Part shown: one piece after another, positions 1 to 64,000 of the stretch
Numbering within the stretch: position 1 is the first letter of the stretch
Layout of the letters: each line of letters opens with the position of its first letter
DNA from: Candidatus Fervidifonticultor primus
Lineage (GTDB): Bacteria; Sysuimicrobiota; Sysuimicrobiia; Sysuimicrobiales; Humicultoraceae
NCBI GenBank assembly: GCA_031459855.1
Contig: JAVKHP010000001.1
Location: 2,157,384 to 2,221,383, forward strand
Length of the DNA stretch: 64,000 bases
Direction of reading: 5' to 3'
Program-made: the position numbers and the translations under genes
The notes under the pieces: generated by a model
The model's database searches: none
What the model was told of the DNA's origin: nothing
The model's input: only the letters and a program-made list of their open reading frames with translations

Positions 1-26
1 CGCAGGCGGAAGGACGGGAGAGACCG

Positions 27-1544
27 ATGGGCGCGCGCACGGGACAGCAGTACCTGGACGCGCTCCGGGCGCAACCCCCGGAGCTGTGGATCGGCGGGGA
101 GCGGGTGGCCGACCCCACGGCGCATCCGGCGTTTCGGCACGTCACCCGCAGCATCGCCGCGCTCTACGACATGCAGCACGACCCGACGCTGCGGGACGAG
201 ATGACCTACGTCTCGCCGACGTCGGGCGAGCGCGTGGGGCTGTCGTTCCTCACCCCGCGCACGCACGACGACCTGCTGCGCGTCCGGCGCATGATGAAGC
301 GGTGGGCCGACTACTCGGGCGGCATGCTGGGCCGCTCGCCCGACTACCTGAACCGTGCGCTCATGGCCTTCGCCGCCGCCGCCGACTACTGCGCGGCCAA
401 CGACCCGCGGTTTGGCGCCAACATCCGTCGCTACTACGAGGAGGTGCGCGAGCGCGACCTGTGTCTGACCCACACCCTGATCAACCCCCAGGCCAACCGC
501 GCGGTGGGCCCGGCCCGGCAGGCCGATCCCTACCTGGCCGCCGGCATCGTCCGCGAGACCGCCGACGGCGTCGTGATCCGCGGCGCGCGCATGCTGGCCA
601 CGCTGCCGGTGGCCGACGAGATCATGGTCTTCCCCTCGACCCTGCTCCGGGGTGGCCAGGAGGACGCCCCGTACGCGTTCGCGTTCGCGATCCCCTGCGC
701 CACGCCCGGCCTGCGCTTCCTCTGCCGCGAGTCGTTCGACTACGGGCGCAGCCCGACCGACCACCCGTTGGGCAGCCGCTTCGAGGAGATGGACGCCGTC
801 GTAATCTTCGACGACGTGCTGGTGCCCTGGGAGCGCGTCTTCCTCCTGCGCGACGTCGAGCGGTGCAACCGGGCCTTCGCCGAGACCCGGGCCGTGGTGC
901 ACATGGCCCATCAGGTGGTCACGAAGAACGTCGCCAAGACCGAGTTCGTGCTGGGGGTCGTCTGCCTGCTGGTGGAGACGATCGCCATCGAGCAGTTCCA
1001 GCACGTGCAGGAGAAGGTGGCCGAGGTGATCCACGTCCTCGAGGCGATGCGGGCCTTCCTGCGGGCCGCCGAGGCCGACGCCGCCATCGATCGGTGGGGC
1101 GTGATGACGCCGGCCTGGCCGCCCCTGGACGCGGCGCGGCAGCTCTACACGCGCATGTACCCCCGCATGATCGAGATCGTGCAGCTGCTGGGGGCCAGTG
1201 GCCTCATGGCCATTCCCACCCGTGAGGACGTGGAGGGCCCGCAGGCCCAGACCATCGCGCGCTACTACCAGGCGGCCCGGGCCGACGCACGCGAGCGCAT
1301 CCGCCTGTTCCGGCTGGCCTGGGACCTGGCGGTCTCGACGTTCGGGAGCCGCCAGGTGCTCTACGAGCGCTTCTTCTTCGGCGACCCCGTGCGCATGGCC
1401 GGCGCGACGTTCGCCAGCTACGACAAGACCCCCTACATCGAGCGGGTGCGCCAGTTCCTGGCGCGAGCCGACGTCGAGCTGGAGCCGCCGACGCCTGCGC
1501 CCGCGGCCGGCGCGCCCGCCCCGGCGGGTGAGCGCGACCGGTGA
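27..1544 (+). CDS. hpaB: 4-hydroxyphenylacetate 3-monooxygenase, oxygenase component (HpaB family)
   Basis: 505-aa ORF with HpaB-family look along its full length (MGARTGQQYLDALR..., THTLINPQANR). GGGAGAG SD lies upstream of the ATG at 27. Its stop overlaps the next start (GTGA at 1541-1544). Confidence 0.9.
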   Translation: MGARTGQQYLDALRAQPPELWIGGERVADPTAHPAFRHVTRSIAALYDMQHDPTLRDEMTYVSPTSGERVGLSFLTPRTHDDLLRVRRMMKRWADYSGGMLGRSPDYLNRALMAFAAAADYCAANDPRFGANIRRYYEEVRERDLCLTHTLINPQANRAVGPARQADPYLAAGIVRETADGVVIRGARMLATLPVADEIMVFPSTLLRGGQEDAPYAFAFAIPCATPGLRFLCRESFDYGRSPTDHPLGSRFEEMDAVVIFDDVLVPWERVFLLRDVERCNRAFAETRAVVHMAHQVVTKNVAKTEFVLGVVCLLVETIAIEQFQHVQEKVAEVIHVLEAMRAFLRAAEADAAIDRWGVMTPAWPPLDAARQLYTRMYPRMIEIVQLLGASGLMAIPTREDVEGPQAQTIARYYQAARADARERIRLFRLAWDLAVSTFGSRQVLYERFFFGDPVRMAGATFASYDKTPYIERVRQFLARADVELEPPTPAPAAGAPAPAGERDR

Positions 1545-2182
1545 GCGCCGACCCCTCGCGCGCGCCCGCGCCCCCGGCCGACGGCGAGCTGCCGCTGGAG
1601 GCCCGCGCCTTCCGCCGCACCATGGGGTTGTTCGCCACCGGGGTCACCGTCGTGGCGGTGGACACCGGCGCGGGGCCGCTGGGCATGACCGCCAACAGCG
1701 TCACGGCCGTCTCGCTCGACCCGCTCCTGGTGCTCTTCTGCGTGGACCACCGCGCGCGCCTGCACCCCCACCTGGTCGAAGGACGCCCTGTCGCCATCAG
1801 CATCCTGCGCGACGACCAGGAGGTGCTGTCGCGGTACTTCGCCGGTGGCTGGCGGGATCGCCCGGCGCCGGAGTACCGCTTCGAGGCGTGGGACGGCGCC
1901 CCGCGGCTCGTCGGCGCGCTGGCCGCGATCCGCGGCGAGGTGGCGCGCCTGTACGACGGTGGCGACCACACTATCGTGCTCTGCCGGGTGACCGGTCTGT
2001 ACGAGGGGCGCGACCCCTACCACCCGTTGATCTTCTTCGCCGGACGCTACCGGCGGCTGGCGCCGCTGGCGGCACCGGCGGAACCGCCCGAGCAGTGGGG
2101 CCCGGACGGCGTGTCGATCTACTACGAGGAGTGGGGCACGCCCCCGCCGGCATCGTCGTCCGACCCGGAGCCGGCGCCGTGA
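1541..2182 (+). CDS. hpaC: NAD(P)H-flavin reductase partner (HpaC / Flavin_Reduct family)
   Basis: FRRTMGLFATGVTVVAV...MTANSVTAVSLDPLLVLFCV is the typical flavin-reductase domain core. Translationally coupled on both sides by GTGA overlaps. Confidence 0.85.
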   Translation: MSADPSRAPAPPADGELPLEARAFRRTMGLFATGVTVVAVDTGAGPLGMTANSVTAVSLDPLLVLFCVDHRARLHPHLVEGRPVAISILRDDQEVLSRYFAGGWRDRPAPEYRFEAWDGAPRLVGALAAIRGEVARLYDGGDHTIVLCRVTGLYEGRDPYHPLIFFAGRYRRLAPLAAPAEPPEQWGPDGVSIYYEEWGTPPPASSSDPEPAP

Positions 2183-3168
2183 GCGCGCCGGACATCCTCC
2201 GCGCGGGCCATGCGGTGTTCCGCACGACCGACCTGGGGCGTGCGCGCGCCTTCTACGTGGACCTGCTGGGGTTCGTGGAGACGGCGCGGGAGCGCGACGC
2301 GCTCTACCTGCGCGGCTACGAGGAGACCGAGCACCACAGCCTGGTGCTGCAGCGCGCTCCGACGCCGGGCGCCGCGCACCTGGCCTTCAGGGTGGCCTCC
2401 CCCGACGACCTCGATCGCCTCGCGGCCATCTGCCGCGACGCGGGCCTGCCCCACCGGTGGGTGGCGGAGGGGGAGGAACCCGGGCAGGGACGGGCGCTGC
2501 GGGTGCAGGATCCCGGCGGCCTGCCCCTGGAGTTCTACGCGTCCATGGCCCGCGCCGAGCGCCTGCTGCAACGCTTCGACCTTTATCGCGGCGCGCGCGT
2601 GATGCGCCTGGACCACTTCAACTGCCAGGTGCCCGACGTGGCGATGGTGTCGCGCTGGTACACGGACACCCTGGGCTTCCGCTGCTCGGAGTACACGGAG
2701 ACCGACGAGCAGCCGCCGCGGCTGTGGGCCGTCTGGCTGCACCGCAAGCCCAACGTCCACGACATCGCGCTCATGACCGGGATCGGCCCGCGGGTCCACC
2801 ACGCCGGCTTCTGGATGGCCGAGACCCTGGACGTGATTCGCGCGTGCGACCTGCTGGCGGCGGCCGGATGGGTGGGGGCCATCGAGCGCGGGCCTGGCCG
2901 GCACGGGATCTCCAACGCCTTCTTCCTGTACCTGCGCGATCCGGACGGCAACCGGATCGAGCTCTACACGGGCGACTACCTGACCACCGACCCGGACCGC
3001 CCGCCGCTGCGGTGGAGCCTGAACGACCCCCGGCGCGCGACGTTCTGGGGCCACGCGCCGCCGCGCTCGTGGTTCGACGACGCCTCGCCCGTCGAGTCGA
3101 TCGTCACGGGCGCGCTCCTGCCCGTCCAGGCGCCCGCGATGCAGGACCGCCCGGAGTTCGTGACCTGA
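2179..3168 (+). CDS. extradiol ring-cleavage dioxygenase (VOC superfamily; catechol/homoprotocatechuate 2,3-dioxygenase-like)
   Basis: GTG at 2179 is in frame inside the long ORF 1198..3168 and overlaps the hpaC stop. Two glyoxalase/VOC modules are visible (HAVFRTTDLGRARAFYVDLLGF; LDHFNCQVPDV...; RVHHAGFW; FLYLRDPDGNRIELY). Sits next to hpaBC. Confidence 0.85.
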   Translation: MSAPDILRAGHAVFRTTDLGRARAFYVDLLGFVETARERDALYLRGYEETEHHSLVLQRAPTPGAAHLAFRVASPDDLDRLAAICRDAGLPHRWVAEGEEPGQGRALRVQDPGGLPLEFYASMARAERLLQRFDLYRGARVMRLDHFNCQVPDVAMVSRWYTDTLGFRCSEYTETDEQPPRLWAVWLHRKPNVHDIALMTGIGPRVHHAGFWMAETLDVIRACDLLAAAGWVGAIERGPGRHGISNAFFLYLRDPDGNRIELYTGDYLTTDPDRPPLRWSLNDPRRATFWGHAPPRSWFDDASPVESIVTGALLPVQAPAMQDRPEFVT

Positions 3169-3175
3169 CGCATGG

Positions 3176-3207
3176 GCGCGCCCGCGGGGAATCCCCCGCG
3201 GGCGCGC
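3176..3207. terminator. 14-bp perfect GC hairpin between convergent genes (possible bidirectional terminator)
   Basis: GCGCGCCCGCGGGG-aatc-CCCCGCGGGCGCGC, pairing 3176-3189 with 3194-3207. No U-tract, so function is uncertain. Confidence 0.4.
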
Positions 3208-3264
3208 GCGGCCTCGGGGAGTCTCCCCGCACCAGCGCGTCGCCAGCTCGCCGCCCGCGGGCGT

Positions 3265-4500
3265 TCAGGCGATCGAGAGCAAGGCCCGTCCGGCGTGCAG
3301 GCGCCCGACGCGCGATGCGCCCAGCGCGATCTCGAAGTAGTGGGTGGCGCGCTCCTGCTCGTTGCGGGCCTGATGGTACCGGCCGAGCGCGTCGGCTGCC
3401 TCAGCCAGTTCCTGCGCGCTGTCCTCCGTCCCCAGCCGCTGCAGGGCACCTTCGAGCACCGGCAGGGCGTCGTCGGCGCGCCCCAGCGCCAGCAGCGCCC
3501 GGCCCAGCACCGCGGCGGCGCGCGCCGTCGCGCTGTCGTCCCCGGTGCCCTGCGCCAGCGTGGTGGCCTCCTGGGCCGCCTCCAGCGCCACCGACGCCTC
3601 CCCCATCGCGAGGTGCACCCGGCCGAGGTGGATCAGGCTCTCCAGTTCGGTACGGCGGTCGCCGGCGCTTCGCGCGGTCTGCCGTGCCCGCTCCAGCGTC
3701 TCCCGCGCCTCGGCCATCGCGTCCTGGCCGTAGGCGAGCAGCCCCAGCCCGAGCCACGCGCGGGCCAGCAGCGCCCCCAACTTGTAGCGCGCCGCCAGGC
3801 GGGCCGCGACGTCCAACCGGCGGCGCGCCTGGCGGACGTCACCGCGCTGCACCAGCGCCGTCGCGTACGCCAGCAGCAGGCGCACGGTCAGGTCCGGCTG
3901 GCGCGCGGGACTGCGCAGGCGCCCCAGCGCCTCGCGAAACATCGCCGCCGCGGTGGCCGCGTCGCCCCGGCGCATCGCCAGCGAGCCGACCACCAGATCG
4001 CGGCGCGCCAGGGTACGCGCGCCCAGTCCCGCAACGAACGCGTCCAGCTCTTGCAGGACGACCGCGGCCCGCTCGAGCCGGCCGCTCTCGAGCTCCAGCT
4101 CGGCCAGGGCCAGCATCGCGTCGGCCCGCTGGAGCGTCCAGCCGCCGGTCGCGGCGAGGTCGGCGGCGAGTTCCAGCGCGCGCCGGGCCAGTGGCGCGTG
4201 GCGACTGGCCGCCAGGTCGCGCGCCCACGCCACCAGCCCCTCCAGCGCGGCGAGGCGCTGGTCCTGCATGTCGCCGGCGATGCCCGAAAGCGAGGTCTGG
4301 AGCCGGCGGGCGAGGTACCGCAGCGTGTCCAGGGACGGATCGGCGAACCCGCCCTCGAGCTGGCTGATGAAGCTCTTGGTGTAGTCGGGGCCCGCCAGCG
4401 CGGACTGCGTCATGCCCAGCTCGCGCCGCCGCTGCCGGATGCGGCGGCCGATGGGCGCCTCCTCGGGCGTGGCATGTCGACGCGACGGATGTCGTCCCAT
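3265..4500 (-). CDS. XRE-family HTH transcriptional regulator with C-terminal TPR-like repeats
   Basis: N-terminal IGRRIRQRRRELGMTQSALAG...SFISQLEGG matches the Cro/C1 HTH. The remainder is Ala/Leu-rich helical repeats. I prefer the ATG at 4500 because a TGGTGTAAT extended -10 at 4532-4524 would exclude the GTG at 4521. Confidence 0.75.
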   Translation of the reverse strand: MGRHPSRRHATPEEAPIGRRIRQRRRELGMTQSALAGPDYTKSFISQLEGGFADPSLDTLRYLARRLQTSLSGIAGDMQDQRLAALEGLVAWARDLAASRHAPLARRALELAADLAATGGWTLQRADAMLALAELELESGRLERAAVVLQELDAFVAGLGARTLARRDLVVGSLAMRRGDAATAAAMFREALGRLRSPARQPDLTVRLLLAYATALVQRGDVRQARRRLDVAARLAARYKLGALLARAWLGLGLLAYGQDAMAEARETLERARQTARSAGDRRTELESLIHLGRVHLAMGEASVALEAAQEATTLAQGTGDDSATARAAAVLGRALLALGRADDALPVLEGALQRLGTEDSAQELAEAADALGRYHQARNEQERATHYFEIALGASRVGRLHAGRALLSIA

Positions 4501-4523
4501 GGCATGCACCAACCTGTACACCG

Positions 4524-4532
4524 ATTACACCA
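4524..4532 (-). promoter_or_regulatory. candidate extended -10 (TGGTGTAAT) for the XRE/TPR regulator
   Basis: Reverse complement of ATTACACCA at 4524-4532. The -35 is weak (TTCCGC at 17-nt spacing). Confidence 0.3.
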
Positions 4533-4625
4533 TAACTGCGCCGCTGGCGGAACCCGGCACGGCGCGGCCGCGCGGCTGCGGCCTGCCGGGGTCCGGTGTG
4601 CGACACCGCTACCCCTGCGCGTCGC

Positions 4626-4655
4626 TTGACACGTCCGCGGCGCGCTTGGTATACG
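4626..4655 (+). promoter_or_regulatory. candidate sigmaA-type promoter upstream of hom (TTGACA-18-TATACG, with TGG extended -10)
   Basis: TTGACA at 4626-4631; TGGTATACG at 4647-4655. Confidence 0.35.
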
Positions 4656-4686
4656 GAGGGCATCATGCGCGCCATCGTCGACGTCT

Positions 4687-5976
4687 GTGACCGTGGCTGA
4701 CGCCTGCCGTGTGGGCCTGCTCGGCCTGGGAACCGTCGGCAGCGCCGTGGCGCGGCTCTTGCTGGAGCGGTCCGAGGAACTCGCCCGGCAGGCCGGGGTG
4801 CCCATCGTGCTCCACCGCGTGGCGGTGGCGCACCCTGCGCGCCCGCGCGCCGTCGCGTTTCCGCCCGGCGTGTTGGTCGGCGACGCGCGGGCGGTGGTCG
4901 CCGATCCCGCGGTCGACGTGGTGGTGGAGGCCATGGGCGGTCTCGAGCCCGCCCGCTCGTACCTGCTGGAGGCCCTGACGCGCCGCAAGGCCGTGGTCAC
5001 CGCCAACAAGCAGCTGATGTCCACCCGCGGCGACGAGCTGCGCGCGGCGGCCAACGCGGCCGGCGTGGACCTCTGCTTCGAGGCCAGCGTGGCCGGTGGC
5101 ATCCCCATCATCAAGACGATCCGCGAGGCGCTGGCCGGCAACCGGATCCGGCAGCTGCTGGGTATCATCAACGGCACCACGAACTTCATCCTCACGCGGA
5201 TGACCCGCGAGGGCATCTCGTTCGGCGAGGCGCTGGCCGACGCGCAGCAGCGGGGGTTCGCCGAGGCCGATCCGACCGACGACGTCGACGGCCACGACGC
5301 GGCGGCGAAGCTCGCGATCCTGGCCTCCGTGGCCTTCGGCTGCCGGCTCACGAGCGCCGACGTCTACCGCGAGGGCATCGGCGCCATCACGCCCCGGGTG
5401 ATCGCCTATGGGCGGGAACTCGGCTACGTGGTGAAACTGCTGGCGATCGCGCGCGACGACGACGGCGCCGTCGAGGCGCGCGTGCACCCGGCGCTGGTGC
5501 CCGTCGACCACCCCCTGGCGGGCGTCGGCGACGAGGTCAACGCGGTGCTGATCGAGGCGGACCCCGTGGGCCGCCTCATGCTCGAGGGGCGCGGCGCCGG
5601 CGGCGGCCCCACGGCCAGCGCGGTGCTGGGGGACGTGATCGACGTGGCGCGCAACCTGCGGGCCGGCGCCACCGGGCGCCTGGGCGGTCTGCCCCCACGG
5701 ACGGTGCCCGTGCGCGAAATGGCCGAGGTCGTCGGACCCTACTGCGTGGCCCTGGAGGTGGCCGACCGGCCTGGCGTGTTCGCGCGGGTGGCCGCGGCCT
5801 TTGGCGACGAGCAGGTCAGCATCGCGTCCATCGTGCAGAAGAGCCGCGGGGTCACCGCCGACGTCGTGCTGGTGACCCACGAGGCGGTGGAGGCCGCGAT
5901 GCAGCGCGTGCTGGACCGCCTGCGGGCGCTGGACGTCGTCCGGTCGGTCCACGCGGCGCTGCGGATCGCTGCGTAG
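4687..5976 (+). CDS. hom: homoserine dehydrogenase
   Basis: N-terminal RVGLLGLGTVGSAV Rossmann motif, VVEAMGG, and a C-terminal ACT-like region. The start (GTG 4687 or 4693) has no clear SD. Confidence 0.92.
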   Translation: MTVADACRVGLLGLGTVGSAVARLLLERSEELARQAGVPIVLHRVAVAHPARPRAVAFPPGVLVGDARAVVADPAVDVVVEAMGGLEPARSYLLEALTRRKAVVTANKQLMSTRGDELRAAANAAGVDLCFEASVAGGIPIIKTIREALAGNRIRQLLGIINGTTNFILTRMTREGISFGEALADAQQRGFAEADPTDDVDGHDAAAKLAILASVAFGCRLTSADVYREGIGAITPRVIAYGRELGYVVKLLAIARDDDGAVEARVHPALVPVDHPLAGVGDEVNAVLIEADPVGRLMLEGRGAGGGPTASAVLGDVIDVARNLRAGATGRLGGLPPRTVPVREMAEVVGPYCVALEVADRPGVFARVAAAFGDEQVSIASIVQKSRGVTADVVLVTHEAVEAAMQRVLDRLRALDVVRSVHAALRIAA

Positions 5977-5980
5977 CGCC

Positions 5981-7012
5981 ATGGCGACCGTCGCCTGGCC
6001 GGGCGTCGTGGAAGCCTACCGGACGTGGTTGCCCCCGGTGCGCGTCGTGGTCACGCTGCAGGAGGGCCACACGCCCCTGGTGCCCTCGACGCGCCTGTCG
6101 CGCCAGCTCGGCCGCCCCGTGTGGCTCAAGCTCGAGGGCTGCAACCCCACGGGGTCGTTCAAGGACCGGGGCATGACCCTGGCCGTGAGCGCGGCGGCCA
6201 CCGAAGGGGCGCGCGGCGTCATCTGCGCGTCCACCGGCAACACCGCGGCCGCAGCGGCCGCCTACGCCGCCCGCGCGGGGCTGCGGTGCGCGATCCTGCT
6301 CCCTGTTGGCGCCGTCGCCCGGGGCAAGCTCGTGCAGGCCATCGCCCACGGCGCGCAGGTGCTGGCCATCGAGGCGGGCTTCGACCGGGCGTTGGACCTG
6401 GCGCAGGCGGCGAGTCGGGCCTTTGGCGACGTGCTGGTGAACTCGTTGAACCCGCTGCGGCTGGACGGCCAGATGACCGCGGCCTTCGAGATCTGCGACG
6501 CGCTGGGGCATGCGCCCGCCGCCGTGGTGCTGCCGGTGGGCAACGGCGGCAACATCACGGCGTACTGGCGCGGGTTCGTCCGCTACGCCGAGGCCGGCCG
6601 CGTGACGACCCGGCCCCGCCTGTTCGGCGTGCAGGCTGCTGGCGCCAACCCGCTGGTGCGCGGCGCGCCCGTCGCGGAGCCCAAGACCCTAGCCTCGGCC
6701 ATCCGCATCGGCCGCCCCGCCAACTGGCAGGGCGCGGTGGAGGCGGCACGGGCCTCGGGCGGCGCGTTCCTCCAGGTGACCGACGACGAGATCGCCGCCG
6801 CGCAGCGCGCGCTGGCCCGGGAAGGCATTTTCGTGGAACCCGCCTCGGCGGCGGCCGCTGCGGGCCTGGCGTACCTGCCGCCGGGCGAGGGCGAGGTGGT
6901 GTGCGTGCTGACCGGACACGGCCTGAAGGATCCCGACGCCGTCCCCGGCGTAGAGCCCGTGCGGGTGACGCCGACGCTGGAAGCGCTGGGCAAGGCGTTG
7001 ACCAGCCCGTGA
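5981..7012 (+). CDS. thrC: threonine synthase
   Basis: PLP motif [10 protein letters not shown] plus [13 protein letters not shown]; follows hom after a 4-nt gap. Confidence 0.92.
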
Positions 7013-7079
7013 GCCCCGCGGGCGGTGGGCGAACGGGAGGCGGACGGACGAGCGGCAAGCAGACGAGCGGAGGCGCACC

Positions 7080-8300
7080 GTGGCACTGATCGTCCAGAAG
7101 TACGGTGGCACGTCGGTCGCGACCGCAGAACGGGTACGCCACGTCGCCGGGCGCGTGGTGGCCACGCGCCGGGCCGGCCACGAGGTGGTGGTGGTGGTGT
7201 CGGCGCCCGGCGACATGACCGACGAGCTCATCGCGCGGGCCCGGGAGATCAGCCCGCGCCCTCCGGCCCGTGAGCTCGACATGCTGCTGGCGGTCGGCGA
7301 GCAGATCTCGATCGCCTTGCTCTCCATGGCCATTCAGGAGCTGGGGCAGGAGGCGATCTCCCTCACCGGCAGCCAGGTGCGCATCCTCACCGACGGGGTG
7401 CACACCAAGGCCCGGATCCTCGAGGTCGACCGCCGGCGCATCGACGCCGAACTGGCCCGGGGGCGCGTGGTGGTGGTGGCCGGATTCCAGGGGGTGACGC
7501 CCGACCACGAGATCACCACCCTGGGACGCGGCGGCAGCGACGTCACGGCGGTGGCCCTGGCCTCGGCGCTGGGCGCCGCCGCGTGTGAGATCTACACCGA
7601 CGTGGCGGGCGTGTTCTCCGCCGACCCGCGAGTTGTGCCCGAGGCGCGCAAACTGGACGTCATCTCGTACGACGAGATGCTCGAGATGGCCAGCAGCGGC
7701 GCGGTAGTGCTGCAGACGCGGTCGGTGGAGTACGCCAAGCACTACCGGGTGCGGCTCCATGTGCGGTCCACCTGGAGCGAGGAACCCGGAACGATCGTGG
7801 AGGAGGTCCCCACCATGGAACGCGTCCGGCTGGTCACCGGGGTCACCCACGACCTGGACGTGGCCCGCATCACGATCCGCGACGTGCCCGACGTGCCGGG
7901 CATCGCCCACCGCATCTTCTCGGCGCTGGCCGCACGGCACATCAACGTGGACATGATCGTGCAGACGGCCAGCCGCGATGGGCGGGCCGACATCTCGTTC
8001 ACCGTGACCAAGGCCGATGCCGCGCTGGCCGAGGAGGTGACCCGGGAGGTGGCCCGGGAGATCGGCGCAGCGGAGGTGGCGGCGGCCCAGGACGTGGCCA
8101 AGGTGTCGATCGTCGGCGCCGGCATGGCCAGCAACCCCGGGGTGGCGGCCACGATGTTCGGGGCGCTGGCCGGCGAGGGCATCAACATCCAGATGATCAG
8201 CACGTCGGAGATCAAGATCTCGTGCGTGGTGGCCGCCGCCGACGTCCACCGGGCGGTACGCGCCGTGCACCGGGCGTTCAGCCTCGACGCGGTTCGATGA
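7080..8300 (+). CDS. lysC: aspartate kinase (monofunctional, with C-terminal ACT domains)
   Basis: [47 protein letters not shown] upstream of the GTG at 7080. Confidence 0.93.
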
Positions 8301-8404
8301 CGGTGCAGGAGGAGTTCTCGCGCCCGCGTCGAATTCGCCAACAACCCTAACATCGGTACGTCGAGACTGCGTCGCGGCCGGGCGACGCGGGGAGTTGTGC
8401 GCCC

Positions 8405-9279
8405 ATGCGTCACCGTGCCGCGACGTCTTCCGAAAAACCCACGGTTCCAGTCAGGGGTCCCGACGTCCTCGCCGCGGCGTACGTCCAGACGCGCGATCCC
8501 GCCACCCGGGACGCGCTAGTCCGCTTGTGCGCGCCGCTCGTCCGGGGGGTGGCATCCGAGTACGCGGGGGCGGGGGCGTACGACGACCTCGTGCAGGTCG
8601 GCTACCTTGGGCTCCTGCACGCCATCGAGCACTACGATCCGGCCCGGGGTACGCCGTTCGTGCTCTTCGCCCGGCACTTCATCCGGGGCGAGATCCGGCA
8701 CTACCTGCGGGACCATCACACCACCATGCGCCGGCCCCGGTGGCTCGAGCGCGTGAACGAGCAGATCGAGCAGGCCACCTATCGCCATCTCGAGGACCAT
8801 GGTCGTTACCCGGGGCTGGCCGACCTGGCCGCCGCGCTCGGCGTGGACGAGGAGGTGCTGGCGCAGGTATTGCGCACGCGCCAGGCGGTGCGCATCCTGT
8901 CCCTGGACGTCGAGACCGAAGACGGCGATCCTGGCATCGACCCGGCGCAGGTCGCGGGGTTGCGGGTACAATGGGACGCCGCCGTCGAGGATCGCCTGGT
9001 TCTCCTCGACGCCCTGATGCGCCTGAGCCCCCTCCAGCGCGCGGTGGTCTTTTACATCTTCTTTACGGATTTGACGCAGGTAGAGACGGCTCGCCGCCTG
9101 GGCATCTCGCAGAAGCACGTCTCGCGGGTGCTGGCCGGAGCGCTGGTGCGTCTGCGGGCGATGCTCCACGCCGGCACTGGCCTGCCGGCGCAGCACCCCC
9201 GCGTCCTGGATCTTGGCGGGCCCGCCGACGATCAACCGCCCCTGCGGGCCACCCGGCTTGGCTCTGACCGGGGGCACCC

Positions 9280-9307
<28 letters not shown>
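8405..9307 (+). CDS. sigma-70 family sigma factor, SigB/SigF/SigG-like subgroup
   Basis: Region 2 [19 protein letters not shown]...[19 protein letters not shown], and region 4.2 [22 protein letters not shown]. About 45 aa of non-conserved C-terminal tail overlaps the acs 3' end. Confidence 0.8.
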
Positions 9308-11238
<1,931 letters not shown>

Positions 11239-11303
11239 GGCAAGCCTCCGTGCCTGTTGGAACGTTGGCGAAGGAGTTCCAGGCGGGGGCCCGGGACTCC
11301 TAC

Positions 11304-11417
11304 AGGCCCCACCACCAGACCCCACGACGGTCCCCGCTGTGAACGTAGAATCGCCCCGTGCGGAACCGGTGCGGGAGGCCCCACCACCACACCCCACGAC
11401 GCCCCGCTGTCAAGACG
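11304..11417. repeat. pair of imperfect 42-bp direct repeats (72-bp period) in the acs/amidase divergent intergenic region
   Basis: 11304-11345 AGGCCCCACCACCAGACCCCACGACGGTCCCCGCTGTGAACG versus 11376-11417 AGGCCCCACCACCACACCCCACGACG-CCCCGCTGTCAAGACG. Confidence 0.85.
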
Positions 11418-11500
11418 GGAGGCAGGTGCCGCGGGCACCCCGACGCCGCCTGTAGCGGCCGCTGCAGGAAGCCCGGGCCTGGAGCCGAAGTGCGCCTCCC

Positions 11501-12913
11501 ATGACCGATCCCACGCAACTTGGCGCCGCGGAGCTGGCCGCCGCCATCGCGCGCGGGGCGCTCTCGTGCGTCGACGCGGTGGACGCGTACCTGCGCCGGA
11601 TCGCGGCTGTCGACGACCGGGTCGGGGCGTACGTGCGCGTCTTCGCCGATGCTGCCCGCGCGCGCGCCCGGGATCTGGACGCGCGCCTGCGCGCTGGCGG
11701 CCCCCAGGGCCCGCTGCACGGCGTCCCGGTCGCCGTCAAGGACCTGCTGGCGATCGCCGGCGTGCCCCTGGGCGCGGGGTCGCCGCTGCTGGGCCGCGAG
11801 CCCTCGCGCGAGACGGCGACCGCGGTCCGGCGGCTGGAGGCGGCGGGCGCGGTCGTGCTCGGCCTCACCACCCTGCACGAGGTGGCATTGGGGGTGACCG
11901 GCGTCAACCCGCACGGGCGCTTCGCGCGCAACCCATGGAACCTCGAGCGCATCACCGGCGGCTCCAGCAGCGGGTCCGCCGCCGCGGTCGCCGCCGGGCT
12001 GGCTGTAGCCGCCCTGGGCACCGACACCGGCGGTTCCATCCGTCTGCCCGCGGCGTGTTGCGGGATCGTCGGGCTCAAGCCCACGTTCGGGCGCGTCAGC
12101 CGCCACGGCGTCTTTCCCCTGGCAGCGTCGTTCGACACCGTGGGGCCCATGACGCGCACGGTGGGCGATGCGGCGCTGCTGCTGGAGGTGCTGGCCGGTC
12201 CTGACCCGGCCGACGAGCACACGAGCCGGGTGCCGTCCGAACCGTACACGCGGAGCATGCTGGCGATCCCGGACGGGCTACCGGTGGGCCGCTTGGTGGG
12301 GCCGTTCTTCGAGACCGGGCTCGACCCGGCCGTCGCCCGTGCCCTCGACGACGCGGCACGACTCCTCGAGGACGCCGGGCACCCGGTCAGGCCGGTGCGG
12401 CTGGAGCACGCGGAGGCCGCCCACGAGGCCCAGCTGGTGGTGCTGCGGTGGGAGGCCGCGCGGGTGCACCGGGCCCGCTTTCCGGGACGCGAGGCCGAGT
12501 ACGGCCCCGACGTGCGCGCGATCCTCGCGCAGGGCGCCGCGACGCCGCCCGAGGCCGTGGCCCAGGCCCGCCAGGTGCTCGCGCAGCTGCAGGCCGAGAT
12601 CAGCGCCCGCCTGCGCGAGACCCCGGTGCTACTCGCGCCCATGCTCGCCGTCGCCGCGCCCCGCATTGCCGACGCAGACCCGACCGGTCCGGCCTGGCAG
12701 GAGGTGCGGCGGGTGCTCGCGCGGTTCTCCCGCCTCTTCAACGCGACGGGGCTGCCGGCGATCTCGCTGCCGGTCGGGCTCAGCACCGAGGGGCTGCCGG
12801 TGGCAGTGCAGCTGGCAGCGGGGCCGTTCGCCGAGAGCCTGCTGCTGGGCATCGCGCGCCGTCTCGAAGCGGCAGTGGGGTGGACGCTCCCGGTGTTGCC
12901 CCGCGACGCGTGA
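11501..12913 (+). CDS. amidase-signature family amidase (GatA-like)
   Basis: GVPVAVKDL..., GGSSSGSAAAVAAG, GTDTGGSIRLPAA (amidase signature with the Ser-cisSer-Lys context). Confidence 0.88.
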   Translation: MTDPTQLGAAELAAAIARGALSCVDAVDAYLRRIAAVDDRVGAYVRVFADAARARARDLDARLRAGGPQGPLHGVPVAVKDLLAIAGVPLGAGSPLLGREPSRETATAVRRLEAAGAVVLGLTTLHEVALGVTGVNPHGRFARNPWNLERITGGSSSGSAAAVAAGLAVAALGTDTGGSIRLPAACCGIVGLKPTFGRVSRHGVFPLAASFDTVGPMTRTVGDAALLLEVLAGPDPADEHTSRVPSEPYTRSMLAIPDGLPVGRLVGPFFETGLDPAVARALDDAARLLEDAGHPVRPVRLEHAEAAHEAQLVVLRWEAARVHRARFPGREAEYGPDVRAILAQGAATPPEAVAQARQVLAQLQAEISARLRETPVLLAPMLAVAAPRIADADPTGPAWQEVRRVLARFSRLFNATGLPAISLPVGLSTEGLPVAVQLAAGPFAESLLLGIARRLEAAVGWTLPVLPRDA

Positions 12914-13060
12914 GCGCTGCGGCGTGGCAGCACGTGGGCGGCCCCGCGTGGTGCTGTCGTCCCCGCGAAGCGCAGGAGTCGCTGCGGCCGGCCGCGAACA
13001 CGACGCAGGATTCCATGGGCACCATCCGCACGCCCGATCCCTGACCCGCCGCCTGCGTTC

Positions 13061-14887
13061 ATGAGGACACTCCGTGTGTTGTCGCTGGTCGCGCTGGCCG
13101 CCACCTGGGTGCTGCTGGTGGTGGGGGCGATCGTCAGCGCCACCGGTGCGGGACTGGCGTGCCCCGACTGGCCGCTGTGCCACGGACGCCTGATCCCGCC
13201 GCTGGACCGTCTGGTGCTGATCGAGTACGGCCACCGGCTGCTGGCCTCCGCAGTGGGACTGCTCGTGCTGTGGCTCGCGGTGCTGGCGTGGATGCACAGC
13301 CGCGGCCCAGGCGGGCTCGCGCGGCGCGCGGTGGGGCTCCTGGCCCTGCTGGGCCTGCAGGTGGGCCTGGGCGGTGCCACGGTCCTCTCGTCGCTGACTC
13401 CGGTGGTCGTGGGCGTCCACCTGGGCACGGCGATGGCGTTCACTGGTCTCCTGGCGGCGTTCGCCACGCACGCCCACCGTGCCGGCCACCCGCGTGCGGC
13501 GTCCGCCGGCGGCCCGGGCCTGTCGCGGCTGGCAGCAGTGGCCGTCGCCCTGACGTACGTGCAGATCCTGACCGGAGGGTTCACCAGCGCCTTCGGCGCC
13601 GGCCTGGCCTGCGGCGGCCTGCCGTTGTGCCATGGCGCCGTCGTGCCCGCTGGGCCGCCGCCAGCGGTGCTGCACGCCGTGCACCGCCTGCTGGGGCTCG
13701 CCGTCGTCGCCGTGGTGCTGGTGCTGGCCGCGCGGGGGCGGGCAAGCCCTGAGGCACCGGTGCGCCGTGGTGTCCTGGCGGCCGCAGTCCTCGCGCTGGT
13801 GCAGGTGGGGCTCGGGGTGCTTAACGTCACCACGCGTCTTGCCCTGGAGGTGCGCGTGGCCCACCTGGGCGGTGCCGCGGCGTTGCTGGCGGTGCTGGTG
13901 GCGCTGGCCACCTGGCTGCGGGCTCCGGGCGATGCGCGCGTGTCGGCGGCGCAGCCGTCGGATGGGCGCGCTCTGGCACCGGCGTCGGGCAGCCGCAGTG
14001 CGGCCCCTGTGTCCGGGCACGGTGTGGCGCGCCTGGTGGCCGACTACCTGGCCCTGACGAAGCCGCGCATCGTCGTGCTGCTCCTGCTCACCACGCTCAC
14101 CACCATGGTGGTGGCGGACGGGGGACGTCCCGGCGCGGCGCTCGTGGCGCTCACGCTGCTCGGCGGCGCCCTGGCCGCCGGCAGCGCCAACGCCATCAAC
14201 TGCTACTGCGACCGTGACATCGACGCCCTGATGCGCCGCACGCGCGGCCGCCCCTTGCCCGCGGGCCGCGTCGCCCCGCGCAGCGCCCTGGCCTTCGGGA
14301 TGGCGCTGGCCGTGGCAGCGGTGCTGGTGCTGGGGCTTGGGGTGAACTGGCTGTCGGCGATCCTGGCGGCGGGCGGCATCGTGTTCTACGTGGGCGTCTA
14401 CACCCTGTGGCTCAAACGGAGCACCCCGCAGAACATCGTCATCGGCGGCGCTGCCGGTGCGATTCCACCCCTGGTGGGCTGGGCCGCCGTCACCAACCAG
14501 GTGGCCCTGCCGGCCGTCGTGCTGTTCGCCATCGTCTTCCTATGGACGCCACCGCATTTCTGGGCGCTGGCGCTCCACCGACAGGACGAGTACCGTGCCG
14601 CGGGGGTGCCGATGCTGCCCGTAGTGGCGGGCCCGCAGGAGACCCTGCGCCAGATGGTGCGGTACACCCTGGCCCTGGTGGCGGCGACGCTGGTCCTGGC
14701 GGGCCTGGGCGTGTTGGGCCGACTCTACCTCGTCGCCGCGGTGGTCCTGGCGGTACCGTTCGTCGTGCTGGTGGCGCGGCTGGCGCGGCGTCCCACGCCG
14801 CAGCAGGCGTGGGTGGTCTTCGAGTACTCCGTGGTCTACCTGGGGCTGCTCTTCGCGGCGATGGCGGTCGACCGGCTGGTGGGCTGA
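13061..14887 (+). CDS. ctaA/ctaB: fused heme A synthase (CtaA/COX15, N-terminal) and protoheme IX farnesyltransferase (CtaB/CyoE, C-terminal)
   Basis: The N-terminal half has CPDWPLCHG and GLACGGLPLCHG Cys pairs and His-rich TM helices. The C-terminal half has the UbiA motif NCYCDRDIDALMRRTRGRPL and PPHFWALA. Confidence 0.85.
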   Translation: MRTLRVLSLVALAATWVLLVVGAIVSATGAGLACPDWPLCHGRLIPPLDRLVLIEYGHRLLASAVGLLVLWLAVLAWMHSRGPGGLARRAVGLLALLGLQVGLGGATVLSSLTPVVVGVHLGTAMAFTGLLAAFATHAHRAGHPRAASAGGPGLSRLAAVAVALTYVQILTGGFTSAFGAGLACGGLPLCHGAVVPAGPPPAVLHAVHRLLGLAVVAVVLVLAARGRASPEAPVRRGVLAAAVLALVQVGLGVLNVTTRLALEVRVAHLGGAAALLAVLVALATWLRAPGDARVSAAQPSDGRALAPASGSRSAAPVSGHGVARLVADYLALTKPRIVVLLLLTTLTTMVVADGGRPGAALVALTLLGGALAAGSANAINCYCDRDIDALMRRTRGRPLPAGRVAPRSALAFGMALAVAAVLVLGLGVNWLSAILAAGGIVFYVGVYTLWLKRSTPQNIVIGGAAGAIPPLVGWAAVTNQVALPAVVLFAIVFLWTPPHFWALALHRQDEYRAAGVPMLPVVAGPQETLRQMVRYTLALVAATLVLAGLGVLGRLYLVAAVVLAVPFVVLVARLARRPTPQQAWVVFEYSVVYLGLLFAAMAVDRLVG

Positions 14888-14912
14888 GCCCCCGGGCGGT
14901 CCGGGGCGTGGC

Positions 14913-15004
14913 GGGTACAGGCGCCGGCTGCCGACCTGATGCCGGTCCTTGTGGCTACGGTTGTCGGCTGTGGTGCAGCGTGCAGGGTACAGGCGCCCGC
15001 TGCA
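14913..15004. repeat. two copies of GGGTACAGGCGCCnGCTGC (72-bp period) in a convergent intergenic region
   Basis: The 13-mer GGGTACAGGCGCC occurs at 14913-14925 and 14985-14997, with 18/20 identity over 20 nt. Confidence 0.7.
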
Positions 15005-15081
15005 TACTGCCCTGGGCGCCGCTGCGGGCCAGCTTCACGCCAACGGAATGGGCCGGGGCGGTGCCGGCCGTCCGCGTGCCG

Positions 15082-15516
15082 TCAGCCATGTGCCCCTGGA
15101 AGCACATCGAACCCCAACTCGACGCAGGCATTTCTGATGCGCTGGTCCAGGCTGAGGACGGTCAGCTCCGGGATCGCGGCGCGCACGGCAAGCGCGCTCG
15201 CCAGGTGCAGAGCGTCCAGCGTACGGATCGGTTCGCCCGGGAACGGACGCCGCGCGCGGTCCAGGATCTCCTCCACCACGTTGACCAGGTGCCAGCGCCG
15301 GCTGGCACGGGCCAGGACGCGGCGCCGATCGGCGACCGCCACCGGCGTCAGGTTGTCGACGACCTGGGCCCTGATGAGCGTGCGGTCGGTTTCGACCAGG
15401 GTGAGCACGGAGGTGAACACGTCCTCAGCGCCGATGAGCAGCTGCCTGACATCTTCCCCCGCGTCTTCGCCGAGCAGCCAGGCCAGCACCGCGCTCGATT
15501 CGGCGTAGCATCTCAC
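15082..15516 (-). CDS. vapC: PIN-domain toxin (VapC-like)
   Basis: GTG at 15516 overlaps the antitoxin stop (GTGA). Acidic PIN positions are recognisable (YAESSAV, LVETDR, TLDALHLASA, SLDQRI). Confidence 0.8.
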   Translation of the reverse strand: MRCYAESSAVLAWLLGEDAGEDVRQLLIGAEDVFTSVLTLVETDRTLIRAQVVDNLTPVAVADRRRVLARASRRWHLVNVVEEILDRARRPFPGEPIRTLDALHLASALAVRAAIPELTVLSLDQRIRNACVELGFDVLPGAHG

Positions 15517-15803
15517 CGCGTGCCCCGCTCGGCCTCCAGGAGTTCCCGCGACGTCGTGGAGCGGAGCAGGGGAGGCTGCGGTGGATAGACCCCGGGGATG
15601 TTGGGAGCGCCAGGTGCCAGCAGGCCACGCCGCGCCAGGTGCGCGATGGCGGCCGGCACCCGCGTGCCCGGCGTCAACCCCGGAGGATGGAGTTCTGCCA
15701 CCACCTGCCCGCGATCGGTCACCGCGATCGACCGGCCGGCGCGCACCTCTCGCACGTAGGCGCTGAGGCGGTTCTTCAACTCCCGCAGCCCAACGGTCTT
15801 CAC
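15513..15803 (-). CDS. vapB: Phd/YefM-type antitoxin
   Basis: MKTVGLRELKNRLSAYVREVRAGRSIAVTDRGQVVAEL is a textbook Phd/YefM N-terminus. 4-bp overlap with the PIN gene. Confidence 0.8.
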   Translation of the reverse strand: MKTVGLRELKNRLSAYVREVRAGRSIAVTDRGQVVAELHPPGLTPGTRVPAAIAHLARRGLLAPGAPNIPGVYPPQPPLLRSTTSRELLEAERGTR

Positions 15804-15873
15804 GGCAACAATGTAGCCTCAAGAAGCCACATTGTCCAGGTCCAGCTCGCGTGAGCGCTGCGCCGGTGCGCGC

Positions 15874-16170
15874 CTAGCGCATGCGGTGCACGCTCAGGGC
15901 GTCGGGGCCGATGAACGCAAACATCACCACCGCCAGCAGCGCCATCGGCACCACCACGGCGTAGACCAGGGTCAGCCGCTCGTAGGCCAGGTGCATGAAG
16001 TAGGCCATGATCAGGGCGGCCTTCATCAGGGCCAGCACGACCAGCGCCGTCACCAGCACGGCCCGGGGCACGCCCACCAGGACGATGGCGACCTCCAGCA
16101 GCGTGATGACCAACAGCCAGAACCAGGTGATGGCGTAGATCCGGTACCCGCGGTGATGCTCGTCGGCCAC
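15874..16170 (-). CDS. ctaF: cytochrome c oxidase subunit IV (prokaryotic COX4/CtaF family)
   Basis: 98 aa with 3 predicted TM helices; LMKAALIMAYFMHL resembles the CtaF/CyoD family core. Last gene of the cta operon. Confidence 0.72.
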   Translation of the reverse strand: MADEHHRGYRIYAITWFWLLVITLLEVAIVLVGVPRAVLVTALVVLALMKAALIMAYFMHLAYERLTLVYAVVVPMALLAVVMFAFIGPDALSVHRMR

Positions 16171-16182
16171 GGCGTCCCTCCG

Positions 16183-16797
16183 TCAGATCAGGTACAGCAG
16201 CGTGAAGATGAAGACCCAGACCAGGTCCACGAAGTGCCAGTACAGCCCGGCGATCTCCACGCTCTCGGGCTGGATCGTCCCGCGCCGCCAGCGCAGGGCG
16301 GTGAGCAGCAGGTAGATCACTCCTGCCGTCACGTGCCCGCCGTGGAACCCGGTGATGACGAAGAACGTCGCCGAGAACTGCGGGATGCCCCAGGGGTTGG
16401 TGAACAGGCGGGCCCCCTCGCCGATGAAGTGCGTCCATTCGTAGGCCTGGGCGCCCAGGAAGAACAGGCCGCCCAGGACCGTCAACAGCAGGTACCGCAG
16501 CACCCGGGGCCGGTCGCCGGCCCGGGCGGCGCCCACGGCGACCGCCATGGTGGCGCTGCTGCAGATGAGGATGAACGTCATGAGGCTGACGAGCCCGATG
16601 TTGAAGATCTCGAACTGGTGCACCCACCGGCCGAGCGCCAGGCGCACGGCGCCATACCCGGTCAGCAGGCCCGCGAACGTCAGGGTGTCGGAGATCAGGA
16701 ACAGCCACATCATGAACTTCGGCCAGCCCACCGCGAAGGGCGACTGCCCGCCGCCCCACTCGGCCGCCAGCGTGGTGCGATGCTCTCCTGCGCTCAC
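16183..16797 (-). CDS. ctaE: cytochrome c oxidase subunit III
   Basis: FFVITGFHGGHVTAGV and YWHFVDLVWVFIFTLLYL. Start trimmed to the GTG at 16797, which follows a GAGGAGGAG SD. Confidence 0.85.
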   Translation of the reverse strand: MSAGEHRTTLAAEWGGGQSPFAVGWPKFMMWLFLISDTLTFAGLLTGYGAVRLALGRWVHQFEIFNIGLVSLMTFILICSSATMAVAVGAARAGDRPRVLRYLLLTVLGGLFFLGAQAYEWTHFIGEGARLFTNPWGIPQFSATFFVITGFHGGHVTAGVIYLLLTALRWRRGTIQPESVEIAGLYWHFVDLVWVFIFTLLYLI

Positions 16798-16897
16798 GGT
16801 CTCCTCCTCGTCCGACGGCACTGGTCGTCTGCCCGGACGCTGCCGCCACGATGGCGCCCGCTCCCACGCCACCTGCCGCGGGCTGCGCCCCGCCGGT

Positions 16898-17539
16898 CTA
16901 CGTCCAGAACAGGATCACCAGCAGGTACAGCCACAGGACGTCCACGAAGTGCCAGTACACTGCAACCGTCGTCAGGGTCGCCGCCTGCGCCGTCGTCGGC
17001 ACCGCGACCCTGCCTGCGCGCCACCACGCGTAGCCCAGGGCCACGAGCCCGCCCGCCAGGTGCAGGCCGTGGGCGCCCGTCAAGAGATAGAAGAAATCGC
17101 TGTGCGGGCTGGTCGCCAGGTAGACGCCGGCAGCCACCAGCGCCCGCCACGCCATCACCTGCCCGACCAGGAACCCCGCCCCCAGCAATGCGGCCACCGC
17201 CGTCGCCCGCCGCGCCGCCGCTTTGCGGCCCCGGGGCGCCGCCCGGCGCGCGACCTCCAGCGCGGCGCTGCTGGCCAACAGCATCGCCGTGTTGACCCAG
17301 AGGATCGGCGGCATCGCCACCGGCCGCCAGTCGGCCAGGGTCCGACGGGCGAGGTACGTGCTGCTGAACGACGCGAACAGGATGGTCACGACGCCCACCA
17401 GCAGCCAGGTCGCCACGCGTGCCGGCTGCAGCGCGGGTGCGCCGTCGCCCGGACCGCGCCCGGGTCCCTCGCCGGCCGCTGGCCCGTGCGGGGGCGGACG
17501 GTCGGCGCGCGGTTTCTCCAGGGTCTGGAGGGCGCTCAC
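16898..17539 (-). CDS. second heme-copper oxidase subunit III-family protein
   Basis: YLLTGAHGLHLAGG and YWHFVDVLWLYLLVILFW. About 5 TM helices; lies in tandem with ctaE. Confidence 0.75.
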   Translation of the reverse strand: MSALQTLEKPRADRPPPHGPAAGEGPGRGPGDGAPALQPARVATWLLVGVVTILFASFSSTYLARRTLADWRPVAMPPILWVNTAMLLASSAALEVARRAAPRGRKAAARRATAVAALLGAGFLVGQVMAWRALVAAGVYLATSPHSDFFYLLTGAHGLHLAGGLVALGYAWWRAGRVAVPTTAQAATLTTVAVYWHFVDVLWLYLLVILFWT

Positions 17540-17683
17540 GGCCTATCCACCCGCTGCTGCGCGCCGACCGCGGCGCGCGGGGCTGCCGTCACGGATCCGC
17601 TGGCCCGCCGCGACGCGAGCCGACATCCCGCTGACGCTCGTGCCGACGAGAGAGGCCGTCACGGGTGATCCTCCGGTGCGCCA

Positions 17684-19483
17684 CTACGCGTGCCCGCCAT
17701 GCCCGTGGGCCGGCGCGGCGACCGCCGCGGCCGGCGTGGTCTGGGGGATGAAGTCCTCGGGGGCGCCGGGCACGCTGTAGTCGTACGCCCACCGGTGCAC
17801 CTCGGGCTCGACGGCGCCCCAGTTGCCGTGGGGTGGGGGCGACGGTGCCTGCCACTCCAGGGTCGTGGCCCGCCACGGGTTGCGCTCGGCCCGCGGACCC
17901 CAGAACAGGCTGTAGACGAAGTTGGCGATGAACAGCAGCTGTGCCAGGCCCAGCCCGAACGCGGCGATGGAGATGGCGGTGTTCAGGGGCTGGACGTCCC
18001 GCAGGCGCTCGAACAGCTGGTACGCGTAGTAGCGGCGGGTGACGCCCGCGAAGCCCAGGAAGTGCATGGGGAAGAACGTGGCGTAGATGCCGATGAACGT
18101 CAGCCAGAAGTGCAGGCGGCCCAACCGCTCGTTCAGCATCCGGCCGAACATCTTGGGGAACCAGTGGTAGACGCCTGCGAAGACGCCGAACATGGCGGCG
18201 CTGGCCATCACGAAGTGGAAGTGCGCCACCACGAAGTAGGTGTCGTGCATCTGGATGTCCACCGGCGGCTGGGCCAGGAAGACCCCGGTGAGCCCGCCCG
18301 TGACGAACAGCGAGACGAAGCCGATGGCGAAGAGCATGGCCGGGGTGAACCGGATGCGGGCCCGCCACAGCGTCGCCAGCCAGTTGAACGTCTTCACGGC
18401 CGAGGGCACGGCGATGGCCAGGGTGGTGGTCATGAAGGCCATGCCGACCAGCGGGTGCATGCCGCTGGTGTACATGTGGTGGCCCCAGACCAGGAACGAG
18501 AGGATGCCGATCGCCGCCATGGACCCCACCATGAAGGGGTAGCCGAAGATGGGCTTGCGGCTGTTGGCTGCCAGGATGTCCGAGACCATGCCCATCGGCG
18601 GCAGGATGAGCACGTAGACCTCGGGATGCCCCAGGAACCAGAACAGGTGCTGCCAGAGGATGGGGTTCCCGCCGGTGTGCGACAGCAGCTGCCCGCCCAC
18701 CACCACCTCGGGCACGAAGAAGCTGGTCCCGGCCAGCCGGTCGAACAGCAGCATGATCACCGCCGCGGTCAGCACCGGGAACGACAGCAGCATGAGCAGC
18801 GCCGTGATGAACATGGCCCAGATCGTCAGCGGCAGGCGCAGCATGGACATGCCCCGCGCCCGCAGCTGGAGCACCGTGGTGATGTAGTTCAAGCCGCCGA
18901 ACAGGAACGCCAGGATCAACACCACCAGGCTCAGCAGCCACAGCGTCTGCCCCAGGCCCGACCCCGGCGCGGCCTGCGCGACGGCCGACAGCGGCGGGTA
19001 GGCGGTCCAGCCGCTGCTCGGCGCGCCACCGGTCACGACGAACGCCGCCAGCAGCAGGACCACGGCCGGCGGGTACAGCCAGTACGAGAGGGCGTTCATG
19101 AAGGGGAACGCCATGTCCCGGGCGCCGATCTGCAGCGGGATCAGGAAGTTGCCAAATCCCCCCGACAGCGCCGTGGTCAGCACGAAGAAGATCATGATGG
19201 TGCCGTGCATGGTGACCAGCGCCAGGTAGAAGTCGGGCTTCAGCACCCCGTTCTGGAAGCCCCCGGGCATGAGGGCCTGCAGCTCCGGCCAGCGCCACCC
19301 GGGGAACCCCAGCTGCAGCCGGATCAGCATGGCCAGCACCCCGCCGATCAGCGCCATCACCATCGACGTCAGCAGGTACTGGATGCCGATGATCTTGTGG
19401 TCGAGGCTGAAGATGTACTTGCGGAAGAAGCCCAGCTCGTGCTCGACGTGCTCGGTGGTGGCCGCGGCGTGCGAAGTACTCAT
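17684..19483 (-). CDS. ctaD: cytochrome c oxidase subunit I
   Basis: Typical subunit I throughout its 599 aa (WFLGHPEVYVLILP, HHMYT, VVAHFHFV). GAGGAG SD upstream. Confidence 0.95.
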   Translation of the reverse strand: MSTSHAAATTEHVEHELGFFRKYIFSLDHKIIGIQYLLTSMVMALIGGVLAMLIRLQLGFPGWRWPELQALMPGGFQNGVLKPDFYLALVTMHGTIMIFFVLTTALSGGFGNFLIPLQIGARDMAFPFMNALSYWLYPPAVVLLLAAFVVTGGAPSSGWTAYPPLSAVAQAAPGSGLGQTLWLLSLVVLILAFLFGGLNYITTVLQLRARGMSMLRLPLTIWAMFITALLMLLSFPVLTAAVIMLLFDRLAGTSFFVPEVVVGGQLLSHTGGNPILWQHLFWFLGHPEVYVLILPPMGMVSDILAANSRKPIFGYPFMVGSMAAIGILSFLVWGHHMYTSGMHPLVGMAFMTTTLAIAVPSAVKTFNWLATLWRARIRFTPAMLFAIGFVSLFVTGGLTGVFLAQPPVDIQMHDTYFVVAHFHFVMASAAMFGVFAGVYHWFPKMFGRMLNERLGRLHFWLTFIGIYATFFPMHFLGFAGVTRRYYAYQLFERLRDVQPLNTAISIAAFGLGLAQLLFIANFVYSLFWGPRAERNPWRATTLEWQAPSPPPHGNWGAVEPEVHRWAYDYSVPGAPEDFIPQTTPAAAVAAPAHGHGGHA

Positions 19484-19514
19484 CGGTTCCGACTCCTCAC
19501 GCGAGGGATGGGCG

Positions 19515-20354
19515 CTACCGCGCCGGGGGCAGGGCCGGTTTCTGCTGGCCCAGCCACGCCTGGAACGCGTCAGGGCCCTCGACGATCACCCTGCCGCGCA
19601 TCACGTAGTGGCCGACGCCGCACAGCTCGGCGCAGGCGATCTCGTAGACGCCGGTCTTCGTGGGGACGAACCAGGTCTCCACGGTCATGCCGGGCACCGC
19701 GTCCTGTTTGACCCGGAACTCGGCGACGAAGAAGCTGTGGATCACGTCGCGGGCCCGTACCCGCACCCGCACCGGGCGGTCCACCACCAGGTGGAGGTCG
19801 CGGGTGACGAGGTCGTCGGCCGCGGCCGGGTCGGCGGGGTCGAGCCCCCAGGGGTTCCGCCGCGGGTCGATGAGCTTCGGGTCCGTCCGCCCGAACCGCC
19901 CGTCGGGGCCCGGGTAGCGGAACTGCCAGGCGAACTGCTCGCCGCGGACTTCGACCACCATGGCGTCGGAGGGGGGCGCGCGGTGGATCTTCGACCAGAC
20001 CACGCCGCTCATCGAGACCATCACGGCCAGCCCCACGGCCGGCACGAGGGTGTAGGTGAGCTCCAGCCGCCGGTGCTCGTGCCAGTGCGCGGCCCGCTCG
20101 TCACCCCGGGCGCCGTGCCGCCACACCAGGTACCCCAGGAACGCGTGGACCAGGACGAAGATGGCGCCGGTGATCCACAGCGTGCTGTAGAAGAGGCGGT
20201 CGATCAGCACGCCGTGCGCCGACGCAACCGGCGGCAGCCACCAGCGACCACGGGCGTAGAGCGTGAACGCCACGCCGAGGGCCACGGTGGCGAAGATCAG
20301 CGCCGCGACCTTGGCCGCCGTGCGGCGCTCGTCCGCGTGGGTGGGGATGGGCAT
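19515..20354 (-). CDS. ctaC: cytochrome c oxidase subunit II (CuA type, no fused cytochrome c domain)
   Basis: CuA motif DVIHSF...CAELCGVGHYVM. The ATG at 20354 is preferred over the TTG at 20363. Confidence 0.9.
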   Translation of the reverse strand: MPIPTHADERRTAAKVAALIFATVALGVAFTLYARGRWWLPPVASAHGVLIDRLFYSTLWITGAIFVLVHAFLGYLVWRHGARGDERAAHWHEHRRLELTYTLVPAVGLAVMVSMSGVVWSKIHRAPPSDAMVVEVRGEQFAWQFRYPGPDGRFGRTDPKLIDPRRNPWGLDPADPAAADDLVTRDLHLVVDRPVRVRVRARDVIHSFFVAEFRVKQDAVPGMTVETWFVPTKTGVYEIACAELCGVGHYVMRGRVIVEGPDAFQAWLGQQKPALPPAR

Positions 20355-20393
20355 GCGTGCCAACCTCGGTCAGCGGTCTGGGGTCGTGCGACA

Positions 20394-20422
20394 AGTGTAC
20401 CAATTGGCGCCGCGGATGCCAA
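20394..20422 (-). promoter_or_regulatory. candidate sigmaA promoter for ctaC operon (TTGGCA-17-TACACT)
   Basis: Reverse complement of TGCCAA (20417-20422) and AGTGTA (20394-20399), with exactly 17 nt between them. Sits about 40 nt upstream of the ctaC start. Confidence 0.45.
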
Positions 20423-20647
20423 ACTCCTGCGGTCAGGCGCCGCCGCGCGTGCCGGTGGGCCGCCGCGGGCCGGGATCGGCTCGACGCTCCCAGGCCAGCC
20501 CGGTGTCGCCACGGCGCGGTGGCGGGCGGAGCCTGGCGGGGTCGGGCCGTCCGGGCACCGGCAGCAGGGCGCCGTCCGCCGCGCACGAAAAGAGTCCCCC
20601 AGAAGGCGCTGGTCGCTTCGGGCGCACCGCGGCGCCGGAGAGTACCG

Positions 20648-21544
20648 GTGGATGCACTCCATCACCTGAAGACGTTCTTCGAGGGCGAGGACGAGGTGGC
20701 TGCGGTCTACGTCTACGGCCGCTATCCACCCGGGCCCAGTTTTCCCGACACCGACATCGAGCTGGCGCTGCTCTTCCCCGACGACGCCGACGAGGACGAC
20801 GTGCGCGGGTACCTGGAGCGGCTCTCGGAGCAGAACCCGCTGGGCCCGCTCCCGGGCATCCTGATGCCGGCTGCCCTCAACACCCACATCCTGCCCGTGA
20901 TCTACGAGGTGTTGACCGCCGGCGAGCTGCTGGTGGACAACGATCCCGCCACGCGCGAGGCGTTCGCGGCGCGCACCCGGGCCCGCCTGGAGGCGGAACG
21001 GCCGCAGCTGTTGCAGGACGCCCGCATCGCCATCCTGCAGGCCCGGTCGCTGGGGCTCGCCCAGCCCGCCCGGGCCGAGGCCCTGCTGCCCCAGCCGCCG
21101 AAGTCCCTCGACCCGATGCGCATCGGCTGGCGGTTGGGCCGCCTGCTGGCGTCGTCCAGCATGCTCGAGACGCTGACGCGCGACGCCGAGGCCGCCGGCC
21201 GCGACGCCGACCGGCTGGCGCAGGTGCTCGGGTGGTTCAGCAACGGGGCGGGCGCGGCCACCGGCATCGCCAAGGCGATGCTCAGCATCTTCGACCTGGA
21301 ACGGCCGCCGCGGCGCTGGCAGGTCTTCCTGCCGCTGGCCGACCAGGCGCTGGTGCCCATGGACCTGGCCCTGGAACTGGCGTCGATGGTGGAAGTGCGC
21401 TGGCAGGTGCTGACGTCCACCGGCCTGCTCTCGGCCGAGCGGCTGACCGCGCGCGTCCGCGGCTTCCTGCCCGCCATGGTGGCGTTCGCCCGGCAGGCTG
21501 CGTGGTTCTGCGAGGTCCCCGGGGGCGACGCGCACGTCCACTGA
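20648..21544 (+). CDS. nucleotidyltransferase (MNT-type) domain fused to a helical HEPN/DUF86-like C-terminal domain
   Basis: GTG at 20648 with a GGAGAG SD 5 nt upstream. AAVYVYGRYPPGPSFPDTDIELALLF fits G[SR]-x(9-12)-D-x-[DE]. The C-terminal segment LADQALVPMDLALELASMVEVRWQVLTS resembles the HepT region around RNxxxH. Confidence 0.6.
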   Translation: MDALHHLKTFFEGEDEVAAVYVYGRYPPGPSFPDTDIELALLFPDDADEDDVRGYLERLSEQNPLGPLPGILMPAALNTHILPVIYEVLTAGELLVDNDPATREAFAARTRARLEAERPQLLQDARIAILQARSLGLAQPARAEALLPQPPKSLDPMRIGWRLGRLLASSSMLETLTRDAEAAGRDADRLAQVLGWFSNGAGAATGIAKAMLSIFDLERPPRRWQVFLPLADQALVPMDLALELASMVEVRWQVLTSTGLLSAERLTARVRGFLPAMVAFARQAAWFCEVPGGDAHVH

Positions 21545-21677
21545 GGCGGGCCGGCACCCCGTGGGCCGGCGCCCAAGGAACCGGCCGGGGGCAACGCGAA
21601 CACCACCTGCGGCGCGCGCAGCGCGCAGCACGCGCCGGCGCGCGGGGCGCGCCGGCGTCCGGGCGCAGGAGGTCTGT

Positions 21678-21956
21678 GTGACGGACCCGGTACGGATCGA
21701 GATCCAGCCCACGCCGAACGTCAACGCCATGAAGTTCGTGCTGAACCGGCGGCTGACGGAAGGCCGCAGCCAGACCTTCCGCTCGCCCCAGGAGGCCGCG
21801 GGTCACCCGCTGGCAGCGCGGCTGCTGGCGATTCCCGGCGTGGTGCAGGTGTTCCTGCTGAACGACTTCCTGACGGTGACGCGCGACCCTTCGGCCGCGT
21901 GGGAGGAGATCGTCGACGCGGCGCAGGCCGCGATTCGCGACCACTTCGCCGGCTGA
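21678..21956 (+). CDS. Nfu_N (scaffold protein Nfu/NifU N-terminal) domain protein
   Basis: IEIQPTPNVNAMKFVLNRRL...LAIPGVVQVFLLNDFLTVTRDPSAAWEEI. AGGAGG SD 5 nt upstream of the GTG at 21678. Confidence 0.75.
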   Translation: MTDPVRIEIQPTPNVNAMKFVLNRRLTEGRSQTFRSPQEAAGHPLAARLLAIPGVVQVFLLNDFLTVTRDPSAAWEEIVDAAQAAIRDHFAG

Positions 21957-22001
21957 AGGCCGCGCGCCGGCCACCACGCCCACGGAGACGGAGGGATCGG
22001 T

Positions 22002-22505
22002 GTGACGGACAGGCCATTCGAGGTCATCGCCGAGATCGCCCTGCAGGGCCTGCCGACCAGCGGCGACATCGCCCGCGTCGGCGAGGAGGTCGAGCGCGCG
22101 CGGCAGGCCACGCCTGCCGTCGTGCGCGCTACGGTCGTGCCGCCGGCGCGGTTTCGCGACGGCACCTACTGCCTCGAGACGCGGTGCGCGGTGTGGGCGG
22201 CCGATGGCGCCGCCGCGGTGGCCGCGGTGGAGCGGCTGCTGCGCGGCGCCGGCCTGACGACCCGGACCGTGCACCTCTCCGGCCGCGCGCTCACCGCGGC
22301 CGACGTGCCCCCGCCGCCTGCACAGCCCCAGACCACAACGGGCGGGTCGGGGAGCAGCCGCCCTGCGCCGGCGCGCCGGCGGGGCGCGCGCGCGGCGAAC
22401 GCGGCGGGCAAAGCGGCGCCGGCAGCGCGCCGGCGCGGTGGGGCAGGAGCGTCGCGCGGGGCAGCGTCCAAGGGCAAAGCTTCCAGCAGCCGTCGGGGGC
22501 GGTAG
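22002..22505 (+). CDS. hypothetical protein: ~95-aa globular N-domain plus Lys/Arg/Ala/Gly-rich tail
   Basis: GTG at 22002 preceded by GGAGACGGAGGG. I recognise no family. The tail reads RRRGARAANAAGKAAPAARRRGGAGASRGAASKGKASSSRRGR. Confidence 0.5.
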   Translation: MTDRPFEVIAEIALQGLPTSGDIARVGEEVERARQATPAVVRATVVPPARFRDGTYCLETRCAVWAADGAAAVAAVERLLRGAGLTTRTVHLSGRALTAADVPPPPAQPQTTTGGSGSSRPAPARRRGARAANAAGKAAPAARRRGGAGASRGAASKGKASSSRRGR

Positions 22506-22659
22506 AGCACCTGGAACACGCTGGCGCGACGGTCAGCGTGGCCGCCGGAGGACGAGGCGGGCGATAGGAGACCTCGGGCATCGCCGGCAGACCACGGGAC
22601 CACGGTGGGGCGACACCGCAGGGCGGCGTGTGAGTCTGTAGGCCCTGCCCAGCCACGCG

Positions 22660-23925
22660 TTAGCCGGTGCGCTCGCCCTCGGGGATCTCCGTAACGAGCC
22701 AGACCGGCGCCTCCAGCAGCCGTCGGATCTCCCCCAGGAACTGGGCGGCCTCGGCGCCGTCGGTGACCCGGTGGTCGGCGGAGAGCGTCGCGTGCATCAC
22801 CGTGGCCACCTGCACGGTGCCGTCGCGCACCACCGGCGTCGGTGTCGCTGCGCCCACGGCCAGGATGGCGGCCTGCGGGGGATTGACGATGGCGGCGAAC
22901 GCCTCCACGCCGTAGGGTCCCAGGTTGCTCACCGTGAAGGTGCCGCCGACGAGATCGTCGGGCCGGAGGTGGCCGGCCCGCGCCCGCTCGATGAGGGCCT
23001 TGCTCTCGTGGGCGATGACCCACAGCGGCTTGCGGTCGACGTCGTGCAGGACCGGGGAGACGAGCCCCTCGGCGACCGGCACCGCGATGCTGATGTTGAC
23101 GGCAGCCGGGTGGCGGATCACGTCGCCCGCAAACGACGCGTTGAGGTTGGGGTAGCGCCGCAGCGCCAGCGCCGCAGCCCGGACCACCAGGTCGTTGACG
23201 GTGACCTTCGCGGCCTCGGGCAGCCGGTCGTTGAGTTGCCGGCGCAGGTCCAGGGCGGCGTCCATGGCGATGGCCATGGTCACGTAGAAGTGCGGCACCT
23301 GCTGTTTGCTCTCGGTCATGCGGCGCGCGATGGTGGCACGCATGCGCGAGAGCGGCACCTCGCGCCCTGCAGCCGCCGGGGGCATCGCGGGCGCTGGTGT
23401 CGGTGCGGGGCGGGCGGCACGTGCCGCGATGGCGGCCTCGACGTCTTCTTTGGTGATGCGCCCTTCGGGGCCGCTGCCGCGGATCGTCTCGAGCGGGATG
23501 CCGTGCTCGGCCGCCAGCCGGCGCGCCAGGGGCGAGGCCCGTACCGCGCCGGCCGGCGGCGCGGCGGGGGGTGCGCTCGCCGGTGGGGGAGCGGCTGCCT
23601 GCGCAGTCGCCGCAGCGGCCGGCGCGCCGGTGCCCGCGGGGGTCTCTGGCGCCCGGGACGGCGGTGCCTCGGCAGCCGGCGCCGCCTCGCCGGGCCGCGT
23701 CAGGATGGCGATGGGCGCGCCGACCGGTACCGCGCTCCCCGGCGCCACCAGCACACGGCTGAGGACGCCGTCCCACTCGGCCTCCAGCTCGACGTTGACC
23801 TTGTCGGTCTCGATCTCGGCGATGGGCTCGCCCTTGCGCACCGGGTCGCCCGGCTGCTTCAGCCACCGGAGCACCTTGCCCTCGGTCATGGCGTCGCCCA
23901 TCTTGGGCATGATGACCTCGGCCAT
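22660..23925 (-). CDS. pdhC: dihydrolipoamide acyltransferase E2 (pyruvate/acetoin-type 2-oxoacid dehydrogenase)
   Basis: Lipoyl domain IMPKMGDAMTEGKVLRWL...IETDKVNVE; an E3-binding segment; catalytic DHRVTDGA. Start trimmed to MAEVIMPKMG. Confidence 0.9.
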   Translation of the reverse strand: MAEVIMPKMGDAMTEGKVLRWLKQPGDPVRKGEPIAEIETDKVNVELEAEWDGVLSRVLVAPGSAVPVGAPIAILTRPGEAAPAAEAPPSRAPETPAGTGAPAAAATAQAAAPPPASAPPAAPPAGAVRASPLARRLAAEHGIPLETIRGSGPEGRITKEDVEAAIAARAARPAPTPAPAMPPAAAGREVPLSRMRATIARRMTESKQQVPHFYVTMAIAMDAALDLRRQLNDRLPEAAKVTVNDLVVRAAALALRRYPNLNASFAGDVIRHPAAVNISIAVPVAEGLVSPVLHDVDRKPLWVIAHESKALIERARAGHLRPDDLVGGTFTVSNLGPYGVEAFAAIVNPPQAAILAVGAATPTPVVRDGTVQVATVMHATLSADHRVTDGAEAAQFLGEIRRLLEAPVWLVTEIPEGERTG

Positions 23926-24003
23926 CAACCGACCCCCTGACGCGCAGCGCTGTCGTCGGGAGCCCAGAGCCACACGCGGCAGCCCGTCGGTCGGTCTCCC
24001 ATG

Positions 24004-24990
24004 CTACCGCCCCTCACGGTAGAGCACGCGGCGGGCCGCGGCCACGATGTCGGCCTCGTGGGGGATCGCCAGCAGCTCCAGCTCGCGGGCGTAGGGCATC
24101 GGCACGTCCGCGCCGGTGACGCGTTCCACCGGCGCGTCCAGCAGGTCGAACGCGCCCTCGTAGATCGTCGCCGCGATCTCGGCGGCGGCGCCAAAGGGCT
24201 TCCACTGTTCCTGCACCACCACCGCGCGGTGCGTCTTCGCCACGGAGCGCACCAGCGTCTCGCCGTCCAGCGGCCGCAGCGAGCGCAGGTTGATCACCTC
24301 GGCGTCGATGCCCTCGTCGGCGAGCTGCCGCGCGGCCTCCAGCGCCACCAGGAGCATCCGGCTGTAGGCCACGATGGTGACGTCGCGCCCCGGCCGCGCC
24401 ACCTCGGCCCGGCCGAACGGCAGCGCGCCGTCGCCGTCGGGGACGGGGCCCTTGGTGCCGTACAGCGCGGCGTTCTCCAGGAAGATCACCGGATCGCGGC
24501 CCCGCAGCGCCGTGCGCAGCAGGCCCCACGCGTCGGCCGGGGTCGCCGGCGCCACCACCCGCAGCCCGGGGACGTGGGCGTAGAACACCTCGACACTCTG
24601 GGAGTGCTGTGCCGACAGCTGGACCCCCGCGCCGTTGGGTCCGCGGATCACCAGCGGCACGTCGACCTGCCCGCCCGAGAAGTAGCGCACCTTGGCCGCG
24701 TTGTTGACGATCTGGTCGAAGGCCAGCAGCGAGAAGTTCCAGGTCATCACCTCGACCACCGGCCGCAGGCCCAGCAGGGCCATGCCGATGGCGGCGCCCA
24801 CGAACCCTTCCTCGGAGATCGGGGTGTCGATGACGCGCCGCGGCCCGAACCGTGCCAGCAGGTCCGCGGTGACCCGGAACGTCCCCTGGTAGAGCCCGAT
24901 GTCCTCGCCGAGCAACAGCACCGTCGGATCGCGCTCCATCGCGTCGATGAGCGCGGCGCGGATGGCGTCGCGGTAGGTGAGCTCAGGCAT
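24004..24990 (-). CDS. pdhB: 2-oxoacid dehydrogenase E1 beta subunit
   Basis: LLGEDIG...RVIDTPISEEGFVGAAIGMA. 8-bp overlap with the E1 alpha stop. Confidence 0.93.
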   Translation of the reverse strand: MPELTYRDAIRAALIDAMERDPTVLLLGEDIGLYQGTFRVTADLLARFGPRRVIDTPISEEGFVGAAIGMALLGLRPVVEVMTWNFSLLAFDQIVNNAAKVRYFSGGQVDVPLVIRGPNGAGVQLSAQHSQSVEVFYAHVPGLRVVAPATPADAWGLLRTALRGRDPVIFLENAALYGTKGPVPDGDGALPFGRAEVARPGRDVTIVAYSRMLLVALEAARQLADEGIDAEVINLRSLRPLDGETLVRSVAKTHRAVVVQEQWKPFGAAAEIAATIYEGAFDLLDAPVERVTGADVPMPYARELELLAIPHEADIVAAARRVLYREGR

Positions 24991-26035
24991 CGGCGGGCGC
25001 GCCGTAGACGTGCGCCGTCAGCTCCTCGGGGCCGGGCGGCGGGCTCTCCTCGGCAAAGCGCACGGCCTCGGCCACGACCTGTTCGGCCTCCTCCTGGATG
25101 CGCGCGACGGTGGCGTCGTCCAGCACGCCGGCCTCGCGCAACCGGCGCTCCAGCAGCAGGATGGGATCACGACGGCGCTGCGCGTCGACCTCCTCCTTGG
25201 TGCGGTACGGCTGGAACAGGTCGGCGGCGCCGTGGCCGGCGAAGCGGTAGGTGAGGGCCTCCACCGCGTACGGGCGCCCGGTGGCCCGCACGTCGGCGAT
25301 GACCCGGGCTGCGGTCTGTCGCACCACGAAGAAGTCCATGCCGTCGATGCGCTCGCCGGGGATGGCGTACTGCGCGAAGCGCGCCGCCAGGTCGGTCACG
25401 GCCGACGAGCGCACGACCGACGTGCCCATGGCGTACTCGTTGTTCTCGACCACGAGGACCAGCGGGCACAGCCCCTCCTTCCCCCACAGCCCGGCCATGT
25501 TCAGGGCCTCGTGGAGGGCGCCGCTGTTCATGGCCCCATCGCCCAGGAAGCAGACGCACACACGGTCCTCCTGACGGTACCGCAGCGCGTAGGCGGCTCC
25601 CACGGCGAGCGGGACGTGGGCGCCCACGATGCCGTAGCCGCCGTAGAACCCCCGCGCCACGTCGAACAGGTGCATCGAGCCGCCCTTGCCGCGGGCGAGC
25701 CCCGTGACCTTCCCGAACAACTCCGCCATGACCGCCCCCGGGGACGCACCGCGGAACAGGGCGTGGGCGTGGTCGCGGTAGGCGGTGAAGAAGATGTCGG
25801 TCTCGCGCAGTTCGGCGAGGAAGCCGGCGGCCACCGCCTCCTGGCCGCTGTAGACGTGCAGGTAGCCACCGATCTTGCCGCGGCGGAACGCCCGTTCGGT
25901 CTCCTCCTCGAAGCGGCGAGCGATGACCATCTGCCGGTACCAGGCGACCGCCGACGTCAGGTGCTCGGGCGACCGCCGGTCCGTCGCGAGCGCGGAGGTG
26001 GCGCTGTCGTCGGGCCGGCCCGTCCGGTTGGGCAT
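24983..26035 (-). CDS. pdhA: 2-oxoacid dehydrogenase E1 alpha subunit (TPP-binding)
   Basis: YRQMVIARRFEE, GYLHVYSGQEA, FLGDGAMNSG...NN (TPP motif). The start is uncertain: ATG 26035 has AGGGAG upstream, and ATG 26056 is an alternative. Confidence 0.88.
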   Translation of the reverse strand: MPNRTGRPDDSATSALATDRRSPEHLTSAVAWYRQMVIARRFEEETERAFRRGKIGGYLHVYSGQEAVAAGFLAELRETDIFFTAYRDHAHALFRGASPGAVMAELFGKVTGLARGKGGSMHLFDVARGFYGGYGIVGAHVPLAVGAAYALRYRQEDRVCVCFLGDGAMNSGALHEALNMAGLWGKEGLCPLVLVVENNEYAMGTSVVRSSAVTDLAARFAQYAIPGERIDGMDFFVVRQTAARVIADVRATGRPYAVEALTYRFAGHGAADLFQPYRTKEEVDAQRRRDPILLLERRLREAGVLDDATVARIQEEAEQVVAEAVRFAEESPPPGPEELTAHVYGAPADA

Positions 26036-26124
26036 GCCGTCCTGCTCCCTCCCCATGGCCTCGTGGGCGGAAGGATGAGCCGCGCGCACGCGCGGAGGTG
26101 CCGGCGCTGCGCGCGCACTTCATT

Positions 26125-26133
26125 ACTATACCA
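26125..26133 (-). promoter_or_regulatory. candidate extended -10 (TGGTATAGT) for the pdhABC-like operon
   Basis: Reverse complement of ACTATACCA at 26125-26133, in the only AT-rich patch of this intergenic region. Confidence 0.35.
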
Positions 26134-26304
26134 GATCCGCGCAACCCGCCCTCCGAGGTCGGTCCGCACTGTCTGCGGACGGGGCGGCACGGCGCCGTGC
26201 GCGGCAGGCGCGGACGTGTCGCGCCGCGGTCGTCGGCGCACGAGGTGATTTGCGTGCGGGCGGCGCTGCGGGTAGGCTAGAGGCAGCGCCAGAAAGGAGC
26301 CGGC

Positions 26305-27348
26305 ATGTCCACCGACGCCCTGGACGCGTTCGTCGCCACGTTGCCCAAGATCGAGCTCCACGTCCACCTGGAGACGTCGCTGCGCCTGCGGCGCCTGGTC
26401 GAGCGCACCGGCGCGGGGCCGGCGCTGGGCGCGCCGCACCTGGTGGCCGACCCCGCGGTGTTCGTCGGCTACGACCGCCTGCGCCGGCTGCGGTACGCCG
26501 GGCGCGCCGGGCGGGTACCCGACGCCTGGTACACCCGGGAGCGCATCGCCGCCATCACGGCCGAGCTGGTGCGGGAGGCGGCGGCGCAGCACGTCCGGTA
26601 CGTGGAGGTGCGGGTGGGCGGCCGCCGCGGCTTCGCGCTGCTGGGTGTCCGCGGCATGCTGGAGGCGATGGCCGAGGGCGCAGCCAGCGTGCGGGAGCTG
26701 GGGGTCGGCTACGGGGCGATCGTCACGGTGGTGCGCGAGCGCGGGCCCGAGGACGCGGCACGCCTGGTGGCCGAGGCCGTCGCGTGCCGCGACTGCGGCG
26801 TGGTCGGCATCGACCTGGCCGGCGACGAGCAGAACTTCCCGCCGGCGCTGTTCGCCGCCGCGCTGCGGCCAGCACGCGACGCCGGGCTGGGCCTGACGGT
26901 GCACGCCGGCGAGTTCGCCGGACCGGCGGGCATCTGGACGGCCCTGTACCACCTGGGCGCCGATCGCATCGGCCACGGCATCCGCGCCGTGGAGGACCCG
27001 GCACTGCTCGACCACCTGCGCCACCGCGGGGTGACGCTGGAGCTGTGCCCGACCAGCAACGTGCGGTTGGGGCTGGTGCCGTCGCTGGCCCGGCACCCGC
27101 TGGGCGCACTGCGCCGCGCCGGCGTGTCGGTCACCGTCAACAGCGACGATCCGCTGCTGCTCCAGACCTCGCTCTCCCGGGAGCTGACGGCCGTCGCGCG
27201 GGCGCAGGGCCTGACGCCGGCCGACCTGGTGGAGCTGCAGGCGGCGGCCGCCCGTGCCGCGTTCGCCCCCGAGGCCGTGCGGCAGGCGCTGGAAGCCGCG
27301 GTCCGCGCGGTGCCGCTGGCGGCCGCGGGCGGCAGCCCCGTGCCGTGA
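26305..27348 (+). CDS. add: adenosine deaminase family protein
   Basis: LPKIELHVHLE, VGIDLAGDE, HAGE, RIGHG, LELCPTSN, VTVNSDDP. AAGGAG SD upstream. Confidence 0.88.
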   Translation: MSTDALDAFVATLPKIELHVHLETSLRLRRLVERTGAGPALGAPHLVADPAVFVGYDRLRRLRYAGRAGRVPDAWYTRERIAAITAELVREAAAQHVRYVEVRVGGRRGFALLGVRGMLEAMAEGAASVRELGVGYGAIVTVVRERGPEDAARLVAEAVACRDCGVVGIDLAGDEQNFPPALFAAALRPARDAGLGLTVHAGEFAGPAGIWTALYHLGADRIGHGIRAVEDPALLDHLRHRGVTLELCPTSNVRLGLVPSLARHPLGALRRAGVSVTVNSDDPLLLQTSLSRELTAVARAQGLTPADLVELQAAAARAAFAPEAVRQALEAAVRAVPLAAAGGSPVP

Positions 27349-27354
27349 CGAGCC

Positions 27355-27383
27355 TTGATTTGTTGAGTGAATTAGTCTAGAAT
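27355..27383 (+). promoter_or_regulatory. strong sigmaA-like promoter for the suf operon (TTGATT-17-TAGAAT)
   Basis: TTGATT at 27355-27360 and TAGAAT at 27378-27383, in an AT-rich island. A GC hairpin follows (27392-27398 pairing with CCGCCGC just before the SD). Confidence 0.6.
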
Positions 27384-27428
27384 TGGCGCGTGCGGCGGTG
27401 CGATTCATGCCGCCGCCAGGAGGAGCGC

Positions 27429-28259
27429 ATGGCCGATCTCGTCATCCGGGACCTCCACGTGCAGGTGGAGGACAAGGTGATCCTCAAGGGCGTTACCCTA
27501 GACGTCAGCCGGGGAGAGATCCACGCCCTCATGGGGCCCAACGGCTCGGGCAAGAGCACCCTCGCCAACGTCCTGATGGGCAACCCGTTCTACCAGGTGG
27601 TGCGCGGCGAGGTGCTCTACAAGGGCGAGGACCTGCTGGCCATGTCGCCCGACGAACGGGCCCGCAAGGGGTTGTTCATCGCCTTCCAGTACCCGGTGAG
27701 CATTCCGGGTGTGACCATGGCCAGCTTCCTGCGCACGGCGGTCTCGGCCCGTCGGGGCATGGAGCAGGAGCTGGTGCCCGTGGCGGAGTTCCAGCGGCTG
27801 GTGCGGGCCAAGCTCGAGGCCCTGAAGATGGATCCGGCCATCCTGGGCCGCTACGTCAACGAGGGCTTCTCGGGTGGCGAGAAGAAGCGCGCCGAGATCC
27901 TGCAGATGGCGCTGCTGGAGCCCGAGATCGCCATCATGGACGAGACCGACTCGGGGCTGGACATCGACTCGGTCAAGATCGTGGCCGACGGCATCATGCG
28001 CATGTACGAGGAGCAGCGGGGCGGCATGGGCGTGCTGGTGATCACCCACTACTCGCGGATCCTCCAGTACATCCGCCCGCACCACGTGCACATCATGTAC
28101 GACGGGCGGGTGGTGGTCTCGGGCGGACCCGAGCTGGCCCAGGAGCTGGAGGAGCGCGGGTACGAGGAGATCCGCCGCCAGTTCGAGGTGATCGCGGCCG
28201 AGGTTCAGGAGGCCGGCGCCGTCCGCCGCGCCGGGAAGGTGTTCTGGGTGGTACACTGA
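27429..28259 (+). CDS. sufC: Fe-S cluster assembly ATPase SufC
   Basis: Walker A GPNGSGKST, ABC signature FSGGEKKR, Walker B IAIMDETDSGLD. AGGAGG SD upstream. Confidence 0.95.
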   Translation: MADLVIRDLHVQVEDKVILKGVTLDVSRGEIHALMGPNGSGKSTLANVLMGNPFYQVVRGEVLYKGEDLLAMSPDERARKGLFIAFQYPVSIPGVTMASFLRTAVSARRGMEQELVPVAEFQRLVRAKLEALKMDPAILGRYVNEGFSGGEKKRAEILQMALLEPEIAIMDETDSGLDIDSVKIVADGIMRMYEEQRGGMGVLVITHYSRILQYIRPHHVHIMYDGRVVVSGGPELAQELEERGYEEIRRQFEVIAAEVQEAGAVRRAGKVFWVVH

Positions 28260-28354
28260 GGGCGCGGCGTGCGCAGGTGACGCGCCGCCGCGCCGGGGTG
28301 TGATGTCCGACCGCCGGGACGTCGTCGCCAGCCACCGGCGGGGGCGCAGGGCCC

Positions 28355-28414
28355 GACGGTCGAGGACAGGACCTGACGGTCGAGGAGAGGACCTGACGGT
28401 CGAGGAGAGGATCG
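28355..28414 (+). repeat. 3 x 20-bp perfect-phase tandem repeat ending at the sufB ATG, each unit carrying an SD-like purine box
   Basis: GACGGTCGAGGACAGGACCT / GACGGTCGAGGAGAGGACCT / GACGGTCGAGGAGAGGATCG, followed directly by the ATG at 28415. Confidence 0.9.
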
Positions 28415-29821
<1,407 letters not shown>

Positions 29822-29990
29822 GCCGGGACGCCGCGGCGGGGGCCGACGGGCACCCGCCGCTGGCGCGCGGCCGGGCGCGGCCTGGTCGGGCGGCGCAGGT
29901 TCCGTTCCGGGCGACAGCGGGCAGCGTGCCCGCCTCCGCACGGCCGCCCCGAGCCGCGTACGGACGCATCGACGCGTACGGAGGAGCACC

Positions 29991-31313
29991 GTGAGCGATC
30001 GCACGTCGTCCCTCGTCGCGCGGGCCGGGCTGCTGGACCCGGCCGCCCTCGAGGCTGCCAGCCGACAGGCCAACGATCCCGCCTGGATGCGGGAGCGCCG
30101 TGACGCTGCCTGGGCCGCCGCCATGCGCCTGCCCCACCCGGCCGAGGTCTGGCCCGAGGAGTGGCGGCGTACCGACACCAGCGGCCTGGACCTGGCTGCG
30201 GTCGGCCTGGCCACGGAACCGGGGGCCCTGCCACCCGAATCCGCAGCGGTCGGCGGCCCCGACGAGCGGGCCGGCCTGCTGGTTGCCGCCGACGGGCGTG
30301 CCGTGGTGGAGGTCGAGGCCGCGCTGCGTGACCGCGGCGTGATCTTCTCCGACCTGGCAGGCGCCGTCGCGGCCCATCCTGAGCTCGTCCGCGAGTACTT
30401 CCTGCGCACCGTACCCGAGGTCGACCGGCACCGCTTCCGGGCGCTCCACGCCGCGCTGTGGACCGGGGGCGTGTTCCTGTACGTGCCGCCAGGCGTGGAG
30501 GTGGCGCTGCCGCTGGTGGCCCACACCTGGCTGAGTGCTGCGGGTGCCGCGATCTTCCCCCACACGGTGGTGGTGGCGGCGCCGGGGAGCCGGGTCACGG
30601 TGGTCGAGCTGTTCGGATCCGCCGACGGCGCCGCCCGGCAGGTGGCCACCGCCGTGGCCGAGCTCGTCGTGCAGGACGGCGCCCAGGTGCGCTACGTCGC
30701 CGTCCGCGACTGGGCGGCGCCCATGTGGGAGGTCGGCAGCCTGGTGCGGGCCCGCGTGGGGCGCGATGCCGCCGTGCACAGCCTGGTGGTCGGGCTGGGC
30801 GGCGGGTTGCTGAAGGTCGACGTCGAAGCGTACCTCGACGGGCCCGGCGCGTCCGCGGAGATGCTGGGCCTGTACTTCGCCGCCGACGGTCAGCACATGG
30901 ACTTCCACACGCTCCAGGAGCACGCCGCGCCGCACACCACCAGCGACCTGTTGTACAAGGGGGCCGTGCGTGATACGGCCAAGACCGTCTTCGCCGGGCT
31001 GATCCGCGTCCAGTGGGGCGCCCAGAAGACCAACGCGTTCCAGTCCAACCGCAACCTGATCCTCTCGGCAGGCGCGCGGGCCGACTCGATCCCCAAGCTG
31101 GAGATCATGGCCAACGACTTGCGCTGTACCCACGGCTCGGCCACCAGCCGTCTGCACGAGGACCACATCTTCTACCTGATGAGCCGCGGCCTGACCCGGG
31201 CGCAGGCCGTGCGCATGATCGTCGAAGGGTTCTTCGCCGACGTCTTCGACCGGATCCCCGTCGAGCGGCTGCGCGCGTACCTGCAGGCGCGCATCGCCGA
31301 CAAGATGGCCTGA
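29991..31313 (+). CDS. sufD: Fe-S cluster assembly protein SufD
   Basis: C-terminal SufBD beta-helix (CTHGSATSRLHEDHIFYLMSRGL). GGAGGAG SD before the GTG at 29991. Confidence 0.9.
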   Translation: MSDRTSSLVARAGLLDPAALEAASRQANDPAWMRERRDAAWAAAMRLPHPAEVWPEEWRRTDTSGLDLAAVGLATEPGALPPESAAVGGPDERAGLLVAADGRAVVEVEAALRDRGVIFSDLAGAVAAHPELVREYFLRTVPEVDRHRFRALHAALWTGGVFLYVPPGVEVALPLVAHTWLSAAGAAIFPHTVVVAAPGSRVTVVELFGSADGAARQVATAVAELVVQDGAQVRYVAVRDWAAPMWEVGSLVRARVGRDAAVHSLVVGLGGGLLKVDVEAYLDGPGASAEMLGLYFAADGQHMDFHTLQEHAAPHTTSDLLYKGAVRDTAKTVFAGLIRVQWGAQKTNAFQSNRNLILSAGARADSIPKLEIMANDLRCTHGSATSRLHEDHIFYLMSRGLTRAQAVRMIVEGFFADVFDRIPVERLRAYLQARIADKMA

Positions 31314-31315
31314 CC

Positions 31316-31675
31316 ATGGACGAGGTCGCTGCCGACACCTTCGTGCGGGTCGCCACCCTGGCCGAGGTGCCGCCGGGTACGGCCAGAGCGGTGGACGTGG
31401 CCGGCCGGCGGATCGCCCTGGTGAACGTCGGGGGCACCGTGTACGCCATCGACGACACCTGTACCCACGAGCGCGTGTCGCTGGCCGGTGGGCAGGTCAC
31501 CGGCGAGATCATCGTCTGCCCCAAGCACGGCTCGCGGTTCCACGTCCCGACCGGCCGGGTGCTGTCCCTGCCCGCGGTCCGGCCGGTCAGCACCTACGCG
31601 GTGAAGGTGGAGGGCGACGCCATCTGGGTGTCGCCGCAGCCCCGGCCCGGCCAGGGGATGCCGCATCGGCGGTAG
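31316..31675 (+). CDS. Rieske [2Fe-2S] ferredoxin embedded in the suf operon
   Basis: CTHERVSL...CPKHGSRF (C-x-H / C-x-x-H). The ATG lies 2 nt after the sufD stop. Confidence 0.85.
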   Translation: MDEVAADTFVRVATLAEVPPGTARAVDVAGRRIALVNVGGTVYAIDDTCTHERVSLAGGQVTGEIIVCPKHGSRFHVPTGRVLSLPAVRPVSTYAVKVEGDAIWVSPQPRPGQGMPHRR

Positions 31676-31688
31676 GGGGAGGGCGGCC

Positions 31689-32930
31689 GTGGATCTGGGC
31701 GCGCGCGTGCGGGGCGACTTCCCCCTGCTGGCCCGGACGGTGCACGGCAAGCCCCTGGTCTACCTGGACAGCGCCGCCACGTCCCAGAAGCCGCGCGTCG
31801 TCCTGGACGCCCTGCAGGAGTACTACCGCCGCTACAACGCCAACGTGCACCGCGGCATCTACGCCATCGCCGAAGAAGCCACGGCGCGCTACGAGGCCGC
31901 GCGCGCGACCCTGGCCCGCCTCCTGCACGCCGCGCGGCCCGAGGAGATCGTCTTCACCCGCGGCACCACCGAGGCGATCAACCTGGTGGCCGGGAGCTGG
32001 GGCCGCGCCACCGTGCGCGCCGGCGACGAGATCGTCCTCACCGAGATGGAGCACCACAGCAACATCGTGCCGTGGCAGCTCCTGGCGGCCGAGAAGGGCG
32101 CCCGCCTGAAGTACGTGCCCGTCACCGAGGCGGGCCGCCTCGACATGGACGCGCTGGACCGCCTGCTCACCGAGCGCACGCGGTTGGTGGCGGTGGTGCA
32201 CCAGTCCAACGTCCTGGGCACCATCAACCCGATCCGGGAGATCGCCGACCGGGCGCATGCTGTTGGCGCCCTGGTGCTGGTGGACGCCGCCCAGAGCGTG
32301 CCCAATCAGGCCATCGACGTCCAGCAGCTGGGGGCCGACTTCCTGGCCTTCTCCGGCCACAAGATGCTGGGGCCCACCGGCAGCGGGGGTCTGTGGGCCC
32401 GCTACGACCTCCTGGAGGCGATGCCGCCCTACCACGGCGGCGGCGAGATGATCGTGCGCGTCGACTACGAACGCTCGACGTTCAAGGCCCCGCCCCACCG
32501 CTTCGAGGCGGGCACGCCCCACATCGCCGGCGCCATCGTGCTGGCCGTCGCCGCCGACTACCTGCAGGGGGTGGGGTTCGACGCGATCGCCGCCTGGGAG
32601 CACACCCTGGTGGCCTATGCGCTGGAGCGGCTGCAGGACGTGCCGGGCCTGCGGATCCTGGGCCCGACGACCCCTGAGCAGCGCGGGGGCGCCATCAGCT
32701 TCGTGATGGACGTCGCGCACCCCCATGACATCGCCCAGGTGCTGGACCAGGAGGGCATCGCCATCCGCGCCGGCCACCACTGCGCCCAGCTCCTGCACCG
32801 GCGCTTCGGCGTGGAGGCCAGCGCCCGGGCCAGCGTCCACATCTACAACACCCGCGAGGACATCGACGCGCTGGTGGCGGGCCTGCACACGGTGCGCCGC
32901 CTGTTCACGCGCGCCTCCCGTCCGGTGTAG
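31689..32930 (+). CDS. sufS: cysteine desulfurase SufS (class II)
   Basis: YLDSAATSQKP, SGHKMLGPTG (PLP Lys), RAGHHCA (active-site Cys). Confidence 0.93.
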   Translation: MDLGARVRGDFPLLARTVHGKPLVYLDSAATSQKPRVVLDALQEYYRRYNANVHRGIYAIAEEATARYEAARATLARLLHAARPEEIVFTRGTTEAINLVAGSWGRATVRAGDEIVLTEMEHHSNIVPWQLLAAEKGARLKYVPVTEAGRLDMDALDRLLTERTRLVAVVHQSNVLGTINPIREIADRAHAVGALVLVDAAQSVPNQAIDVQQLGADFLAFSGHKMLGPTGSGGLWARYDLLEAMPPYHGGGEMIVRVDYERSTFKAPPHRFEAGTPHIAGAIVLAVAADYLQGVGFDAIAAWEHTLVAYALERLQDVPGLRILGPTTPEQRGGAISFVMDVAHPHDIAQVLDQEGIAIRAGHHCAQLLHRRFGVEASARASVHIYNTREDIDALVAGLHTVRRLFTRASRPV

Positions 32931-32942
32931 GATCAGGGTACG

Positions 32943-33407
32943 ATGGCCCTCGACGACCTCTACCGTGAGGTCATCCTCGACCATTACGCCCACCCTCGCA
33001 ACCGGGGCCGCCTCGACCCGGCGGACCTCACCGTCGAGGGCGCGAACCCGTTGTGCGGCGACGAGCTGGTGCTTTCGGTGCGGCTGGAGGGTGACCGCGT
33101 GGCGGCCGCGCGGTTCGAGGGCCGCGGCTGCTCCATCAGCCAGGCGTCGGCCTCGATGCTCACCGAGGCGATCACCGGCAAGTCGGTGGAGGAGGTGCGG
33201 GGGCTCATCGGTGCGTTCAAGGCCATGATGCGCGGCGCCGACCCCGCCGACGCCCTGGGCGACCTGGCCGCGCTCCAGGGCGTGCGCAAGTTCCCGGTGC
33301 GCATCAAGTGCGCGACGCTGGCGTGGGTGGCGCTCGAGCAGGGGCTGGACGAGCGCGCGGCGGGGCGCCCACCTGCGCGCGCCACCACCGAGACCGAGCC
33401 GGCCTGA
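32943..33407 (+). CDS. sufU: SufU / IscU-like sulfur acceptor
   Basis: NPLCGDEL, GRGCSISQAS, KCATLAW - the three Cys ligand contexts of SufU. Confidence 0.9.
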   Translation: MALDDLYREVILDHYAHPRNRGRLDPADLTVEGANPLCGDELVLSVRLEGDRVAAARFEGRGCSISQASASMLTEAITGKSVEEVRGLIGAFKAMMRGADPADALGDLAALQGVRKFPVRIKCATLAWVALEQGLDERAAGRPPARATTETEPA

Positions 33408-33600
33408 GTTCCCCGCGGACTGCGGCAGGCGGATCGCGCCGCCAGCCGGTGGCCACCCTGACTTCCCCGCGGGCGCCGGCAGGCACCCTTCGGGCCGCCG
33501 CCGAATCTCGAAGGCATCCTGCGAGCCCGGGGGGCTGGCTACGCACCGTCCGCTCGCATCCCATCTGACCACCGCGACGCTGACCCTCCTGGGAGCGTCG

Positions 33601-35553
33601 GTGCTGGTCTTTGGGCTGGTCCACCTTGCCCCGTTCGATCCGGCGCGGTACTTCGTGCAGTTCCGCCAGGGCTACCGGGAAGAGCAGATCCGACAGGTGC
33701 GACAGTGGTACGGGCTCGACGATCCCGTGCCCGTGCAGTACGTGCGGTGGCTGCGGCGCGTGGCCACCGGTGACTTCGGCCGCTCGGTGTCCAACGGGCG
33801 CGAACTCGGCCCTGAACTGTGGCGTCGTCTGCCCTGGACGCTGTTGCTCCTGGGCGCGGCATGGGGGCTCGCCGCCCCGGCGGCGATCGGGATCGCCATG
33901 GCGGGCGCCGGGGACGGCACGGGGGGCGCGGTGGTCCGCCCGGTGGCCACCGCGGCGCTGCTGGTGCCGGTGTTCCTGCTGGCCAGCGTGCTGGTGTACG
34001 TCTTCGCGGTCCGGCTCGCCTGGGTGCCGATCCTCCCGCCGTTCGAGCTGCGCCTGCTCGACCCCACCCTCTGGCGGGCTCTGCTACTGCCCGCGGTGAG
34101 CCTTGCCGTCCCGGTGACCGCGCTGGTGGGACGGCGGCTGGCGGTAGCGCTGCGCGGGGCGCTGGAGGCGCCCTACGTGGTGGCAGCGCGCGCCCGCGGC
34201 CTGCCAGCCGCCGCGGTACGCCGTGTGGCGCTGCGCGCGGCCATCGCAACGGTGCTCGCTCACCCCCTGCCCCTGGTGGTGGCGTCGCTGGGCGCGCTGC
34301 TGGTCGTGGAAGAGGTGGTGGGCTGGCCGGGTCTGGGCCGGGTCTTCATGCGTGCCGTCGCCCAGCGCGACATCACGGCCGTGCAGGCCGCGCTCTTCCT
34401 CCTGGTGGCCGTCGGACTGGCTGGCGAGGTCGCAGCGCGCCAGCTGGCGGTGCGGCTCGCAGGACACGATCTGGCCGCCGCCGGTGGCGCTGCGGGGACG
34501 TTGCGGGGCCCCACCGGGCGCGCGGTGCCAGATGTCGCCCGCCCTGCGCCGGTGCCCGCCCTGCACCGGACCGAGCGCGCGGCGGCGGCCGTGCTGGCCG
34601 CGCTGGTCGCTGGCGCGGTGGCGGCGCCGGTGCTCGCGCGCTTTCCACCGGACCTGGTGCTGCTGGAGGAGATACAGCTGCCGCCCTCGCTGCGCCACTG
34701 GATGGGCACCGACGCCTCGGGCCGCGACCTGTTCAGCCGGCTGCTGTATGCCGGCCGCGTGACCCTGGCGCTGGCGGCGGTGCCGGCGGTGGCCGCGGTG
34801 GCGGGTGCGGTGGTCCTCGCCGCCGTGGCGCGCTGGCGGGGGCCGACGTGGATCGCCGCGCTGGCGGGCGCCTCGCGCACGCTGGGCGCGTTTCCGCCCC
34901 TGGCGCTGGCGATGGCGGTTGCTGTCGTCGTCGGCCGCGTCCCCACAGCCCTGGGAGGCGTGATGGTGGCCTGGGGCCTGGCAGAGTGCGCGGAACGCGT
35001 CGCGGCGCTCACGGCGCGGGCGCGCGCGTGGCCGTTTGCCGACGCTGCGGTGGCGTTGGGCGCGACGCCCGGGCGCGTGCTGGAGCGGCACCTGGCGCCG
35101 CACCTCGCGCGGCCCCTGGCCGCAGAAGTGCTGGCCCTGGTGCCCGGCTTCGTGTTGCTGGAGGCCACCCTGGGGTTCTTCGGCTTCAGCCTGAGCCCCA
35201 CGATCCCGACGTGGGGCACGCTGCTGTGGCGCGGCCGCGAGGCGCTGCACCGCGGCGACTGGTGGTTGCTCGTCTTCCCGGTGGCGTTTGCGCTGGCGGC
35301 GGCCTGGGCGTGCCTGCGGCTCGCCGAGGCGCTGCGGGCACCCGAGGGGCCCACCTACGCGCGCATCGTCCGCCCTGGCCAGGGACCCGAGTGGGCACCG
35401 GCAGCGGCGCGTGCAGCGACCCCGCCGGCCGCGCGCGCCCCGGCCAGGCCTGGCGTGACGTCCATCGCTGCAGCCGACGACCCGGCAGTGGCCGCGCCGC
35501 TCTCCCGCCGCATCCCCGCGCCCCGGCGGTGGCGGCGCGGGAAGCCGTCCTAA
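33601..35553 (+). CDS. fused ABC transporter permease (OppB/DppB-like N-half + OppC/DppC-like C-half)
   Basis: The N-half reads VFGLVHLAPFDPARYF...YVVAARARGL (EAA loop). The C-half reads HWMGTDASGRDLFSRLLYAGRVTLA...ATLGFFGFSLSPTIPTWGTLL. The true N-terminus probably lies upstream of 33601 (see finding). Confidence 0.75.
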   Translation: MLVFGLVHLAPFDPARYFVQFRQGYREEQIRQVRQWYGLDDPVPVQYVRWLRRVATGDFGRSVSNGRELGPELWRRLPWTLLLLGAAWGLAAPAAIGIAMAGAGDGTGGAVVRPVATAALLVPVFLLASVLVYVFAVRLAWVPILPPFELRLLDPTLWRALLLPAVSLAVPVTALVGRRLAVALRGALEAPYVVAARARGLPAAAVRRVALRAAIATVLAHPLPLVVASLGALLVVEEVVGWPGLGRVFMRAVAQRDITAVQAALFLLVAVGLAGEVAARQLAVRLAGHDLAAAGGAAGTLRGPTGRAVPDVARPAPVPALHRTERAAAAVLAALVAGAVAAPVLARFPPDLVLLEEIQLPPSLRHWMGTDASGRDLFSRLLYAGRVTLALAAVPAVAAVAGAVVLAAVARWRGPTWIAALAGASRTLGAFPPLALAMAVAVVVGRVPTALGGVMVAWGLAECAERVAALTARARAWPFADAAVALGATPGRVLERHLAPHLARPLAAEVLALVPGFVLLEATLGFFGFSLSPTIPTWGTLLWRGREALHRGDWWLLVFPVAFALAAAWACLRLAEALRAPEGPTYARIVRPGQGPEWAPAAARAATPPAARAPARPGVTSIAAADDPAVAAPLSRRIPAPRRWRRGKPS

Positions 35554-36515
35554 CGGCGCTTGCGCGCCAGCGCCCGGCGGGCAGCGGCCACGATGTCGGC
35601 GGCCGTCAGCCCGTACTTCTCCATCAGGGCCCGCGGCGAGCCCGACTCCCCGAAGACGTCGCGGATACCCACCCGCTCCACGGGCACCGGCTCGTGGGCG
35701 CTGGTCACCTCCGCCACCGCGCCGCCCAACCCGCCGTAGACGGTGTGCTCTTCGGCCGTCACGATGGCGCCGGTCTCCCGGGCGGCCGCCAGGACCGCGG
35801 CCTCGTCCAGCGGCTTGAGCGTGGCCATGTTCAGCACGCGGGCCTCGATGCCCTCGGCGGCCAGCGTCTCGGCCGCGGCCAGGGCCTCGGCGACCATGAT
35901 GCCGCAGGCGATGAGGGTCACGTCGTCCCCCTGTCGGAGCTGCGCGGCGCGCCCGATGGTGAAGGTGTAGGTGTCGTCGAAGAGCACGGGCACCGGCGCG
36001 CGGCCCAGGCGCACGTAGGCCGGCCCGTGGTGCTCGACCAGCGCCGCGATGACCTGGTGCGTCTCCGTGGCGTCGGCGGGCACGATGACGGTCATGTTGG
36101 CCAGGGCCCGCATCATCGCCAGCTCCTCGATGGCCTGGGCGCTCATGCCGTCCTCGCCCACGGTGAGCCCGCCGTGGGTGCTGACCAGCTTCACGTTGAG
36201 GCCGGGCTGCGCCACCAGCACCCGGATCTGGTCGTAGGCCCGGCCCGGCACGAAGACGGCGAAGGAGCTCACGAAGGGAATCTTCCCGCACGTGGCGAGC
36301 CCCGCGGCCACGCCCACCATGTTCTGCTCGGCGATGCCGCATTCGACGAACCGGTCGGGGAACGCGGCCGCGAACGCCTCGAGTCGGGTCGAGTCGCGCA
36401 GGTCGCCGGTCAGCGCCACCACCCGCGCGTCGCGCCGGCCGACGGCGACCAGCGCCTCGCCGTACGCGTCCCGCGTCGCCTTCCCGCCGGCGGTCTGCAC
36501 TACGGGCCCTGCCAT
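35550..36515 (-). CDS. transketolase, C-terminal (pyrimidine-binding) subunit
   Basis: FVECGIAEQNMVGVAAGLA. Split-transketolase arrangement with the upstream N-terminal subunit. Confidence 0.92.
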   Translation of the reverse strand: MAGPVVQTAGGKATRDAYGEALVAVGRRDARVVALTGDLRDSTRLEAFAAAFPDRFVECGIAEQNMVGVAAGLATCGKIPFVSSFAVFVPGRAYDQIRVLVAQPGLNVKLVSTHGGLTVGEDGMSAQAIEELAMMRALANMTVIVPADATETHQVIAALVEHHGPAYVRLGRAPVPVLFDDTYTFTIGRAAQLRQGDDVTLIACGIMVAEALAAAETLAAEGIEARVLNMATLKPLDEAAVLAAARETGAIVTAEEHTVYGGLGGAVAEVTSAHEPVPVERVGIRDVFGESGSPRALMEKYGLTAADIVAAARRALARKRR

Positions 36516-36519
36516 CGCC

Positions 36520-37359
36520 TCACCTCCCCGTCGTGGCGCCGTCGAGCTCGGCCAGGGCCCGGCTGAGCTCGTCGCGCGTCAACGCCTTGCCGTGGAAGCC
36601 CACCACACCCTCCAGGAACGAGACGCCCTTGCCCTTGACCGTCCGCGCTACGATCACCTGCGGGCGGCCCCTCGTGGCCCGCGCCCGGTCCAGCGCGGCG
36701 ACGATGGCGCCCAGATCGTGCCCGTCGATCTCCTGGACGTCCCAGGTGCACGCGCGCCACTTGTCGGCCAGCGGGTCGAGGCGGATGCGGTCCTCGGTCG
36801 GGCCCGTCTGCTGGAGGCCATTGCGGTCGACGATGGCGGTGAGGTTGTCCAGCGCGTAGTGGGCCGCGAACATCGCGCCCTCCCAGACGGCGCCCTCCTG
36901 GCACTCGCCGTCGCCCAGCAGGGCGTAGACTCGGTAGGGGCGGCCGTCGCGCTTGCCGGCGAGCGCCATGCCGATGGCGGCGGAGAAGCCCATGCCCAGC
37001 GACCCCGTCGAGATCTCCACCCCCGGGGTCCGGGTCATGTCGGGATGGCCCTGCAGGATGCTGCCGACCTCGCGCAGCGTCCACAGGTGCTCGGCCGGGA
37101 AGTACCCGCAGGCGGCGAGCACCACGTAGAGCGCCGGGCACGCGTGGCCCTTGCTCAACACGAACCGATCCCGGTCGGGCCAGGCCGGATTGCGCGGGTC
37201 GTGGCGCATCGTGTGATAGTACAGCACGGTGATGAGATCGATCGCCGACAGCGAGCCCCCGGGGTGCCCGGAGCCCGCCCTGGTGATCATCTGCAAGATG
37301 GTCTTCCGAAACTCGCGCGCGCGGGCCTCCAGCGCGCGCAGGTCCACACCGTCGGTCAT
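36520..37359 (-). CDS. transketolase, N-terminal (TPP-binding) subunit
   Basis: GSGHPGGSLSAIDL, LSKGHACPALY, LLGDGECQEG. Start trimmed to MTDGVDL (ATG at 37359, GGGAGAG SD). Confidence 0.9.
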   Translation of the reverse strand: MTDGVDLRALEARAREFRKTILQMITRAGSGHPGGSLSAIDLITVLYYHTMRHDPRNPAWPDRDRFVLSKGHACPALYVVLAACGYFPAEHLWTLREVGSILQGHPDMTRTPGVEISTGSLGMGFSAAIGMALAGKRDGRPYRVYALLGDGECQEGAVWEGAMFAAHYALDNLTAIVDRNGLQQTGPTEDRIRLDPLADKWRACTWDVQEIDGHDLGAIVAALDRARATRGRPQVIVARTVKGKGVSFLEGVVGFHGKALTRDELSRALAELDGATTGR

Positions 37360-37539
37360 GGCTCGCTCTCCCGGCGCGCAACGGTCCTCGGGGTGGGCGT
37401 GTGCGTCCACCGACATCGCCGTACCCGACGAGGCTTCGCGCACGGTCATGCCCGCCCCTGCCGTGCAGACGCACCGCGCCGCCAGCACCGCATCGCGGAG
37501 TCCACGGTCCCACCCCGGCAGGGAGGCCGCATCCCGCGG

Positions 37540-37548
37540 TGGTATAGG
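37540..37548 (+). promoter_or_regulatory. candidate extended -10 (TGGTATAGG) upstream of qor
   Basis: TGGTATAGG at 37540-37548. Followed by a GCGCGCGC-n8-GCGCGCGC palindrome in the leader. Confidence 0.3.
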
Positions 37549-37641
37549 TGTGAGCGGTCACGGGGCCGTGCGGAGGGGCGATGCGCGCGCGGTACGCTGC
37601 GCGCGCACCAGCACGTGCCACCCTGTCATGCGAGGGAGGCC

Positions 37642-38625
37642 ATGAAGGCGATACGCGTGCACACCACCGGCGGGCCGGACGTCCTGCGCTACGAGGAGGT
37701 ACCCGATCCCCAGCCGGGCCCGGGCCAGGTGCTGGTCCGCCTGGACGCCGCGGGCGTCAACTACCTCGACATCTACCTGCGCGCCGGCCTGTACCCGGCG
37801 CCGCTGCCGTTCATCCCCGGCAGCGAGGGGGCCGGTGTCGTGGTCGCCGTGGGGCCAGACGTCGCCTCTGTAACCCCCGGCGATCGTGTGGGGTTCCTCG
37901 CCGGGCCGTGCGCCTACGCCGAGTTGGCTGCAGTCCCGGCCGCGCGCGTGGTGCGCCTGCCCGAGGGCATCGACACGGCCACCGCCGCCGCCGTCCTGCT
38001 GCAGGGGATCACCGCCCACTACCTGGTGCACGCCACGTACCCGCTCCGCGCGGGAGAGTGGGCGCTCGTCCATGCTGCCGCCGGCGGCGTGGGCCTGCTG
38101 CTGGTGCAGATGGCGAAGCGAGCGGGCGCCACGGTGATCGGCACCGTCGGGACCCAGGCCAAGGCCGCGCTGGCGCGCGAGGCCGGTGCCGACCACGTGA
38201 TCGTCTACACCGAGGAGGACTTCGAGGAGGCCACCAGGCGCCTGACCGGTGGACGCGGCGTGGACGTGGTGTACGATTCGGTGGGGAAGACGACCTTCGA
38301 GAAGGGGCTGAACGTCCTGCGGCCGCGCGGCTACATGGTGCTGTTCGGCCAGGCCAGCGGGCCCGTGCCGCCCGTCGACCCGCAGGTCCTCAACGCCAAG
38401 GGCTCGCTGTTCCTGACGCGGCCGACGCTGGCCCACTACACGGCCACCCGCCAGGAGCTCGACGAGCGCGCCACCGCCGTCTTCGAGATGATCCAGCGCG
38501 GTGAGTTACGGGTGCGCATCGAGCGCCGCGTCCCGCTGGCCGCGGCTGCCGAGGCGCACCGCGCGCTGGAGAGCCGACAGACCGCAGGCAAGCTGCTGCT
38601 GGTGCCCGACGGCGGGGCGCGGTAG
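37642..38625 (+). CDS. qor: NADPH:quinone oxidoreductase (zeta-crystallin-like MDR)
   Basis: MKAIRVHTTGGPDVLRYEEVP...PFIPGSEGAGVV...AAGGVGLLLVQ. GGGAGG SD upstream. Confidence 0.9.
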   Translation: MKAIRVHTTGGPDVLRYEEVPDPQPGPGQVLVRLDAAGVNYLDIYLRAGLYPAPLPFIPGSEGAGVVVAVGPDVASVTPGDRVGFLAGPCAYAELAAVPAARVVRLPEGIDTATAAAVLLQGITAHYLVHATYPLRAGEWALVHAAAGGVGLLLVQMAKRAGATVIGTVGTQAKAALAREAGADHVIVYTEEDFEEATRRLTGGRGVDVVYDSVGKTTFEKGLNVLRPRGYMVLFGQASGPVPPVDPQVLNAKGSLFLTRPTLAHYTATRQELDERATAVFEMIQRGELRVRIERRVPLAAAAEAHRALESRQTAGKLLLVPDGGAR

Positions 38626-38756
38626 CCTCAAGGGCGTTGGCGTGGCGACAGGGACGGTCCGGCGGTCGCGCGGCGGCATGTCGACGTGGCAGGGATGTCG
38701 TCGCGTGAACGTGGGGGATGCGTGCGGCGCGTGCAGCGCACGCCAGCGCAGGGTCT

Positions 38757-38785
38757 TTGACGTCCCGTGGAGGCAATGGTACGAT
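38757..38785 (+). promoter_or_regulatory. candidate sigmaA promoter (TTGACG-17-TACGAT, TGG extended -10) for the Rieske-nuoBDIC cluster
   Basis: TTGACG at 38757-38762 and TGGTACGAT at 38777-38785, about 38 nt upstream of the ATG at 38823. Confidence 0.5.
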
Positions 38786-38822
38786 AGTCGCGAAACGTGC
38801 ACCAACGCGCACCGGGGTGGGG

Positions 38823-39131
38823 ATGCCGCGCCTGCGAGTCGCTGCGACAGCGGCCGTGCCGGAGGGTCACGCGACGATCGTGGACGCAGCCGGGACGCGC
38901 GTGGCGCTTTTCCATCGGCCCGACGGGTGGTTTGCCGTCGAGAACGCGTGTACCCACCGCGGGGAGCCACTGGGGGAGGGCGACGTCGAGGGGCACGTGG
39001 TCACCTGTCCCTGGCACGGCGGGCAGTTCGATCTGCGCACCGGCGCGGTGGTCGCCCCGCCACCCGGGCGACCGGTACGAACGTTTCCCGTCGTGGTGGA
39101 GGGAGAGGACGTCTGGCTTGAGGTCCCGTAG
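38823..39131 (+). CDS. Rieske [2Fe-2S] ferredoxin (NirD/ferredoxin-like)
   Basis: CTHRGEPL...CPWHGGQF. 102 aa; a paralog-like counterpart of the suf-operon Rieske protein. Confidence 0.8.
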   Translation: MPRLRVAATAAVPEGHATIVDAAGTRVALFHRPDGWFAVENACTHRGEPLGEGDVEGHVVTCPWHGGQFDLRTGAVVAPPPGRPVRTFPVVVEGEDVWLEVP

Positions 39132-39140
39132 GAGGTGGGC

Positions 39141-39695
39141 ATGAGCACCCAGCCGGCGACCCCGCGACCCTCGCAGCTCGTCCCGCTGGACGTGGCGGTG
39201 GACGTGCTGGAGAGCCTGCCCGGTGGCCGCGTGATCCTCACCAAGGTGGAGTCCCTCCTCAACTGGGGGCGGGCCGCCAGCCTGTGGCCGCTGACGTTCG
39301 GCCTCGCGTGCTGCGCCATCGAGATGATGGCCGCCTTCGCGGGCCGGTTCGACCTCGACCGCATCGGCGTCATCCCCCGCGCCACGCCGCGCCAGGCCGA
39401 CCTGATGATCGTGGCCGGCCGCTGCACCATCAAGATGGCGCCCATCGTCCGGCGGCTGTGGGAGCAGATGCCGGAACCCAAGTACGTGATCTCCATGGGG
39501 TCGTGCGCCACCTGCGGCGGCCCGTTCTACTACGACAACTACTCGATCCTCAAGGGCATCGATCAGGTGGTGCCCGTCGACGTCTACGTGCCCGGCTGCC
39601 CGCCGCGGCCGGAGGCGCTGATCGAGGGCATCCTCAAGCTGCAGGAGAAGATCAAAGCCGAGCCGTTCCTGCGCCGCGCGGCGGCGCAGGCCTAA
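39141..39695 (+). CDS. nuoB: NADH-quinone oxidoreductase subunit B homolog (N2 [4Fe-4S] carrier)
   Basis: [35 protein letters not shown] before the ATG at 39141. Confidence 0.9.
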
Positions 39696-39717
39696 CGGCG
39701 CCGGACCGGGAGTCGCC

Positions 39718-40821
39718 GTGGCGCTGCGCACCGAGGAACTCATGCTCAACATGGGGCCGCAGCACCCCAGCACCCACGGGGTGCTGCGCCTGGTGGTGAC
39801 CCTCGACGGCGAGAACATCGTGGAGGTACAGCCCGACATCGGCTACCTCCACTCGTCGGTCGAGAAGATGATGGAGTACCGCACCTACCTCCAGAACGTG
39901 GCCCTCACCGACCGGGGGATGGACTACCTGAGCGCGCTGGCCAACGAGGAGGCGTTCCTGCTGGCCACAGAGCGCCTGGGCGGCATCGAGGTCCCCCCGC
40001 GGGCGCGCTGGATCCGCACGATCATGCTGGAGTTCCAGCGCCTCGCCAGCCACCTGGTCTGGCTGGGCACGTGGGCCATCGACCTCGGTGCCACCACCGT
40101 CTTCCTCTACTGTTTCCGCGAGCGCGAGCGGATCCTCGACCTGTTCGAACAGGCCACCGGAGGACGGCTCCACCACGTCTACTTCCGTCCGGGCGGCGTC
40201 TACGAGGACCTGCCGGTGGGGTGGACCGACCGGGCGCTGGCGTTCTGCGCCGAGTTCCCTCGCCACCTCCAGGAGTACCACGACCTGCTCACCGGCAACC
40301 CGATCTTCCAGGTCCGCACCCAGGGCGTGGGCGTGCTGCCCACGGAGGCGGCCATCGCCATGGGCGCGTGTGGGCCCGTGGCCCGGGCGTCCGGGGTGGC
40401 CTTCGACGTGCGCAAGGCCTTGCCGTACGAGGCCTACGGCGAGGTCGACTTCGACGTGCCGGTCTTCCCCCAGGGCGACTGCTGGGCGCGCTACCTGGTG
40501 CGCATGGAGGAGATGCGCCAGTCGGTGCGCATCATCGAGCAGGCCATCGCAAAGCTGCCGCCAGGCGAGATCCGCAGCAAGGTGCAGGTGACCGTCAAGC
40601 TCCCGCGGGGCGAGGTTTACGCCCGGACCGAGTCGCCCCGGGGCGACCTGGGCGTCTACCTGGTGAGCAACGGCGACGACACGCCCTACCGTGTGAAGAT
40701 CCGGGCCCCGTCGTTCTCGAACCTGTTCGCCCTGACGGAGATGATGCGGGGCTGGAAGGTGGCCGACGTGATCGCGATTCTCGGCAGCGTGGACATCGTG
40801 CTGTCCGACGTGGACCGGTGA
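39718..40821 (+). CDS. nuoD: NADH-quinone oxidoreductase subunit D homolog
   Basis: NMGPQHPSTHGVLRL, IGYLHSSVEK, C-terminal RAPSFSNL...SVDIVLSDVDR. No NiFe-hydrogenase CxxC pairs. Confidence 0.92.
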   Translation: MALRTEELMLNMGPQHPSTHGVLRLVVTLDGENIVEVQPDIGYLHSSVEKMMEYRTYLQNVALTDRGMDYLSALANEEAFLLATERLGGIEVPPRARWIRTIMLEFQRLASHLVWLGTWAIDLGATTVFLYCFRERERILDLFEQATGGRLHHVYFRPGGVYEDLPVGWTDRALAFCAEFPRHLQEYHDLLTGNPIFQVRTQGVGVLPTEAAIAMGACGPVARASGVAFDVRKALPYEAYGEVDFDVPVFPQGDCWARYLVRMEEMRQSVRIIEQAIAKLPPGEIRSKVQVTVKLPRGEVYARTESPRGDLGVYLVSNGDDTPYRVKIRAPSFSNLFALTEMMRGWKVADVIAILGSVDIVLSDVDR

Positions 40822-40835
40822 CCGGAGGCGCCGCG

Positions 40836-41342
40836 ATGCAGGACGTCCCCCACCGGAACGGCGCATCGTCGCTGGCGGCGCGGGCCTGGCAGGCGATCGA
40901 CGGGCTGCTGACCGGGCTCCGGGTGACGTGGCGGGCGCTGCTGGGGCCCAAGAACACGGTCATGTACCCGGTGCAGAAGGTCAACGTCGCGCCCCGCTGG
41001 CACGGGCTGCTGGCCCTGCCGGTCGATCCCGAGACGGGCAGCGACAAGTGCATCATCTGCTTCCAGTGCGAGCGGGTCTGCCCCGACCGCTGCATCCACA
41101 TCGAGGCCACCGGGCGGGGCAAGGACCGGGTGCTCACGCGCTTCGACATCGAGATGGACAAGTGCTGCTACTGCGGGCTGTGCGTGGAGGTCTGCCCCAC
41201 CGAGGCCATCGTCTTCGTGCCCCACTACGAGACCAGCACCTACAACCGCGCCAACCTGCTCTACACCCTCGACGACCTGCGGCGCGCCGCGCCCAAGGAG
41301 CCGATTGCGCGCGGCGTGGTGCGTCTGGGAGGCCGCCCGTGA
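40836..41342 (+). CDS. nuoI: NADH-quinone oxidoreductase subunit I homolog (2x[4Fe-4S])
   Basis: CIICFQCERVCP and CCYCGLCVEVCP. GGAGG SD upstream. Confidence 0.88.
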   Translation: MQDVPHRNGASSLAARAWQAIDGLLTGLRVTWRALLGPKNTVMYPVQKVNVAPRWHGLLALPVDPETGSDKCIICFQCERVCPDRCIHIEATGRGKDRVLTRFDIEMDKCCYCGLCVEVCPTEAIVFVPHYETSTYNRANLLYTLDDLRRAAPKEPIARGVVRLGGRP

Positions 41343-41956
41343 GCTGGGCGCTGGTCGACGAGCTGCAGCGCCGCTTCCCGGAGGTCGAGCCCTTCCCCCG
41401 GCCGCATCCCCCAGAAGCCGATGCGCACCCCGGGGAGGAGTCCGGGGGAACGGCGGCGCGCCCCGCACCCGCCCGCGGGCACGGCGCAGGGCAGGTGTTC
41501 ACGCACCACGTCCCGGGGGCCTGGGTGCCGGCGGGGCGGCTGGTGGAGGTCGCGCGCACCCTGCGCGACGAGGCGCCGTTCCACCTGGACTACTGCTCCT
41601 TCGTCTCGGCGGTGGACTGGCCGGCAGAGGGCGTCTTCGAGGTGACGTACCACCTGTTCTCCATGGCCCGGCGCCACGAGCTGCTGCTGAAGGTGAAGGT
41701 GCCGCGGGAGCACCCCGTGGTGCCCAGCGTGACCGGCGTCTGGCGTGGCGCCGACTGGCACGAGCGCGAGACCTACGACCTGTTCGGCATCGTCTTCGAG
41801 GGGCACCCCGACCTGCGCCGCATCATGATGACCGACGACTGGGTCGGTCATCCCCTGCGCAAGGACTACGTGTACGAGGATCCCCGGTGGCTGGTGGAGC
41901 TGGCCACCCAGCGCCAGCGCGAGATCGACGGGCTGGGCCTTGGGGAACGGGCCTGA
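41339..41956 (+). CDS. nuoC: NADH-quinone oxidoreductase subunit C homolog
   Basis: GTG at 41339 overlaps the nuoI stop (GTGA), with GGGAGG upstream. GADWHERETYDLFGIVFEGHPDLRRI is the NuoC signature region. Confidence 0.88.
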   Translation: MSWALVDELQRRFPEVEPFPRPHPPEADAHPGEESGGTAARPAPARGHGAGQVFTHHVPGAWVPAGRLVEVARTLRDEAPFHLDYCSFVSAVDWPAEGVFEVTYHLFSMARRHELLLKVKVPREHPVVPSVTGVWRGADWHERETYDLFGIVFEGHPDLRRIMMTDDWVGHPLRKDYVYEDPRWLVELATQRQREIDGLGLGERA

Positions 41957-41982
41957 CCGACCTCGTGCGCGGTGGTCGCGGC

Positions 41983-42019
41983 GCCCCGGCGGTCGGCCGG
42001 GGCGTCCGCGTCTGCGGAC
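41983..42019 (+). other. two adjacent GC hairpins between nuoC and the Mo-enzyme gene
   Basis: GCCCCGG-n7-CCGGGGC (41983-42003) and GTCCGC-gtct-GCGGAC (42004-42019). No U-tract. Confidence 0.4.
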
Positions 42020-42074
42020 GGGTGGGTGGTCGTTGCGCCGGACCGCCGGGAGGACCCGCGTGGAGGTGGCGCGG

Positions 42075-43643
42075 ATGCGACAGCCAGGCCGGACGTGGGG
42101 GGCGCTGGCCGGAGCAGGAGCTGGTGTGGTCCTGGTCTGGGCGCTGGTCGCGGGCTGGGGGACCGGCGGGGTGCCGGTGCTCGCGGGCGCGTTGTGGGAG
42201 CGTGCCCTGCGGCTGGTGCCCATGGAGGTCTTCGGGTTCCTCGTCGTCCGGTTCAAGTTCGCCGCGAAACCGGCGGGGTTTTGGGCCCTGATGCTGGGCG
42301 TGGTGGCGGCGGCCGCCGTAGCGGGCAGCGTGTGGGCCCGCAGACCCCGACCGGCGCTGGTCACGCTGGCGACCGCGTTCGCGGTGGTAGGCGCCGCGCT
42401 CGGCGTGGTGGTCTGGCGACCGGCGACGAGCCTGCTCGCGGCGCGGCTGGCCGCCGAAGGCGTGGCGGCGCCCGAGACCGCCGCGGTGCGCACCGTTGCC
42501 ACGGCGCTGGTGGCGCTGGCCGTGCTGACGGCGGCGGTGTTTGGGGGGCTGCTGGCCGCGCTGTGGCGTCGGCCGGGCGCAGCCGTGCTGCACCTGCCGG
42601 CTGGCAGCGCGGTGAGCCGGCGGCGGTTCCTGACCCGCTCCCTCACGCTGGTCGCCGCGCTAGGCGGGGCCGCTGCGGCGGCCCACTGGCTGGCTGCGCG
42701 GGCCGCGCATGCCGCCGCCGTGGCCGCAACGCTCTTTCAGCGCATCAGGGGCCTGCCGCCCGAGGTGACACCCACGGAGAAGTTCTACGTGGTCAGCAAG
42801 AACCCGCCGGGACTCGACCCGAAGCTCGACGCCTCGCGCTGGCGCCTGGAGATCACCGGGCTGGTGGCCAAGCCCGTCGTGCTCACCTACGAGCAGCTGC
42901 GCGCGCTCCCTGCGGTCGAGCGGTACCACACGCTGGAGTGCATCAGCAACGAGGTGGGTGGCGACCTGATCGGCAACGCCCGGTGGAAGGGCGTGCGCTT
43001 CCGCGACCTCATCGCGCTGGCGGGTGGGGTGAGCCCCACGGCGGTGCGCTTCGCGCTCCGGTGCGCTGACGGGTACACCGAAGGCCTCGGGACTGCCGAG
43101 GCGCTGCACCCCGACACGATGCTGGCCTACGAGATGAACGGCGCGCCGCTGCCCCCTGCCCACGGCTTTCCGGCGCGGCTGCTGGTGCCGGGGCTGTTCG
43201 GGATGAAGAACCCCAAGTGGCTGACGAAGATCGAGGCCGTCGCCACCCACTTCACCGGGTACTGGCAGGCGTCGGGGTGGAGCGACGAGGCCGTGGTCAA
43301 GACCACGTCGATGTTCCGCGTGCCCTCAGGGCGCAGCGTGGGCCGGGCGCCCGACGGCGCCGTCGAGCTCGGGGGCATCGCCTACGCGGGCGATCGCGGC
43401 ATCGCCGAGGTGGAGGTCAGCACCGACGACGGCAAGACCTGGACGAAGGCCGCGGTCAAGCCGCCGCTGGGCAAGTACACCTGGGTGCTGTGGGCCGCGC
43501 TGTGGACGCCGACCGGCCCCGGCACCTACGTCCTCAAGGTCCGGGCGCGCGACGGCACCGGCGTGCTGCAGACGGCCCAGGAGGCTCCCACGCTGCCCGA
43601 CGGGGCCAGCGGCTACCACACGATCCGAATCCGGCTGCGCTGA
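42075..43643 (+). CDS. membrane-anchored sulfite-oxidase-family molybdopterin oxidoreductase
   Basis: N-terminal ~230 aa with about 6 hydrophobic helices. C-terminal Oxidored_molyb-like core (YHTLECISNEVGG; GFPARLLVPGLFGMKNPKWL) plus an Ig-like dimerisation domain. The start may be GTG 42060 or ATG 42075; both follow SD-like boxes. Confidence 0.85.
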   Translation: MRQPGRTWGALAGAGAGVVLVWALVAGWGTGGVPVLAGALWERALRLVPMEVFGFLVVRFKFAAKPAGFWALMLGVVAAAAVAGSVWARRPRPALVTLATAFAVVGAALGVVVWRPATSLLAARLAAEGVAAPETAAVRTVATALVALAVLTAAVFGGLLAALWRRPGAAVLHLPAGSAVSRRRFLTRSLTLVAALGGAAAAAHWLAARAAHAAAVAATLFQRIRGLPPEVTPTEKFYVVSKNPPGLDPKLDASRWRLEITGLVAKPVVLTYEQLRALPAVERYHTLECISNEVGGDLIGNARWKGVRFRDLIALAGGVSPTAVRFALRCADGYTEGLGTAEALHPDTMLAYEMNGAPLPPAHGFPARLLVPGLFGMKNPKWLTKIEAVATHFTGYWQASGWSDEAVVKTTSMFRVPSGRSVGRAPDGAVELGGIAYAGDRGIAEVEVSTDDGKTWTKAAVKPPLGKYTWVLWAALWTPTGPGTYVLKVRARDGTGVLQTAQEAPTLPDGASGYHTIRIRLR

Positions 43644-43809
43644 CGGGTGCTGCTCCTGGCCAGCGACCTGCCGTCGCGATGAGCAGGAGCGCCGCACGCA
43701 CCGCGCGAACCTCTTCGGGGCTGGATGCCCCCGCGCGGGTCTCCTGTCCCGCACCGGATCCATCCTCGGGTGCCCCAAGACCGCACCTGCGCGTCCCTGG
43801 GAGGGCGGC

Positions 43810-45207
43810 GTGGCGAACTCCTACGACCTGGTGATCATCGGCGGCGGCCCCGCGGGCTACGTGGGGGCCGTGCGCGCGGCGCAGCTTGGGCTGCGCACCG
43901 CCCTGGTCGAGCGCGACAAGCTCGGCGGCATCTGCACGCACTGGGGCTGTATCCCCACCAAGGTCCTGCTGCACACCGCCGAGCTCGTCGAGCGCCTGCG
44001 CGCCGCGCAGGCGCTGGGGCTGGAGGGTGGCCCGCTGACCGTGAACTACGCGCGGCTGCAGCAGCGCAAGGCCGAGGTGGTCGAGCGGCTCCACCGCGGC
44101 GTGCAGTACCTGATGCGCAAACACCAGATCGACGTCTTCTACGGCACCGGGCGCTTCGAGCGGGCCGACCGGGTGGCAGTAGCCCTCAACGACGGCTCGG
44201 AGACCGTACTCGAGGCCGCCCATGTCCTGGTGGCCACGGGCTCGACGGCCCGCAGCGTGCCCGGCATCGCCATCGACAACAAACGCATCCTGGACAGCAG
44301 CGGCGCGCTGATGCTGGAGGCCCCGCCGCGGGCCATCGTGATCCTGGGTGCCGGTGCCGTGGGCGTGGAGTTCGCCAGCCTGTTCGCGGCCCTGGGCAGT
44401 GCGGTCACCCTGGTGGAGCTGCTGCCGACGCTGCTGCCGCTGGAGGACGAGGAGATCGGCAAGGGGCTGGAGCGCGTCTTCACCCGCAAGGGGATCACGG
44501 TGCACACGGGCACCACGGCCACGCGGGCCACGCTGCGGGACGACCGCGTGGTCGTCACCCTGGCCCGCGGGGACCAGACGGAGGAGGTCGAGGCGGACTA
44601 CCTGCTGGTGGCGGTGGGACGTGCGCCGCTGCTGGACGGCCTGCAGCTGGAGGCCGTCGGCGTGGCGGTCGAGCGCGGCGCGATCGCCGTGGACGACGAG
44701 TTCCGCACCTCGGTGCCGACGATCTACGCCGTGGGCGACTGTATCGGCCGGCCCTACCGCCTGGCCCACGTCGCCTCCGACGAGGCCATCCACGCCGTCG
44801 AGGCAATCGCGGGGGTCGCGCACGCCCCCGTCAACTACCAGGCGGTGCCGCGGCCCACGTTCTCCATCCCCCAGGTGGCGACCGTTGGGCTCTCGGAGCG
44901 GCAGGCCCGCGAGGCCGGCTACGACGTCAGGGTGGGGCGCTTCGCCTTCCAGGCCAACAGCAAGGCGGTCATCGAGGGCGAGCGCGACGGGTTCGTCAAG
45001 GTCGTGACCGACGGCCGGACCGGCGAGATCCTGGGCATCCACATGCTGGGGCCGGCGGTGACAGAACTGCTGGCGGAAGGCGTCGCCGTCAAGTATCTTG
45101 AAGGTACAGCCGTGGAGCTGGCCGGGGCGGTGCACGCGCACCCCACGCTGGCGGAGGCGCTCCGGGAGGCCGCGCTGGACGCGCTGGGCCGGGTGCTGCA
45201 CGCCTGA
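43810..45207 (+). CDS. lpdA: dihydrolipoyl dehydrogenase (E3)
   Basis: DLVIIGGGPAGY, redox disulfide GGICTHWGCIPTK, C-terminal HAHPTLAE. Confidence 0.93.
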   Translation: MANSYDLVIIGGGPAGYVGAVRAAQLGLRTALVERDKLGGICTHWGCIPTKVLLHTAELVERLRAAQALGLEGGPLTVNYARLQQRKAEVVERLHRGVQYLMRKHQIDVFYGTGRFERADRVAVALNDGSETVLEAAHVLVATGSTARSVPGIAIDNKRILDSSGALMLEAPPRAIVILGAGAVGVEFASLFAALGSAVTLVELLPTLLPLEDEEIGKGLERVFTRKGITVHTGTTATRATLRDDRVVVTLARGDQTEEVEADYLLVAVGRAPLLDGLQLEAVGVAVERGAIAVDDEFRTSVPTIYAVGDCIGRPYRLAHVASDEAIHAVEAIAGVAHAPVNYQAVPRPTFSIPQVATVGLSERQAREAGYDVRVGRFAFQANSKAVIEGERDGFVKVVTDGRTGEILGIHMLGPAVTELLAEGVAVKYLEGTAVELAGAVHAHPTLAEALREAALDALGRVLHA

Positions 45208-45288
45208 CCCCGGTCACCCCCGCCGGGCGCACAACGCCCGGCCGGGTGCAGGGAACCGACTCTGCACACACCTCGAGGGGGCGAGGAG

Positions 45289-46311
45289 ATGGTCGACCGA
45301 GACCGTCAGACCGCGACCGTGCAGGCCCGGCACGTGACGCTGGGCCTCTCCGACGACGACGTGCTCCGCATGTACCACACCCTGGCGCTGGCCCGCGCCC
45401 TCGACGAACGGATGTGGGTGCTGCAGCGCGCCGGCCTGGTGCCGTTCGTGATCTCCGGCCAGGGGCACGAGGGCGCCCAGGTGGGCGTGATGTGGGCCAC
45501 CGATCGCGCCCGCGACTGGCTGGTGCCGTTCTACCGCTCGCTGGCCGCGTGCCTGGCCAAGGGGATGTCGGCGCGGGACCTGATGCTGGGGCTCTTCGCG
45601 CGGGCGGAGGACCCCAGCAGCGGCGGCCGGCAGATGCCCGCGCACTGGGCCCACCCGCGCCTCAAGATCCTCTCGACCAGCAGCCCGGTGGGCACGCAGT
45701 ACCTGCACGCGGTGGGCATCGCCTACGCGGCCAAGCTGCGCAAGACCGGCGAGGTCTGCGTCACGTCCGTGGGCGAGGGCGGCACCAGCCAGGGCGACTG
45801 GCACGAGGCGATGAACTTCGCGGGCATCCACAAGCTCCCCGTGGTCTTCATGGTCGAGAACAACCGGTACGCCATCTCGGTCCCCCAGCGGCTGCAGATG
45901 GCGGTCGACGACGTGGCGGTGCGGGCCGCGGGCTACGGGTTCCCTGGCGTCGTCGTCGACGGGTCCGACGTGCTGGCGTGCTACGAGGCGGGCCGCGAGG
46001 CGGTGCGCCGGGCCCGGGCCGGCGAGGGCCCCACCTTGATCGAGGCCAAGGTCGAGCGGCTGACCGCGCACTCCTCCGAGGACCGGCAGGAGAAGTACCG
46101 GCCGACCGCTGACGTCGAGGCTGCTCGCAGCCGAGATCCCCTGGTGGTGTTCAAGCACTACCTGGAGCAGGTGGGCCTGCTGGACGAGCGCCGCTACACG
46201 GAGATCCACGCGCAGATCCGCGCCGAGGTCGATGATGCCACCGCGTACGCGGAACGGGCGCCGTGGCCCGATCCCGCGACCGTGACCCGGCACGTGTACT
46301 ACGAGGGGTAG
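45289..46311 (+). CDS. bkdAA: branched-chain 2-oxoacid dehydrogenase E1 alpha
   Basis: ALARALDERMWVLQRAG, SGQGHEGAQVG, VGEGGTSQGDWHEAMNFA...NN. Confidence 0.9.
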   Translation: MVDRDRQTATVQARHVTLGLSDDDVLRMYHTLALARALDERMWVLQRAGLVPFVISGQGHEGAQVGVMWATDRARDWLVPFYRSLAACLAKGMSARDLMLGLFARAEDPSSGGRQMPAHWAHPRLKILSTSSPVGTQYLHAVGIAYAAKLRKTGEVCVTSVGEGGTSQGDWHEAMNFAGIHKLPVVFMVENNRYAISVPQRLQMAVDDVAVRAAGYGFPGVVVDGSDVLACYEAGREAVRRARAGEGPTLIEAKVERLTAHSSEDRQEKYRPTADVEAARSRDPLVVFKHYLEQVGLLDERRYTEIHAQIRAEVDDATAYAERAPWPDPATVTRHVYYEG

Positions 46312-46411
46312 GCGCGTGACCGTGCTGCGGTCGGTGGCTGGGACGAGGCGGGGGCCTCATCGCGCGGGGGCTCCCGCCGGGGCGCCGTAGGCCGTAGGGG
46401 GAGGGCGCACG

Positions 46412-47401
46412 ATGCCGGAACTGCGGCTGCTGGATGCGATCCGCCAGGCCATGTACGAGGAGATGAAGCGCGACGAGCGCGTCGTCGTGCTGGGCGAGGA
46501 CGTGGGGCCCAAGGGCGGGGTGTTTGGCGCCACTGACGGCTTCTGGGCCGAATTCGGGGAGGCGCGGGTCCTGGACACGCCGCTGGCCGAGTCGACCATC
46601 GTGGGCGCGGCGATCGGCATGGCCGCCAACGGGCTGATTCCCATCGCCGAGATCCAGTTCTCCGACTTCATCTTCCCTGCAACCAACCAGATCGTGAGCG
46701 AGGCGGCGCGGATGCGTTACCGCAGCAACGGGGCGTTCGGGTGCCCCATCGTCATCCGCGCGCCCTACGGCGGCGGGGTCGAGGTGCACGGCGGACTGTA
46801 CCACTCCCAGAGCATCGAGGCGTTCTTCGCCCACGTCCCCGGGCTCAAGGTGGTGGCGCCGTCGGTGCCCTACGACGCCAAGGGCCTGCTGAAGGCCGCG
46901 ATCCGCGATCCCGACCCCGTGCTCTACCTGGAGCACAAGCGGCTCTACCGGGCGGTCCGCGGCGAGGTGCCCGAGGACGACTACGTGGTGCCCATCGGGC
47001 CGGCCGTGGTACGCCGTCCGGGCACGACGCTGTCGCTGTTCGCCTACGGTCAGATGCTGCACGAGGCCCTGGCCGTGGCCGCAGAGATGGCCGGGGAGGG
47101 GATCGACGTCGAGGTGGTCGACCTGCAGACGCTGCGACCGCTGGACGTGGAGACGATCCTGGCCTCGGTCCGCAAGACCAACAAGGCCCTGATCGTTTAC
47201 GAGGACAACCGGTTCCTGGGGTTTGGGGCCGAGGTGGCGGCGATCATCGCCGAGGAGGCGTTCGACGCGCTCGACGGACCGGTGATGCGCGTGGCCGGGC
47301 TCGACGTGCCGGCGGTGCCCTACGCCGATCCGTTGGCCGCGGCGTTCATGCCGTCGCGGGCCAAGATCGCCGACGCCGTGCGGCGCCTGGCCACGTACTG
47401 A
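46412..47401 (+). CDS. bkdAB: branched-chain 2-oxoacid dehydrogenase E1 beta
   Basis: VLGEDVGPKGGVFGAT...[31 protein letters not shown] upstream. Confidence 0.93.
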   Translation: MPELRLLDAIRQAMYEEMKRDERVVVLGEDVGPKGGVFGATDGFWAEFGEARVLDTPLAESTIVGAAIGMAANGLIPIAEIQFSDFIFPATNQIVSEAARMRYRSNGAFGCPIVIRAPYGGGVEVHGGLYHSQSIEAFFAHVPGLKVVAPSVPYDAKGLLKAAIRDPDPVLYLEHKRLYRAVRGEVPEDDYVVPIGPAVVRRPGTTLSLFAYGQMLHEALAVAAEMAGEGIDVEVVDLQTLRPLDVETILASVRKTNKALIVYEDNRFLGFGAEVAAIIAEEAFDALDGPVMRVAGLDVPAVPYADPLAAAFMPSRAKIADAVRRLATY

Positions 47402-47412
47402 GGGGCGTGCCG

Positions 47413-48852
47413 ATGCCGGTCGAGATCAAGCTGCCGCAGCTGGGCGAGAGCATCCACGAGGGCACCATCGCGCGGTGGCTCAAGCAGCCCGGCGACCGCG
47501 TCGAGAAGTACGAGCCGTTGGTGGAGATCACCACCGACAAGGTCAACGTGGAGATGCCCTCGCCCGTGGCGGGGGTGCTGGTGGCGCTGCTGGTCCCGGA
47601 GGGCGAGACGCGGCCGGTGGGCGCGCCGATCGCGCTGGTGGAGCTGGAGGGGGCCGCAGCCGAGGGCGCGCCGCGCGGCCCACAGCAGCCCGGCGAGGCC
47701 GCGGACGTCACGGTGGCCGCCACCATCGCCGCTGCGGCGCCAGCTGCAGCCCCGACGGCGCCGGCGCTGTCGGCCGAGATGCCGCGCGAGCGCGGCGCCG
47801 CCCGTCTGTCCCCGCTGGTCCAGCGCCTGGCCCGCGAGCATGGCATTCCCCTGAGCGTGCTGGAAACCCTGCCCGGCTCCGGCGCCGGCGGTCGGGTCAC
47901 CAAGGACGACGTCCTGCGCTACGTAGCGCAGCGGGCCGCAAGCGGCGCGGCACCACCCGGAGTCGGTCCTGCGCCTGCAGCGCCGCCGGGTCCGGTAGCC
48001 CCGGAGGTCCTTGCAGCGCCGCCGGCCTTCATACCATCGCCACCCTCGCCGGCCGCTGCGGCGCCGCCAGGTCCTGCCGGAGCGCCTGCCCCTGCAGCCC
48101 CGACGTCCCCACCAGCGCCGTCGGCGCCCGCGCCAGGTGCTGCGGCCGGCGTCGGGCCCGCCGCTCCCCAGGACCGCTTGCTCAAGCTCACGCCGATCCG
48201 CCGGACCATCGCCCAGCGCATGGCCCAGAGCAAGCGCGAGATCCCGCACGCCTACGGCGTGATCGAGGTGGACATGAGCGCCGTGGTGGCGTGGCGCGAG
48301 GCCCACAAGGACGCCTGGCGGCGCGAGGGGATCCCGCTGACCTACACGGCCTTCTTCATCAAGGCCGCCACCGACGCCCTGCGCGCCCATCCGGTGGTGA
48401 ACGCCACCTGGACCGAGGACGGCATCCTGCTGCGCGGGGCGATCAACATCGGGGTGGGCATCGCCGTGGAGGACGGGCTCGTGGTGCCGGTGCTGCATGG
48501 GGCCGACCGCCTCAGCCTGCGGGGCATCGCCGCCGCCCTCGACGACCTGACCCGGCGGGCGCGCGCGGGCCAGCTCACGCTGGACGACATCCAGGGCGGC
48601 ACGTTCACCATCACCAACCCCGGGGTCTTCGGCTCGATCTGGTCGATGCCGATCATCGTCCCGGGCCAGGCGGCGATCCTGGCCACCGATGCCATCGTCA
48701 AACGGCCGGTGGTGCGGGACGACGCCATCGCCATCCGCCCCATCATGCACCTGGGGCTCGCGTTCGACCACCGCGTCTTCGACGGCGCGGTGTGCATGCA
48801 GTTCCTCCAGTACCTGAAGACCTGGCTGGAGGGGTTCCGCGATGCCGGTTGA
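47413..48852 (+). CDS. bkdB: branched-chain 2-oxoacid dehydrogenase E2 (lipoamide acyltransferase)
   Basis: Lipoyl domain IKLPQLGESIHEGTIARWL...ITTDKVNVE, a long Ala/Pro linker, and catalytic DHRVFDGA. Confidence 0.9.
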   Translation: MPVEIKLPQLGESIHEGTIARWLKQPGDRVEKYEPLVEITTDKVNVEMPSPVAGVLVALLVPEGETRPVGAPIALVELEGAAAEGAPRGPQQPGEAADVTVAATIAAAAPAAAPTAPALSAEMPRERGAARLSPLVQRLAREHGIPLSVLETLPGSGAGGRVTKDDVLRYVAQRAASGAAPPGVGPAPAAPPGPVAPEVLAAPPAFIPSPPSPAAAAPPGPAGAPAPAAPTSPPAPSAPAPGAAAGVGPAAPQDRLLKLTPIRRTIAQRMAQSKREIPHAYGVIEVDMSAVVAWREAHKDAWRREGIPLTYTAFFIKAATDALRAHPVVNATWTEDGILLRGAINIGVGIAVEDGLVVPVLHGADRLSLRGIAAALDDLTRRARAGQLTLDDIQGGTFTITNPGVFGSIWSMPIIVPGQAAILATDAIVKRPVVRDDAIAIRPIMHLGLAFDHRVFDGAVCMQFLQYLKTWLEGFRDAG

Positions 48853-49747
48853 CGCCGCCCCCCGTCCCGCATGGCTGAAGGTGCGCCTGCCGGGCGGCCC
48901 CGACTACGCCGACCTGGTGAGCATCATGCGCGCGCAGCAGATGCACACCGTCTGCGAGGAGGCCCGCTGTCCCAACATCGGCGAGTGCTGGGGCCGGCGC
49001 ACCGCCACCTTCCTGATCCTGGGGAACGTCTGCACGCGCCGCTGTGGCTACTGCGCCGTGGCCCACGGGCTGCCCACCGAGCTCGACCGCGCGGAACCGG
49101 CCCGCCTGGCCGCAGCGGTGGCGGCCATGGGCCTGCGCCACGCCGTCGTCACCTCGGTCACCCGCGACGACCTGGCCGACGGCGGCGCGGCGATCTACGC
49201 CGAGACGATCCGGCAGATCCACCGGCGCGTGCCGGCCTGCACCGTCGAGGTGCTCGTGCCCGACTTCAAGGGTAATCCCGAGGCGCTGCGGGTGGTGCTG
49301 GACGCCAACCCCGAGATCCTGGGGCACAACATCGAGGCCCCGCGGCGCATCTTCGCGATCGTGCGCCCGGGCGGCGACTACGACCGGTCGCTGGAGCTGT
49401 TGCGCCGCGTCAAGGAGTGGGGCTACACCTCGTTCACCAAGAGCAGCATCATCCTGGGCATGGGCGAGACGGTCGACGAGGTCCTCGCGACGATGGACGA
49501 CCTGCGGGCCGTCGACGTCGACGTGCTCACGCTGGGCCAGTACCTGCGCCCGGGCCCGGAGTTTCATCCCATCGACCGGTACTACACGCCCGAGGAGTTC
49601 GCCTGGCTGCGCGAGGAGGGCCTGCGCCGCGGGTTCCGCTACGTCGAGGCCGGCCCACTGGTGCGCTCCTCGTACCGCGCCGACGTCCAGGCGCAGGCTG
49701 TGCGTGCCTACCGGGCGCGCCTGGGGGCTGTGCCGGCAGCCGACTAG
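48842..49747 (+). CDS. lipA: lipoyl synthase (radical SAM)
   Basis: CEEARCPNIGECW and CTRRCGYCAV cluster motifs. 11-bp overlap with the E2 gene. Confidence 0.93.
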   Translation: MPVDAAPRPAWLKVRLPGGPDYADLVSIMRAQQMHTVCEEARCPNIGECWGRRTATFLILGNVCTRRCGYCAVAHGLPTELDRAEPARLAAAVAAMGLRHAVVTSVTRDDLADGGAAIYAETIRQIHRRVPACTVEVLVPDFKGNPEALRVVLDANPEILGHNIEAPRRIFAIVRPGGDYDRSLELLRRVKEWGYTSFTKSSIILGMGETVDEVLATMDDLRAVDVDVLTLGQYLRPGPEFHPIDRYYTPEEFAWLREEGLRRGFRYVEAGPLVRSSYRADVQAQAVRAYRARLGAVPAAD

Positions 49748-49974
49748 ACCCGGGCCTTTCTCCTGGCACCGCGGGGTGAACCGGGCCGGGTCCCGGTGGT
49801 GTAGTTCCGATGGTGCAGCAGTGAGGGGGCATTCCCGGCCGAGGACGCAGGACGCAGACGGTCAGGTTCCCGCCGGGAGTCCGGTCCGATGACCATCGGG
49901 TGCGGAGTGGGGCATGGAGCGCTGAAAAAGCGGTGAACGCGGTCTGCCAGAGGCTGCACAAGGAGGTATGCGAC

Positions 49975-50109
49975 ATGGTTAAGCTCGTGTTCGGCATGAA
50001 CGTGTCCTTGGACGGGTACGTCGACCACACGGCCTGTTCGCCAAGTCTCACGCTCTTCCGCCACTTCGTCGAGGAGGCACAGAGACAGGCGGGTAGTGTT
50101 TCAGTTTGA
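49975..50109 (+). pseudogene. N-terminal 44-codon fragment of a RibD_C / dihydrofolate-reductase-like family gene
   Basis: MVKLVFGMNVSLDGYVD... matches the family N-terminus (..v.SLDG[FY]i..) but stops after 44 codons; family members are ~170-200 aa. AGGAGG SD 8 nt upstream. Lies in a lower-GC stretch. Confidence 0.5.
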
Positions 50110-50262
50110 CCTATGTCCCCGCGTAGCCTCTCGAGGCGCGGGGGCGGAGTCTTCAGGCATGTGGCATGCGGGCAGCAGCTCCGCACGGCCTCACGACGGC
50201 ATGCACTTGATGGGCTTCGCCTGCAGGTGATGTTGCAGCCGTGAGCTGAAGGAGGTCACCTC

Positions 50263-50754
50263 ATGGCGTCCCGGGTGCAATCGAGGATATTTCCGCATCT
50301 TTGGTACTCAGGAGGAGCCGAAGAGGCAGCGAGATTTTACGTGTCCATCTTTCCCGACTCACGCGTCGATCACATAACAGTGCTTCCCAGCGAAACGCCG
50401 AGCGGCCCGCCGGGATCGGTCAAGGTGGTCGATTTCACCCTGCTCGGCCAGCGATTTCAGGCAATCAGTGCGGGCCCACATCATGACTTTAATGACGCCG
50501 TGTCGATCGTTGTCCTGTGCGAGGATCAGGAGGAGATTGACCGCTATTGGCGTGCGCTCCTCGAGGGCGGTGGGCAAGCACAGGCATGTGGATGGCTCAT
50601 CGATCGCTTCGGCCTACGATGGCAAATCGTGCCCGCCGTTCTGGATGAGATGATGCGCGACCCAGACCCGGCTCGCTTAAAGCGAGTCATCGATGCGATG
50701 TTGAAGATGGTGAAACTGGACATAGCCGCGCTTCAGCATGCGTACGCCGCGTGA
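50263..50754 (+). CDS. VOC-superfamily protein of the PhnB / 3-demethylubiquinone-9 3-methyltransferase-domain type
   Basis: IFPHLWYSGGAEEAARFYVSIFPDS...FTLLGQRFQAISAGP...CGWLIDRFGLRWQIVP. GGAGG SD upstream. About 50-55% GC. Confidence 0.8.
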   Translation: MASRVQSRIFPHLWYSGGAEEAARFYVSIFPDSRVDHITVLPSETPSGPPGSVKVVDFTLLGQRFQAISAGPHHDFNDAVSIVVLCEDQEEIDRYWRALLEGGGQAQACGWLIDRFGLRWQIVPAVLDEMMRDPDPARLKRVIDAMLKMVKLDIAALQHAYAA

Positions 50755-50778
50755 AGATCGGCTCCCCCATCGAATCCA

Positions 50779-51356
50779 GTGAGTCCTAATTTTCTGCAGG
50801 ACTGCCATCGGAACAGTCTTAGCCTCGACGGCTACATGGCGCCGGATGGCATGGACATGGCGCACTGCAGCGAACCGGCCTACAGCAACTGGGGCGTCAA
50901 GTGGGAGGTACTGATGGCATGGGCGCTCAATCAACAGTACGGGCGCGAGAAGCTGACGCTAGGTCCTGGTGGCTTCTTGATAGCCCCTTGGCCACAGATG
51001 TGCGGTATGTGCGTGAATGAGTGAGGGTCGCCCATCGGTCATGTCTCGCTCCGCGAAGCTCATCGGGTGCTCGCACGAGGACGAACCGTTGGTCGCTCCC
51101 GTTGCGGGTGTGCCGGCACAGGGACGGGCGGTACCGGATGCGCTCCGATAGGTCGTGGGTCCGTCCCGGCGGCAGCGTCATCGACAAGGTCGCCCCGACA
51201 CAAGCGTAACCTGCATGCCTTCCCTTGTTCGACGGCAAGGCCAACGTGAGGGCCGGTATCGTCAAGCGGAAGGTTTCGGCCCCGGTGATCGTCGGCATCT
51301 CGACGTGGGGGATGCTCGGGCGGGGCGATACGGTCGGGATTCCTCATCACTTCTAG
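50779..51356 (+). pseudogene. probable frameshifted remnant of a second RibD_C / DHFR-like gene
   Basis: The first frame gives SLSLDGYMAPDG... and then breaks. Only short ORFs (60-81 aa) occur in all three + frames over ~580 bp. Later frames show weak family-like strings (SHEDEPLVAPVAG; LPLFDG). By-eye call only. Confidence 0.35.
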
Positions 51357-51369
51357 GGAGAGAAGCCCT

Positions 51370-52017
51370 ATGACACAGTCTGCTCATGCGGCTCGAGTCC
51401 GGCTGAGTGCTGCCGCTCTCGCTGTCGCCGGCATCTTGTTTGTGCTGTATCCGGCGATCAGGCCCTTTTCCGATGAGGCATCCTTGCACGGTGCTGCGGC
51501 CTTCGCATCAACCGAGTGGTTGGTGGCTCACGTGCTCGCCATCGTGGCGTTCACACTGCTCCCGCTGGGCTTGCTTGGTCTTCATGGCACCGTGCGACAG
51601 GCAGTCGCGGAGCGCCACGCATATGGAGCGGTCGTGTTGAGCCTGATCGGGACGGGTCTCACCGTGCCCTTTTACGGGGCTGAGGCGTACGGCCTGTACG
51701 CGATCGGGCAAGCGGCTGTTCGTCAACAGAACGCCGCCCTGCTGACGCAGGTGGCTGTGGTACGGTCCGGTGCAGGTCTCGTCATTTTTCTTGTGGGGCT
51801 CTTGCTCCTGGCCATGGCCGCAGTCATGGCTGCCATCGCCGTCTGGAACTCCGGGCGGTATCCAAAGGGGAGCGGCATTCCCATGGCAGTCGGCGTGGGG
51901 CTATACGTTCCGCAGTTTTTCTGGACGCAGCCCTTCCGAGTGGCCCACGGCGTGTTGGTCGCCGTTGGCTGTCTTTGGATCGCCGTAGGCGTGTGGTCGC
52001 AGGGCAAGGCACCATGA
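51370..52017 (+). CDS. hypothetical integral membrane protein (~6 TM helices)
   Basis: 215 aa with repeated hydrophobic spans (AALAVAGILFVLYPAI, VAHVLAIVAFTLLPLGLLGL, GLVIFLVGLLLLAMAAVMAAIAV). GGGAGAG SD upstream. About 58% GC. Confidence 0.6.
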   Translation: MTQSAHAARVRLSAAALAVAGILFVLYPAIRPFSDEASLHGAAAFASTEWLVAHVLAIVAFTLLPLGLLGLHGTVRQAVAERHAYGAVVLSLIGTGLTVPFYGAEAYGLYAIGQAAVRQQNAALLTQVAVVRSGAGLVIFLVGLLLLAMAAVMAAIAVWNSGRYPKGSGIPMAVGVGLYVPQFFWTQPFRVAHGVLVAVGCLWIAVGVWSQGKAP

Positions 52018-52068
52018 GACGCTCTGGGTGCCCGCGCCACGCCCGCAGGCCGACCGTCGCCCGGCGCA

Positions 52069-53100
52069 TCAGCGGGGCTGGCGGGCCAGTTCCTTCTCCT
52101 TCTTCTCCATGATGGCCGAGGAGTGGCCGGGGAACACCGAGGCGTGCGGGTCGAGGTAGGTCGCGGCGTTGTTCACCGCGGTGGCCGCCTCGCCAAACCC
52201 CGTCGCGATCAACTTCAGCTTGCCCGGGAACGTGGCGATGTCGCCGGCCGCGTAGACGCCCGGCAGGTTGGTCTCCATCTTGGTGTTGACGACGATGGCG
52301 TCACCCTCCAGCTGCAGCCCCCACTGGGCGATGGGGCCCAGGTTGGAGACCAGCCCGAGGAACGCCAGCACGGCGTCCACCCGCAGCACTTCTTCCTGCC
52401 CGGTGCGGTTGTTGACGATCACGGCCTCCTCGACGTGCGGGTCGCCCCGCAGCGCCCGCAGCTCGTAGAACAGCTTGACGGTGATCGGCGACTCGAACAG
52501 CTTCCTGACGCTGTCGGCGTGGGCGCGAAAGCCATCGCGGCGGTGGATGAGCGTGATGCTCCTGGCGTAGGGGAGCAGGTTCAGCGCCCAGTCCAGGGCG
52601 GAGTCGCCGCCCCCGACCACCAGCAGGGTCTTGTCGCGGAACTCCTCCTTGCGCCGCACAGCGAAGTAGAGCCCGCGGCCCTCGTAGCGGTCGAGTTCGG
52701 GACGCCGGTAGGTCTTGGGGGTGAAGGCGCCGATGCCCGCCGTGATGATCACCACCCGACTCCGGTGCCGCCCCAGGGTGGTCCCGAGCTCGATGATCCC
52801 ATCGGGCCCCCGCTGCAGCGTGCGGACCTCCTCGTTCAGGCAGACGGTGGGTTCATACTGCATGGCCTGCTCCACGAGGTTCGCCACCAGGTCCTTCCCC
52901 AGGATCTTGGGGAAACCGGCCACGTCGTAGATGTACTTGTCCGGGTAGAGCGCGGTGATCTGGCCTCCCAGATCGGGCTGGCTGTCGATCAGCTTGGTCC
53001 GGAAGCCGCGGAACCCGGCGTAGTAGGCGGCGAAGAGGCCGGTGGGCCCGGCGCCGATGATGGTGACGTCGTAGAGTTCGTGGGCCTGCGTCTCGTCCAT
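52069..53100 (-). CDS. ferredoxin-NADP+ reductase, thioredoxin-reductase-like (YumC type)
   Basis: YDVTIIGAGPTGLFAAYYAG, VVGGGDSALDWA, GVYAAGDIATFPGKLKLIATGFGEAA. Start trimmed to MDETQAH (ATG at 53100, GGAGG SD). Confidence 0.9.
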   Translation of the reverse strand: MDETQAHELYDVTIIGAGPTGLFAAYYAGFRGFRTKLIDSQPDLGGQITALYPDKYIYDVAGFPKILGKDLVANLVEQAMQYEPTVCLNEEVRTLQRGPDGIIELGTTLGRHRSRVVIITAGIGAFTPKTYRRPELDRYEGRGLYFAVRRKEEFRDKTLLVVGGGDSALDWALNLLPYARSITLIHRRDGFRAHADSVRKLFESPITVKLFYELRALRGDPHVEEAVIVNNRTGQEEVLRVDAVLAFLGLVSNLGPIAQWGLQLEGDAIVVNTKMETNLPGVYAAGDIATFPGKLKLIATGFGEAATAVNNAATYLDPHASVFPGHSSAIMEKKEKELARQPR

Positions 53101-53157
53101 GAACGCCTCCGCCCCTTCGGGTTCCGTGCCAACCGCTACCCGAGGTGATCGTGCCCC

Positions 53158-53163
53158 ATTGTA
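53158..53163 (-). promoter_or_regulatory. candidate -10 (TACAAT) for the FNR gene
   Basis: Reverse complement of ATTGTA at 53158-53163. No good -35. Confidence 0.3.
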
Positions 53164-53364
53164 CCCGTTTCTTGACACGAATTCCCACCCGTGCCAGTGT
53201 TAGGACGAGTCCGGTGTGGTCGTGCGCCACCGGTGCGCCGGCAGCGAGCTGCCGGCGCGGGACGAAGCGGACGTCGCCCGGTCCGAGCGCGCCCCTGTAC
53301 GCCGGGGCGTCGCCGCCGGGAATAGGGGTGGCCGGGCGGTCGTCGGGAACGACGGGGGAGGAGC

Positions 53365-54546
53365 ATGGCGGTTCAGACGCAGCGCGGCGCCACGCCGCTG
53401 TTGACGAAGGAGCAGCTGACCCGCTACTCGCGGCAGATCATCCTCGAGGAGCTGGGGGTGGCGGGGCAGCGCAAGCTGCTGGACAGCAAGGTGCTGATCG
53501 TGGGCGCCGGCGGGCTGGGGTCGCCGTCGGCGCTCTACCTGGCGGCGGCCGGGGTGGGGACGCTGGGCATCGTCGACGGCGATCGCGTGGACCTGTCGAA
53601 CCTGCACCGCCAGATCCTGCACTTCACGCACGACATCGGTCGGCCCAAGACGCAGTCGGCGCAGCGGACCCTGGAGGACGTCAACCCCGACGTCACGGTC
53701 GTGCCGTACCAGACCACCCTCACCTCGGAGAACGCCCTGGAGATCGTCCGTGACTACGACGTGGTCGTCAACGGCAGCGACAACTTCCCCACGCGCTACC
53801 TGGTCAACGACGCGTGCGTCCTGCTGCGCAAGCCCCTGGTGGACGCCAGCATCCTGAAGTGGGAAGGCCAGGCCACGGTCTTCCTGCCCGGGCGGGGCTG
53901 CTACCGGTGCCTGTTTCCGACGCCCCCACCGCCGGGGTCGGTGCCGTCGTGCGCCGAGGGCGGCATCGTGGGCGCCGTGGCCGGCTACATGGGCACGCTG
54001 CAGGCCATCGAGGCCATCAAGATCCTGCTGGGGGTCGGCGAGACCCTGGCCAACCGGCTGCTGCTCTTCGATGCGCTGCAGGGCGAGGTGCGCACGCTGC
54101 GGTGGACGCGCAACCCCGCCTGCCCGGCGTGCGGCGACCACCCCACGATCACGGCGCTGATCGACTACGAGCAGTTCTGCGGCCTGCCAGGGCGCCAGCA
54201 CGCGCCCGCGGCGACCGAGGAGGGAGTTCCAGCCGTCGATCCCGAGGAGGCCTACCGCCTGGTGGCGGAGGGCGCGCAGCTGATCGACGTGCGCGAGCCG
54301 TGGGAGTGGGCGATGGTGCGGATCCCGGGCGCCGTGCTGATCCCCATGGGCGAGGTGCTGCAGCGCACCTCCGAGATCGACCCCAACCGCCCGGTGGTGG
54401 TGCAGTGCGCCACCGGCGCGCGCAGCGCGAAGGTGACGGAACTGCTGCGCCAGGCCGGGTACGCCCGCGCGTACAACCTGGCCGGCGGCATCGTGGAGTG
54501 GCAGAACCGCCAGTTGCCGGTCGAGACGGGCGACGGACGGCGGTAA
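53365..54546 (+). CDS. moeB: MoeB/ThiF-type adenylyltransferase fused to a C-terminal rhodanese domain (MoeZ-like)
   Basis: YSRQIIL, VLIVGAGGLGSP, CYRC and CPAC zinc motifs. The rhodanese active-site loop is VVQCATGARS. Confidence 0.9.
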   Translation: MAVQTQRGATPLLTKEQLTRYSRQIILEELGVAGQRKLLDSKVLIVGAGGLGSPSALYLAAAGVGTLGIVDGDRVDLSNLHRQILHFTHDIGRPKTQSAQRTLEDVNPDVTVVPYQTTLTSENALEIVRDYDVVVNGSDNFPTRYLVNDACVLLRKPLVDASILKWEGQATVFLPGRGCYRCLFPTPPPPGSVPSCAEGGIVGAVAGYMGTLQAIEAIKILLGVGETLANRLLLFDALQGEVRTLRWTRNPACPACGDHPTITALIDYEQFCGLPGRQHAPAATEEGVPAVDPEEAYRLVAEGAQLIDVREPWEWAMVRIPGAVLIPMGEVLQRTSEIDPNRPVVVQCATGARSAKVTELLRQAGYARAYNLAGGIVEWQNRQLPVETGDGRR

Positions 54547-54607
54547 GCGGTCCGGCGGCCAGGCGGCCGGGCGGTCGGTAGGGCCCGGGCGTCACGGGCC
54601 GGGCGCC

Positions 54608-55639
54608 ATGCGACAGGCGATCTTGCGCGGGCCGCGCGCCCTGGACCTCGCCGAGGTCCCGATGCCCGAGCCGGGCCCGGGCGAGGTCGTCGTCCGCGTG
54701 CGCGCGGCGCTGACCTGCGGGACCGACCTCAAGACCTTTCGCCGCGGGCATCCCCGTCTGCCGTTTGGCCCCTTCGGCCATGAGGCCGCCGGCGACGTCG
54801 CGGCGGTGGGCGAGGGGGTGCGCCACGTCGTGCCCGGCCAGGCCGTGGTCTTCGTGCCCACGGCGCCCTGTGGCGCGTGCGCTCCCTGCCAGCGCGGCCG
54901 CGAGAACCTCTGCGTCCGTCTCTTCGACGCTGTCGCCCTCGGCGCGTACGCCGACGCGATTCGCCTGCCCGCGCGTGTGGTCGCGCGGCACCTCTTCCCC
55001 AAACCCGGCGGGCTTGGCTACGCCGAGGCCGCATGCCTGGAGCCGCTGGCGTGTGTCGTCCACGGCTGGCGCCGCCTGGGCGCGGTCACCGGCCCGGTGG
55101 CGGTGGTTGGGGTCGGGCCGATCGGCCTGCTGTTCGTGCAGGTGGCGGCGGGCTGTGGGCTCGCGGTGGTGGCCGTCGGGCGCCGACCGGAGGGGCTTGC
55201 GCGAGCCCGGGCCTGCGGGGCCACCGGTGTGCTCGACGCATCGGGGCTCGACGACGTGGGCGAGGCGTTGCGCGCGCTGTGCGGGCCCGACGGTCCGGAG
55301 GTGCTGGTTGAAGCCACCGGGGCACAGGCCGTGTGGGAGGCTGCTCCCGGGTGGGTGGCGCCCGGTGGTCGCGTGCTGCTCTTCGGCGGGCTGGCCGGTG
55401 GCAGCCGTCCGGCGTTCGACGCCGCGCGGCTGCACTACAGCGAAGTGGACCTGATCGGCGCCTTCCACTACACGACGGCCGAGGTCCGGCAGGCCCTGGA
55501 TCTGCTGGCGGCGGGGAAGATCCGCCCGGAGCCGCTGATCGCGTCCTGGCGGCCACTGAGCGCGATCCGCGAGGTCTTCGACGAACTCGACCGTGGGGCC
55601 GGGCCCAAGGTCGCGGTACTGCCCGACGGCGCGCCGTGA
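54608..55639 (+). CDS. zinc-dependent medium-chain alcohol/polyol dehydrogenase
   Basis: CGTDLKTF, GHEAAGDV, structural Zn CGACAPCQRGRENLC, GVGPIGLL. Confidence 0.85.
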   Translation: MRQAILRGPRALDLAEVPMPEPGPGEVVVRVRAALTCGTDLKTFRRGHPRLPFGPFGHEAAGDVAAVGEGVRHVVPGQAVVFVPTAPCGACAPCQRGRENLCVRLFDAVALGAYADAIRLPARVVARHLFPKPGGLGYAEAACLEPLACVVHGWRRLGAVTGPVAVVGVGPIGLLFVQVAAGCGLAVVAVGRRPEGLARARACGATGVLDASGLDDVGEALRALCGPDGPEVLVEATGAQAVWEAAPGWVAPGGRVLLFGGLAGGSRPAFDAARLHYSEVDLIGAFHYTTAEVRQALDLLAAGKIRPEPLIASWRPLSAIREVFDELDRGAGPKVAVLPDGAP

Positions 55640-56670
55640 GCGTGGTGCAGCCCACGACGACCCGGGCCGTGGTCTGGCGAGCGCCCGACGACCTGCGCCT
55701 GGAGGAGCTCCCGCTTCCGACGCTGGGTCCAGGCGACGTCCTGCTGCGCATCACGGCGTGCGGACTGTGCCCCGGCGAGACGATGGACTGGTACATGGCG
55801 CGCAAGGCGCCGGTCGTCCTGGGCCACGAGGCCGTGGGGGTCGTCGTCGAGGCAGGCCCTGACGCGGCGTTCGCCCCGGGCACGCGCCTGTTCGTCCACC
55901 ACCACGCACCGTGTCTTGCCTGCGCCGCCTGCCGGCGCGGCGACCACGTGCACTGCGCGGCATGGCGGCCGCGTCGGCTGCTGCCGGGCGGTCTGGCCAC
56001 CTATGCGGTGGCCCAGGCGGCGGCGCTCGTCACCGATGCGCACGTGGTACCCGCCGGCCTCGACGACGTCACGGCGACGTTCATCGAACCGCTGGCGTGT
56101 GTGGTCAAGTCGTTGCGGCGGGCGCGGGTGCGGCCGGGCGCCCGCGTGCTGGTGCTCGGCCTGGGCGTGATGGGGCTGCTGCACCTGCTGGCAGCCCGCC
56201 GGCTAGAGCCGGAGGTGCTGATCGGCGCCGATCGCTTGGCTGGCCGCGTCGCCATCGCCCGGCCCTTCGCCGACGTCGTGCTCGACGTGACCCAGGACGT
56301 CCTCCCCGAGGCCGTACGTGCAGCGACCGGCGGGGAGGGCGCCGACGCGGTGATCGTCGGGCCCGGCGCCATCGACGCGCTGGACGCCGGCGTGGCGTGC
56401 GCGGCGCCGGGCGGCACCGTGCTGCTGTTTGCGCCCACGCCACCGGAGGTCCGCTGGGCGGTGGCACCCCATGACCTCTTCTTCCGGGAGGTGAGCCTCG
56501 TGGCCAGTTACTCGGCAGGACCACCGGACACCCGGGAGGCTCTGGCGCTGTTGACGACCGGGCTGCCGGTACAGGCGCTCGTGACGCACCGGTTGCCGCT
56601 GGCCGAGGCGGCGGCCGGCTACGCGTTGCTGCGCAGGGCAGCGGCGCTCAAGGTGGTGGTGCAGCCGTGA
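55636..56670 (+). CDS. second zinc-dependent medium-chain dehydrogenase
   Basis: GTG at 55636 overlaps the upstream stop (GTGA). CGLCPGE, GHEAVGVV, CLACAACRRGDHVHC, GLGVMGLL. Confidence 0.8.
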   Translation: MSVVQPTTTRAVVWRAPDDLRLEELPLPTLGPGDVLLRITACGLCPGETMDWYMARKAPVVLGHEAVGVVVEAGPDAAFAPGTRLFVHHHAPCLACAACRRGDHVHCAAWRPRRLLPGGLATYAVAQAAALVTDAHVVPAGLDDVTATFIEPLACVVKSLRRARVRPGARVLVLGLGVMGLLHLLAARRLEPEVLIGADRLAGRVAIARPFADVVLDVTQDVLPEAVRAATGGEGADAVIVGPGAIDALDAGVACAAPGGTVLLFAPTPPEVRWAVAPHDLFFREVSLVASYSAGPPDTREALALLTTGLPVQALVTHRLPLAEAAAGYALLRRAAALKVVVQP

Positions 56671-57194
56671 CGCCCGGGCCCGGGACGGGGAGCGCGTGCG
56701 AGGTGCCGTTCGTCGTCGCCGCCCGGCCCGGGGTGGCGCGTTTCGACCCGCGCACGTTCCGCTGGCAGGGAGTGCCCGCCGCCCCCTACAAGGAGCAGAC
56801 CGGCGGGCCGCTGGCGTGGCGGGACGTGGAGCGGTTCGTGCTGCTGGGCGGCCCGCGTGCGGGGACGGCCTTCGAGCTGCGCTACTTCGAGATCGCCCCC
56901 GGCGGGTACTCGTCGTGGGAGCGACACGCCCACGCGCACGCCATCGTGGTGCTGCGGGGCCGCGGCCGCGTGCGCATGGGCCGCCGCGTCGTGCGGGTGC
57001 GACCCTTCGACTTCGTCTTCATTCCCGCCGGGACGCCCCACCAGTTCCGCGCCGACGGTGCCCCGTTCGGGTTCCTCTGTCCGGTCGACGCCGTGCGCGA
57101 CGCGCCGCGTCCGGCCTCGCGCTTGCACCCGCCGCACCGGCGGGCTACAATGCCAGGGAGAGCACGGGGCCCGACGGGCAGGAGGCGCACATGA
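56667..57194 (+). CDS. cupin-domain protein
   Basis: GYSSWERHAHAHAIVVLRGRGRV...FIPAGTPHQF is a two-motif cupin core. GTGA overlap upstream and ATGA overlap downstream. Confidence 0.65.
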   Translation: MTPGPGTGSACEVPFVVAARPGVARFDPRTFRWQGVPAAPYKEQTGGPLAWRDVERFVLLGGPRAGTAFELRYFEIAPGGYSSWERHAHAHAIVVLRGRGRVRMGRRVVRVRPFDFVFIPAGTPHQFRADGAPFGFLCPVDAVRDAPRPASRLHPPHRRATMPGRARGPTGRRRT

Positions 57195-57562
57195 TCACCA
57201 TCACGGCGCAGGCGGCCGAGAAGCTGCAGGAGCTCCTGCGACAGCAGGACGATCCCCAGCTGCGGTTGCGCCTCTTCATCACCCGCGGCGGCTGCCACGG
57301 GTTCAGCTACGGGATGGCGTTCGACCGCGAGCGCCGGCCCGACGATCAGGTGGTGGCCCAGCACGGGGTCGAAGTCCTGGTGGACCCGGAGAGCCGCCGG
57401 CTCCTCGACGGCGCCCGGATCGACTACGTGCGGTCGATCGCGGGCGAGGGCTTCACGGTGCACAATCCCAATGCCGTCGAGACCTGCGGCTGCGGCCACT
57501 CGTTCCGCCACCGCGACGAGGCCGGTGAGCCCGATCCCTGCGACGACGCGCCGCAGGGCTGA
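57191..57562 (+). CDS. HesB/IscA/ErpA-family Fe-S cluster carrier (A-type)
   Basis: LRLFITRGGCHGFSYGM and C-terminal CGCGHSF. AGGAGG SD upstream. Confidence 0.88.
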   Translation: MITITAQAAEKLQELLRQQDDPQLRLRLFITRGGCHGFSYGMAFDRERRPDDQVVAQHGVEVLVDPESRRLLDGARIDYVRSIAGEGFTVHNPNAVETCGCGHSFRHRDEAGEPDPCDDAPQG

Positions 57563-57579
57563 GCGCAAGGAGGACGTCC

Positions 57580-57846
57580 ATGAGCGCTGGGGTGCAGACC
57601 TCCGACCACGACCAGAGCCTGCGCACTCGGGTGGAGCGCGTACTCGACGCGATCCGCCCCTACGTGCAGGGTGACGGTGGCGACATCGAACTGGTCGACA
57701 TCACCGACGACGGGATCGTGCAGATCCGGCTGGCGGGCGCCTGCGTGGGGTGCATGTACTCCATGATGACCCTGCAGGCCGGGATCGAGCGGATGCTCAA
57801 GCAGGAGATCCCGGAGCTGCGCGCCGTGGAGGCGGTGCCCTTCTAG
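57580..57846 (+). CDS. NifU C-terminal-like (Nfu) Fe-S carrier
   Basis: IRPYVQGDGGDIELVDI...LAGACVGCMYSMMTL (CxxC). AAGGAGG SD upstream. Confidence 0.85.
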   Translation: MSAGVQTSDHDQSLRTRVERVLDAIRPYVQGDGGDIELVDITDDGIVQIRLAGACVGCMYSMMTLQAGIERMLKQEIPELRAVEAVPF

Positions 57847-57872
57847 CCCGCAGGCACCGGCTGTCCGCTCGG

Positions 57873-57905
57873 GGCCCCGGGGCGTTGCCCGCGCGGGGCC
57901 TTTTT
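57873..57905 (+). terminator. rho-independent terminator after the Nfu gene
   Basis: GGCCCCG-n14-CGGGGCC, immediately followed by TTTTT (57901-57905). Confidence 0.6.
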
Positions 57906-57931
57906 GTCGGAGGCGACACGGAGGGCGGCAG

Positions 57932-59425
57932 ATGAGCGCACAGGAGACCTCGAGCCAGGTATCGACGGCCACGGCGTGGACCCGCATCCTGCGGAAGATC
58001 GACGACTACCGCTGGGAGATCCCTACCAGCTACAAGCCGGGCATGCGGGTGCCGGGCCTGATCTTCGCCAGCGAGCGCATGCTCCGGCAGATGGGCGAGG
58101 AGCAGGCGTTCGAGCAGGTGGCGAACGTGGCCACGCTGCCGGGGATCGTGTGGCGGTCCCTGGCGATGCCCGACGTGCACTGGGGCTACGGTTTCCCCGT
58201 GGGCGGCGTCGCGGCCTTCGACGAGGAGGACGGCGTGATCTCGCCGGGCGGGGTGGGCTACGACATCAACTGCGGGGTCCGGCTGATCCGCACCGACCTC
58301 ACCGAGGACGACGTGCGCCCGCGCCTGGAGGAGCTGGTGGACACGCTGTTCCGCACGGTGCCGTCGGGTGTCGGCGTGGGCGGCAAGGTGAAGGTGAGCA
58401 TGCAGGAGATCGACGACGTGCTGGCGCGCGGCGCCCGGTGGGCCGTGGCCAAGGGCTACGGCACGCCCGACGACCTCGAGGTCATCGAGGCCGGTGGCGC
58501 GCTGCCCCAGGCCGACCCCGCCCAGGTCAGCGTCGAGGCCAAACAGCGGGGGCGCGGGCAGATCGGCACGCTGGGGTCGGGCAACCACTTCCTTGAGGTG
58601 CAGGTGGTCGACCAGATCTTCGACCCCGTCGCAGCGCGGGTGATGGGGTTGGAGGAGCCCGGGCAGGTGGTGATCTTCATCCACTCGGGCTCGCGGGGGC
58701 TGGGTCACCAGGTGTGCACCGACTACCTGCGGGTCGCCGAGCGGGCCAACCGGCAGTACAACATCCGGCTGGTGGACCGGCAGCTGGCCTGCGTACCGCT
58801 GCGCTCGCCCGAAGGCCAGCGGTACTTCGGGGCGATGTGCGCCGCGGCCAACTTCGCGTGGGCCAACCGTCAGCTCATGACGCACTGGGCCCGGGAGAGC
58901 TTCCAGCAGGTCTTCGGGAAGCCGTGGGAGGCCCTGGGCATGCGGCTGGTCTACGACGTGGCGCACAACATCGCCAAGCTCGAGGAGTACGAGGTCGAGG
59001 GCCAGCGCCGGCGCGTGTGTGTGCACCGCAAGGGCGCCACGCGGGCCTTCCCGCCAGGCCACCCTGAGGTGCCAGCCCGCTACCGTGCCATTGGCCAGCC
59101 GGTGCTCATCCCCGGCGACATGGGCCGGTACTCGTTCGTGCTGGTGGGCGCGCCGGGCGCGATGCAGGAGGCGTTCGGATCCACCTGCCACGGGGCCGGG
59201 CGCGTGCTGGGCCGCAAGGCGGCGGTGCGCCAGCTGGCAGGCCGCAACATCGCCGACGAACTGCGCCGGCAGGGGATCATCGTGCGCGCTCAGGACCCGC
59301 ACCTGCTGGCCGAGGAGGCCTCGCCGGCCTACAAGGACGTGGCCGACGTCGTGGCGGTCTGCCACGCTGCCGGGCTGAGCCGGCGGGTGGCGCGCCTGCG
59401 GCCTGTCGGGGTCATCAAGGGGTAG
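57932..59425 (+). CDS. rtcB: RNA 3'-phosphate ligase RtcB
   Basis: [41 protein letters not shown]. Confidence 0.93.
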
Positions 59426-59451
59426 AGCACGCGCCAGACAGGAGTGCGAGC

Positions 59452-60617
<1,166 letters not shown>

Positions 60618-60621
<4 letters not shown>

Positions 60622-62462
60622 CGGCGTCGACGTTTCGGGCGCGCCTGGCGCAGGGTCCCTTGCTGGCCGACGGCGCCATGGGCACGATGCTCTACGCCCG
60701 CGGGGTGCCCTTCGACCAGTGTTTCGACGCCGTCAACCTCACCGATCCCGCGCTCGTGGGCGCGATCCACCGGGCCTACGTCGATGCGGGCGCCGAGCTG
60801 CTGGAGACCAACACGTTCGGCGCCAACCGGTTGAAACTGGCAGCCCACGGGCTGGCCGACCGCGCCGCCGAGATCAACGCCACGGGGGTGGCCCTCGCCC
60901 GGGCTGCCGCCGGGGCAGCCGGCCGCCGGGTGTGGGTGGCGGGGTCGATGGGGCCCCTGGGCCGGCCGCTGGCGCCTCTGGGGACGGTGACCCTCGAGGA
61001 GGCGGCCGAGATCTTCAGCGCTCAGGCGCAGGCGCTGGCCCAGGCCGGGGCCGACGTGCTGGTGCTCGAGACGTTCGCCGACCTGCGGGAGCTGGAGACC
61101 GCGGTGCGGGCCGCACAGGCCGTCACCGACCTGCCCATCGTCGCCGAGATGACCTTCGGGCCCGATGGTCGGACGCTGCTGGGGCACACGCCCGAGGAGA
61201 TCGTCGCCCGGCTCGAGGCGCTGGGCGTGACGGCCCTGGGTGCCAACTGCAGCGTGGGGCCGTACGGCATCGTCGAGGTCCTCGAGCGCATGGCCGCTGT
61301 GGCCCGCACGCCGCTGGTCGCGATGCCCAACGCGGGTCTGCCTGCGGTCGTCGGCGGACGCCTGGCGTACGTGGCCTCGCCGGCGTACATGGCCGAGCAC
61401 GCGCGGGCGCTGGTCGAGCTGGGCGTGGCGATCGTGGGGGGCTGCTGCGGGACCACGCCGGAGCACATCGCGGCCATGGGCGAGGCCATCCGCGGCCGCG
61501 CGGCAGGCCCGCGTCCGCGGGCGGCCGTGCGCCCCGCGCCGCCCCCGCCTCCTGCGCCCCCACCGGAGCCCCGCAGCTCGCTCGCGCAGCGGCTGGGCAA
61601 GCGGTTCGTCGTGACGGTGGAGGTGACGCCGCCCCGCGGCGCGTACGACGCCGAGGCCCTGGAGCACTGCCGGCGGCTGCGCGCGGCCGGCGTCGACGCC
61701 ATCGACGTGGCTGACAACCCCATGGCCCGGTTGCGCATGAGCCCCTGGGCCATGGCCGCCCGCATCGAGCGCGAGGTCGGCGTCGAGACCATCCTGCACT
61801 TCACCACCCGCGACCGCAACCTGGTCCGCCTGCAGTCCGACCTGCTGGCTGTCCACGCGCTGGGCATTCGCACGCTGCTGGTCCTGCGGGGCGATCTCCC
61901 GCAGACCGGCGACTATCCCCGCGCCACGGCCGTCGCCGACGTGCAGCCCTCGGGCCTGGTGCGCCTGATCAAGGGGTTCAACAGCGGCCAGGACGTCGCC
62001 GGCAACTCGATCGGCACGCCCACCAGCTTCCTGGTCGGGGTCGCGCTCAACATGGCCGCACGGGACCTCGACCGCGAGCTGCGGGCGCTGGACCGCAAGC
62101 TCGCCGCGGGCGCCGACTTCGTCTGCACCATGCCCATCTTCGAGCCCGAGACCCTGGACCGGTTCCTGGCCCGCGTGGGCGCCCTGCCGGTGCCGATGCT
62201 GGTGGGCGTGCTGCCGCTGCACAGCGCCCGCCACGCCGAGTTCCTCCACAACGAGCTGCCGGGCATGGTCGTTCCCGAGGCGATCCGCACGCACATGCGG
62301 CAGGCGAAGGACGGGCGCGAGGCCGGCATGCGCCTGGCGCGCGAGCTGCTGGCCGCGCTGCGTCCGCGCGTGGCGGGCGTCTACTTCGTGCCGTCGTTTG
62401 GCCGCTACGACCGCGTGATCGAGCTGATCGCCGAGGTGCGGGCGGCGTCCCCGGCGCGGTAG
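60618..62462 (+). CDS. yitJ: bifunctional homocysteine S-methyltransferase / 5,10-methylenetetrahydrofolate reductase (YitJ-like)
   Basis: The N-half reads [12 protein letters not shown]...ETNTFGAN...[11 protein letters not shown]. The C-half is MetF-like (VEVTPPRG...HFTTRDRN). GTGA overlap with the upstream gene. Confidence 0.9.
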
Positions 62463-62539
62463 GGAGACGGCACCGTGCGCGGACCCAGGCTGGACGCTGT
62501 CGGCCGGCGGGCCGTGGCCGCCAGGGTCGGGTAGCCGCC

Positions 62540-63277
62540 GTGTCGCGCGAGGTCGGCGTCGAGGGACACCGCCGGATCCGGGCGCCGGTGCACCGCGTCT
62601 GGCAGCTACTCGCCCGGATCGAGTCCCTCCCGCGGTACTCGTCGCTGTGGATGGCCGCCGACGTGCTGGAGCGCTCGGGGAGCACGGCGCTGGTGGAGTT
62701 CCGCGGGTTCCTGGGCGGGCTGCCCGTGACCTCGGTGCAGCGGGTGACGCTGCGGGCGCCTACCCGGCTCGAGTTCCGACAGGTGCGGGGCGAACTGCTC
62801 CGGCTGTCGGGGAGCCTGACGCTGCAGGAGGTCGACGGCGAGACCGAGGTCACCTACCAGATCGCCACCGAGCCGGGCATCCCATTGTTCACCGAGACCT
62901 CGGTGCTGCAGATCCTGGCCGCGCACGTCGACGTGTTCCTGGCGCGCCTGAAGGCCACCGCCGAGCGCGACCTGGTGCGCGTCGTCGTGCGCCGGCGCGC
63001 GGCAGCGCAGGGCGTCGGTCCGGTGACCAGCCTGCCGCTGGAGGCCGAGGCCGACGAGGAGGAGGAAGGGCGGGGAGAGGACGGTGCGCAGCCCCCTGCA
63101 GCGGTCGGCGAGCGTGCGGGTGATGAGGAGGAAACGCCCGGCCCGCCCCAAACCGCGGGCGCCGTGCCCGCGGCCTCCGCTGGCGCGAGACCGCGCGGCC
63201 CGCAGGACCGACGCGGGCGGCGGCGCCGGCGGCGCCGCCGCCCGCACGCGCCACCCCACGCACCAGCCGGCGCGTAG
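62540..63277 (+). CDS. SRPBCC (START/polyketide-cyclase-like) domain protein with a long charged C-terminal tail
   Basis: ~150-aa domain (IRAPVHRVWQLLARIESLPRYSSLW...LTLQEVDGETEVTYQ), then an acidic stretch, then RRGRRRRRRRRPH. The tail may be read-through. Confidence 0.6.
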   Translation: MSREVGVEGHRRIRAPVHRVWQLLARIESLPRYSSLWMAADVLERSGSTALVEFRGFLGGLPVTSVQRVTLRAPTRLEFRQVRGELLRLSGSLTLQEVDGETEVTYQIATEPGIPLFTETSVLQILAAHVDVFLARLKATAERDLVRVVVRRRAAAQGVGPVTSLPLEAEADEEEEGRGEDGAQPPAAVGERAGDEEETPGPPQTAGAVPAASAGARPRGPQDRRGRRRRRRRRPHAPPHAPAGA

Positions 63278-63288
63278 TCGCCGGCGAG

Positions 63289-64000
63289 CTATGCGGGCAT
63301 GCGCCGGCGCGCCAGGCGTTCCAGCAGCTGCGCCGCCTGGCGCGTTGCCGCGGCCACGTTCTCCAGTTTGATGGCCTCGTAGCCGCGGATGCGGTCGGGC
63401 AGCTGGGCGATCTCCACGGCCACCGGGTAGGTCTCCGGGGTCAACTGGGCGAGCGCCTGCTCGAGCAGCTCGCGGTACCACGCGATCAACCGGCGCTCCT
63501 CGCGGCGCACCCGGGCGTACCCGAAGGGATCGAAGGGCGTGCCCCGCAGCCGTCGCATCGCCCGCAACAACCGCAGGAGGGGCAGCACCCAGGGTCCCAG
63601 CGCCAGCTTGCGCCGAAGCCCCAGGGCGCGCAGCAGCGGCGGGTGGAAGTGGAACACCACCCGCCGGGGGTGGGCGACGAGGCGGGCGATCTGCGCGCGG
63701 AACGCCGGCGTCAGGTACAGCCGGGCGACCTCGTACTCGTCCTTGTAGGCCATCAGCTTGAAGAGGTGGAAGATGACGGCCCGGGTGAGGGCGGTCCCGC
63801 CTGGCCGCACCGCCTGCTCGCGGGCGGCCACGCGCAGGACGACGTCGACGTACTGCTCAGCGTACCGCGGGTGCTGGTAGTCGATCAACTCGGCGATGCG
63901 GATCGCAAGCATCCGGCGCGACTCCGGATCGAGGTGCGCGCAGCGGTCCAGCAGCGCAATGTAGGCGGCAGCGGCGGGTGTCGTCCGGCCGTTCCGGGCG
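63289..64000 (-). CDS. indolepyruvate:ferredoxin oxidoreductase-family protein, C-terminal part (5' end outside the window)
   Basis: The ORF stays open to the window edge (..LDRCAHLDPESRRMLAIRIAELIDYQ..). The C-terminal region AYKDEYEVARLY...IRGYE is typical of fused IOR-like proteins. Confidence 0.75.
   Translation of the reverse strand, partial: ARNGRTTPAAAAYIALLDRCAHLDPESRRMLAIRIAELIDYQHPRYAEQYVDVVLRVAAREQAVRPGGTALTRAVIFHLFKLMAYKDEYEVARLYLTPAFRAQIARLVAHPRRVVFHFHPPLLRALGLRRKLALGPWVLPLLRLLRAMRRLRGTPFDPFGYARVRREERRLIAWYRELLEQALAQLTPETYPVAVEIAQLPDRIRGYEAIKLENVAAATRQAAQLLERLARRRMPA

Follow-up and report, generated by a model that had tools for sequence, protein, structure and literature searches.

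Four genes for complex I subunits, nuoB, nuoD, nuoI, and nuoC, stand by themselves in a stretch of DNA from the genus Fervidifonticultor, in the phylum CSP1-3/Sysuimicrobiota, which raises the question of whether they belong to a complex I with genes elsewhere or encode a new electron-transfer module. The whole stretch analyzed, 64 kb in length, is referred to as the window. They are ordinary complex I genes that, in one bacterial phylum, are located away from the others of their kind; B-D-I-C is quite probably a displaced part of a complex I whose genes are dispersed, rather than a new electron-transfer module. A split nuo system had been one suggestion of a sequence-only reading of this DNA, and it is supported by the phylum-wide isolation of B-D-I-C, conserved ligands, an intact quinone site in NuoD, and a second set of core genes in a published KEGG KO table.

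The five tightly packed genes and their SUOX-family neighbor were found at the positions that the sequence-only reading had given, with intergenic gaps of 9, 22, and 14 nt and a 4-nt nuoI/nuoC overlap (GTGA), as confirmed with open reading frames, Pfam, and NCBIfam (Table 1). Family assignment was based on Pfam and NCBIfam models with curated cut-offs. Judged by these models, all four Nuo proteins are full-length complex I subunits, above the curated cut-offs or, for NuoI, at the cut-off. A second model for NuoB (TIGR01957, 238 bits) and one for NuoD (TIGR01962, 488 bits versus a cut-off of 459) were also exceeded. NuoI was marginally under its cut-off of 113.05 bits, and its best matches were NuoI models. 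NuoC has a low-complexity N-terminal extension of ~60 amino acids.

Table 1. Features of the B-D-I-C locus (positions in the window)
Feature	Position	Strand	Characteristics
Sigma-70-like promoter of the operon	38757-38785	+	TTGACG-17-TACGAT with extended -10 TG
Rieske	38823-39131	+	PF00355, E 2e-18, 66 bits; 102 aa; first cistron
NuoB	39141-39695; alternative GTG start 39135	+	PF01058; PRK06411 246 bits versus cut-off 116
NuoD	39718-40821	+	PF00346; PRK06075 496 bits versus cut-off 360
NuoI	40836-41342; alternative GTG start 40818	+	Two 4Fe-4S motifs; TIGR01971 112.3 bits
NuoC	41339-41956	+	PF00329, E 3e-47; TIGR01961 141 bits versus cut-off 122
Spacer between nuoC and Mo-enzyme gene	41957-42074	+	G+C-rich, two hairpins
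SUOX-family protein	42075-43643	+	PF00174, E 9e-46; neighbor, outside the nuo unit

The cofactor motifs noticed earlier are all present: [14 protein letters not shown] and GCPP in NuoB, two CxxCxxCxxxCP motifs in NuoI, HPSTHG and DIVLSDVDR in NuoD, and ECISN in the SUOX-family protein. The Fe-S ligands are thus in place for N2 in NuoB and for N6a/N6b in NuoI. Among the CSP1-3 genomes, CCxxE, GxCxxxGG, and GCPP of NuoB were kept in 44 of 45, both NuoI motifs in 43 of 43, and the HPxxHG and DRxxDY motifs of NuoD in 42 of 42. Residues H20 and Y70 of NuoD align with the quinone ligands His38 and Tyr87 of Thermus thermophilus Nqo4. Conservation of every Fe-S cluster ligand and quinone ligand points to selection on a functional enzyme.

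Nqo4 was also the best solved relative of NuoD (397 bits), followed by NdhH (384 bits). NuoD has no NiFe CxxC pairs, its N terminus reading QHPSTHG and its C terminus DIVLSDVDR, and it scored lower against the group 4 relatives MBS (247 bits), MBH (179 bits), and FHL (147 bits). Assignment of NuoD to the group 4 [NiFe] hydrogenases (Ech/Mbh/Mbs/FHL) was therefore rejected, and the earlier description of NuoD as a complex I-type protein was borne out. NuoB, NuoD, NuoI, and NuoC correspond to T. thermophilus Nqo6, Nqo4, Nqo9, and Nqo5 (PDB 2FUG/4HEA), the same four subunits at full length, and share with that Q-module the N2 and N6a/N6b ligands and the His38/Tyr87 equivalents; NuoD is 56% identical to Nqo4 and lacks an Nqo4 insertion of ~30 residues. 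Unlike in Thermus, the genes form a four-gene operon in the order B-D-I-C (five genes in the window) away from those for the membrane arm and the N-module.

No nuoA, nuoH, nuoJ, nuoK, nuoL, nuoM, or nuoN was found when the 64-kb window was searched by tblastn with a complete outgroup operon, and the TM-rich genes of the window all proved to be something other than nuo, confirming an absence that had been noted from the sequence. No nuoE, nuoF, or nuoG was found in the window or in related loci. Nor were membrane-arm or EFG genes found within 10 kb of B-D-I-C in any of 46 relatives. The gene order B-D-I-C was present in all 46 CSP1-3 species representatives recovered, with NuoD proteins 72 to 99% identical to that of the window, and on four further contigs. 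Outgroup relatives (45 to 58% identity) all had a single operon, either A-B-C-D-H-I-J-K-L-M-N or the 14-gene form. Because isolated B-D-I-C was shared by all recovered CSP1-3 genomes and by no outgroup, the arrangement appears to be ancestral to the phylum. A sister-lineage locus (L005) is likewise dispersed, with an atp operon followed by nuoA-C-D.

Cyanobacterial genes of this kind are grouped as ndhC-K-J, ndhH, and ndhA-I-G-E. The CSP1-3 genes are grouped differently, and the Ndh subunits specific to oxygenic photosynthesis are not involved here, but the separation of Q-module genes from membrane-arm genes is shared with cyanobacterial and chloroplast ndh (NdhH in PDB 6HUM) and with prokaryotes that have two or three nuo clusters (PMC3144371). 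Complex I genes scattered over several clusters are a frequent finding among prokaryotes (PMC3144371).

The remaining complex I genes can be counted in a KEGG KO table of 45 CSP1-3 metagenome-assembled genomes (PMC11604079, supplementary file 2), one of which (GCA_031459875.1; locus L002/L011) has a NuoD 89% identical to that of the window. With few deviating cells, the table lists two copies each of nuoB and nuoI; one nuoC and one ndhJ; one nuoD and one ndhH; nuoH, nuoK, nuoL, and nuoM at two or shared with ndh KOs; and approximately one each of nuoE, nuoF, and nuoG. KO calls of nuoD versus ndhH are borderline in this family, and an orthologue (P0100) was named NdhH by JGI. Per genome of the phylum, the table thus gives each of the 11 core subunits twice but nuoEFG once, which requires one of the two enzymes to be of the EFG-less type. 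By arithmetic, the published counts imply an orphan membrane-arm cluster, A-H-J-K-L-M-N without B/C/D/I. The sequence-only reading had assumed one other nuo locus, but the table implies two: a set that includes its own B/C/D/I, and a membrane arm that lacks them.

A second B/C/D/I set in these genomes could also mean that B-D-I-C is a redundant, decaying Q-module paralogue without function. There is next to no likelihood of this. None of the four open reading frames is disrupted in any of the 46 CSP1-3 genomes recovered, 42 to 44 of which keep the ligands; the promoter is conserved, and codon-usage coding scores are high. Furthermore, the membrane subunits are also duplicated in the KO table, which calls for a second Q-module.

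As a displaced piece of complex I, the cluster would encode one of two Q-modules per cell. NuoB, NuoD, NuoI, and NuoC would make up the quinone-reducing module of a proton-pumping complex I with nuoA, nuoH, nuoJ, nuoK, nuoL, nuoM, and nuoN elsewhere on the chromosome, and a separate locus would supply the NuoH/NuoA membrane arm on which the module docks. Electrons would pass from N6a/N6b to N2 and on to quinone at the His/Tyr site of NuoD, as in canonical complex I.

The sequence-only reading had also given the operon a promoter of its own, and this holds up. The TTGACG-17-TACGAT motif is the sole sigma-70-like match in the 6.5 kb from 37500 to 44000, where shuffled sequences predict 0.2, and it is kept in 9 relatives amid an otherwise divergent spacer. 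The operon thus has a conserved promoter of its own. The two hairpins reported downstream of nuoC do exist (minimum free energy of the spacer, -89.2 kcal/mol), but their stability is barely above that of shuffled sequence (z = -1.96); they have no T-tail, and a terminator search called none.

A different role for the cluster would be a NuoH-independent Fe-S module that links the SUOX-family enzyme, with or without the Rieske protein, to the Fe-S wire, the TM domain of the SUOX-family protein serving as the anchor. The SUOX gene does follow nuoC in 33 of 35 assessable CSP1-3 genomes, NuoH is absent nearby, and the N-terminal TM domain matched no family in Pfam or NCBIfam. However, the whole ~20-kb neighborhood, from suf to lipA, is syntenic among the CSP1-3 loci, lpd-bkd-lipA and suf as much as SUOX, and adjacency therefore says little about function. 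The SUOX gene is also missing from the 8.8 kb examined in the deepest-branching CSP1-3 lineage sampled (L049/L050), where murA precedes B-D-I-C, and genes for a response regulator and a histidine kinase plus another gene intervene between nuoC and SUOX in the L024 family. In addition, the conserved quinone site of NuoD implies a NuoH-type cavity.

The layout of the SUOX-family protein bears on the same question. Four N-terminal TM segments are followed by an internal twin-arginine motif with its h-region (SRRRFLTRS and onward, residues ~180 to 205; R182 and R183 are invariant) and a SorA-like Mo domain. The membrane anchor described earlier is present, but with approximately five hydrophobic segments instead of about six, the last being the h-region. 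In alignments, this motif falls on the N-terminal Tat signals of the shorter paralogues P0194 and P0208 (355 to 367 amino acids), and the Mo domain is thus predicted to be periplasmic. The membrane should then separate it from the Nuo subunits, which are cytoplasmic. By eye, in the single sequence from the window, the four N-terminal TM segments contain no His and thus no obvious heme ligand for transmembrane electron transfer. Direct wiring of the Mo enzyme to the Q-module, as the sequence-only reading had proposed, is very unlikely given the Tat-type motif, the absence in L049/L050, the separation in the L024 family, and the general synteny; the NuoH-independent module as a whole is highly improbable. 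The SUOX-family protein is predicted to be an independent enzyme that faces the periplasm.

The best solved relative of this protein is SorA (2CA3_A, 1e-30), with the Mo-ligand Cys aligned (LECISN versus NQCSGN). Like the periplasmic sulfite dehydrogenases SorA and SorT and like MsrP, it has Moco and dimerization-type domains, the Mo-ligand Cys, and a Tat-type motif. Unlike them, it has an extra four-TM domain before the twin-arginine motif and no adjacent gene for a cytochrome partner. It passes only at the level of the general Pfam domain PF00174; identity as SorA (137 versus 600), SoxC (124 versus 420), SorT (104 versus 570), or MsrP (62 versus 207) was rejected.

With B-D-I-C read as a displaced Q-module, the one point that may still be new is a role for the Rieske ferredoxin as a lineage-specific redox partner. 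It is a small, soluble [2Fe-2S] type with CxH...CxxH ligands (CTHRG and CPWHGG) that resembles HcaC/AndAb ferredoxins and falls under every equivalog cut-off, those for HcaC, AndAb, and NirD included. A related possibility is that the Q-module belongs to an EFG-less complex I of the 11-subunit type and that in the Fervidifonticultor clade the Rieske protein is the dedicated electron-input partner near NuoI that replaces the N-module. Enzymes with nuoABCDHIJKLMN and no NuoEFG are found, for example, in Desulfitobacterium hafniense (PMC11238625), and the electron donor of such enzymes is an acknowledged open question (PMC3144371, PMC11238625). Operons for 11 subunits in Acidobacteriota and Armatimonadota (loci L053-L061 and L056), in which the nuo genes are not split as they are here, are among the nearest NuoD relatives of the loci fetched (54 to 58% identity, L056 at 58%). 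However, Nqo4 of the 14-subunit T. thermophilus enzyme is about equally close, and bootstrap values of 13 to 37% on the deep branches of the NuoD tree do not place this copy with either EFG-containing or EFG-less enzymes.

The position of the Rieske gene, between the conserved promoter and nuoB and directly adjoining the latter, would suit an electron-input role. Relatives without it (L001, L015, and L019) have the same promoter motif directly 5' of nuoB at an unchanged distance, which suggests a clean gain or loss of the first cistron. Conservation of the full order Rieske-B-D-I-C-SUOX, as once envisaged, extends to B-D-I-C and largely to SUOX but not to the Rieske gene, which lies directly 5' of nuoB in just 11 of 42 assessable CSP1-3 genomes. 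Species of the same genus (L001, L014, L015, L018, and L019) keep B-D-I-C without the Rieske gene, and thus the Rieske protein is not required. Rieske-type ferredoxins have fairly high potentials, which would leave little driving force for a pumping enzyme. A dedicated Rieske input to an EFG-less enzyme is therefore unlikely. The Rieske gene is better described as an accessory, optional first cistron, found in one clade and, from its placement, co-transcribed with the nuo genes where present. The Rieske protein of the operon is 42% identical to that of the suf operon (31316-31675). A distinct Rieske gene, 43 nt upstream of nuoB in a genome of a different family (L039), could be seen as favoring an electron-input role, but it may have arisen by local duplication of the Rieske gene in the neighboring suf operon.

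The quinone-reducing (Q-module) genes nuoB, nuoD, nuoI and nuoC of Candidatus Fervidifonticultor primus are probably part of a dispersed complex I in which these genes form an operon of their own (B-D-I-C), a phylum-specific arrangement of a known machine. What had appeared to be an orphan Q-module beside a molybdenum enzyme is best accounted for by scattered complex I genes rather than a new redox machine, and in this respect the outcome is mostly a correction. It should be of use in annotating the uncultured but widespread CSP1-3 (Sysuimicrobiota) bacteria of soils and hot springs and in working out how the two complex I sets of these genomes pair up.

The six genes of the locus lie at the coordinates proposed for them in the sequence-only reading, and Pfam and NCBIfam upheld their families. 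The intergenic distances, the GTGA overlap, the promoter and every quoted cofactor motif were also found in the sequence. NuoI is the most divergent subunit, with 32-40% identity to outgroups and no more; it fell 0.7 bits short of TIGR01971 and scored well under all NuoI equivalog cut-offs. Codon-usage gene calling yielded 58 genes in the window, and the only genes rich in transmembrane (TM) segments encode cytochrome oxidase subunits, a CtaA/B-like protein, an ABC permease and the sulfite-oxidase-family (SUOX) protein. A tblastn search with a complete outgroup operon as the query found none of nuoA/H/J/K/L/M/N in the 64-kb window, and nuoE/F/G were likewise absent from it, in agreement with the earlier claim that the 64 kb contains no other nuo gene. 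Rfam, tRNA and terminator scans of the window gave nothing relevant, and an exact-sequence look-up of its NuoD returned no record.

Features of the window discussed in the text
Feature	Position	Support or context
Rieske ferredoxin of suf operon	31316-31675	sufC-B-D-Rieske-sufS-sufU
qor	37642-38625	
Promoter TTGACG-17-TACGAT	38757-38785	between qor and nuo-linked Rieske gene; sole sigma-70-like match in 6.5 kb, 0.2 expected
Rieske ferredoxin (nuo-linked)	38823-39131	Pfam and NCBIfam; first of six co-directional genes
NuoB	39141-39695	passes curated complex I cut-off (Pfam/NCBIfam)
NuoD	39718-40821	passes curated complex I cut-off (Pfam/NCBIfam)
NuoI	40836-41342	NuoI models are top matches; TIGR01971 112.3 bits, cut-off 113.05
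NuoC	41339-41956	passes curated complex I cut-off (Pfam/NCBIfam)
SUOX-family protein, 522 aa	42075-43643	Pfam and NCBIfam
Low-G+C region	49750-52069	about 2.3 kb, no gene called by codon-usage model
ORF, 163 aa	50263-50754	glyoxalase/PhnB-like by eye
ORF, 215 aa	51370-52017	multi-TM

Homologues of the window NuoD with 65-99% identity carried the genome labels Candidatus Fervidifonticultor, Calidihabitans, CSP1-3 and ANGP1, and some were labelled as Armatimonadota MAGs. The closest came from one MAG (99%) and from F. secundus (GCA_031459385.1; 96%). Assembly GCA_031459875.1, whose NuoD is 89% identical, was assigned to p__CSP1-3 in the study that renamed this phylum Sysuimicrobiota (PMC11604079). 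CSP1-3 is approximately equidistant from all outgroups (about 55-58%).

The B-D-I-C order was kept in all 46 species-representative CSP1-3 genomes (NuoD 72-99% identical to that of the window) and in four further contigs, and none of these had membrane-arm or nuoEFG genes within 10 kb of the cluster. In contrast, the outgroups recovered (45-58% identity) had their nuo genes in single operons in all cases, with the order A-B-C-D-H-I-J-K-L-M-N in Acidobacteriota and one Armatimonadota MAG and with 14 genes in Gemmatimonadota, Betaproteobacteria and Thermodesulfobacteriota. Therefore, the isolated B-D-I-C operon was seen in CSP1-3 only, and it is documented in every genome of the phylum that was recovered. 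These results, together with a NuoD of the normal complex I type, bear out the first of two earlier proposals, that the cluster is a displaced piece of a split nuo system. Complex I gene clusters are often dispersed in prokaryotes (PMC3144371). The ligands of the Fe-S clusters and of the quinone were intact in 42-44 genomes, and on this conservation the possibility that B-D-I-C is a pseudogene remnant was rejected.

Among the CSP1-3 lineages sampled, the deepest-branching one has B-D-I-C immediately behind murA (L049, 1321-5567; L050, 8027-12256). A sister-lineage locus (L005, 1-11164) has an atp operon followed by nuoA-C-D only, and the 11-subunit nuo operons of Bacillus are situated between atp and murA (PMC3144371). 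Taken together, these neighborhoods hint at an old atp-nuo-murA context.

The best solved relative of the window NuoD is Thermus thermophilus Nqo4 (397 bits), followed by cyanobacterial NdhH (384 bits), whereas the hydrogenase-type relatives MBS (247), MBH (179) and FHL (147) score far below. Residues H20 and Y70 align with the Nqo4 quinone ligands His38 and Tyr87. The conservation of this site implies a cavity lined by NuoH, as in an ordinary complex I. NiFe CxxC motifs are absent from the window NuoD, and a hydrogenase-like (Ehr/Mbh/Mbs) enzyme was ruled out on motifs and scores. Identity to the window NuoD was 58.8% for L005, 58.0% for L056, an operon lacking nuoEFG, and 56.1% for the 14-subunit enzyme of T. 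thermophilus. Nesting of the window NuoD with the 11-gene operons was dropped because T. thermophilus Nqo4 is equally close; deep nodes of the neighbor-joining tree (100 bootstraps) had 13-37% support and did not separate EFG-less from 14-subunit lineages for the window copy.

Published KEGG orthology (KO) counts for 45 CSP1-3 MAGs (PMC11604079, supplementary file 2, part 29) cover the remaining subunits. Per genome, and with a few cells of the table differing, there are two copies each of nuoB and nuoI; two nuoH, or one nuoH and one ndhA; two each of nuoK, nuoL and nuoM, or counts shared with ndh KOs; one nuoA and one ndhC, or two nuoA; one each of nuoC and ndhJ, nuoD and ndhH, nuoJ and ndhG, and nuoN and ndhB; and about one each of nuoE, nuoF and nuoG. 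By these counts, the 11 core subunits are each present twice and the N-module (NuoEFG) once. Therefore, from published annotation and arithmetic, with the other loci known from the table alone, we infer that the B-D-I-C cluster encodes one of two Q-modules. A second membrane arm, encoded elsewhere, would need this Q-module.

The other earlier proposal was a new module wiring a Rieske protein and/or the membrane-bound molybdoenzyme to the Fe-S chain. Its molybdoenzyme part is not supported, and its Rieske part has a low probability. Around B-D-I-C itself (46/46), a SUOX gene follows nuoC in most assessable genomes (33/35), and a minority of assessable genomes (11/42) have a Rieske ORF upstream of nuoB, at a distance of 10-55 nt.

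The C-terminal 290 residues of the SUOX protein are similar to SorA, and the Mo-ligand Cys of the two proteins aligns; the protein scores far under every equivalog cut-off. Residues 180-205 comprise SRRRFLTRS and a hydrophobic stretch behind it, and an alignment with paralogues shows R182 and R183 to be invariant. Because this twin-arginine motif aligns with the N-terminal Tat signals of P0194 and P0208, two shorter forms of 355-367 aa, the Mo domain is predicted to be periplasmic. The Nuo subunits are cytoplasmic. These two paralogues are 71-74% identical to the SUOX protein and have an ordinary N-terminal Tat signal without the four-TM domain, so the TM extension appears to be an add-on to an exported enzyme. 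By eye, the four TM segments ahead of the Mo domain in the window's protein contain no His and thus no obvious heme ligand for electron passage across the membrane. Nor is adjacency evidence of coupling, because the SUOX gene is 0.8-4.8 kb from nuoC in 14 of the 33 genomes, B-D-I-C in L049 and L050 is followed by unrelated genes, and the entire suf ... lipA block is as syntenic as the SUOX gene. A homology search gave at least 120 SUOX matches, with identity down to 52%; among the 120 matches listed, labels were Armatimonadota or bacterium where given, and none provided an out-of-phylum context.

One CSP1-3 family has a tandem duplicate of the TM-SUOX gene (L022-L025, L027, L031, L034, L035 and L038; for example, L024 12348-18806). 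In L024, the sole locus of that family with genes called, nuoC is separated from the SUOX copies by genes for a response regulator and a histidine kinase and by a small Mo-domain-like ORF, which suggests that the Mo enzymes are used under regulation.

The one lead of broader interest is that, in some species, a Rieske ferredoxin gene is co-transcribed with those of the Q-module. Ten of the 11 Rieske genes are orthologues within the Fervidifonticultor clade, and the one in L039 is a distinct Rieske. Sister species (L001, L014, L015, L018 and L019) have no Rieske gene at nuoB. The promoter motif TTGACG ... TGnTACGA is kept upstream of the Rieske gene in relatives and lies directly upstream of nuoB in L001, L015 and L019. 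Therefore, the Rieske gene represents a clean gain or loss of a first cistron inside the operon, and it is plausible that its product is a dispensable redox partner of the Q-module. The electron donor of complex I enzymes without NuoEFG is an open question (PMC3144371, PMC11238625). A role for the Rieske protein of the Fervidifonticultor clade as the dedicated electron input of a complex I without an N-module is improbable, but if true it would supply a concrete, genetically linked donor for an enzyme class whose donor is generally unknown.

The qor gene co-occurs with the nuo-linked Rieske gene and is absent where the latter is absent (L001, L015). The Rieske ferredoxin of the suf operon is 42% identical to the nuo-linked one, and its position is conserved across CSP1-3. 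In one relative (L001, 1-1474), Pfam matches on the called gene indicate a SufB with an intein carrying a LAGLIDADG endonuclease domain. Elsewhere in the window, the region at 62% G+C (about 73% for the window) has no Rfam or tRNA matches and may be a horizontally acquired island.
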